A DNA stretch of 64,000 nt. Origin: an uncultured Clostridia bacterium (GTDB taxonomy: Bacteria > Bacillota > Clostridia > TANB77 > CAG-508). The stretch covers positions 8,101-72,100 of the forward strand of contig CANQWF010000001.1 of assembly GCA_947627485.1 (NCBI GenBank). Reading direction: 5' to 3'. The notes under the pieces were generated by a model. The model saw nothing but the letters and a program-made list of their open reading frames with translations. It was not told where the DNA came from and did not search any database. The position numbers and the translations under genes are program-made. Below, piece after piece: positions 1 to 64,000 of this stretch; the stretch's first letter is position 1; the number at the start of each line of letters is the position of its first letter.

Positions 1-536
1 TGTTTTAATACTTTTTTCAGGAGCATAAATAAGTGGTCTGATAAGTGTAATTTTAGACCTATCCATATATGATGTAGGAGCAAAAGTATTTATATTTCCA
101 CCATATAGCAAATTTAAAAAGAAAGTTTCTAAAACGTCATCTTCGTTATGACCTAAAGCTATTTTATTACATTTTTCACGAATTGCTGTGCTATTTAACA
201 TTCCTCTTCGTAGATTAGCGCATAAAGAACATGGATTTTTTTCTTTTCTAATATCAAATACAATTTCTTTTATATGACTTTGTTCTTCTATATACTGAAC
301 TCCTATATCTTCACAAATTTTTTTAAGAAAATTGCTATTAAAGAATTCAAAACCTGGATTTATACTTATTGCTATTATTTCAAATTTTTTATCGTAAAAT
401 CTTTGCAGATTTTTTAATCCCATTAATAAAGTAATGGAATCTTTTCCACCAGAAAGACCGTACTGCTATTTTATCACCATCTTGAATCATATTATAATCA
501 TCTATAGCTTTTCTAATATAACTTAAAATCCTTTGC
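1..536 (-). CDS. PP-loop ATPase, TtcA/TilS-like tRNA-modification enzyme (SGGKDS motif, CxxC). It is 5'-complete and runs off the window start. The reading frame is broken by a +1 shift at an in-frame CGG (~458-460).
   Basis: Manual minus-strand translation gives MQRILSYIRKAIDDYNMIQDGDKIAV, a one-base shift, then LSGGKDSITLLMGLKNLQRFYDKKFEIIAISINPGF...CSLCANLRRGM...ALGHNEDDVLETFFLNL. This is a PP-loop signature. It is not in the ORF track because the pieces are short or open-ended. Confidence 0.55.
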
Positions 537-714
537 ATAGTATTTCCCTTTCAAAGTAAATTCGTATAAAGGAGATAGTTTCCTTTTGCTCAAATTATTA
601 TAATATAGCAAAATGAATTTGTCAAAAGATGTATATTTAGCAAAAAGGGTATGACTCCTTTTACTGGAATTTGCTTGTCAAAGATAATAAATTAGTGTAT
701 AATATGTTTTGCAT

Positions 715-791
715 GCACTTATAGCTCAGTTGGATAGAGCGCTCCCCTCCTAAGGGAGAGGCCGCTGGTTCGAATCCAGCTAAGTGCACCA
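715..791 (+). tRNA. tRNA-Arg, anticodon CCU
   Basis: Cloverleaf GCACTTATAGCTCAGTTGGATAGAGCGCTCCCCTCCTAAGGGAGAGGCCGCTGGTTCGAATCCAGCTAAGTGCACCA. The anticodon stem is CTCCC/GGGAG with a 7-nt loop CTCCTAA. The T-loop is GGTTCGAATCC and a 3' CCA is encoded. Confidence 0.9.
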
Positions 792-805
792 TAAGAAGGT
801 TTAAT

Positions 806-1273
806 ATGATAGAAAAAGAATATTTTATGAGAGAAGCTTTAAAAGAAGCAAAAAAAGCATATAAAAAAGAAGAAATACCAGTAGGGGCAGTTATTGTTAA
901 AGAAGGAAAAATAATTGCAAGAGCCCATAATTTAAAGGAGCTTAAAAAAAGTAGTATTTCTCATGCAGAAATATTGGCAATTCAGAAAGCCAGTAAAAAA
1001 TTAAATGCATGGAGACTAGAAGAATGTGAGATGTATATAACTTTGGAACCATGTATGATGTGTATGGGAGCAATTATTAATTCTAGAATAAAAAAGATAT
1101 ATATTGGTACACTCGATCCAAAAACTGGAGCATGTGAATCTGTTATAAATATAGAGAATTATAAATTTAATCATGTAGTAGAAATAGAAACAGGAATATT
1201 AAAAGAAGAGTGTGAATATATTTTAAAAGATTTTTTTAAAATGTTAAGAGCTAAGAAACGGAGGAAAAAATGA
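806..1273 (+). CDS. tadA: tRNA-specific adenosine deaminase TadA (CMP/dCMP deaminase zinc-binding: HAEILAI, PCMMCMGAI). The last codons contain an in-frame CGG at 1259.
   Basis: ORF track protein; conserved HAE and PCxxC zinc-ligand motifs. Confidence 0.85.
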   Translation: MIEKEYFMREALKEAKKAYKKEEIPVGAVIVKEGKIIARAHNLKELKKSSISHAEILAIQKASKKLNAWRLEECEMYITLEPCMMCMGAIINSRIKKIYIGTLDPKTGACESVINIENYKFNHVVEIETGILKEECEYILKDFFKMLRAKKRRKK

Positions 1274-2016
1274 AGAGAAGTAGCTTCTCAAAAAAGAGAA
1301 TAATACATGCAAGTATAGTGTTTTTTGTAATAGCAATGATAATATTAGTTGCTATATTGCTTATGTTTAAATATAATGTAGAAGGAGAAAGAAATTTACC
1401 CTTTAAATTAAAAGAAATTAACATTGTAAGTACTGCAGAATCAGATATAAAAAAAGATAAAAATGAAGAGTGGAATGCAAAGATAATGCAAAAAAATGAT
1501 ATATTTTTTGTGATTGAAAAAAACAGTAATTATAAAAAGGAAGATGCAATTAAAAAAGTATGTTTTGAAAATTTTCAAATTACGAAAGCAAATAAAAATA
1601 TGATAGTTAATATTTATAAACCAACAGTATCATCTAGTAAATATGAGTATTCTGATGAATATAAAATAGAAAATTCATTAGAATATTTAGGTGGTCAATC
1701 AACTAATACAGAAACTCTGCAGATTAATAATCAAGGTGGAGTAATTGGATTTAGTATAGCTTCTGATAATATAGGAGAATACACTTTCTCAGAAAACGAA
1801 ACATTACCTAGTGATGGAAGATTGCTTGCTAAAGCTGGTGTAAAATTAGAAGACATATCTTTTAAAGTTTCTTTTGATATGATAATTGAAACTGAGTCTA
1901 ACCATAAATTTAAATCAAATATAGTTTTAGATTTACCAATTGGTAATATAATAAAAGAAGGAGTTGGTACTTTAAAAGATACAGAATTACAAAACGTTAT
2001 ATTTAAAAGATTTTAA
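1270..2016 (+). CDS. Hypothetical membrane-anchored protein (N-terminal TM helix, extracytoplasmic domain)
   Basis: ORF track; hydrophobic segment IIHASIVFFVIAMIILVAILLMF; coding-like composition. The RBS AAACGGAGG overlaps the tadA stop. Confidence 0.5.
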   Translation: MKRSSFSKKRIIHASIVFFVIAMIILVAILLMFKYNVEGERNLPFKLKEINIVSTAESDIKKDKNEEWNAKIMQKNDIFFVIEKNSNYKKEDAIKKVCFENFQITKANKNMIVNIYKPTVSSSKYEYSDEYKIENSLEYLGGQSTNTETLQINNQGGVIGFSIASDNIGEYTFSENETLPSDGRLLAKAGVKLEDISFKVSFDMIIETESNHKFKSNIVLDLPIGNIIKEGVGTLKDTELQNVIFKRF

Positions 2017-2036
2017 ATATAAATATAAATTGAGAT

Positions 2037-2190
2037 AAATTGTTATTTGTAATATTGAATTTATTTAGGTATTTCTCTTGGAAACGGGTCGCCGAAGGCG
2101 GCGACCCCTACAAATATTAACGTGTATTGTAGGGGACGCACCCCTGGGCGTCCCGCCCTCAAAATTTTTCATTCTACAAACAACAATTTA
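2037..2190. repeat. MITE-like palindromic intergenic repeat, family A, copy 1 (degenerate left TIR)
   Basis: It has terminal inverted repeats AAATTGT(T/A)(A/G)TTTGTA...TACAAACAACAATTTA. It has internal GC-rich hairpins GGGTCGCCGAAGGCGGCGACCC and GGGGACGCACCCCTGGGCGTCCC. It is about 90% identical to 6602-6755 and to the reverse complement of 55388-55541. Confidence 0.75.
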
Positions 2191-2221
2191 TTAAAAAGCA
2201 AATTGAAAACAATAAAAAGGC

Positions 2222-2250
2222 TTGATTAAATTTAAATAAAATTATATAAT
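2222..2250 (+). promoter_or_regulatory. Putative sigma-A promoter for ffs (TTGATT-17-TATAAT)
   Basis: TTGATT at ~2222 and TATAAT at ~2245 with a 17-nt spacer, directly upstream of the SRP RNA motif. Confidence 0.4.
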
Positions 2251-2269
2251 CGAATAGCAAGGGTAATAA

Positions 2270-2382
2270 ATTAACTTTTGTATGGAGAGTAATTCAATAG
2301 AAACTTACGAATCTCGTCAGGTCCGGAAGGAAGCAGCGATAAGTAGGCAACTTCTATGTGAGTTGCTTTCCATAGAGAAGTT
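2270..2382 (+). ncRNA. ffs: Signal recognition particle RNA (4.5S/scRNA-type, short form)
   Basis: It contains the near-invariant domain IV sequence GTCAGGTCCGGAAGGAAGCAGC (~2315-2337). The flanks can form an imperfect long helix (AATAGAAACTTACGAATCTC...GCAACTTCTATG). It sits immediately upstream of dnaX as in Bacillus and Clostridium. The 5' and 3' ends are approximate. Confidence 0.55.
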
Positions 2383-2406
2383 AATTTATAATTTAAGGGG
2401 GAAAAC

Positions 2407-4014
2407 ATGTCATATACAGCATTATATAGAAAATTTAGACCATTAAATTTTAGTGAAATGGTTGGTCAAGAACATATTACAGATACATTAAGAAAGCAAG
2501 TAATTGCTGGAAGAGTTGGACATGCATACCTTTTTAATGGTGGAAGAGGAACTGGAAAAACGTCTGCAGCAAAAATTTTAGCAAGGGCAATAAATTGTTT
2601 AAATCCACATGATGGAGAGCCATGTAATGAATGTGAGATATGTAAGGCGATTATTTCTGGATCGCTTACAGATGTTGTTGAGATGGATGCAGCTTCTAAT
2701 AATAGTGTTGATGATATAAGAAGCATAAGAGAAGAGGTAAATTTTTTGCCAACACGAGCAAAATATAGAGTATATATTATAGATGAGGTACATATGTTAT
2801 CAACGGGAGCATTTAACGCATTACTTAAAACATTGGAAGAGCCACCAGAGCATGTTAAATTTATACTTGCAACAACAGAACCCCAAAAATTACCAGCAAC
2901 AATTCTTTCAAGATGTCAAAGATTTGACTTTAAACGAATATCAAATCAGGACGTTGTAAAAAGATTAAAAATAATATGCAAAGAAAGTAATATAGATATA
3001 ACAGAAGATGCTTTAAAAATAATAGCTGTACTTTCAGAAGGAGCAATGCGTGATGCAATCAGTATTTTAGAAAGATGCATTGGAGAACAAAAAGGTCTAA
3101 TTGATGAAAATAGTGTAAGAGATTTAGTGGGAATTCCTAAAACTACTCAAATCTATTCTATAGTTAAAGCTATTATCGAAGAGAATACTGATGAAGTAAT
3201 AACAAATACTAATAATATAATAAATGAAGGAAAAGATGTTAATAATTTTTTATGGGAAATAATAAAGTATATAAAAGATATATTAGTATATAAATCAAGC
3301 AAAACATTAGAGATATATAATAATGAAGAAAAAGAACAAATAAATGAATTAGCAGAAAAAATATCTAAAGAAAGATTATTACATTTAATTTATGAGCTAT
3401 CTGAACTTTCTAGTACAATTAAAGGATCATCGCAAAAAACATTAATATTTGAAGCGGGAATGATAAAAGCATGTATGAATTTAGAAACTAGAAGTAAAAA
3501 TTTAGATAATAGTAATACTGATAAGGTAGGATTAGATGTAAACACGGTGGAAAAATTTAACAGTCAAAGCACAAATAAAAGTATTATAAATAAAGAAGAA
3601 ACAAACAATGTAAGTAAGATTACATCTGATTTAAAAGATGATAAAAGTAAAGTTACAAAAAATAAAACAGTATCTAATACAGCAAATGTTTCATATTGGA
3701 ATAATGTAATTGAAAAAATAAAACAAAATGGTAAGATAAGTATATATGTTAATCTTATTGGAAGTACTGCAAGAGAAGTAAATGATATGACAATAGAAGT
3801 ATTAATTGCAAATAAAAATAATTTTGCAAAACAAATATTAGAATCACATGAAAACAAAGTTGAAATAGAAAAAATTGTATCTATGGAAGCCGGAAAAACT
3901 ATGAATGTAAAATTTATAACTGCAGAGGATAAAAAAAAAGATAATTTAAAATCTAATTCTATTGAAAATATAATAACAGATTTAGATATACCAATTAATA
4001 TTATAGATGAATAA
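2407..4014 (+). CDS. dnaX: DNA polymerase III subunits gamma/tau
   Basis: ORF track; Walker A GGRGTGKTS; clamp-loader motifs. An N/K-rich low-complexity linker precedes the tau C-terminal domain. Confidence 0.9.
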   Translation: MSYTALYRKFRPLNFSEMVGQEHITDTLRKQVIAGRVGHAYLFNGGRGTGKTSAAKILARAINCLNPHDGEPCNECEICKAIISGSLTDVVEMDAASNNSVDDIRSIREEVNFLPTRAKYRVYIIDEVHMLSTGAFNALLKTLEEPPEHVKFILATTEPQKLPATILSRCQRFDFKRISNQDVVKRLKIICKESNIDITEDALKIIAVLSEGAMRDAISILERCIGEQKGLIDENSVRDLVGIPKTTQIYSIVKAIIEENTDEVITNTNNIINEGKDVNNFLWEIIKYIKDILVYKSSKTLEIYNNEEKEQINELAEKISKERLLHLIYELSELSSTIKGSSQKTLIFEAGMIKACMNLETRSKNLDNSNTDKVGLDVNTVEKFNSQSTNKSIINKEETNNVSKITSDLKDDKSKVTKNKTVSNTANVSYWNNVIEKIKQNGKISIYVNLIGSTAREVNDMTIEVLIANKNNFAKQILESHENKVEIEKIVSMEAGKTMNVKFITAEDKKKDNLKSNSIENIITDLDIPINIIDE

Positions 4015-4032
4015 AGAAAGGAGAGAATTGGA

Positions 4033-4374
4033 ATGTCAAAAAGAGGTGGATTCCCAGGAATGGGTGGATTTGGAGGAATGAATATCAACCAATTAATGAA
4101 AGAAGCAAAAAAAATGCAAGCAGATATTGAAAAATCACAAGAAGAATTGCAGTCAAAGGAATTTGAAGCTACAGCAGGTGGTGGAGCAATAAGCGTAAAA
4201 GTAAGTGGAAACAAAGAAATAAAAGAAATAAATATAAGCAAAGATGTTGTAGATCCTGACGACGTTGAAATGCTACAAGATTTAATTATTACATGTATAA
4301 ATGAGGCATTAAGGAAAGTAGACAGTGCACAAAGTGAATCTATGGGGAAATATAATATACCAGGTATGTTTTAA
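4033..4374 (+). CDS. ybaB: Nucleoid-associated protein YbaB/EbfC
   Basis: ORF track; 113 aa; dnaX-ybaB-recR synteny. Confidence 0.85.
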   Translation: MSKRGGFPGMGGFGGMNINQLMKEAKKMQADIEKSQEELQSKEFEATAGGGAISVKVSGNKEIKEINISKDVVDPDDVEMLQDLIITCINEALRKVDSAQSESMGKYNIPGMF

Positions 4375-4481
4375 TATGATAATACTTATTGATGTGCAAT
4401 GGGAACACATAGCGCATCAGAACTAGTAAATCTAAAGAAAAACCTGTGTCTCCATGCAATTATAAAGGGGGATGATGTAAT

Positions 4482-5081
4482 ATGTCATTCTATTCACCAT
4501 CAATAGAAAAATTAATAGAAAGTTTTGAAAAATTACCAAGTATTGGACATAAAACTGCGGTAAGATTGGCTTTTCATATGTTAGATTTAAATGAGGAAGA
4601 TACAAATAAATTTATTAAATCTATAATAAATGCAAAAGAAAACTTAAAATATTGCAGTATATGTTATAATATATCAGATACTGACCCATGCCCAATATGC
4701 GGTAGTGCTAAAAGAGATAGTTCAGTAATATGCGTTGTAGAAGATGTAAGGGATATAATGGCAATGGAAAGAACACATGAATTTAAGGGTGTTTATCATG
4801 TATTGCATGGTACAATATCACCTATGAATGGGATTGGACCAGAAGATATAAAAATAAAAGAATTATTAAACCGTATAGGAAACGGAAATATAAAAGAAAT
4901 AATTATAGCAACAAATCCTAGAGTAGAAGGAGAAGCAACAGCTATATATTTATCAAAAATAATAAAACCGTTAGGAATAAAAGTAACAAGAATAGCACAT
5001 GGTATACCTGTTGGTGGAGATTTAGAATATACAGATGAAATTACTCTTAGTAAGGCTCTAGAAGGAAGAAGAGAGCTATGA
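4482..5081 (+). CDS. recR: Recombination protein RecR (C4 zinc finger CxxC...CxxC, Toprim)
   Basis: ORF track; [16 protein letters not shown] zinc finger. Confidence 0.9.
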
Positions 5082-5228
5082 TGAAAGAATAGCTAAGTTA
5101 TCTCCAAGTGCAGAAAAAAAACCAGAAAGAATAGCTAATTCTTCCCTGTTAAATTCCTTGCTTAGTGCAATTGCAATAGTGCTAGCAAGGGCAACAAGTT
5201 CACAATTAGAAAAATCGGATAAACACAT
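5076..5228 (-). CDS. Small hypothetical protein (~50 aa, Ala/Leu-rich amphipathic), convergent with and overlapping the recR stop
   Basis: Manual translation gives [51 protein letters not shown] strong RBS AAGAGGTG lies 5 nt upstream of the ATG. It is below the ORF-track size cut-off. Confidence 0.25.
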
Positions 5229-5231
5229 AAA

Positions 5232-5268
5232 AACACCTCTTAATAATATATGAGGTGTTATTTTTAAT
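5232..5268 (+). terminator. Rho-independent terminator after the dnaX-ybaB-recR operon
   Basis: Hairpin AACACCTC-N12-GAGGTGTT followed by ATTTTTAAT. Confidence 0.5.
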
Positions 5269-5275
5269 GTTTAAT

Positions 5276-5387
5276 AAATTGTTGTTTGTGTTAGGGGAAT
5301 TCTAGGGACTGTCCCTACAAAATCACCAAATTTGGGGATTTTTGGGACTGTCCTGAATTCTCCAAACAAAAAACAAACTACAATTTA
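5276..5387. repeat. MITE-like palindromic intergenic repeat, family B, copy 1
   Basis: The TIRs are AAATTGTTGTTTGTG...CAAACTACAATTTA. The core is GGGACTGTCCC...TTTGGGGATTTTTGGGACTGTCCTGAATT. It is about 85% identical to 61768-61878. Confidence 0.7.
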
Positions 5388-6541
5388 CCTAATAATATTT
5401 CACAAATATCTCTAGTGGAGTTCTTTTTAGCTAAAAGCCTAGCATTTATCTTCATAGAATATAACTTACTTTCTGAGTTTAAAACTTTGTAAAGTTCTTC
5501 CTCAATATTATCATGCTTTTTAATCCATACCGCAACCCCTTTGCTTTCTAAGAATTCAGCATTTTCTACTTCTTGACCAGGTATAGGATTTATCACTATT
5601 ATTGGAAGTTCTGATGCTAAACTTTCGGTAGTGGTAAGCCCCCCAGGTTTAGTAATAACTAAATCAGATATACTCATAAGTTCAGGAATTTTATCTGTAT
5701 ATGGTAAAACTATAACATTTTTACTAGAGTTTTTTGAAACTAACTCGTCAAATTGTTTTTTTATTTTTTCATTTTTTCCAGAAATAGCAATGATTTGAAA
5801 ATCAGTAAAATCTTCTACAAGGGTTTGAAAAATTTTAAATACTTTATCTTTTCCAAAGCCTTGCTCTCCACCAGCAAAAAATAGTATAGTTTTTTTATTA
5901 GGAGACAAACTAAATTCTGATAATATTTTTTCTTTATCATAATGTGATAAAAATCTATTTGATAATGGGATTCCAGTTACTTTAATTTGATCCTCTTTGA
6001 TTCCACTTTTTAAAAGACTGTCTTTCATTCCATCATGTGCTATAAAAAAATAATTTATATATTGATGATACATAAGCCATTGACTATGTGGAGCATAATC
6101 TGTAATTATTGTTGCAATTTTCGAATTTATTTTTTTCTTTTTTTTCAATATTGCACACATATGACTACTAAATGGATGAGTTGATATTATTAAATCTGGA
6201 TTATAATCTTGTATTAATTTATTTAATTTTATTGATAATAATTTTTGAGTACTATCATTCACTTTAGAGAGAGTTCCATTTTCTGAACCATAATAAATCT
6301 TTTTCCATACCCAGTGGGCATTTTTCGCCATTTCAGAATAGGCTTTTACTGTAATTTTATTTAAAGCCTTATTAATATATTCAATGCAATCTATCATAGA
6401 TACTTCTATATTTGGATAATTCTCATTTATATATTCGTTTATGCTTCTAGCAGCAGATAAATGTCCACCACCATATGAACCATAAAAAATTAAAATTTTT
6501 TTCATAAATAGAAACCTCGTTATATTTGTTATTTTATTCAA
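5378..6541 (-). CDS. GT28-family glycosyltransferase, MGDG-synthase/UgtP-like diacylglycerol glycosyltransferase
   Basis: ORF track, 387 aa. It has an N-terminal MGDG-synthase-like region and a C-terminal GT-B domain with the (T)KPGG motif (VITKPGGLTTTESLA). Confidence 0.7.
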   Translation of the reverse strand: MNKITNITRFLFMKKILIFYGSYGGGHLSAARSINEYINENYPNIEVSMIDCIEYINKALNKITVKAYSEMAKNAHWVWKKIYYGSENGTLSKVNDSTQKLLSIKLNKLIQDYNPDLIISTHPFSSHMCAILKKKKKINSKIATIITDYAPHSQWLMYHQYINYFFIAHDGMKDSLLKSGIKEDQIKVTGIPLSNRFLSHYDKEKILSEFSLSPNKKTILFFAGGEQGFGKDKVFKIFQTLVEDFTDFQIIAISGKNEKIKKQFDELVSKNSSKNVIVLPYTDKIPELMSISDLVITKPGGLTTTESLASELPIIVINPIPGQEVENAEFLESKGVAVWIKKHDNIEEELYKVLNSESKLYSMKINARLLAKKNSTRDICEILLGKL

Positions 6542-6601
6542 TTATACCATAAAAATTTATAAAAAAAGTATAATTTTTCAAAAAGAATATAAACTATAAA
6601 T

Positions 6602-6755
6602 AAATTGTAGTTTGTAGTATTGAATTTATTTAAGTATTTTTCTTGGAAACGGGTCGCCGAAGGCGGCGACCCCTACAAATATTAACGTGTATAGTAGGGG
6701 ACGCACCCTTGGGCGTCCCGCTCTCAAAAATTTTCATTCTACAAACAACAATTTA
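6602..6755. repeat. MITE-like palindromic intergenic repeat, family A, copy 2
   Basis: Same TIRs and internal hairpins as 2037-2190. Confidence 0.8.
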
Positions 6756-6780
6756 TCTAACTTAACGAAATGGAGATAAG

Positions 6781-7245
6781 ATGAAAAAAGTTTTGTATAT
6801 TATTTTAATAATTATATTTTTTATTTTTTTAATATATTTTTCGAAAAATGCAAGTAATAATAAGGTTTTAGCCGCAACAAGCAATTCAGCTTCAGACTTG
6901 CAACTTATGGCTAGAGCAATAAATGGAGAGGCAAGAGGAGAAAGTTATGAAGGACAAGTTGCTGTTGGAGCAGTAATAATGAACAGAGTAAAACATAGTG
7001 ACTTTCCAAACACAATTGCTGGAGTAATTTACCAGCCAGGGGCATTTACAGCAGTATCTGATGGACAAATAAACGTACCAATAGATAACTCGTCAACAGT
7101 AGTAAAAGCAGCACAAGATGCTTTGAATGGATGGGATCCAACAGGAGGATGTATTTATTATTTTAATCCAAATACTGCTACAAGCAAGTGGATATGGTCC
7201 AAAACGATAGTAAAAACAATTGGAAAACATCATTTTTGTAAATAA
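6781..7245 (+). CDS. sleB: Spore cortex-lytic enzyme SleB-type cell-wall hydrolase (Hydrolase_2 domain) with signal peptide
   Basis: ORF track. The conserved region is ARAINGEARGESYEGQVAVGAVIMNRV...AGVIYQPGAFTAV. ypeB is immediately downstream. Confidence 0.65.
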   Translation: MKKVLYIILIIIFFIFLIYFSKNASNNKVLAATSNSASDLQLMARAINGEARGESYEGQVAVGAVIMNRVKHSDFPNTIAGVIYQPGAFTAVSDGQINVPIDNSSTVVKAAQDALNGWDPTGGCIYYFNPNTATSKWIWSKTIVKTIGKHHFCK

Positions 7246-7278
7246 TTTAGAATAATAAAATTTGATTGGAGAGAAAGT

Positions 7279-8652
7279 ATGAATAAAATTTTAAAAACAA
7301 TGAAAAAAAATTATCTTTATGGAATTATGATATTATTAGTAATAATAAGTATAGTGTTGGGATATTTTTTATATAAGAAAAATGAAGAATATAGTACAGC
7401 AACTCATAATCAGTATAATTTAGCTTTATATGAATTAATTGACTATGTACAAGATGTAGAAAATTATTTGGCAAAAGCAACTATTACAAGTACTCCAGAA
7501 CATGGAGCAGAAACTCTTAGCAAGGTATGGAGAGAAGCAAATTTAGCACAAGTATATTTGGCACAACTTCCAGTATCAAGCACAGAACTTGCTAATACTG
7601 CTAAATTCTTAAATCAAGTGAGTGAATATAGTTATTCACTTACAAGAAAAAACATATATGATGAAAAGCTTACTCAAGAGGATTTGGATAATTTAAAACA
7701 ATTACATGACTATAGTCAAGAATTAAAAAATACACTAGATCAATTATCTACAGATATGAATGAAGGTAGAATAAGTTGGGATGAATTAACTAAAAATACA
7801 GAAGTTGCATTTGCTGAGCAGGTTGATAATTTATCTGCTGAAACATTTAAAAATTTAGATGAAAATTTCGGAGAATATGCTGGTTTAATTTATGATGGAG
7901 CATTTTCAGAGCATATGGAATCTGTAGAAAAAAAAGGCCTTACAGGAGAAGAAATAAATGAAGATAAAGCAAGACAAATAGCAACAGATTTTATTGGAGA
8001 AGATAAAATTATAGAATTGAATTCTAATGGATTAATAGAAAATGGAGATATACAAGTATTTGATTTTAGTAGCAAAGTAAAAGATGGAGATGAAAACAAT
8101 CCACTTACAATATCAATATCTAAAAAAGGTGGACATATTGTAAATATGAACTATAATAGGCAAGTAGATACAGAAGTACTTTCTCAAGATGAAGCAAATA
8201 ATATAGGAAAAGAGTTTTTAAAATCACGTGGAATTGAAAATATGAAAGAAACATATTATTTAAAAGAATCAGGAATTGTAACAATAAATTATGCTTATCA
8301 GCAAGATGGAGTAGTTGTATATCCAGATTTAATTAAATTAAAAGTTGCATTAGATAATGGAGAAATTTTAGGAATGGAAACAAGTGGATATTTAAATAAT
8401 CATACTGTAAGAGACATCTCAAAAGTAAAAATAACAAAAGAGCAAGCTAAAGCAGACTTAAATAAGAATTTAGAGATAACAAGTGAAGGATTAGCTATAA
8501 TTCCAACAGAATGGAAAACAGAAATACTTTGTTATGAATTTAAAGGAAAAATAAATGATACTGATTTTCTAGTATATATAAATGCTGAAACAGGAAGAGA
8601 AGAAAATATTTTAGTAATTATAGATACACCAAATGGAATATTGACCCAGTAA
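7279..8652 (+). CDS. ypeB: Germination protein YpeB (N-terminal TM, PepSY domains)
   Basis: ORF track, 457 aa; sleB-ypeB operon arrangement. Confidence 0.75.
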   Translation: MNKILKTMKKNYLYGIMILLVIISIVLGYFLYKKNEEYSTATHNQYNLALYELIDYVQDVENYLAKATITSTPEHGAETLSKVWREANLAQVYLAQLPVSSTELANTAKFLNQVSEYSYSLTRKNIYDEKLTQEDLDNLKQLHDYSQELKNTLDQLSTDMNEGRISWDELTKNTEVAFAEQVDNLSAETFKNLDENFGEYAGLIYDGAFSEHMESVEKKGLTGEEINEDKARQIATDFIGEDKIIELNSNGLIENGDIQVFDFSSKVKDGDENNPLTISISKKGGHIVNMNYNRQVDTEVLSQDEANNIGKEFLKSRGIENMKETYYLKESGIVTINYAYQQDGVVVYPDLIKLKVALDNGEILGMETSGYLNNHTVRDISKVKITKEQAKADLNKNLEITSEGLAIIPTEWKTEILCYEFKGKINDTDFLVYINAETGREENILVIIDTPNGILTQ

Positions 8653-8764
8653 AAAAATTTACAAAATGACGAAAAATGGGATAAATTGTTAAAGTAAAAA
8701 ATATATTTTTGCAAATAATATAAATAGAAAAATGAAACTTCATTTTTCTAAAGGAGGAATTCAA

Positions 8765-8929
8765 ATGGCAAGAAGCAAAGGATTAATGTCTGAAAATCTA
8801 AAAGAAGAAATTGCAAAAGAATTAGGAGTATACGAACAAGTAAAACACGAAGGATGGGGAAGTGTATCTTCAAAAGATTGTGGTAGTATGGTAGCAAAAG
8901 CAATAGAAATAGCTAACAGAAAAGCATAG
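8765..8929 (+). CDS. Small acid-soluble spore protein, alpha/beta type. The true start is the internal ATG at 8765 with RBS AAAGGAGG.
   Basis: MARSKGLMSENLKEEIAKELGVYEQVKHEGWGSVSSKDCGSMVAKAIEIANRKA matches the SASP alpha/beta signatures K.EIA.ELG and G.MVK.AIE. The perfect RBS is upstream of the second Met, not the first. Confidence 0.8.
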   Translation: MARSKGLMSENLKEEIAKELGVYEQVKHEGWGSVSSKDCGSMVAKAIEIANRKA

Positions 8930-8960
8930 TAAAAGTGAGCTTATAGCTCACTTTTACTAT
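8929..8960 (+). terminator. Rho-independent terminator after the SASP gene
   Basis: GTAAAAGTGAGC-TTAT-AGCTCACTTTTAC followed by a T-rich tract. Confidence 0.6.
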
Positions 8961-9190
8961 ATAAGTTTCTTTCATACAAAAGAACTTGATTTATTAAATA
9001 ATTTTATTAGTAAAGTGTTAATATAAATGAAAATTTCATACAAGTTAGTAATATAAGAATAACAAATTTTCAAAAACATATAAATATCAATGATAATAAT
9101 GTAATTGATACAATATCTTTAAAATTTTTTAATACAAATTTAGTTTTATATAAAACAACTGCTATTAATAATAAAAGTAAAAATATCATT

Positions 9191-9634
9191 TTATTTATCC
9201 TCACTATTTTTAAATATAAATAATTTACTGAAAATATAATTAGCAACAACAACTGCAACTTGAGATATTAAAGTAAATATTACTACATATAAATCTGAAT
9301 TTAATTTTAGAAGTGTCACAAAGAACCACATAATTAGCATTTCTAATAATAAAGTAGATATTCTTGCAATTATAAAACTAATAAATTCTTTTATTTTATT
9401 TTTATTTGTACTATTAAATACATAAATTCTGTTAGTAACATATGCAAATATAACTGCAATCATCCAAGATATTACTATTGATGTTTGTAGTTGAATAGGA
9501 TTCTTTGCATCTAGAAAAATAAATAATAATATATATTTTGTTCCTAAACTAACTATTGTAGTTAATACTCCAAAAATTAAATATAATATTATTTCTTTAT
9601 ATTTTTTATATAATCCTAATATCTTATTAATCAT
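9191..9634 (-). CDS. GtrA-family polysaccharide-synthesis membrane protein (putative Und-P-sugar flippase)
   Basis: ORF track, 147 aa, 4 TM helices. Confidence 0.65.
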   Translation of the reverse strand: MINKILGLYKKYKEIILYLIFGVLTTIVSLGTKYILLFIFLDAKNPIQLQTSIVISWMIAVIFAYVTNRIYVFNSTNKNKIKEFISFIIARISTLLLEMLIMWFFVTLLKLNSDLYVVIFTLISQVAVVVANYIFSKLFIFKNSEDK

Positions 9635-9652
9635 ATTTTACCTCGTATTTTT

Positions 9653-10750
9653 TTAATATTTTTTTATAATTGCATCAACTATTCTTTTACTTGCTTTTCC
9701 ATCACCATAAGGATTTGATGCTTTGCTCATTTTTTCATATTCGGATTTATTGGTTAGTAATTCTTTTGTTAATTGATATATAGTTTCTTCATCGGTTCCT
9801 GCAAGTTTTAATGTTCCTGCTTCTATTCCTTCGGGTCTCTCTGTTGTATTTCTTAATACTAAGACAGGTTTCCCAAGAGCTGGTGCTTCTTCTTGTATAC
9901 CACCACTATCTGTTAAAATTATGTAAGATTTATTTATAAAATTATGAAAGTCAATTACTTCTAATGGAGAAATTAATTTTATTTTATCATTATCTCCCAA
10001 TATTTCATTAGCAATTTTTTTAATATTTGGATTTAAATGTACAGGATATATAACTTTAACATTAGATAACTCATCAACTATTCTTTTTATTGCATTAAAC
10101 ATTCCACGCATCGGATTTCCTAAATTTTCTCTTCTATGAGCCGTAACGAGTATCAATTTATCATTTCCTACCCAGTCAAACAATTCATGATTATAATTTT
10201 GACTAATAGTTGTATCTAATGCATCTATTGCTGTATTACCAGTAACATATATTGTTTTAGGATTTTTACCTTCTTTTAACAAACTTTCCTTACTCTTTTC
10301 AGTTGGAGCAAAATGCATATCTGCTAGAACTCCAACCATTTGTCTATTCATTTCTTCAGGATATGGAGAATATTTATTCCATGTACGCAATCCTGCCTCA
10401 ACATGTCCTATATCTGTTTGGCAATAATAAGCTGCTAATGCTCCTGCAAATGTTGTAGTTGTATCTCCATGAACAAGAACAATATTAGGATTTTCTTTAT
10501 TTATTACTTCTTCTAATTTTTTCAAAACTTTGCTAGTGATATCACTTAAAGTTTGTTCGGGTTTCATTATATTTAAATCATAATCAGGTATTATATTGAA
10601 TACATTTAATACTTGATCAAGCATTTGCCTATGCTGTGCAGTTACACATACAATACATTCTATTTCATTTCTTGATTTTAATTCTTTTATTAGTGGAGCC
10701 ATTTTTATGGCTTCCGGCCTTGTGCCAAAAATTGTCATTACTTTAATCAT
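9653..10750 (-). CDS. wecB: UDP-N-acetylglucosamine 2-epimerase (non-hydrolysing). The start is the internal ATG giving MIKVMTIFGTRPEAIKMAPL with RBS AAAGGAG.
   Basis: ORF track protein; conserved N-terminus MTIFGTRPEAIKMAPL; DSGGIQEEAP motif. Confidence 0.85.
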   Translation of the reverse strand: MIKVMTIFGTRPEAIKMAPLIKELKSRNEIECIVCVTAQHRQMLDQVLNVFNIIPDYDLNIMKPEQTLSDITSKVLKKLEEVINKENPNIVLVHGDTTTTFAGALAAYYCQTDIGHVEAGLRTWNKYSPYPEEMNRQMVGVLADMHFAPTEKSKESLLKEGKNPKTIYVTGNTAIDALDTTISQNYNHELFDWVGNDKLILVTAHRRENLGNPMRGMFNAIKRIVDELSNVKVIYPVHLNPNIKKIANEILGDNDKIKLISPLEVIDFHNFINKSYIILTDSGGIQEEAPALGKPVLVLRNTTERPEGIEAGTLKLAGTDEETIYQLTKELLTNKSEYEKMSKASNPYGDGKASKRIVDAIIKKY

Positions 10751-12494
10751 GATTTTCTCCTTTCTTAAAAGGTATTGTAAGCAATAAAGGAATACAAGTA
10801 AATATTCCATATACATATCTTAATTCACAAAATACCGGTGTTGCAATAAGTATTGAAAATAATAATAAATATAGTGGTATATAGCATAATAAATATCTGA
10901 ATCTATTATTATATATAAGTATAAAAGTAGAAATTATTAAAACAAATGTAGCGGTTCCAACACTCCAAAGTAAATTACAAAAAGGAATTTTTCTAGATGT
11001 AGTAATATCTATTATTTTATTAAATTTTTCAGGAGTGATGGGGTTACAATATACATCAATATCTTTAATAGTGCTTTTGGTTTCACTACCAGTTGCCCAG
11101 TACTGTGCATTTGGATACCAATATCCTACAGTTTGTGTAAGGTATGCTTCAATATAAATCTTTGGATATTTAAATAAATTTTTAAACCAAACTTTAAAAA
11201 ACGTAAATTTTGTTTCAGATAATTTTTTGTTATTTGTTAAAGTTTTAATAGGATCTGAAATTGCTGCTGAGTATTTTTCGCCAATTAAATCAACTTCCAT
11301 TATATCAGATAAATAATTTTTAGATTCTTCATCTAATTCCTTTCCAGAAGCAATTGTTCTTGATATCTGTTGTAAAGGAATAGAATAAGCTTCAACTGTT
11401 GTAGCTTTTTGCACATTAAAATAATCAAATACTGGTCCTTTTATAATATAATAAAAAATTAATATAGAAATGTAAATAACTGAAATTAATTTTTTGTGTG
11501 ATATTTTAGAAAATAAAATAAAAGGCAGTAATAAAATACATATATAAATTCCATTATTTCTAAAAAATAATATTATCAGAATAGAAATTACTAATAATAA
11601 TATTAAAGATTTTTTTAGATTATTTTTATTATTTACTAATTGTAATAATACAATAAAAAGTAAAGAAAAAGCTCCTCCAAAAACAACATCTCTCCATAAA
11701 GTAATACTATAATAAGCATACAGTGGACTTAATGCATATATGATTGTACACAATATGCATATAAATTTTTTAAGCCCCTTTTTATATAAATATATAACTG
11801 AATAAGTAAAAATTGTTGCCATTATAATCATTTGAAAAATCATTGAAAATGCAACGGCCATATTCATATTTGAAAACATCCATTTTCCTAAAAGAAAAGG
11901 CAACCCAAAAAACCAAGTATGACCGAAAGTATGAACATCATTTAATATTCCAGAATTAGCAAAATAAATAACATAGTAAGAATCTGGAGTCATAATAGCT
12001 GGGTAAAATCTTAAAAAATATGGAATCCAACAAATTAAAATTATTCCAAGTACAATAAAAAATAATTTAAAACATTTTTTATTATTTGTAACATCTTCAT
12101 ATATTTTAACTTTATCTATATTTGAAAACATTAAAGAAAATATTCTAGAAAACATTAAAAACAACCCAATTATACAAACTATTGCATATATAGAATTTTT
12201 TAAACTAAAAATATTTACAGCACCATTATACACAAATGGGTATACTATATTTCCAATAGATAAAAAACAACTTAAAATAAATGCAAGTATATAAGAAAAT
12301 TTTTTTATTCTTGCATCATTAGACATATCAATTTTATAATAAAATAATAAAATAAAAAAGTAAGATAAAGTTATTAATATATTATAAGATTCAGATTTAA
12401 ATAAAAAGTTAAAATATATTAATAAAGAAATATAAGTTATTAAAGAACAAATTATACTTTTTATATGTTTTTTATATTTTTTTAAAATTTCCAT
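10743..12494 (-). CDS. Polytopic membrane protein (583 aa, at least 12 TM). It is a candidate GT-C-type transferase partnering the adjacent GT2/GtrA.
   Basis: ORF track; strongly hydrophobic with a long extracytoplasmic loop; no motif I can name with confidence. Confidence 0.4.
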   Translation of the reverse strand: MEILKKYKKHIKSIICSLITYISLLIYFNFLFKSESYNILITLSYFFILLFYYKIDMSNDARIKKFSYILAFILSCFLSIGNIVYPFVYNGAVNIFSLKNSIYAIVCIIGLFLMFSRIFSLMFSNIDKVKIYEDVTNNKKCFKLFFIVLGIILICWIPYFLRFYPAIMTPDSYYVIYFANSGILNDVHTFGHTWFFGLPFLLGKWMFSNMNMAVAFSMIFQMIIMATIFTYSVIYLYKKGLKKFICILCTIIYALSPLYAYYSITLWRDVVFGGAFSLLFIVLLQLVNNKNNLKKSLILLLVISILIILFFRNNGIYICILLLPFILFSKISHKKLISVIYISILIFYYIIKGPVFDYFNVQKATTVEAYSIPLQQISRTIASGKELDEESKNYLSDIMEVDLIGEKYSAAISDPIKTLTNNKKLSETKFTFFKVWFKNLFKYPKIYIEAYLTQTVGYWYPNAQYWATGSETKSTIKDIDVYCNPITPEKFNKIIDITTSRKIPFCNLLWSVGTATFVLIISTFILIYNNRFRYLLCYIPLYLLLFSILIATPVFCELRYVYGIFTCIPLLLTIPFKKGENHD

Positions 12495-12542
12495 ATGTTT
12501 CCCCCAATAAGAATGCTTTTTTAATAAATATATATTTTGGAA

Positions 12543-12890
12543 TTAAATATCTTTTTTTTCTATCTTTGCTTTTAAAATAGAAAGCTCTTGAATTAGGATT
12601 TTAATAATAGCTTGTTGTTTTGATAGGCTAATAGTTAAAATAAATATAATATAAAACAAGAAGAAAAATCCAAACAAAAATAACATATTTGATGTTGTTT
12701 CAAATCCAAACAGACTTGAAATATTTATGAAAATGTTTGGAAAAATAATTGCAATACACATTAATACTAGTATAAAAATCCAAAAGCTTCCATAACGCAT
12801 AGATATTTTTCTAGATTTTATTGTATAAATAATAAGTATAAATTGCAATAATAATATAAAAAATAAGAAAATTTTTAACGATAAATTCAT
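12543..12890 (-). CDS. DUF2304-like small membrane protein, typically co-encoded with GtrB-like GT2
   Basis: ORF track, 115 aa, 3-4 TM, directly downstream of a GT2. Confidence 0.5.
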   Translation of the reverse strand: MNLSLKIFLFFILLLQFILIIYTIKSRKISMRYGSFWIFILVLMCIAIIFPNIFINISSLFGFETTSNMLFLFGFFFLFYIIFILTISLSKQQAIIKILIQELSILKAKIEKKDI

Positions 12891-12891
12891 A

Positions 12892-13605
12892 TTACATTTC
12901 TCCTTTCTTATACATAGTTGTTATTATAATAGATATAGACACACTAAACATATAATAAAGGCTTTTAAGTGGTTTAATAGAAGATGTACCAAATTTTCTT
13001 TCATGCATTTCAACAGGAATTTCTGATACTTTTAAATTATTTCTTAGTAAAAATACTGTAGATTCTGGCTCTGGATATTCAACAGGATAATGGGAAGCAA
13101 ATAATTTTATTACTTTTTTATTTCCTGCTCTAAAGCCACTTGTAGTATCATAAATTTTTTTATTAGTACAAAGTTTTATTAATATTGATAATATTTTAAT
13201 TCCAACTTTCCTAAGTCCTGTTGATTTAAATTTGCTTAAATTTTTTATAAATCTTGAGCCAATAACAAAATCACTTCCATTTTTTATTTCATTAATTAAA
13301 TTTATAATATAATTTTCGTCATGTTGTCCATCTCCATCAAATTGTACTGCAATATCATAATCATTCTCCAAGGCATATTTATAACCAGTTTGCACTGCTC
13401 CACCTATTCCTAAATTTTGGATTAATGAAATAAATTTATAATTATTTTCTCTACATATATCTAATGTTTTATCTGTGCTTCCGTCATTGATTATTATATA
13501 ATCAATACTATATTCCGATTTTTTAGATACTGATTTTACTTTTTCTACAGTATTTTTTATATTTAATTCTTCATTATATGCAGGAATTATAATTAATACT
13601 TTCAC
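12892..13605 (-). CDS. GT2 glycosyltransferase, GtrB/Dpm1-like (polyprenyl-phosphate sugar synthase)
   Basis: ORF track; GT2 motifs IIPAYNEE...DGSTD...DGDGQHD. Confidence 0.8.
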   Translation of the reverse strand: MKVLIIIPAYNEELNIKNTVEKVKSVSKKSEYSIDYIIINDGSTDKTLDICRENNYKFISLIQNLGIGGAVQTGYKYALENDYDIAVQFDGDGQHDENYIINLINEIKNGSDFVIGSRFIKNLSKFKSTGLRKVGIKILSILIKLCTNKKIYDTTSGFRAGNKKVIKLFASHYPVEYPEPESTVFLLRNNLKVSEIPVEMHERKFGTSSIKPLKSLYYMFSVSISIIITTMYKKGEM

Positions 13606-14327
13606 TTTTTCCTCCTATTTTTACAACTATTTATTTTGAAAATATATTTTATATTACTGGTAAAAAATCTTTTAAATCGTGTTGGTTCTTTTATTAATCT
13701 ATATAACCATTCTAAATGTAGTTTTCTAAAATATTTTGGAGCTCTTTTTTTTGTACCACTTAGTACATCAAAACTTCCACCAACTCCTACAAAAATTCCT
13801 TTATCAAATTTATCTAAATTATTATATATTAATAGCTCTTGATTAGGAATACCTAAAGCGACTAAAACTACATCTGGTTTAAGTTCTTTTATTTCATTAA
13901 AAATGTTATTTTTATTTTCTACATAACCGTTTTCATATCCACATATTATAGCATTTGGATAATTACAATGTATAACGTCAACTAGTTTTTCTAAAATATC
14001 TTCTTTAGCCCCAAACAAAAAAATGCTTTTTTTAAGTTCATTACAGTATTCAAACAATTTAGAACACAAATCAACTCCAGGAATTGTTTCTATAATGTTA
14101 TATTTTAACATTTTTGAACCTTTTACAATCCCAATTCCATCTGCTATTATGGTGGTTTTATCATCGAGAATAGCAGTTTTAAAGGTTGCATTCTTTTCAG
14201 ATATCATTAATGTTTCTGGATTTGCTGTTACAATAAACATTTTATTTTCGTTTATTATATTTTCTTTTATTAAATTATAAAAATTATTTTTTTTATCTTT
14301 ATATATTTTTTCAAAATATTCTTGCAT
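13602..14327 (-). CDS. tagA: WecB/TagA/CpsF-family glycosyltransferase (N-acetylmannosaminyltransferase TagA-like)
   Basis: ORF track, 241 aa, family-typical length and GVG..FD motif region. Confidence 0.7.
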   Translation of the reverse strand: MQEYFEKIYKDKKNNFYNLIKENIINENKMFIVTANPETLMISEKNATFKTAILDDKTTIIADGIGIVKGSKMLKYNIIETIPGVDLCSKLFEYCNELKKSIFLFGAKEDILEKLVDVIHCNYPNAIICGYENGYVENKNNIFNEIKELKPDVVLVALGIPNQELLIYNNLDKFDKGIFVGVGGSFDVLSGTKKRAPKYFRKLHLEWLYRLIKEPTRFKRFFTSNIKYIFKINSCKNRRKK

Positions 14328-14347
14328 TGGTATAAAAGCTCCTTCAA

Positions 14348-15322
14348 TTAAAAACTATAATTTTTGCGATTTTTTATTTTTCTAAATAATTTATACATAT
14401 TTAATTCGAATGATTTATTTCTCATAAAAATATTACAAATTAATTTATATGCTGTGGTTTGTTTTTGAAAATATTTATTATTTTTCCAATTTGGATACTT
14501 ACTGTTAATTATATTTATTATTTTACAAATTAAATCTTCAGTGCCTTTATATCTTAAAAATCTTCCACATCCAGCATATAATAAATGATTAATATATAAA
14601 AATTCTATTTCATCATCATAACCTTTTTCTTCAAATTGTTTATAAACATATTCCATTACATTAAAAATAGCTTCAAGCTTTTTGTTATATTTAACTTGTT
14701 GCATTGTAGAATTTTGTCTAACTACATAATAATACAAAGCTTCTTCATAATAAGCAATTTTATTAGTGTATAAAGCAAGTGCAGGTATAATGGCTAAATC
14801 TTCGTAAATGCTATTTTCTAAAAATCTTATATTATTTTGCTTAAATAAATCAGATTTAATTATTTTGGAGCAGGGACCTGCAACAGATAATATATAACGT
14901 TTTTGTAAATTATCTGAGTCTACATATAAAGATTTTCTAGGTATTTTTTTATTTTTAAATTCTTCTATGTAATCACATATTACTATATCAGCATTTTCTC
15001 CTATAGCTTTTAGATAAAGTTTTTCGAACATAGTCTTTTCAATATAGTCATCGCTATCTACAAAAGAAATAAATTCTCCAGATGACATTTCAATACCTAA
15101 ATTTCTTGCTATAGCTTGTCCTTCGTTTTTTTTGCTTTTATATTTAATATTAGAATATTTTTTACCATATTGCTCTATTATATTCATAGAATTATCTGTG
15201 GAGCCATCATCAATTAAAATAATTTCAATATCATTTAATGTTTGATTTATAATGCTATCCAAACATTTGTGTAAATATTTTTCACTATTAAATATTGGAA
15301 TTACTACACTAATTTTATACAT
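14348..15322 (-). CDS. GT2 glycosyltransferase
   Basis: ORF track; VVIPIFNSEKYL...DDGSTD...DSDD. Confidence 0.75.
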   Translation of the reverse strand: MYKISVVIPIFNSEKYLHKCLDSIINQTLNDIEIILIDDGSTDNSMNIIEQYGKKYSNIKYKSKKNEGQAIARNLGIEMSSGEFISFVDSDDYIEKTMFEKLYLKAIGENADIVICDYIEEFKNKKIPRKSLYVDSDNLQKRYILSVAGPCSKIIKSDLFKQNNIRFLENSIYEDLAIIPALALYTNKIAYYEEALYYYVVRQNSTMQQVKYNKKLEAIFNVMEYVYKQFEEKGYDDEIEFLYINHLLYAGCGRFLRYKGTEDLICKIINIINSKYPNWKNNKYFQKQTTAYKLICNIFMRNKSFELNMYKLFRKIKNRKNYSF

Positions 15323-16464
15323 TATTATCTCCTATACTATCTATAAATTTGTTCCATTCTTTAGAAACATTTTCTTTTAAATATTTTTTTGCAATAGTAA
15401 GTGAATTTTCAGAAAGCAATTTCTTTTTTTCAGGATTATCTATAATATAATTAATTTTGTATGCAAAATTTTCCTTATTTCTATTAGAAATTAAGTAGCC
15501 ATTTTCGTCATTTTTTATAATTTCTTTTGCACCTTGTGCACTGTCAAAAGCAACTAATGGTAGACCGAAAACTCGCAGCTTCTACTAAAACTATTCCAAA
15601 AGATTCTGAGTGAGAAGTCATTAAATATATAGAAGAATTTAAATATTCTTTTTCCAATTCATGTGATAACTTATTACCACATAGTATAATTTTTTCTTCT
15701 AAGTTCAATCTATTTATTTTATCTTGTAGATTTTGCTTTTCTGTTCCATCTCCAATTATATGTAGTATCCAATTAGGATGATTTTTTTGAAAAATATTAA
15801 ATATATCTATCAAATCGTCAAAGCCTTTAATTTTATCTAATCTTCCAACAGATATTAATTGTTTGTTTTCAAGCGAACTGATTTCATCAGAAGTTTTTTC
15901 AATAAAATTAGGTATATATAATACTTTTGTATCTTTAACTTTGTTTTTATAAAAATCAGCTAATTCTTTTGAAACAGGCATAAAATAATCAAAACCTTTT
16001 AAAGATTTAATCACTTTTTTTATATATTTTTGGTTATTATTATGATGATTATGCTCTTGAGCTATTTTTATAATATTTTGATTACCATATTTACCAAGCC
16101 AATTATTATGTAATATTCTTGTAGATATAGCAATATCACAATCAAGAGATTTAATAGCTTTTATCATTAAATATTTTCGTAAATATAAAATTTTAATACT
16201 TTTAAATAATTCTTTAATTACACAAATTAAATTAAATTGTTTAAAATATTTTTTTAATTCTTGTTTATTAGGAGCAAGGCCTTTAATTAGATATTCTATT
16301 TCAACGTTATTATCTATATAAAAGGATGGAGTGTCACTTAATTTATAAGTTGATATTATTTTTACTTGATTTTCTTCTGATAATAAATTTGCTAAATTAC
16401 AAATAACTTTTTCTGCTCCACCAGTTCCTAAATGTAATGCTAAAATAACTATTTTTTTATTCAT
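15315..16464 (-). CDS. GT4 (GT-B) glycosyltransferase, broken by a +1 shift at an in-frame CGG (~15565-15567)
   Basis: ORF track gives the N-terminal 320 aa ending ESFGIVLVEAASFRSTISCF*. Shifting one base continues GLPLVAFDSAQGAKEIIKNDENGYLI...DSIGDNNV*, which restores the GT4 E-x7-E/G-x-P motif. The likely start is the internal MNKKIVILALHLGTGG. Confidence 0.7.
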
Positions 16465-17803
16465 TTTTTTTATCCTTTTCATAATAAAGTATTGAAAATA
16501 TTTCAAATATAATTAATACTAAAAACATACTCACAGCTGGAGCTGTAAACACATGTCCTGCCATCAATGCAATTCCAAAGCCTATTAATACTGAGTATAT
16601 TGTAAAAATTAATTTATTATTTTTTATATTATCTATAAAATTTGCAAAGAATTTTTTTATTAATATAAATATAATTATAGCAAGTGGTGCTACATAGATA
16701 ATAGTTCCAAAAACACCGTGACAGAAATATATATCAAAATAATCTATTTCTACTAATTTTCGTTCTTGAATAACATTTTTTGTTGGATACAAATATCCCA
16801 TTCCAACTAATTTATCCATAATAGAACTTTGATGGTATCTTTTAATATTAGTATTTAAAAACTTATTTCTTCCACTTAATAAAGAAGTGGCATTAGTTTT
16901 TGTATTTTCTTTCTTATTTTTTTGAGAATCTAAAGATTGATTATAATAGCTTTTTTTAAATAAGAAAGGCTCTATGCCAAAATTTTTTCCACCAGCCGTA
17001 TTTCCAACAAACAAAGTAGTAATTGTTCCTATAAGTAATACCGTAATAAATTGTTTATAAATGTTTTTACCTTCTTTTTTGAATAATTTAATAACTAAAA
17101 CAATTAATGTAAGTATTATTAAACCTATTATTGATATAAAAGATACCTTTGTTCCAACTTCTAACATTGCATAGACAGTAAGAGCACATAAAACAGCATT
17201 TATTATACTAAATTTTTGTGAAATAAATGTTGCAAAACACACCGGAGAAAGCATTGCTATAATAGCACTTATTTCATTTCCTGCATAAAACAAACCAATT
17301 GTTCCAACATTTGCTTTAAGTGGATATGTTTGATATCCAACATTAAATATTTTACAAATTACAATTGTTAATACATATATAGCAAGTGATATATTTAAAT
17401 ATTTTTGTTTTGACATATATTTTTCTTGTTTAGATAATATTAGCAGGCTAGCTAATACTATAGGGAAATAAAAAGTTTTAATAAGTCCTTTTATTTCTGC
17501 AAACAATGTAGAGAATCCATATTTTGAAATACTATTTACTAAAAAAACAACACAGTATAATGCGATAAATGAATAATATATAAGTATTTGATATTTATTT
17601 TTTTTATCTGTTTTAATAATTGTGTAAAGCATTAAATAAAGAACAAAAATAGTTCTTATAAAAACTCCGAGTGTTAATTTTTCTGATATATTTCTTACAC
17701 ATAATGAAGTTATAATATCAATTACAGGTTGCATAATTATATATAATAAAAAAATATTTGTAAAATTAATTTTTGAAATAATTTTTTTTGTTTTTTCCAT
17801 CAT
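16457..17803 (-). CDS. O-antigen polymerase/ligase-like (Wzy/WaaL family) membrane protein
   Basis: ORF track, 448 aa, about 10-12 TM with one large loop. Confidence 0.55.
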   Translation of the reverse strand: MMEKTKKIISKINFTNIFLLYIIMQPVIDIITSLCVRNISEKLTLGVFIRTIFVLYLMLYTIIKTDKKNKYQILIYYSFIALYCVVFLVNSISKYGFSTLFAEIKGLIKTFYFPIVLASLLILSKQEKYMSKQKYLNISLAIYVLTIVICKIFNVGYQTYPLKANVGTIGLFYAGNEISAIIAMLSPVCFATFISQKFSIINAVLCALTVYAMLEVGTKVSFISIIGLIILTLIVLVIKLFKKEGKNIYKQFITVLLIGTITTLFVGNTAGGKNFGIEPFLFKKSYYNQSLDSQKNKKENTKTNATSLLSGRNKFLNTNIKRYHQSSIMDKLVGMGYLYPTKNVIQERKLVEIDYFDIYFCHGVFGTIIYVAPLAIIIFILIKKFFANFIDNIKNNKLIFTIYSVLIGFGIALMAGHVFTAPAVSMFLVLIIFEIFSILYYEKDKKNE

Positions 17804-17821
17804 TACTTCTCCTCGTATATA

Positions 17822-19342
17822 TTAATGATTTACTATTTTTAATATTTTACTCACTGGTTTTTGAATTAAAGATTTTTCATAATCGTTTAATGCAAATAGC
17901 CACAATAATATTGAATATATTAATGTATATAATAAAATTTTTACTCCAATAAAAATTATATTAGAAGATGGATATATATTATTAATTAAAAGAGTAGGTA
18001 TAAAAATTATTATTATAGGAATAGACATTTTAAATATATTTTTCCAGAATTTTGGTATATTTATATTTGCCTTTTTATAATAATATATATTCATTATTAT
18101 CCATTGACCTAATAAACAGGCAAGACTTGTTCCAATTGCAGAGCCTATAGAACCAAACTTACGCGCAAGTGGTATGCTTATAAACAGATTCGCTATTGCT
18201 ATAAAAAAGTATACGACTGTTCTAAATCTATGCATATTTTTAGCTTGAAGTATATTTATTCCAACATTCTGTATTAGTGGAACAAGTGCGGGAACCATTA
18301 ATATTAATTCTGTCCAATAAGATTTATCATATCCATTTCCTGCCCAGATGTTAATAAATTCTTGCCCAAATATAATAAATCCAGTAGTTATAAGTGCCAT
18401 AATTATATATTGAAGTCTTCCCGTCTGAATAAATATATCTGATATAGTTTCATCAGATTCTTTGTTTTCAACAAGCATTGTTATTTTTGGAAGTAAAACT
18501 CCATTTATTGCAGTAGACAAAGAAATATATATTGTTTGTATTTGTGCTGCTACTGTATATATTGCAACTTCAACAGTTCCTACAACAGAACCTAAAATAA
18601 ATTGATCTATATTTAGGTTTATTTTATCAACAATTATTGCTAGAAATATAAAAAATGAATATCCAAATATTTCTTTAAGCAATTTTGTATTAAATTTTCC
18701 AAATGTAAATTTAATTTTTATTACTTTTAAGCAATATACTAAATTAATAATTAAAAAGGAAATATTTAATATTGTAGTAACAACAGTCATCGCAACAGAT
18801 TTATATCCCATATATAGTAAAGGAATCATAATGCAAGGCATCAAAATTATTCTTAATATATTAACTACTTTAGAAAAAATAAATTTTTCATATGCTGTTA
18901 TAATTGATCCAAAAATACTTAAAGGGAATGTAAATACTAAATTAATAATTAATATAATTGTCATTATTTTTGCTTTTTGTAATTCTTGAATTGTCATTGT
19001 ACCAGCAAATAATTTATCAATGTTAGCATAAAGTATTGCACCCATTATTCCAGATATAACACCAATTATAGAATAAATAATCAAAAACATTCCATTTAAT
19101 TTTGATTGTTCATCTATCTGATTTTTAACTCTATATCTTGATGTATATATAATTATAGCATTACCAAAGCCTAAATCTAGAACAGTTAAATATCCAATAA
19201 TTGATGAAATTAAAGAATATGTTCCATATTCAGATTGACCCATCATCCTTAACATTATAGGAGTATAAATTAATCCAACTAAAATGTTAAGAACAATCAC
19301 TATATAAGATAAAATACTTCCAATTTTTATTTGGCTTTTCAT
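17822..19342 (-). CDS. MOP-superfamily polysaccharide flippase (Wzx)
   Basis: ORF track, 506 aa, about 14 TM. Confidence 0.75.
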   Translation of the reverse strand: MKSQIKIGSILSYIVIVLNILVGLIYTPIMLRMMGQSEYGTYSLISSIIGYLTVLDLGFGNAIIIYTSRYRVKNQIDEQSKLNGMFLIIYSIIGVISGIMGAILYANIDKLFAGTMTIQELQKAKIMTIILIINLVFTFPLSIFGSIITAYEKFIFSKVVNILRIILMPCIMIPLLYMGYKSVAMTVVTTILNISFLIINLVYCLKVIKIKFTFGKFNTKLLKEIFGYSFFIFLAIIVDKINLNIDQFILGSVVGTVEVAIYTVAAQIQTIYISLSTAINGVLLPKITMLVENKESDETISDIFIQTGRLQYIIMALITTGFIIFGQEFINIWAGNGYDKSYWTELILMVPALVPLIQNVGINILQAKNMHRFRTVVYFFIAIANLFISIPLARKFGSIGSAIGTSLACLLGQWIIMNIYYYKKANINIPKFWKNIFKMSIPIIIIFIPTLLINNIYPSSNIIFIGVKILLYTLIYSILLWLFALNDYEKSLIQKPVSKILKIVNH

Positions 19343-19352
19343 AGTAAACTCC

Positions 19353-20519
19353 TTATTTTAGCCACATATTTTTTACAAGAAATTCATAAACTCTAGAACT
19401 TGAATTTTCATCTTGAAATTTATGTAATATTTTTTTAATATTCTCTCTTTCATGTTTTGCAATGTCATTTTCATTAGCAACATTATTTATAAAAGATTTT
19501 AATTCATCAAAATTATTAATATATTCTCCTTTAATTACATCAAATATATTATCAAAAGCAAAATCAAAAGTTGATTTATATTCATCAAAATCATCAGTGG
19601 TAATTGCAATTGGTTTATTTGTTAATAAATAATCATAATATACTGATGAATAATCTGTAATCAGTGCATCTGTTTGACCTAAAAATTCATATAGATTTAT
19701 ATTTTCATTTTTTAAATCTTGATTAGTAAGTAATATAAAATTAGATAATTTTTCTGTTTTAATTACTGACAAATCCTGAGCGGGATGTGGCTTTAAAACT
19801 AATAAAATATTAAGCTCATTTAAAAGATTATTTAAAACTCTAAGATTCTCAATGTTATAAATAATTGGAATTCCTAATTCAAAAGAATTTGTCATACTTA
19901 AATCTGAAATTTTATTTTCTCTTTGCCTATATGTTGGAAGCCATATAATGATTTTATCAAAGTTTTTATTTTTAAACATATTTCTAATATTTTTAGTTTT
20001 AGAAAATAAATCATCATTTCTAGGAAATCCCAAATCAATTATATTATCTTTATCTACATGACAAAGCTTAGATATTATATTATCAAAAAATGGAGATAAA
20101 CTTAAATAATAATTTACATCACCTATTGTATTACAATAATCTGCTACCAATTTATATGGTGCCCCATGAGATAAATATAGTCTTTTTTGATTTATATTTT
20201 TTTTATAAACTAATTTATTACAATCAATAATATATTTAGATTTAATATTTATATATAATTTTTTTATTTTTTCAAATATATTAATTTCTCCAAATGCATT
20301 AATAAAATAAACATTTTTTATATTAATATTTTTGTACATATTTTTATCATCTACAAACCAAAAAAGTTTATACTTTTCATTTACTTTATTTTTTAATAAG
20401 ATTTTAAATAAAGAATATGTATTATCAGTTAAATCTGGGTTGCTTTCTAATATTATATATTTTTTTAAATGTATAGGGAAATTATATATTAATTTTCTTA
20501 TTATTTTTTTCATAATCAT
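19353..20519 (-). CDS. CDP-glycerol glycerophosphotransferase (TagB/TagF family)
   Basis: ORF track; the C-terminal TagF catalytic region contains the family's conserved His/Asp motif (KPHP...ITDYSSV). Confidence 0.75.
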   Translation of the reverse strand: MIMKKIIRKLIYNFPIHLKKYIILESNPDLTDNTYSLFKILLKNKVNEKYKLFWFVDDKNMYKNINIKNVYFINAFGEINIFEKIKKLYINIKSKYIIDCNKLVYKKNINQKRLYLSHGAPYKLVADYCNTIGDVNYYLSLSPFFDNIISKLCHVDKDNIIDLGFPRNDDLFSKTKNIRNMFKNKNFDKIIIWLPTYRQRENKISDLSMTNSFELGIPIIYNIENLRVLNNLLNELNILLVLKPHPAQDLSVIKTEKLSNFILLTNQDLKNENINLYEFLGQTDALITDYSSVYYDYLLTNKPIAITTDDFDEYKSTFDFAFDNIFDVIKGEYINNFDELKSFINNVANENDIAKHERENIKKILHKFQDENSSSRVYEFLVKNMWLK

Positions 20520-21607
20520 TCCTCTGATTTATTTCTATTTTTTTTAACTCCGAAAATATCTTTATATCCAATGGCAACAATTGCTAAAACAAGAAGAGCA
20601 AATGATAAAGCTTTCCAAATTCCACTTTCTAACAATATAATTGCAAATAATCCAAATGTTGCACTTATTCCATATAAAATAAATACAGCTTGTTTTTGAG
20701 AATATCCTTTATCAATAAGTCTGTGATGTAAATGACCTCTATCTGCTTTAAAAACTGCTTTAAAAGACTTTTGCTTTATTATTCTTCTAAGTATTGCAAA
20801 AGATGTATCAAATATTGGTAGGGCAAGAACAAGCATAGGAGCAATTATAATAATTGCTGTATATGTTTTTGCAACACCTAAAATAGAAATAACTGCTAAT
20901 GTAAAGCCAATAAAATTGGAACCTGTATCTCCCATAAAAGTTCTTGCAGGATTAAAATTAAATGGTAAAAATCCAAGTAATGATCCTGCTAAAGCAGTTG
21001 CAAATATTATCGAAATAATAGGAGATGAGTTTAATATAAATATTATCATTAAACATATAGAAGAAATTAAAGAAACACCTGTAGAAAGTCCATCCAAACC
21101 ATCTATCAAATTTATTGCATTTGTTATTCCAACAATCCAAATAACTGTAAATATTTTTAAAAACAATTCGTTAGAAATAATAGTTCCAGCTCTTACAATA
21201 ATAATTTGATCCATAACTAATCCACTAGACACAACGATTATACTGGCTATAATTTGTCCCAATAATTTAACAAATGGATTTATTCCTTTTGTATCATCAA
21301 AATAACAAAAAATTTCTAATACTACTATTCCTAAAAAGAAGCCAATTAGTTTTATATAATATTTATTAGTAAATATATCTAATTTTTTTTCAATTATCAT
21401 AGTAATAATCAAATATATAGCTGAAATTAAAAAACCTAAAACAATTGCAATTCCACCAAGACGAGGCATTATTTTTTTATGAATTCTTCTTCCATCTTTT
21501 GGTACATCTAATGCCTTAACTTTTCTTGCAAGTCTTACTGTGTATGGTGTAAACACATAAGTAGTTATAAAAGCTAATAAGAATGTAATTGCAATATCTC
21601 CCCACAT
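20516..21607 (-). CDS. tagO: Undecaprenyl-phosphate N-acetylhexosamine-1-phosphate transferase (WecA/TagO, MraY superfamily)
   Basis: ORF track; 363 aa; multi-TM with a DD..D region (NLIDGLDG); first gene of the operon. Confidence 0.75.
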   Translation of the reverse strand: MWGDIAITFLLAFITTYVFTPYTVRLARKVKALDVPKDGRRIHKKIMPRLGGIAIVLGFLISAIYLIITMIIEKKLDIFTNKYYIKLIGFFLGIVVLEIFCYFDDTKGINPFVKLLGQIIASIIVVSSGLVMDQIIIVRAGTIISNELFLKIFTVIWIVGITNAINLIDGLDGLSTGVSLISSICLMIIFILNSSPIISIIFATALAGSLLGFLPFNFNPARTFMGDTGSNFIGFTLAVISILGVAKTYTAIIIIAPMLVLALPIFDTSFAILRRIIKQKSFKAVFKADRGHLHHRLIDKGYSQKQAVFILYGISATFGLFAIILLESGIWKALSFALLVLAIVAIGYKDIFGVKKNRNKSEE

Positions 21608-21643
21608 ATATAAGTCCCCCTAATTTTTTAATATTCCGTATAA

Positions 21644-21672
21644 ATTTTACCTTTAAAATGCAGTTTTGTCAA
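21644..21672 (-). promoter_or_regulatory. Putative sigma-A promoter of the minus-strand polysaccharide operon (TTGACA-17-TAAAAT)
   Basis: On the minus strand, TTGACA is at 21667-21672 and TAAAAT at 21644-21649. A GGGGGA RBS lies 8 nt before the ATG at 21607. Confidence 0.4.
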
Positions 21673-21697
21673 CACAATCAAGTGATAAACAAAATAA

Positions 21698-21731
21698 TTA
21701 GAGAGTAATTTTCAAGGAAATTACTCTCTAA
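21698..21731 (-). terminator. Terminator hairpin downstream of the VOC gene
   Basis: Perfect inverted repeat TTAGAGAGTAATT-TTCAAGGA-AATTACTCTCTAA. Confidence 0.5.
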
Positions 21732-21805
21732 TAAAATATTATCTAGTTAAATACCGATAATTACATGATAAATTATATAAATCAAAATTATCTAATATTA
21801 TCCGT

Positions 21806-22198
21806 TTATAAATGCTTTGCCTTTTCTTCTAATAATTCAATTAAACCTAAATCCCACATTAAGAAAGCAACCTTTCTATTGTTAAACAAAATTGCCTCTT
21901 TTGGTTCCCTAACAAGAAACGCACCATCCTGAATTAGGCTATTAATTGTTTTATCTATATCATCTACTAAATAACAAGTATGATATAAATATTGTCGTTT
22001 CTTTAATATATTATCAACTACTTTTCCAGAAATTAACTCGATTTTAACATTATCATCTAAAGTAATCATACATAAATTAGCATCTTGATTGGCATCATAT
22101 ACTGTTGCGCTTACATCAATAATATTAAAATACTTATCCAATTTTGATAATGTTTCTTCTATGTTATTTGTTGCTATTCCTATATGATGAAAATTCAT
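21806..22198 (-). CDS. VOC/glyoxalase-family protein
   Basis: ORF track, 130 aa; MNFHHIGIATNNIEE pattern. Confidence 0.65.
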   Translation of the reverse strand: MNFHHIGIATNNIEETLSKLDKYFNIIDVSATVYDANQDANLCMITLDDNVKIELISGKVVDNILKKRQYLYHTCYLVDDIDKTINSLIQDGAFLVREPKEAILFNNRKVAFLMWDLGLIELLEEKAKHL

Positions 22199-22354
22199 TT
22201 ATTTATCACTCCTAAATTCTTTTTTATATTTTTATAGTGGGCAAATTCAATATACTATAAACAACATAAATAGTCAATTAATTAAAATTTTAAAATATGA
22301 TTTGAGAAAATATATTTTATATTAACTATTTTTAATTATATAGTAAAGTTTTTA

Positions 22355-23392
22355 CTAACTACTATATTTTTCTAATAATTTATCAAAATCCTTATTAGTT
22401 AAATCTTTAAAATCATTTTTAAATCTAATATATTCACTGTTCCATGAAGAATCAATTTCATTTTTTTTATGGTTTGGTAAATCATAATTTTCTTTTAGAT
22501 ATTTTGCAAGATATATTGTAAATTTCGTTGATGCAAATGTATTTAAATGATGAGAATCATATAAATCATTTTTATAATCTATTTTATAATCTTCTAATGT
22601 ATTAAAATTAATAACATTTAAACCATTTTCTTTTATGATTGATTGTGATTCATTTAGTTTTCCAATTTCTGTTTCATTATAGCATCTTATTGGAACAATA
22701 AATAATACATTTAGATTATTAGTTTTAATATAATCTATTAAATTGATTAATGCTTGTTTGTTTTTTTCTTGTAATTCAATTGTATTCTCGTTCCAAGGGG
22801 TTTCGTTTTGAGAATGTATCATAGTCGTACCTTTTATCATACGATAACCTTTATAAAATTCTGAATGCCCAATAAAATCTTCTTTATCTATATTTTTCCA
22901 ACTATTATGATAAATGAAAAAACTAAAATAATGATTAATATATTCACTTTTATCAACATCTATATAATCTAGTAAATTATTAATTGCCTCTATTCTATTT
23001 TTAGAAAACTTTAAGGAATCTGTGGTTCTTCTGATATCTTCCGCGGTAACTCCTGTATAATCAGCTGTTATTCTTGATAAGTCTATAGCATATAATTTAG
23101 GACTTTGATATTTCTCCGACTCTTTAATAAGAAATTGGACTGATGGAAATGGTAAAGAGGCAGCAGCCAAAATTCCTGTTTTATATCCATACAAATTATA
23201 AGCTAATGTTGTATTAAAATGATTATAAGTTTCACTTGCTCCAATGTAAACTACATCTAAAGAATTTTTTGGTTCATTGTAAAAATCTTGAATACTAATA
23301 GTTTTATCATCTAGCCATAATATTTTAAATATAAAATAAAATAGAACAATAAAAACAAATAAAAACACTATACTTTTAATTAATCGTTTCAT
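22355..23392 (-). CDS. DHHW/AlgX-AlgJ-like membrane-anchored protein (SGNH-like, D-x-HH motif), a predicted extracytoplasmic partner of the MBOAT
   Basis: ORF track; N-terminal TM; C-terminal DLYDSHHLN motif; immediately downstream of an MBOAT. Confidence 0.5.
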   Translation of the reverse strand: MKRLIKSIVFLFVFIVLFYFIFKILWLDDKTISIQDFYNEPKNSLDVVYIGASETYNHFNTTLAYNLYGYKTGILAAASLPFPSVQFLIKESEKYQSPKLYAIDLSRITADYTGVTAEDIRRTTDSLKFSKNRIEAINNLLDYIDVDKSEYINHYFSFFIYHNSWKNIDKEDFIGHSEFYKGYRMIKGTTMIHSQNETPWNENTIELQEKNKQALINLIDYIKTNNLNVLFIVPIRCYNETEIGKLNESQSIIKENGLNVINFNTLEDYKIDYKNDLYDSHHLNTFASTKFTIYLAKYLKENYDLPNHKKNEIDSSWNSEYIRFKNDFKDLTNKDFDKLLEKYSS

Positions 23393-23410
23393 CGTATAAT
23401 TCTTATCCTC

Positions 23411-24943
23411 CTAAAAATTTTCATATATAAATCCAACAGGATTGTACCCTACACCATAACAACCGAATATTATAATTGCAAATATTAAAATATATAACAT
23501 TCCCCATCTAAATATTATATTTTGCTTAGATAATTTTTCTCTAACGCTACCAGTACGTGATAATTTATCTACAACAAATAAAGTTATTAATGAAATAATT
23601 AATATTCTAAAATCATATACATCTAACCCTGCAGTATATATTGATTTGTTATCTAGTAGTACCCAAGGATTCCATACAAACATATTTTTAATAATTTCTA
23701 TCGCATTTCCTACACTAGAAGCTCTAAAGAAAATCATAGCAAATGAAAATAAAAGATATGTTCTTATAACTTGGTACAATTTATAGCTAAAAACTTCTTT
23801 TCTTATACCTAATTTATTATTAATTTTATTAGAAATAGGTTCTAAGGTATCTTCTAAAAAGATAAATAAAAACTGTAATAGCCCTGAACCAATTATATAT
23901 GTATAAGCACCTCCATGCCAAATGCCAATTAATATCCACATAATTAACATTGAAAGGTATAAAGGTATTTTTTTGCCAATTTTCTTGCCAAAAATTTTCT
24001 TGCATTTTTTATTTAGTTTTTGCATAAAATTAGATTTAAGTAGGGGATAAAAAATGTAATCTCTAAGCCAAGCACCTAAAGTAATGTGCCAGTTTCTCCA
24101 AAATTCTGTAATAGTTTTAGAAAAGAAAGGTGCACTAAAATTTTCTGGAAGATGAATTCCCATTATCTCAGATATTCCCATAATTATATCAATTGAACCT
24201 GAAAAATTTGAATATAGTTGTAAAGTGAAAAATAGTACAGCAATTATTGTGTAAAATCCAGTATATGTAGCTAAATCACCATAGACTGTATCTACAAACA
24301 TACCAATCCTTTGTGAAATTACTAATACCTTAAAAACACCCCATAAAGTTCTAACTAAACCTCTACACATAGAATCATAATTAAATTTATGTTTTCCATA
24401 TAGTTCTTTTTCTATATTATTGTATCTAATAAAGGGTCCGGATGTAAGAATTGGGAAATAAGACATAAATAAGGCACATTTAAATATATTTCTTTGTGAC
24501 TTACATGCTCCACGATATATATCTACTAAATAACTAATCATAATTAAAGAATAATAACTTATTCCAACTAAAGAATTAAAATGTAATAATTCTAACTTAA
24601 AATCAATATGGAATAATTTTAATATATGATTAATAGTTATTGAAAACAAATTGGTATATTTTAAACAAATTAATTGTCCTAAAATTATTAGTATACCTAT
24701 AATTAAAAATATTTTTGATTTTTTAGTACTATCATGGTATTTATCTATTAATATACCAAAAACATATGAAGTTAATAAAACTACTAAAGCTTGTATAATT
24801 GTTGATATACTTAAATTATTCCAAAACAGAAATATAATACTTGATATAAGTAAAATAAACCATTGAAATTTTTTTGGGGATATAAAATATATACCTAGCA
24901 CAATTATACAAAACATTAAAAAAACTAATGATGTTAAATTCAT
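23411..24943 (-). CDS. MBOAT-family membrane O-acyltransferase (DltB/AlgI-like)
   Basis: ORF track, 510 aa, about 11 TM. It has a conserved His-containing segment (WRNWHITLGAWLRDY) and a later invariant His (GIWHGG). Confidence 0.85.
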   Translation of the reverse strand: MNLTSLVFLMFCIIVLGIYFISPKKFQWFILLISSIIFLFWNNLSISTIIQALVVLLTSYVFGILIDKYHDSTKKSKIFLIIGILIILGQLICLKYTNLFSITINHILKLFHIDFKLELLHFNSLVGISYYSLIMISYLVDIYRGACKSQRNIFKCALFMSYFPILTSGPFIRYNNIEKELYGKHKFNYDSMCRGLVRTLWGVFKVLVISQRIGMFVDTVYGDLATYTGFYTIIAVLFFTLQLYSNFSGSIDIIMGISEIMGIHLPENFSAPFFSKTITEFWRNWHITLGAWLRDYIFYPLLKSNFMQKLNKKCKKIFGKKIGKKIPLYLSMLIMWILIGIWHGGAYTYIIGSGLLQFLFIFLEDTLEPISNKINNKLGIRKEVFSYKLYQVIRTYLLFSFAMIFFRASSVGNAIEIIKNMFVWNPWVLLDNKSIYTAGLDVYDFRILIISLITLFVVDKLSRTGSVREKLSKQNIIFRWGMLYILIFAIIIFGCYGVGYNPVGFIYENF

Positions 24944-24967
24944 TTAATTCACCCACTCTGCTTTTTC

Positions 24968-25207
24968 TTATATTCTAGATTTTATAATATCGACCATTTC
25001 TCCAACATTTTTCATTGTTGTTACTTCATTCATATTAAATTTTATACCAAATTCTTGCTCAACTGCTACAACTAAATTGATATGCTCTAAACTATCCCAA
25101 TCTTCGATATCTTTAGATGTAGTTTCTGGTTTTACAACAATACTTTCATCATCAAATACATCTCTAAAAACAGTATTTAATCTTTCATAAATTTCTTCAT
25201 TTTCCAT
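24968..25207 (-). CDS. Acyl/D-alanyl carrier protein (phosphopantetheine attachment at Ser in DSLEHI)
   Basis: ORF track, 79 aa; DWDSLEHINLVVAVEQEFGI. Confidence 0.8.
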   Translation of the reverse strand: MENEEIYERLNTVFRDVFDDESIVVKPETTSKDIEDWDSLEHINLVVAVEQEFGIKFNMNEVTTMKNVGEMVDIIKSRI

Positions 25208-27007
25208 TATTCATGCACCTCTATAACATTATTTTTATTAGTATATCCTTTTGATATATCTAATTTATATATTTTATTACCCTGACTATCACAAGAAATT
25301 TCTTCAAATCCTTGTAAGTCATAAAAATTATTAACCATTTTATTTTTAAAGGTTGGATAATAATATCCATATATAGTTTTAATATTTTTTTCTTGAGCTT
25401 TTTTTACTAGCTCATCCATCATTGCAAATTCCATATTTCTTTTCAAAACCCTACAACTCATTATCCATAAATCAATATGCAATTCATCTTTGTTTTTTAT
25501 ATTTCCGATTACGACTGTTATTACACCGTTATCTCCAAAAATATCTTCTAATTTACCATATAACTTTATATAATTATCGTCTTTATCAACTTCTTCAATA
25601 TCTGCTAATGAATATCTTTTAGTTGTTAAATTAAATTGATTACTTTTATTACTTAGTTGAGAAATTCTTTCCAGATATATTGGTTTAAACGGTGATATTT
25701 CGGCTTTCATTTTTAATGAAAGCAAGTAATCTTCATAATTATCAAAAGTTGCCATCATTTGGCTTCTTTTTGCATTGTCTTTATACAATTCATTTTTCTT
25801 TAAATCTTCATTAGAAAAATTAGTAACTTCAAAATATCCATTATGATCAATTATTCTAATATAGTTTTCAGGGGCATCTATTTCTGGAGTGACTATTCCA
25901 TCAATATAATTTTTTACAATTTGTCTTTCTGCAGGGTTATCATCAACAAAAACAAAACTATCTGCTCCTAAATTTAGTTCTTCAGCAATATCTTTTATAT
26001 TTAAATTTTTAGGATTCCAATTTGCTTTAATTATAATGAAATCATCAGGTTTTAATGTTCCTGCAGGATGGTTAAGTCCTGCAATTGCATTTTCGTATTC
26101 ATTTTTAGAATTTACATTTAAAATAACACCCAAAGATTTATGTTCTTTTAAGTAATTTTGAAATTCAGAATAAACTTGTCCACTAGGAACTTCTGGTCCA
26201 ATAGCTAGATTTTCTACTCCGTCATCTCCAACTATTCCACCCCATAAAGTATTATCTAAGTCTAATACAAAAGCTTTTTTATTCTTTCCATATATAGATT
26301 TTATAATATTAGCTATATTAAACGATAAATAAGGTATTGCTGGAACTTCCATTGCATATTTATACATATGCCAATAAAATTGGTTAGCCCATTTATCTAA
26401 TCCATAGCATGATGATACATAATTAATATCATTTATAAAAAAGTTTTTTGTACTATTCGCGTAATCATAAAATTTTTGATTTAATCTTGTAATAAAATTT
26501 ATTTTTCCATGAATATCACTTGCATCTTTATTACCCAACAATCTATAATATGGATATTCAAAATTATTTTGAATAATTGTAGCATTAAATTTAGAGAAGA
26601 GTTTATCCCACATTCTCTTAAATTTTTCATATTCACTACCGAAGCATTTCATTTATAGTTTTATCATCATCGTACATTGTAGGAAATTGTACAATATTTC
26701 TATTAGTAGTGTGGATGTAAATTATATCAGGATTAAAATTATCTAATTCTTCATTACCAAACATTGCATCTTCATAAAACTTGTTATATTCAGATTCATA
26801 AAAATTAGGCTTTATTCCATTGTTTAATAAAAATATTTCTAACATGTTTTTAATTTCGCTAGTTGTGGAACCACCTAAAATGGCTATATTTTTTTCAAGT
26901 AGGTTTGGATTTAATAATAATTGCTTTTTTATTTTTTTCTTATTTTTAATTAGATAATTAACATCAAAAGGATATTCTAATTCTTTCATTTTATCACTCC
27001 AAAACAA
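25207..27007 (-). CDS. FkbH-like protein (HAD-IIIC phosphatase domain plus C-terminal acyltransferase-like domain), broken by a +1 shift at an in-frame CGG (~26639-26641)
   Basis: Track ORFs 26636-27007 (ends TINEMLR*) and 25207-26652 (VLDLDNTLWGGIVGDDG HAD motif I). A shift of one base joins them as ...EMLGSEYEKFKRMW..., about 604 aa, which is the typical FkbH length. Confidence 0.7.
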
Positions 27008-27351
27008 GTTTATAAACTTTAATAAGATTAAGATTTTACATTTTTATTCATAAAATATAAAATCTATAAATTAAGCAAAATGATTATATTCTAATCGACG
27101 TAAATTGTCAATAGATTTTGGAATTAAATAAAATGCAAATCGAAATTATGCTATTTTTATTCTTTTATAAATTTTATTGTTTTTTTAACATATTTATTGT
27201 ATAATACAGCATAGGGAAATTTGTAAATTTTAATAAAAAAATATGTTATGGTTGCATAAAAATGGTATTGATGGTAAAATACTTACGGATTATGACATAA
27301 TCTATTATTTTACTACAATATTATAAGTTTATAAAAACGGAGGTATATTAA

Positions 27352-28065
27352 ATGAATTATGGAGGAATATTAGCAGGTGGAATTGGAAGAAGGATGGGAA
27401 GGAGTGATCTTCCTAAACAGTTTTTAATGCTAGGTACTAAACCGATTTTAATCCATACAATAGAACAATTTTTAGTTTCGAGTGAAATAGATAAAATAGT
27501 ATTAGCAGTTCCGCAAAACTGGAAATCTTATGCAGAAGATTTAATAAAAAAATATTGTCAAAGTGATGATATAGATATTATAAGTGGTGGAGAAACAAGA
27601 AATGATACTATTCTAAATATATGTAATCATATAAAAGATACATATGGATTAAATAATGATGATATTATAGTTACACATGATTCAGTAAGACCATTTATAA
27701 CTCAAAGGATAATTAAAGATAATATAGAAATTTGTAAATCAACAGATGCTGTAGACACTGTAATACCTGCATATGATACTATTGTAGAGTCTAAAGACAA
27801 TAAAAAAATATCAAGTATTCCTATAAGGGATTATATGTATTTAGGACAAACTCCGCAGACTTTTAAAATACAAACATTTATTAAAGTATATTCAACATTA
27901 ACAAATGAAGAAAAGAATATTTTAACAGATGCTTGCAAAATGTTTGTAATCAAAAATAAAGAAGTTAAAATAATAATGGGAGAATCGTACAATATAAAAA
28001 TTACTACGCCATATGATTTAAAAATGGCAAGTCTTATGTTAGGAGAAGAATATAAAGATGATTAA
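27352..28065 (+). CDS. tarI: Ribitol-5-phosphate cytidylyltransferase (IspD/TarI family)
   Basis: ORF track; GGILAGGIGRRMG nucleotidyltransferase motif; paired with a TarJ-like reductase. Confidence 0.75.
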   Translation: MNYGGILAGGIGRRMGRSDLPKQFLMLGTKPILIHTIEQFLVSSEIDKIVLAVPQNWKSYAEDLIKKYCQSDDIDIISGGETRNDTILNICNHIKDTYGLNNDDIIVTHDSVRPFITQRIIKDNIEICKSTDAVDTVIPAYDTIVESKDNKKISSIPIRDYMYLGQTPQTFKIQTFIKVYSTLTNEEKNILTDACKMFVIKNKEVKIIMGESYNIKITTPYDLKMASLMLGEEYKDD

Positions 28066-29074
28066 TGAAATAATAAAATTAACAGCACCTAAAAAATTAG
28101 AATTAAATTTTGAAGAAATAAAATGGCCTAAGAACCATGTTATTGTTAAGCCAACGTATATGTCAATTTGCGCAGCAGATCAAAGGTATTATCAGGGGAA
28201 AAGGAAAAAGGAAGCATTGGAAAAAAAGCTTCCACTAACATTAATACATGAGTGTGTGGGAGAGGTATTATATGATCCTAAAGATGAATTTAAAAAGGGA
28301 GAAAAAGTAGTTTTAATACCTAATACTCCATATGAAGAAGATAGTGTAATAAAAGAAAACTATAGGCAAAGCACTAAATTTAGATCTAGTAATTATGACG
28401 GATTTATGCAATCTATGGTTTATATGAGAAGAGACAGAATTATTCCAATCGAAAATATAAAATTAGAAATAGCATCAATGCTTGAACTTATGTCAGTTGC
28501 AGTAAATGGAATAGAAAATTTTATTGAAAAAGCTCATGCTAGAAAAGACAATTTAGCGGTTTGGGGAGATGGTAGTGTAGCATATGTAACAGCTCTAATT
28601 TTAAAAAGCTATTTTCCTAATTCAAAACTTACTGTATTAGGAGTAAATAAAGATAAATTAGGTTATTTTTCCTTTGCAGATGATATTAAATTAGTTAATG
28701 AGATAAATAAAAATTTCAGAGTAGATCATGCATTTGAATGTGTTGGAGGAGCAGGCGCAGAATCAGCAATAGAACAAATAATAGATTGTATACAACCACA
28801 GGGATGTATAAATTTATTAGGTGTTTCAGAAAATCCACCATGTATAAATACCAGAATGATATTAGAGAAAGGATTAATATTACTCGGAAATAGTAGAAGT
28901 GGATATTCAGATTTCAAGAAATCTGTGCAATTATTACAAAATTTACAAATACAAGATTATATAGAAAATATTATTTGCGACACAATAGAAATAAATTCTT
29001 TAAAGGATATTTATTCTGCATTTGATGCAGATTTAAACAATAATTTTAAAACTGTGATGAAATGGAATTTATAA
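28058..29074 (+). CDS. tarJ: Ribulose-5-phosphate reductase (zinc-type alcohol dehydrogenase, TarJ-like)
   Basis: ORF track, 338 aa, MDR/ADH fold; tarI-tarJ overlap. Confidence 0.65.
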   Translation: MINEIIKLTAPKKLELNFEEIKWPKNHVIVKPTYMSICAADQRYYQGKRKKEALEKKLPLTLIHECVGEVLYDPKDEFKKGEKVVLIPNTPYEEDSVIKENYRQSTKFRSSNYDGFMQSMVYMRRDRIIPIENIKLEIASMLELMSVAVNGIENFIEKAHARKDNLAVWGDGSVAYVTALILKSYFPNSKLTVLGVNKDKLGYFSFADDIKLVNEINKNFRVDHAFECVGGAGAESAIEQIIDCIQPQGCINLLGVSENPPCINTRMILEKGLILLGNSRSGYSDFKKSVQLLQNLQIQDYIENIICDTIEINSLKDIYSAFDADLNNNFKTVMKWNL

Positions 29075-29111
29075 TTTAAATAATAAATACAATTTATGAA
29101 AGGTTGTAAAA

Positions 29112-30368
29112 ATGGAAAATTTAAACCAAGAATGTAATGAAAGTATTGGGAATATCACAATTGAGCAATCAGGAGAAACAAAACCTAAGTTCATAACACA
29201 TTTGAAAAGATTAAAAAAGAAAATAAAAAGATTAATTAATCTTATTATTTTAATAATAGCAAATAGAATAATGTGTATATTTTTACCATTAAAAGATAAT
29301 AGAGTTCTATTTTTATCTGATGTAAGAGAAAATTTTGGGGGAAACTTAGAATATCTATATAATATTATACCAGATGATAAATATGTAAAGGTTATATCAG
29401 TAAAACCAGATAGAAGAGTAAGGAGAAGTATAAAAGAGAAAGTAAGATTAGCATATAATTTATCTGTTAATAAATATATTCTGCTAGACGATTTTTCTAG
29501 ATCTACATCTCACATTAAAGTTAGAAAAGGACAGGAGATAATACAATTGTGGCATGGACCAGGTGCATTCAAAAAATTTGGACATTCTAGGAGTATAAAA
29601 AATGGAGGAAACTTAAAAATAATACATCCAGGATATAAAAAATATACAAAAGCGATTACAAGCAGTGAAGATATTAGACCTTGCTACGCCGAAGCATTTG
29701 GAATAAATATTGATAGAACAAAAGCAACAGGATTTCCAAGAACAGATATGTTTTTCGATATTAATTTGGTAGAAACTAGGAAAAAAGAAGTTTATAGCAA
29801 ATATCCATTTCTGAAAAACAAGAAAATAATTTTATTTGCTCCTACATATAGAGGAAAAAGAGTAGTGGATGCGGATTATGGATTTGATAGAATAGATTTA
29901 GATAAAATATATAATAAATTTAAAAATGAATATATCTTTATATTTAAATGGCATCCAGCTTTATATAATAACATCGTAAAAGGAATTAAAAATGGATATA
30001 ATTTAGACAAATATAAAAATTTTTATTATGATTTATCTAAAGAAAGAGATATAAATGACTTATTATTAGTTACAGATGTATTAATTACAGATTATTCATC
30101 AGTTATTTTTGATTATGCCTTTATAAATAAGCCAATTATATATTTTGCATATGATTTGGAGAAATATAAAGAAGAAAGAGGTTTATATTTTGATTATGAA
30201 GAATATATATATGGCCAAATTGCTAAAAATGATGATGAATTAATTGAAGCAATTAAACTAAAAGATATGGCCCTTGATAAAAGAAACAAATTCATTGAGA
30301 AATTTTTAGGAGCATGTGATGGACACTCTACTCAAAAAACTTATGATTGGATATTTGGAAATAAATAA
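29112..30368 (+). CDS. CDP-alditol:poly(alditol-phosphate) phosphotransferase (TagF/TarK/TarL family)
   Basis: ORF track; TagF C-terminal domain (WHPA...ITDYSSVIFDYA). Confidence 0.75.
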   Translation: MENLNQECNESIGNITIEQSGETKPKFITHLKRLKKKIKRLINLIILIIANRIMCIFLPLKDNRVLFLSDVRENFGGNLEYLYNIIPDDKYVKVISVKPDRRVRRSIKEKVRLAYNLSVNKYILLDDFSRSTSHIKVRKGQEIIQLWHGPGAFKKFGHSRSIKNGGNLKIIHPGYKKYTKAITSSEDIRPCYAEAFGINIDRTKATGFPRTDMFFDINLVETRKKEVYSKYPFLKNKKIILFAPTYRGKRVVDADYGFDRIDLDKIYNKFKNEYIFIFKWHPALYNNIVKGIKNGYNLDKYKNFYYDLSKERDINDLLLVTDVLITDYSSVIFDYAFINKPIIYFAYDLEKYKEERGLYFDYEEYIYGQIAKNDDELIEAIKLKDMALDKRNKFIEKFLGACDGHSTQKTYDWIFGNK

Positions 30369-30394
30369 ATTATAAACATAGGAAATGAAGTATT

Positions 30395-31561
30395 ATGGAA
30401 AAGATAAATTATATAATTATAAAAATTTGGAAATTAATAAACAGTTTCATATATGCTTTTTTAAAAATATTAAAGACTAGAAATAAGATTACTTTTATTA
30501 GTAGACAGACTAATGGTGAAAATTTAGATTTTAATCTAATAATAAAAGAATTAAAAAGGCAAAATATAGATATAGAAACTGTAGTATTAAATAAAAAAAT
30601 AGGAAAAAATTTAAAATCAGTAATAAGTTATATGTTCCATATGTATAAACAAATGTATCATATAGCTACATCTAAAACTGTTATTTTGGATGGGTATTGT
30701 ATAGCTATAAGCAATTTAAAACATAAAAAGGATTTAAAAGTAGTTCAAATTTGGCATGCATTGGGTGCACTTAAAAAATTTGGATATTCTATATTAGATC
30801 AAGAAGAAGGAAGAAGCACTAAAATTGCAAAGCTTATGAATATGCATAAAAATTATACTTATATATTAACTTCAAGCCAGATAACAAAAGAGTTTTTTAA
30901 AGAAGCTTTTAATGCAAAAGAAGAGCAGATGGTAGTTCTCGGATTACCAAGAATTGATTTTTTAAAATCAGAATATTATAATAATTTAACACAAAATAGA
31001 TTTTTTAAAAAATATCCCAATATGAATAACTCTAAAAAAAATATTCTATATGTGCCAACAAAAAGAAATACGAATATAAATAAAAAAGATTTAAATAAAA
31101 TTATTTATTCGATAAATTATGAAAAGTATAATTTAATTATAAAACTACATAATGGAAGTGGATTATTATATATAGATAATAAATTTTATTCAAAAGAAAA
31201 AGATTTTTTAGGATTGGAGCTTTTACATATTGCGGACTATATTATTACAGATTATTCTGCTATTACATATGAAGCGGCAATTACCGGAAAACCTATTTAT
31301 TTTTATGCATATGATTATGAAGAATATGTAGGAAATAGAGGCTTTTATATAGATTATAATACAGAAATGCCAGGACCGATATCAAATGATATAAACGAAA
31401 TATTAAAGCTAATAGATAATAACGTAATGTTTAACGATAAAACTAAAGCTTTTTTAGATAAATATTGTCCAGTAGACTTGACAGGGTTAGAAAATGTTAC
31501 TGAGGAAATTGTTAATTTTATTATTAATAAGGAAAAGCCTGCTTATGTGCAACGTGTTTAA
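30395..31561 (+). CDS. TagB/TagF-family glycerol/ribitol-phosphotransferase (second paralog)
   Basis: ORF track; the same C-terminal catalytic region (ITDYSAITYEAA). Confidence 0.75.
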   Translation: MEKINYIIIKIWKLINSFIYAFLKILKTRNKITFISRQTNGENLDFNLIIKELKRQNIDIETVVLNKKIGKNLKSVISYMFHMYKQMYHIATSKTVILDGYCIAISNLKHKKDLKVVQIWHALGALKKFGYSILDQEEGRSTKIAKLMNMHKNYTYILTSSQITKEFFKEAFNAKEEQMVVLGLPRIDFLKSEYYNNLTQNRFFKKYPNMNNSKKNILYVPTKRNTNINKKDLNKIIYSINYEKYNLIIKLHNGSGLLYIDNKFYSKEKDFLGLELLHIADYIITDYSAITYEAAITGKPIYFYAYDYEEYVGNRGFYIDYNTEMPGPISNDINEILKLIDNNVMFNDKTKAFLDKYCPVDLTGLENVTEEIVNFIINKEKPAYVQRV

Positions 31562-31691
31562 GAGACTTTATAAAATTGTAAAAAATGAATAATGTAAAAG
31601 ATTTATATCTAGATAATAAATAAAAATTTTAAAAAATTGGACTTTATATTTATATAATAACAACACATATTATAATAAAACAAGCAAAGAT

Positions 31692-34016
31692 ATGGAGAGT
31701 GCTAAAAAAATGGATAAAGAAGAAAAAATAATGGTAACAGTTATATGTATTACATATAATCAACAAGAGTATATAAAACAGGCTCTATCTAGTTTTGTAA
31801 AGCAAAAAACTAATTTTTTGTTTAAAGTATTTGTTGGTGATGATTGTTCTACTGATAATACACCAAATATAATTAAAGAATTTGCAGATAAATATCCGGA
31901 CATTATAATTCCATTTATTCGTGAGCAAAATATGGGAGCACAAAGAAACTTAATTGATTTATGTAATAAAGCAAAAAGCCCATATATTGCTTTTTGTGAA
32001 GGCGATGATTATTGGATAGATAATTATAAATTACAAAAACAATTTGACTTTATGGAAGAAAATAAAAATTGTAATGTATGCTTTCATAATGCAAGAATTG
32101 ATATAGAAACAAAAGACGGAAGCTGGTTTCAAAGTAAAGCATATGAAGATTACGAGTCTGATTTATTAATTTATCCAAGAGGGTTAAAAAATTTTAAAAA
32201 AGATCAAACCTTTTTTAAGTTAGCAGAATTTATAAAAGTGGGGTTTATACAAACATCTTCTATTTTTTATAGATGGAATTATAATGCTATAATTCCTGAA
32301 TGGTATTATAATCATATTTTAGGTGATTACACTTTAACAGCTATTCAAGTTGGAACAGCAGACATAGGGTATATAGATGATATAATGTCAGTATATAGAA
32401 AACATCAGTCTGGAGTATATTTCTTTAAAAGTAATGATGAATATATGATAAAAACTAGAAAAGATTGGGTTGAAATATTAAAGGATTTAAAGGATTATTT
32501 TATAAAGTATTATGATGGATATGCAATTAATGATATAAATAAAAGATTACATAGAGAAACATTTAATTATATAAAAATTCTATTAAAATATGACCAATAT
32601 GAAGATTTAATAAATTTTACAACTAAAAATCCAGAACTTATATCTGATGTAATGAAATATATTATTAACGAGCAACAAAAATTTAATTTAATAAAAAAAC
32701 GATTAACAACAAAATCAGTAAATAAAATTTTAAATAGTAAAAAAATAGCAATAAAAGTAAAAAAGAATACAAATAGTATTATAAAAAAACAAACAAAAAC
32801 TGAAAGAATAAAAACATTTTTAAGATATTGGATATATGCTTTTATACCAAAAAGAAAAAATTTATGGGTGTTTACATCATTTAGAAAAAAAGGTTATTTA
32901 GATAATACAAAATATTTATATGAATTTTTAAATACATATCATCCTGAAATAAAAGCTATATGGCTTACTAAAGATAAAAAGGTAATAGACTATTTAACAG
33001 ATAATAATCTACCGGTTTGTAAAATGCATTCAAAACAGGGTAGAAAAATTATGTCAAGGGCAAAACTTGTTTTTACTGATCATTTTATAATGTCAGATTA
33101 TAAAAGTTCTGCTATAAATGCTAGAACAAAAGTTGTACAACTATGGCATGGCGTAGGATTAAAAGATTTAGATAATTTTAATCAGACTGATGTAGAAGGT
33201 GTTAAATTAAGTGATGATATCATAGCATCTAAAGGTGACAGTATTATAACAAAAATTAAGAAGAGTTTCCGTTATATAAAATATGCTCCTTTTAGAGAAT
33301 TATGCGAAAAATATTTTCTTCTTTTAGGACCAGGAAAAGAGCCAATTACTACATTAGCTAAAACAAATAAAGTAAAAGAAAATAATTGGTTTGTTTGTGG
33401 ATACCCAAGAAATGTTAATCTTTATAAAAAAACACCAGCAGATTCTTATAAAATATTATATGCACCAACATACAGATGGGATTCCGGGAGAGAATTGAAT
33501 CTTATAGAATCTTTTATTAAATTTGTGCCAGAATTGTCAAATTTTTTAGAAGTGAATAATGCAGAGTTTGTAATAAGATTACACCCTCATACTTGGCGTA
33601 ACTACGAGAATAAAATAATAGCTGCCATAAATAAATTTCCAAGAATATCTATAGATGACAATAAAGATATTTATGAAAATCTTAATACTTACTCACTAAT
33701 TATTTCAGATTATTCATCTATTGTATATGATTTTCTTATACTAGATAAACCTATGGTTTTCTATTGTCCAGACTATGATTATTATCTTTCAGAGGAAGGA
33801 ACTTTTAAATATCCTTTTGAAGATTATACACCAGGGCCAAAAACTAATAGTTGGGAAGATACAATAAAAGAGATAAAATCATATATGGAAAAACCAGAAA
33901 AAGATTCAGAGTTCAGACATAAAGTATATGAATTCTTCTATACAGACGATGTTAATGATGAAAATAACTCAGAAAGAATTATTCAAGAATTAAAAAGAAG
34001 ATTAAAAATGAAATAA
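31692..34016 (+). CDS. Bifunctional protein: N-terminal GT2 glycosyltransferase fused to a C-terminal TagF-type phosphotransferase
   Basis: ORF track, 774 aa. The N-terminus has VTVICITYNQQEYI...GDDCSTDN...CEGDDYW. The C-terminus has LWHGVGLK...ISDYSSIVYDF. Confidence 0.7.
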   Translation: MESAKKMDKEEKIMVTVICITYNQQEYIKQALSSFVKQKTNFLFKVFVGDDCSTDNTPNIIKEFADKYPDIIIPFIREQNMGAQRNLIDLCNKAKSPYIAFCEGDDYWIDNYKLQKQFDFMEENKNCNVCFHNARIDIETKDGSWFQSKAYEDYESDLLIYPRGLKNFKKDQTFFKLAEFIKVGFIQTSSIFYRWNYNAIIPEWYYNHILGDYTLTAIQVGTADIGYIDDIMSVYRKHQSGVYFFKSNDEYMIKTRKDWVEILKDLKDYFIKYYDGYAINDINKRLHRETFNYIKILLKYDQYEDLINFTTKNPELISDVMKYIINEQQKFNLIKKRLTTKSVNKILNSKKIAIKVKKNTNSIIKKQTKTERIKTFLRYWIYAFIPKRKNLWVFTSFRKKGYLDNTKYLYEFLNTYHPEIKAIWLTKDKKVIDYLTDNNLPVCKMHSKQGRKIMSRAKLVFTDHFIMSDYKSSAINARTKVVQLWHGVGLKDLDNFNQTDVEGVKLSDDIIASKGDSIITKIKKSFRYIKYAPFRELCEKYFLLLGPGKEPITTLAKTNKVKENNWFVCGYPRNVNLYKKTPADSYKILYAPTYRWDSGRELNLIESFIKFVPELSNFLEVNNAEFVIRLHPHTWRNYENKIIAAINKFPRISIDDNKDIYENLNTYSLIISDYSSIVYDFLILDKPMVFYCPDYDYYLSEEGTFKYPFEDYTPGPKTNSWEDTIKEIKSYMEKPEKDSEFRHKVYEFFYTDDVNDENNSERIIQELKRRLKMK

Positions 34017-34031
34017 AGGAAAAGATGTATT

Positions 34032-35316
34032 ATGAATAAAAATATTTTAGTATTCCCATGTGGTTCAGAAATAGGATTAGAAATTAATAATGCTTTAAAA
34101 TATGAAAAAGATATTACATTATTTGGGGCTTCTAGTGTTAATGATCATGGACGAATGATTTATAAAAATCATATAAAGTTGCCTTATTTTAAGGATGATA
34201 AATTTGAGAATGAATTAAACAATACAATAAAAAAATATAATATTGATTTTATTTTTCCCGCTCATGATGATTTAGTATTAGAATTTTCTAAAATGGCAAA
34301 AAAATTAGATGCACAAGTCATAACATCAGAGTATGCAACTTGTGATATTTGCCGTTCAAAGAAAAAAACTTATACTTTTTTTAAAAATAAAGATTTTGTA
34401 CCACATATGTATAATACCATAGAAGAAGTAAAAGAGTATCCTGTTTTTTTAAAACCAGATATAGGACAAGGTTCCAAACGGTTGTGTAATTGCTAATAAT
34501 AAAAAAGAATTACTATATTATACTTCTCGTGATACATCTTTACTTATGTTAGAATATTTACCTGGTAAAGAATATACTATAGATTGTTTTACTGATAGGA
34601 ATGGTGAACTTAAATTTGCAGGAATTAGACAAAGAAAAAGAATTAAAAGTGGAATAAGCGTTAATTCAATTACCCAAAAGTTACCTGATGAAATAAAGAA
34701 AATTGCTCTAGAAATAAATCGTAAATTAAAGTTTCAAGGAATGTGGTTTTTCCAAGTAAAAATCGATGCTTGCGGTAACTATAAACTTTTGGAAATGGCT
34801 CCAAGAATAGCTGGAACGATGTGTTTATATAGAAACCAAGGAATTAATTTTGCTTTATTAAGTGTTTATGATAAAATGGGATATGATATAAGTATATTTA
34901 ATAACGATGTTAATATTGAAGTTGACAGAGCTTTAACAAATAGATTTGTAATAGATTTTGATTATGATACTATATATATTGACTTTGATGATACTATAAT
35001 AAATAAAAATACAGTTAACCCATATGTAATGATGTTTTTATATCAATCTATAAATAAAAATAAAAAAATATTTTTAATAACTAAACATATAAAAGATATA
35101 AATAAATCATTAAGTCAATACAAAATTAGTTCAGATATTTTTACCCAAATTATACATATTAGTAAAAATGAGGAAAAATATAATTATGTAAAAAATTATG
35201 AAAAGGCTATATTTATTGATGATTCTTTTCAAGAAAGAAGAATTATTCACGAAAAATTCAATATACCTTGCTATGCTGTCGATATGATTGAAAGCCTTAT
35301 AGATTGGAGAAATTAA
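34032..35316 (+). CDS. ATP-grasp ligase fused to a HAD-like domain, broken by a +1 shift at an in-frame CGG (~34479-34481)
   Basis: Track ORF 34032-34496 ends PVFLKPDIGQGSKRLCNC*. A one-base shift continues GCVIANNKKELLYYTSRDTSLLMLEYLPGKEYTIDCF... into track ORF 34546-35316. The C-terminal ~110 aa (IDFDDTIINKNTVNPY...) is HAD-like. Confidence 0.6.
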
Positions 35317-35317
35317 T

Positions 35318-36442
35318 ATGATGGAAAATTTAAAATTTGGAGAACCAATTTTAATTACACAACCAACTTTACCCGATTTTAGTAAATATTGTTCTACAAT
35401 CTCAGAAATCTGGGAAAATCATTGGTTAACAAATGCAGGCCCACTTAACAAAAGATTTGAAGATAAAGTAAAAAAATATTTAGACGTAGATAATATTGCA
35501 TCATTTGTAAATGGACATCTTGCTCTAGAAATAGCTATCAAAGCTTTAGGATTAACTGGAGAAATTATAACTACTCCATTTACTTTTATTTCAACAACTG
35601 CTTCAATTATTAATTGCGGATTAAAGCCAGTTTTTTGTGATATAAATCCTAACGATTATACTATAGATTGTGAAAAGATAGAAAGCTTAATTACAGATAA
35701 AACATCTGCTATTCTTGCTGTACATGTTTATGGTAATCCTTGTGATGTAGAAAAAATAGACAAAATTGCAAAAAAATATAATTTAAAAGTTATATATGAT
35801 GCGGCGCATGCATTTGGTGTAAAAATAAACAACATAGCAATAGGAAATTTTGGCGATGTGTCTATGTTTAGCTTACATGCTACAAAAGTATTTAATTCTA
35901 TAGAAGGAGGATTATTAAGTTTTAAAGATAAGAATATTAAAAAGAAGCTTGAATCCATTAGAAATTTCGGAATAACATCTCAAGAATCAATTGATTATAT
36001 AGGAACAAATGCTAAAATGAATGAATTTCAGGCAGCTATGGGACTTTGCAATTTAGAGAACATAGATGAAAATATATCAAAAAGAAAAAAGATTGTAAAT
36101 ACATATATCGAGGGACTTAAATCTGTTAAAGGATTGTATACGATAAATATGAATAATGCCAATATAAAAAGGAACTATTCATATTTTCCAATATTAATAA
36201 ATTCTAAAGAATTTGGAATGTCGCGTGATTTATTATTTGATAAATTAAAAGAATATAATGTAATGACTAGAAAATACTTTTATCCATTATGTAATAAAAT
36301 TTCAGCATTTAAAAGTGAATCAGAAACACCTATAGCCAAAAGTATATCAGACAATATTTTAGTTTTACCATTATATGCAGATCTATCAATTAATGACGTA
36401 TTGCAAATTATAGATATAATAAAATATTTTAATAAAAAGTAA
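35318..36442 (+). CDS. DegT/DnrJ/EryC1/StrS-family PLP-dependent sugar aminotransferase
   Basis: ORF track, 374 aa; PLP-lysine region (SLHATKVFNSIEGG). Confidence 0.8.
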   Translation: MMENLKFGEPILITQPTLPDFSKYCSTISEIWENHWLTNAGPLNKRFEDKVKKYLDVDNIASFVNGHLALEIAIKALGLTGEIITTPFTFISTTASIINCGLKPVFCDINPNDYTIDCEKIESLITDKTSAILAVHVYGNPCDVEKIDKIAKKYNLKVIYDAAHAFGVKINNIAIGNFGDVSMFSLHATKVFNSIEGGLLSFKDKNIKKKLESIRNFGITSQESIDYIGTNAKMNEFQAAMGLCNLENIDENISKRKKIVNTYIEGLKSVKGLYTINMNNANIKRNYSYFPILINSKEFGMSRDLLFDKLKEYNVMTRKYFYPLCNKISAFKSESETPIAKSISDNILVLPLYADLSINDVLQIIDIIKYFNKK

Positions 36443-36472
36443 AATGTATAAATTAATAATAATAAGGGGAAA

Positions 36473-37283
36473 GTGATGAGAGAATTAATAGAGATTGTAA
36501 AAGATCATATAGAATATAGAAAACAAATAGTAAAATTAGCAAAAGCAGATATTGCAAAAACATATAGGGGATCAGCACTTCGGATGGTCATGGGCTATTA
36601 TAAAACCAGTAGTAACTATATTTGTATATTGGTTTGCTTTTACAATTGGATTAAGAGCAGGCAATGATGTAAATGGTTATCCTTTTTTCTTATGGCTTAT
36701 AGCAGGGTTGGTTCCATGGTTTTATATGGGAGATATGATAACAGGGGGGACAAATTGTATTAGAAAATATAGTTACTTAGTAACAAAAATGAAATTTCCA
36801 GTATCAACAATACCTACTTTTGTGAGTATGTCTAATATTTTAGTTAATATTATACTATTAGCAATTGTTATACTAATATTTTGTATATTTGGACATGTAC
36901 CAGATATATACATATTACAAATGCCAGTATATTTATTATTATCATTTATATTCTTTACATTATGGGCATTGTTTTCATCATTTATTGGAGCTATAAGTAA
37001 AGACTTTGTAAATTTAATAAAATCTTTTATAACAGCCGTATTTTGGTTATCAGGAATTTTATGGAATGCTGATACTGTAGCAAATCCAATACTTAGAAAA
37101 TTTTTAAATTTAAATCCAGTAACATTTTTAGTAAATGGGTTTAGAAATTGTTTTATAAATAAAGTATGGTTTTGGGAGCAACCAAAAAGATTATTGTATT
37201 TTGGTTTAATTACAGTCATACTTTTTATATTAGCTTTATGGTCATACAAAAAGTTAAGAAAAGATATTGCAGATGTATTATAA
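36473..37283 (+). CDS. tagG: ABC-2-type polymer export permease (TagG/Wzm-like), broken by a +1 shift at an in-frame CGG (~36581-36583)
   Basis: Track ORFs 36473-36667 (ends ...YRGSALRMVMG...) and 36552-37283. A one-base shift gives TYRGSALGWSWAIIKPVVTIFVYWFAFTIGL, the canonical Wzm/TagG N-terminal motif. Confidence 0.7.
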
Positions 37284-37308
37284 TATAAGTAGTGAAAGGG
37301 AATAATAG

Positions 37309-38037
37309 ATGAGTGAAAATGTAATAGAATTTAAAAAAGTAACAAAGATATATAAGTTATATAAGAATGATAAAAGAAGATTACTTTCTATATTTTTTAA
37401 AAAAGTACCATATAAAGAAAAAAAAGCAGTAAATAATGTATCATTTAAAATAGAAAGAGGAGAATCTGTTGCAATATTTGGCAAAAATGGTGCAGGAAAA
37501 TCTACAATACTAAAAATGATAACAGGGGTTACATTTCCGACTTCTGGTGAAATTACTGTAAAAGGAAGAGTAAGTGCATTACTAGAATTAACTTCAGGTT
37601 TTGATCCAGAATTTACAGGGAGAGAAAATATATATTTAAAAGGTAGAATATTAGGACTAAAGGAAGATGAAATAAAGAAATTAGAACCGAGTATTGTAAA
37701 GTTTGCCGAACTAGAAGAATATATAGACCAGCCAGTTAGAACATATTCAAGTGGAATGAAAGCAAGACTTGGCTTTTCGGTAAATGTAAATATAGAACCA
37801 GAAATCTTAATAGTTGATGAAGCATTAAGTGTGGGAGATGAAGAATTTAAGAAAAAGTGTACAAAAAAAATCAATGAGATTATAGAAAAAGATAATGTAA
37901 CATTGTTATTTGTAACGCACTCAACTGGAGTAGCTAAAGAATTTTGCAAACGTGGGATTGTAATGAAAAAAGGTAAAATGATATGTGATACAGATATAGA
38001 TGAAGCAATTGAAAAGTATAAAGAAAGTATAAAATAA
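37309..38037 (+). CDS. tagH: ABC transporter ATP-binding protein for polymer export (TagH/Wzt-like, short form)
   Basis: ORF track; Walker A GKNGAGKST, signature SSGMKARL, Walker B ILIVDEAL. Confidence 0.8.
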   Translation: MSENVIEFKKVTKIYKLYKNDKRRLLSIFFKKVPYKEKKAVNNVSFKIERGESVAIFGKNGAGKSTILKMITGVTFPTSGEITVKGRVSALLELTSGFDPEFTGRENIYLKGRILGLKEDEIKKLEPSIVKFAELEEYIDQPVRTYSSGMKARLGFSVNVNIEPEILIVDEALSVGDEEFKKKCTKKINEIIEKDNVTLLFVTHSTGVAKEFCKRGIVMKKGKMICDTDIDEAIEKYKESIK

Positions 38038-38068
38038 ATTTATTTTATAATATAATGGAGGAAATACC

Positions 38069-39496
38069 TTGAGAAATTTATTAGAAAAATGTAAGAATAT
38101 ATATAATAAGGAAACACCTTTAAAAACAGAATGGATAATAGCTATATTAATAGCAATTATCATGATGGTAATGTTTGTTTATTTGGATTTTAAAAGCTTG
38201 ACAATATGGAGTACAAATATATTAGACTGTATAGCAAATGGAGATATAACTCAGTTTTATTCTTATACAGCATTAAATAAGTATAATGTACCACATCAAT
38301 ATGTATCAGGGACTTTATATAGTTTAATACTATGGTCAATATGGAATATTCCTATTTGGGGAATTCAATATTTTCTCGGAAAATCAATTGTAAACAATGC
38401 TATTTTATTGATATGGTCAAAATTGTTTTTGGTTTTATCATTAGGAATAACTTTATTTGTAACTTATAAAATCTGTAAAGAACTATTTAAAGATAAGAAA
38501 AGGTCCCTATGGATTACTTTTTTATCAGCAACATTTATATATACTTATATAGGGGTTTTTTATGCGGGTCAGAATGACATTATGATATGTATGTTTGCTA
38601 CTTTAGGGTTATATTATTTGATAAAAGAGAAAAATATATGGTTCTATATATTTTCCGCACTAGCAATATCAATAAAATATTTTTATTTAATACCATATAT
38701 TCCACTAATATTATTAACGGAAAAAAAGATATGGAGAATTGTTCTCAAATTGGGAGTTGGTGTAGCACCCATAGTAATATTTAAGCTTTTAGTAAGAAAT
38801 TTCCCTATGTATGCTATATCAGAAGAATCAAATCATTCAAATAGAATATTAAGTGGTTTTTTTGGCTCAGGAATAAAAGTAGCTAATGAAGTTACACTGT
38901 CGTTTTTTATATTGACTTTTATAATAATTTGTTTTATTGCATATATAACAAAGCCAAAAACCAAGCAAATTAGAAATAATTATTTGTTTTATTTTGCAGT
39001 AGCACCTATAATATTAATGCTTATGTTTTCAACAAGTTATGAGTTTTATAGACCTATTTTATTAATGCCTACTTTAATGATACTATATGGATTTAAACCA
39101 CAGCTATATAGAATAAATGTTATTTTAGATACAATTATGTCTGGATCATGTTTTATGGCAATAGTGATGCATAGTAAAAAATTATTCAGTACCAGTGCTT
39201 CAATGAAAAACTCATTATTAACAGAAATGTTAAATATTAAACAAATACAACCATTTAATTTAAGAGAGTTTTTTATCAACCTATTTGAAGGAAAATTTGA
39301 TGTGATAGCTTCTTTTGTTACTACAGTATTGTTTGCTACTTTAGGGATAATTTTAATAATCAATTATCCGAAACTAAATATTATGAATAAAGAAGAAAAA
39401 GAAGTAGAAAAACCAGAAAGATGGATAATATGGATAAGATCTTTAATGATAGTTCCAGCTATAGCATTTTTATTGTTTAATGTAATTAGTGGGTAG
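38069..39496 (+). CDS. Polytopic membrane protein (475 aa), candidate GT-C/ArnT-like polyprenyl-phosphate-sugar transferase
   Basis: ORF track; about 12 TM; location between the ABC exporter and the amino-sugar genes. The fold assignment is inference only. Confidence 0.4.
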   Translation: MRNLLEKCKNIYNKETPLKTEWIIAILIAIIMMVMFVYLDFKSLTIWSTNILDCIANGDITQFYSYTALNKYNVPHQYVSGTLYSLILWSIWNIPIWGIQYFLGKSIVNNAILLIWSKLFLVLSLGITLFVTYKICKELFKDKKRSLWITFLSATFIYTYIGVFYAGQNDIMICMFATLGLYYLIKEKNIWFYIFSALAISIKYFYLIPYIPLILLTEKKIWRIVLKLGVGVAPIVIFKLLVRNFPMYAISEESNHSNRILSGFFGSGIKVANEVTLSFFILTFIIICFIAYITKPKTKQIRNNYLFYFAVAPIILMLMFSTSYEFYRPILLMPTLMILYGFKPQLYRINVILDTIMSGSCFMAIVMHSKKLFSTSASMKNSLLTEMLNIKQIQPFNLREFFINLFEGKFDVIASFVTTVLFATLGIILIINYPKLNIMNKEEKEVEKPERWIIWIRSLMIVPAIAFLLFNVISG

Positions 39497-39512
39497 TAGG
39501 AGAAGATGAAAG

Positions 39513-40631
39513 ATGATAAGTTTTAATGTTCCACCATTTGTAGGAAAGGAAAAAGAATATATAATTAAAGCAATAGAGAATAAAAAAATATGTGGAGATG
39601 GAGAATTTACAAAAAAATGTAATCAATGGTTTTTAAAAAAAATAGGAAGTAAAATACTATTGACTACATCTGGTACAGATGCTTTAGAGATGGCAGCAAT
39701 ATTATCTGAAATAGAGCCAGGTGACGAAGTAATAATGCCATCATATACATTTTCATCAACTGCAAATGCTTTTATTTTAAGAGGAGCAAAGCTTGTGTTT
39801 GTAGATATAAGACCAGACACAATGAATATAGATGAAAGCTTGATAGAATCAGCAATAACGGATAAAACAAAAGCTATTGTTCCAGTACATTATGCAGGGA
39901 TATCATGCGAAATGGATAGGATTATGGATATAGCAAATAGGTATCACTTAAAAGTAATAGAAGATGCCGCCCAAGGGGTTATGAGTAAATATAAAGGAAG
40001 ATATCTTGGAACAATAGGAGACTTCGGTTGTTATAGCTTCCATGAAACTAAAAATTATAGCATGGGAGAAGGTGGAGGAATAATAATTAAATATCCTAAA
40101 ATATATGAAAGGGGAGAAATAATAAGAGAAAAAGGAACAGATAGAAGTAGATTTTTAAGAGGACAAGTAGATAAATATACATGGGTTGATATGGGCTCAT
40201 CATATTTACCAAGCGATATAAATGCAGCTCATTTATATGCTCAATTAGAAGTAGCTGAAGAAATAAATAATGATAGACTCAAATCTTGGAATTTATATTA
40301 TGAAAATTTAAAAGATGTTAAACAAATAGATTTACCAACAGTTCCAGAGAGCTGTGAGCACAATGCACATATGTTTTATATAAAAGTAAAAGACATTAAT
40401 GAAAGAACAAATCTAATTAAATTTTTAAAAGAAAAAGAAATAACAACAGTATTCCATTATATACCATTACATTCTGCACCAGCTGGGATAAAATATGGAA
40501 GATTTAATGGAGAAGATAAATATACAACTAAAGAAAGCGAAAGATTATTAAGACTTCCAATGTATTATGGATTAAAAGAAGAAGATATATTAAAAGTGTG
40601 CGGAGAAATTAAAAATTTCTATAAGATTTAA
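39513..40631 (+). CDS. DegT/WecE/ArnB-family sugar 4-aminotransferase
   Basis: ORF track, 372 aa; N-terminal VGKEKEYIIKAIENKKICGDGEFTKKCNQW pattern typical of WecE/ArnB. Confidence 0.8.
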   Translation: MISFNVPPFVGKEKEYIIKAIENKKICGDGEFTKKCNQWFLKKIGSKILLTTSGTDALEMAAILSEIEPGDEVIMPSYTFSSTANAFILRGAKLVFVDIRPDTMNIDESLIESAITDKTKAIVPVHYAGISCEMDRIMDIANRYHLKVIEDAAQGVMSKYKGRYLGTIGDFGCYSFHETKNYSMGEGGGIIIKYPKIYERGEIIREKGTDRSRFLRGQVDKYTWVDMGSSYLPSDINAAHLYAQLEVAEEINNDRLKSWNLYYENLKDVKQIDLPTVPESCEHNAHMFYIKVKDINERTNLIKFLKEKEITTVFHYIPLHSAPAGIKYGRFNGEDKYTTKESERLLRLPMYYGLKEEDILKVCGEIKNFYKI

Positions 40632-40672
40632 AATTAAAAACTGAAAAATATTATAAAAAGGAAGTACAAGAA

Positions 40673-64000: not shown

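Follow-up and report, generated by a model that had tools for sequence, protein, structure and literature searches.

The window, a 64,000-nucleotide stretch of Clostridia DNA, was analysed around an operon of six ORFs on the minus strand. These represent five genes, as the FkbH gene is counted as two ORFs. The features of the operon and its borders are, in the order of the strand:

27083..27111, minus strand: promoter-like site TTGACA-17-TATAAT with a 12/12 match, upstream of the module in the divergent intergenic region
26636..26989, minus strand: N-terminal fragment of the FkbH-like gene, 117 aa, first half of the FkbH_N alpha/beta domain
26636..26644, minus strand: frameshift junction CTT CGG TAG, with one nucleotide inserted compared with every intact relative
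25207..26652, minus strand: main fragment of the FkbH-like gene, 481 aa, with the remainder of the N-domain, a HAD-IIIC phosphatase domain and a C-terminal GNAT-fold domain
24968..25207, minus strand: stand-alone acyl carrier protein (ACP), 79 aa, matching PP-binding and ACP models
23411..24943, minus strand: MBOAT membrane acyltransferase, 510 aa (PF03062, 31.6 bits)
22355..23392, minus strand: membrane-anchored extracytoplasmic SGNH-fold protein, DltD-like, a predicted transferase, 345 aa
21806..22198, minus strand: VOC/glyoxalase-I-like metalloenzyme, 130 aa (Glyoxalase_4, 59.8 bits, above cut-off)
21697..21732, minus strand: intrinsic-terminator-like hairpin with a 15-bp stem and T-run, at the 3' end of the module

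A preliminary description of this DNA had read the minus strand as FkbH, carrier, MBOAT, extracytoplasmic protein and VOC enzyme, placed between two polysaccharide or teichoic-acid operons. This order is confirmed, and the flanks are indeed polysaccharide and teichoic-acid-type operons. The assignments of the 79-aa carrier, the MBOAT and the VOC-family gene also stand, with matches to the PP-binding, PF03062 and Glyoxalase_4 models. The ACP start codon overlaps the FkbH stop, and the MBOAT starts 24 nt from the ACP stop within one transcription unit.

The promoter-like site at 27111-27083 is the sole perfect consensus match within 19000-28000; the call is a consensus match only, and weaker matches are plentiful in AT-rich DNA. 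An 11/12 promoter-like site (21672-21644) follows the terminator-like hairpin and precedes a TagO-like gene. Judged from its sequence, the module is a transcription unit of its own, with a consensus promoter at one end and a terminator-like hairpin at the other. Neither this bracketing nor the FIYENF end of the MBOAT described below appears in the preliminary description.

The loader scores 249.8 bits on the FkbH domain model TIGR01686 (cut-off 146.65), a broad subfamily-domain model whose match does not fix the substrate, and 61.3 bits on the HAD-IIIC model TIGR01681 (cut-off 35.75). Domain searches thus pass both curated cut-offs and bear out the proposed FkbH/HAD-IIIC identity; the C-terminus, noted earlier as acyltransferase-like, has a GNAT fold. 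The 481-aa fragment carries the HAD-IIIC motifs DLDNT (26248-26262), SKN (26101-26109) and DDNP (25933-25944), and the conserved Cys of the C-terminal domain lies in SCR (25450-25458). All four motifs are invariant or near-invariant among 30 diverse homologues. The same fragment matches the solved structure 3SLR with an E value of 1e-48. In work on OzmB the conserved Cys of the C-terminal domain is reportedly the acyl-enzyme residue.

The preliminary description treated the loader as a single 604-aa ORF. This is incorrect: the gene consists of two overlapping ORFs of 117 and 481 aa in different frames, and FkbH was not found as a single intact polypeptide in the window. Intact FkbH homologues are colinear 593-aa proteins. 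The 117-aa ORF begins at an ATG (26989) that is supported by homologues and preceded by GGAG, ends at a TAG (26636-26638), and matches FkbH_N positions 2-69 weakly. The split site lies inside helix 109-134 of the N-domain, so a two-chain FkbH would need to reassemble a domain. At the junction a rare Arg codon, CGG (7 of 530 Arg codons), is followed by the stop. The window, L004/L088 and L086/L087, three haplotypes that come from different samples, share an identical junction sequence. The 117-aa fragment is 96-98% identical to its counterpart in sibling genomes, and five distinct variants of the 481-aa fragment are present. The dN/dS ratio is 0.065 for the 117-aa fragment (against L004) and 0.034 for the 481-aa fragment, with dS of 0.95 and 0.40. 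By these ratios both fragments are under strong purifying selection. The selection data indicate that the split FkbH still works, whether as a pair of chains or by means of +1 ribosomal recoding at CUU-CGG-UAG. The junction CTT CGG TAG is a candidate for either a +1 recoding site or the boundary of a split gene.

The predicted phosphopantetheine Ser39 of the ACP lies in a DSL motif (25088-25096). Among solved structures the carrier comes nearest to 2LML, a putative ACP, and it gave no match to DltC. The MBOAT retains the His motifs WHITL (24077-24091) and IWHGG (23909-23923) and ends in FIYENF (23414-23431), an FxYxxF motif of the type that acts as an acyl-tyrosine shuttle (PMC12148441). Among 48 complete MBOATs adjoining FkbH-ACP pairs, 46 have FxYxx[FYW] at the C-terminus. 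DltB is the only solved relative of the MBOAT (8JEM/6BUG, E 2e-14) and its only NCBIfam match. Its score of 138.6 bits on the DltB model TIGR04091 falls below the cut-off of 375, which places it outside the DltB equivalog.

An N-terminal TM helix anchors the 345-aa protein, in which Ser53 belongs to a GASE block (23231-23242) and the invariant His282 to a DSHH block (22547-22558). Ser53 before His282 is the canonical SGNH catalytic order, and the best structural match is DltD. The label DHHW/AlgX-like given earlier does not hold, as neither PF14286 nor PF16822 matches at E<=10; the protein is a DltD-like SGNH protein instead. DHHW proteins (PF14286, 183 bits) are used by a sister class (class B) of FkbH-ACP loci. 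The SGNH partner is hypervariable among loci and falls into these two classes, DltD-like and DHHW.

The VOC protein matches the solved structures 2QH0/3HDP, deposited as glyoxalase I / lactoylglutathione lyase, with an E value of 2e-16. The H/E/H/E metal-ligand positions are conserved relative to 2QH0. On equivalog models it stays far under the thresholds, with 30.2 bits for methylmalonyl-CoA epimerase (MMCE; cut-off 115) and 21.9 for glyoxalase I (GlxI; cut-off 120). Glyoxalase I makes a 2-hydroxyacyl thioester, and the VOC protein is probably a tailoring enzyme acting on such a thioester. Among FkbH loci a VOC gene is found in 10, and a MaoC dehydratase together with an SDR reductase in at least 10. 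Sibling genomes exchange these tailoring cassettes and keep the FkbH/ACP/MBOAT core. The cassettes fit the chemistry of a 2,3-dihydroxyacyl thioester.

Synteny was analysed in 80 loci from different species, 45 of which have at least 5 kb on both sides (full flanks). The ACP directly adjoins FkbH in 63 of the 80. Of the 80, 56 include an MBOAT; among the 45 with full flanks 35 do, and the other 10 (~22%) have FkbH-ACP without MBOAT, and the FkbH loader therefore also serves other pathways. Other neighbours of some FkbH-ACP pairs include a split transketolase with an aldo-keto reductase (AKR), or unassigned proteins. Gene orders are rearranged between loci while the FkbH-ACP-MBOAT-SGNH linkage is kept. 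The module is seen in Clostridia, Bacteroidota, Synergistota and on pSymB of Sinorhizobium meliloti, where it has the five-part form VOC-MBOAT(FLYQGF)-DltD-like-ACP-FkbH; the VOC gene thus recurs within the module elsewhere. The loader family is very large (13,374 clusters at 50% identity, E<=1e-3), and the other FkbH-like clusters retrieved share 32-55% identity with the FkbH clade of the window. Judged by gene neighbourhood, the four-gene unit is conserved in many species of several phyla, and the module is widespread in gut bacteria.

From the domain content, and by analogy with characterised systems, we consider it fairly probable that the locus encodes a carrier-protein-dependent MBOAT-SGNH system in which a hydroxy-acid derived from glycolysis is attached, by O-acylation, to an envelope polymer outside the cytoplasm. 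Which group is transferred, to which polymer and in which direction are all predictions. Following the established activity of the family, the FkbH-type enzyme would dephosphorylate 1,3-bisphosphoglycerate and load the glyceryl group on the phosphopantetheine of the ACP. The VOC enzyme would alter the 2-hydroxyacyl thioester, most plausibly by epimerisation at C2. In sister loci MaoC and SDR, instead of VOC or besides it, would turn glyceryl-ACP into lactyl-ACP. By analogy with DltB/DltX and PatA, the DltB-like MBOAT would then move the acyl group from the ACP at the cytoplasmic face to the Tyr of its own FIYENF at the outer face. The Ser of the DltD-like SGNH protein would accept it and esterify the acceptor polymer. 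Here the acceptor is probably a polyol-phosphate or wall polysaccharide made by the flanking operons, as their position suggests.

The Dlt-like logic of the preliminary description, with an FkbH/HAD-IIIC loader replacing DltA, holds in view of the domain identities and the conserved linkage. Its prediction of glyceryl transfer survives in part. A glyceryl-derived group is retained, but plain glyceryl becomes one option among others because the transferred group is probably tailored, by VOC here and by MaoC and SDR elsewhere. Its choice of a cell-wall polymer of the flanking loci as target has to be loosened: Odoribacter and Sinorhizobium, both Gram-negative lineages, also have the module, so teichoic acid need not be its target, and its link with the flanks is one of position. 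The literature searched contained no paper describing or characterising a carrier-fed FkbH-MBOAT route, which agrees with the earlier remark that no characterised surface polymer was known to be decorated in this way.

Other readings of the locus were weighed. It is unlikely that the module is dead in the window genome, with the frameshifted FkbH gene a pseudogene and the operon a decaying remnant, while it may still work in relatives with an intact 593-aa gene. The insertion does split FkbH within a helix of the N-domain, the 481-aa ORF has no obvious Shine-Dalgarno sequence, and decay has a precedent in one locus (L001) where an intact FkbH gene lies beside fragmented MBOAT and SGNH genes. 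Yet three or more haplotypes, each from another sample, have the same insertion and junction, synonymous changes are many and non-synonymous changes few in both fragments, and the ACP, MBOAT, SGNH and VOC ORFs are all intact.

The acyl-ACP might instead be consumed in the cytoplasm, for instance in the N- or O-acylation of a nucleotide-sugar or lipid-linked repeat unit, with the MBOAT-SGNH pair an ordinary acetyl-CoA-dependent O-acetylation system that happens to share the glycan locus. The full-flank loci lacking an MBOAT agree with this, as do the FkbH-ACP pairs beside the split transketolase and aldo-keto reductase or unassigned proteins. So does the FkbH-domain gene in the flagellin glycosylation locus of C. 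jejuni, where a dimethylglyceric-acid pseudaminic acid is presumably made in the cytoplasm, and acyl-CoA is the donor of known non-Dlt MBOAT/SGNH systems (PMC12148441). We regard this reading as very unlikely, given the 24-nt ACP-MBOAT spacing in one transcription unit and an MBOAT whose only solved relatives and NCBIfam match are DltB, a carrier-protein-using MBOAT. Chance co-location in glycan loci is rejected because the linkage recurs across phyla, with two unrelated SGNH classes and in rearranged orders. It is also improbable that the system works as proposed with a group that is not glycerate-derived, whether another phosphorylated or activated acid or a lactoyl-ACP made by VOC from methylglyoxal and holo-ACP in a glyoxalase-I-type reaction. 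In its favour, the TIGR01686 match is at the level of a domain, glyoxalase I / lactoylglutathione lyase is the deposited identity of the nearest solved relatives of VOC, and identity between this clade and other retrieved FkbH-like clusters is only 32-55%. But every HAD catalytic motif and the conserved Cys are retained, the recurring MaoC and SDR are chemically sensible only on a 3-hydroxy or 2,3-dihydroxy acyl thioester, and in the loci examined VOC accompanies FkbH and never substitutes for it.

MBOAT-SGNH systems set the surface charge of bacteria, their recognition by phage and antibodies, and their resistance to lysozyme or antimicrobial peptides. To our knowledge, Dlt is so far the sole pathway that supplies an MBOAT-SGNH pair from a carrier protein. 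If the proposed O-acylation by a glycolysis-derived hydroxy-acid is correct, the module would represent a second mode of donor supply, and envelope polymers would gain a new ester substituent (glyceroyl, lactoyl or a relative). The rapidly evolving SGNH and the swappable tailoring genes resemble a serotype-diversifying device in gut commensals. Put together, the data may describe a widespread, undescribed envelope modification, carrier-fed O-glyceroylation or O-lactoylation by MBOAT-SGNH in gut Clostridia, Bacteroidota, Synergistota and rhizobia. Its chemistry would be switched by cassette (VOC, MaoC with SDR, or transketolase/AKR), and a hypervariable, sometimes tandemly amplified SGNH would set acceptor specificity. 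In this lineage the loader would moreover be made via a conserved +1 frameshift at CUU-CGG-UAG (slippery Leu codon, very rare Arg codon, stop). All of these elements jointly are put forward tentatively, as a picture just short of probable. A direct test of the hypothesis is possible, as the module is carried by pSymB of S. meliloti and by a cultured strain, Eisenbergiella tayi DSM 26961.

The individual parts have counterparts in known systems. The flagellin glycan of C. jejuni includes a dimethylglyceric-acid derivative of pseudaminic acid (PMC3068675), and the FkbH-domain gene cj1302 lies in the flagellin glycosylation locus (PMC7099621). C. jejuni thus sets a precedent for glycerate-derived acylation of a surface glycan encoded near an FkbH-domain gene, and we infer that cj1302 is linked to the glyceroyl group. 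We know of no MBOAT/SGNH export route at that locus, so the modification presumably takes place on a cytoplasmic nucleotide-sugar.

In the bryostatin PKS, BryA has a loading module of the order DH-KR-FkbH-ACP, which gives a D-lactate starter. MaoC and SDR in sibling loci mirror the glyceryl to pyruvoyl to lactyl conversion proposed on a carrier. BryA differs in using PKS domains where the module has discrete enzymes, and the window has VOC instead of DH/KR. Like the polyketide FkbH glyceryl-ACP synthases (FK520 methoxymalonyl-ACP, tetronate 'glycerate-utilisation' operons), the loader exceeds the cut-offs of the FkbH and HAD-IIIC models and has the HAD motifs and conserved Cys. Such enzymes convert 1,3-bisphosphoglycerate to glyceryl-ACP with a stand-alone ACP, which is encoded beside FkbH in Mad7/Mad8 and Mad14/Mad12 as in the module (PMC7489565). 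The module differs in having a split FkbH gene in the window and no downstream PKS, FabH-like or oxidising enzymes. In the polyketide pathways the acyl-ACP feeds a natural-product assembly line, whereas MBOAT esterification of a surface polymer is predicted here.

PatA/PatB and AlgI/AlgJ/AlgX share with the module an MBOAT whose C-terminus carries a fused FxYxxF and a separate extracytoplasmic SGNH-type transferase; the MBOAT of the window retains the conserved His and the terminal motif, and its SGNH partner is separate. The sister class resembles them further in pairing its MBOAT with DHHW/AlgX-like proteins. According to a 2025 mechanistic paper, non-Dlt MBOAT/SGNH pathways lack a carrier protein and use acyl-CoA (PMC12148441). 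The module differs from them in its co-transcribed, syntenic ACP and dedicated loader, and the SGNH partner in the window is DltD-like, not AlgX/DHHW.

Another parallel is Dlt, which also has a small Ppant-thioester carrier as MBOAT donor (a predicted role here), an FxYxxF acyl-Tyr shuttle motif and a final membrane-anchored SGNH protein, whose counterpart here best matches DltD; likewise, no solved structure is nearer to the MBOAT than DltB. The loader of Dlt is the adenylating DltA, and no DltA-type adenylation-domain protein is encoded in the operon or its flanks; the module has an FkbH/HAD-IIIC and GNAT enzyme in its place. The carrier is DltC in Dlt and ACP-like in the module. The FxYxxF motif is on the separate DltX microprotein in one and fused to the MBOAT C-terminus in the other. 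Dlt transfers D-alanine to teichoic acids, a hydroxy-acid is predicted for the module, and the module has additional tailoring enzymes (VOC, or MaoC with SDR).

The genes of the module form one minus-strand operon between a promoter match and a terminator hairpin. The gene for the FkbH-type enzyme is present in this operon as two overlapping ORFs.

Features of the module in the window
27111-27083, minus strand: perfect match to the sigma-70-type promoter consensus (TTGACA-17-TATAAT), at the start of the module
26636-26989, minus strand: N-terminal ORF of the FkbH-type enzyme, overlapping the second FkbH ORF
26636-26644, minus strand: split-FkbH junction CUU-CGG-UAG, also at the equivalent site in the sibling loci L004, L086, L087 and L088
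25207-26652, minus strand: main ORF of the FkbH-type enzyme, overlapping the first FkbH ORF
24968-25207, minus strand: carrier protein, 79 aa
23411-24943, minus strand: MBOAT, 510 aa
22355-23392, minus strand: 345-aa protein
21806-22198, minus strand: VOC protein, 130 aa
21732-21697, minus strand: terminator hairpin with a 15-bp stem, at the end of the module

The next operon has its own promoter-like site just past the hairpin. This minus-strand flank downstream of the module encodes a TagO/WecA-type GT4, a TagF-like glycerophosphotransferase, a Wzx flippase, a Wzy/O-antigen-ligase-like protein, glycosyltransferases, TagA/WecG, DUF6020 and a UDP-GlcNAc 2-epimerase. The plus-strand flank encodes a TarI-like cytidylyltransferase, a TarJ-like dehydrogenase, three TagF-like enzymes and an ABC transporter, with an LCP ligase, MurF and Ddl farther along. 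The gene content identifies the region as a wall-glycopolymer island of a Gram-positive-type organism whose G+C content is approximately 25%. The flanks agree with the polysaccharide and teichoic-acid operons of the preliminary description.

Two other features of the window were recorded. At 34032-35316 a 154-aa ORF without a Pfam match precedes, by 50 nt, a 256-aa ORF matching only part of an ATP-grasp profile; together they may represent another gene of the glycopolymer island that is split or truncated. In their vicinity are two genes for DegT-type aminotransferases and a complete ATP-grasp gene (40673-41779). A GC-poor patch at 50296-55389 (18-20% versus approximately 26%) contains four genes, for a Bro-N/PDC-S13-like protein (343 bits, PADLOC), an HD-domain protein, a calcineurin-like phosphoesterase and a 631-aa AAA ATPase with weak matches to LmuB, PtuA, DndD and PbeC. 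The patch may represent an islet of mobile or defence genes, or else a pair of the SbcCD type, and a release-factor gene (55636-56697) comes right after it.

Profile searches upheld the proposed identities of the loader, the carrier and the MBOAT. The FkbH-type enzyme scores 249.8 bits against TIGR01686 (FkbH domain; curated cut-off 146.65) and 61.3 bits against TIGR01681 (HAD-IIIC; curated cut-off 35.75). It has the HAD motifs DLDNT, SKN and DDNP, a near-invariant Cys in SCR, and a C-terminal domain with a predicted GNAT fold. The carrier matches PF00550 (PP-binding) and several ACP models. The MBOAT scores 31.6 bits against PF03062 (curated cut-off 27) and 138.6 bits against TIGR04091 (DltB), the latter below the curated cut-off of 375. 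Its C-terminus, GFIYENF, is an FxYxxF acyl-shuttle motif. Work from 2023-2025 places this motif on the DltX microprotein in Dlt and at the MBOAT, as a fusion, in PatA-type systems, where its Tyr is the residue on which the acyl group crosses to the SGNH protein (PMC12148441).

The 345-aa protein had been described as DHHW/AlgX. This identity is ruled out, as neither DHHW nor ALGX is matched at a threshold as loose as E<=10 and the AlphaFold model of the protein (built on 30 homologues, pLDDT 92.5) has an SGNH fold. No sequence match was found for it in the PDB, and PatB and the OatA C-terminal domain rank lower among its structural matches. A TM helix lies at the N-terminus of the protein; there is no variation at Gly51 or His282 and almost none at Ser53, and Ser53 and His282 are arranged in the canonical SGNH order. 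The VOC protein scores 59.8 bits against PF13669 (Glyoxalase_4; curated cut-off 27) and has weak similarity to methylmalonyl-CoA epimerase in profile searches. Its nearest solved relatives, 2QH0 and 3HDP, were deposited as glyoxalase I / lactoylglutathione lyase.

The FkbH-like three-domain family is very large: clustering at 50% identity gives 13,374 clusters at E<=1e-3, of which 4,665 reach E<=1e-30. A 2554-aa homologue (P0332) was considered as a bridge to PKS-embedded FkbH domains and rejected, being a radical-SAM fusion and not an assembly line. Synteny was compared across 80 loci, one genome per species, whose identity to the query, an intact homologue, is 47-89%. Rabbit-gut MAGs that bear the label uncultured Clostridia or Bacilli supply the closest ones; further loci come from Lachnospiraceae, Oscillospiraceae, Ruminococcus, Eisenbergiella tayi DSM 26961, Odoribacter splanchnicus, Synergistaceae and Endomicrobia. 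The ACP directly follows FkbH in 63 of the 80 loci, and 73 have an ACP on the strand of FkbH. Of the 80 loci, 56 include an MBOAT, as do 35 of the 45 with at least 5 kb on both sides; 46 of 48 complete MBOATs in the set end in FxYxx[F/Y/W]. Two architectures were recognized. Class A has the order FkbH-ACP-[tailoring]-MBOAT-DltD-like SGNH, and class B the order MBOAT-DHHW-FkbH-ACP with a true DHHW/AlgX partner (PF14286, 183 bits).

A tblastn search of plasmids found loader matches in 40 S. meliloti plasmid records. In one annotated strain the pSymB order is VOC, an MBOAT ending FLYQGF, a 409-aa protein, ACP and an FkbH-like protein, with a class II aldolase gene upstream of the module. The 409-aa protein, read as a DltD-like member of the SGNH type, carries a TM anchor as well as the blocks GGST and DPGH and is related to MBOAT-adjacent proteins of Clostridia; its annotation as a "TonB-dependent receptor" is unsupported by these blocks and the anchor.

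The module on S. meliloti pSymB
L091 3792-9671 (CP140883.1 1049937-1055816): module
NC_003078.1 around 631 kb: equivalent in strain 1021

The gene neighbourhoods, pSymB included, show the FkbH-ACP-MBOAT-SGNH linkage to be conserved. It persists between distantly related carriers, with gene orders shuffled and with one class of SGNH partner exchanged for another, which is strong evidence that the parts of the module work together.

At L001 10024-12620 (GCA_947581805.1) the class A MBOAT and SGNH genes are fragmented beside an intact FkbH-ACP pair. Immediately upstream come another MBOAT+ALGX pair, this one intact, and part of an ISL3 transposase; this looks like the replacement of one export arm by another. 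Five DltD-like SGNH paralogues surround a single MBOAT in tandem at L007 10012-17770, and three do so at L009 10019-15113, which suggests that one membrane shuttle serves several acceptor-specific transferases. The sole match in a phage search was L092 (MT835480.1 71374-73400, 'UNVERIFIED: Bacteriophage sp.', human faeces), where the last stretch of a 75-kb contig, entered in the database as phage, carries an FkbH-like gene (58% identity) and then an ACP, with no clear phage context. It may be a misclassified contig or serotype-converting cargo.

The tailoring inserts of class A include VOC in 10 loci and a MaoC dehydratase with an SDR reductase in 10 loci. The two sets are not strictly mutually exclusive, as both occur in the sibling locus L088. 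The core of three sibling genomes is 96-98% identical in FkbH, 97-100% in ACP and 87-88% in MBOAT, and the neighbouring TagO-like and Wzx genes are 88% identical. The SGNH proteins of the window, L086 and L088 are just 46-51% identical, and the tailoring set is VOC in the window, MaoC and SDR in L086, and MaoC, SDR and VOC with a second SGNH gene in L088. The loader, carrier and membrane core is conserved and the chemistry-and-acceptor periphery is variable. Some FkbH-ACP loci (L013 at 13886-15618, L014, L030, L035, L040 and L047) have a split transketolase (N and C halves) and an aldo-keto reductase, a hint that the same carrier may there bear another acyl unit, of two carbons (glycolyl-type) or modified in some other way.

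The loader had been read as a single 604-aa ORF, but the frame shifts after residue 116. Intact homologues are colinear 593-aa proteins that start MKELEYPF (ATG 26989 in the window), and at the DNA level the window gene has one additional base relative to every intact relative examined, giving the junction CTT CGG TAG. The 117+481 arrangement recurs, at the corresponding place in the chromosome and with no difference in the junction sequence, in sibling genomes from other rabbit-gut samples (L086, GCA_947628465.1; L088, GCA_947630255.1; contig L004). Five different sequences, from NCBI and ENA assemblies, fall in the database cluster of the 481-aa form; with the recurrence of the insertion and junction in independent assemblies, this rules out a sequencing error. 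A metagenome scan found no further copies of the junction. The 480-aa homologue P0232 is not a second independent split at this site, as the frame in L085 runs on through the position and the gene call starts late.

Between the window and L004, dS is 0.95 for the N-terminal FkbH fragment (dN/dS 0.065), 0.40 for the 481-aa fragment (dN/dS 0.034) and 0.31 for the MBOAT (dN/dS 0.18); the ACP has 10 synonymous and 0 non-synonymous changes. The mainly synonymous divergence and the common junction in the siblings indicate that the split is old and that purifying selection still acts on both halves. That the module is dead in the window's genome is therefore unlikely, the dN/dS of the FkbH fragments speaking against it. 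An intact homologue was modelled with AlphaFold (pLDDT 91.4), and the break maps within helix 109-134 of its N-terminal alpha/beta domain, which on this prediction is an awkward spot for a two-chain enzyme. A +1 slip at the junction would yield ...NEML-GSEYEKF, exactly colinear with the intact 593-aa homologues. Known +1 frameshift sites include CUU-AGG-C in Ty1 and CUU-UGA-C in prfB. The junction resembles these in its slippery Leu codon, followed here by a very rare Arg codon (CGG, 7 of 530 Arg codons in the window) and a stop. No stimulatory element for recoding was found at the junction in three haplotypes. Expression of the enzyme via +1 recoding at CUU-CGG-UAG is a tentative and rather doubtful hypothesis.

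Domain identities, catalytic motifs, predicted folds, operon structure, synteny and selection were computed here; the chemistry is what we infer from knowledge of the families. The FkbH-type enzyme would form glyceryl-S-ACP from 1,3-bisphosphoglycerate, a reaction that FkbH enzymes carry out with a stand-alone ACP (PMC7489565). The acyl group would then pass from ACP to the MBOAT and by way of the FxYxxF Tyr and the SGNH Ser to a polymer ester, following the route by which DltB receives an acyl group from its carrier (PMC12148441). The VOC protein would be expected to act at the acidic C2-H of a 2-hydroxyacyl thioester, most simply as an epimerase. MaoC and SDR would convert glyceryl- to lactyl-ACP, and a glyceryl to lactyl conversion is proposed for the BryA loading module. 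The acceptor in the window's genome is probably a flanking polyol-phosphate or wall polysaccharide; since Odoribacter and Sinorhizobium carry the module too, its acceptor is not tied to one class. Use of the acyl-ACP in the cytoplasm, with an unrelated acetyl-CoA MBOAT next door, is very unlikely given the depth of the synteny. There is a small chance that the acyl group delivered to the polymer is not derived from glycerate.

No description of the FkbH-ACP-MBOAT-SGNH combination was found in the searchable literature; many papers in subscription journals lie outside this coverage and an earlier description is possible. The module is widespread, predicts new envelope chemistry, counters a current generalisation and can be tested in cultured organisms, the pSymB copy being in a genetically tractable rhizobium.

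The loader is a member of the FkbH domain family that stands outside the polyketide context. The C. jejuni flagellin glycan is the one precedent for a surface glycan with an acyl group derived from glycerate, and we know of no MBOAT route at its locus. Its pseudaminic acid carries dimethylglyceric acid (PMC3068675), and the locus includes an FkbH-domain gene (PMC7099621). The parallel with Dlt, an FkbH enzyme standing in DltA's place, holds for the working logic and fails for membership: the module has no DltA and no separate DltX, its carrier is not DltC-like and its MBOAT falls under the DltB cut-off. The module is therefore Dlt-like in working and not a member of Dlt. With PatAB and AlgIJX it has in common the fused shuttle motif and a separate SGNH partner, but systems of that type are stated to be without a carrier protein and loader (PMC12148441), and the module has both.
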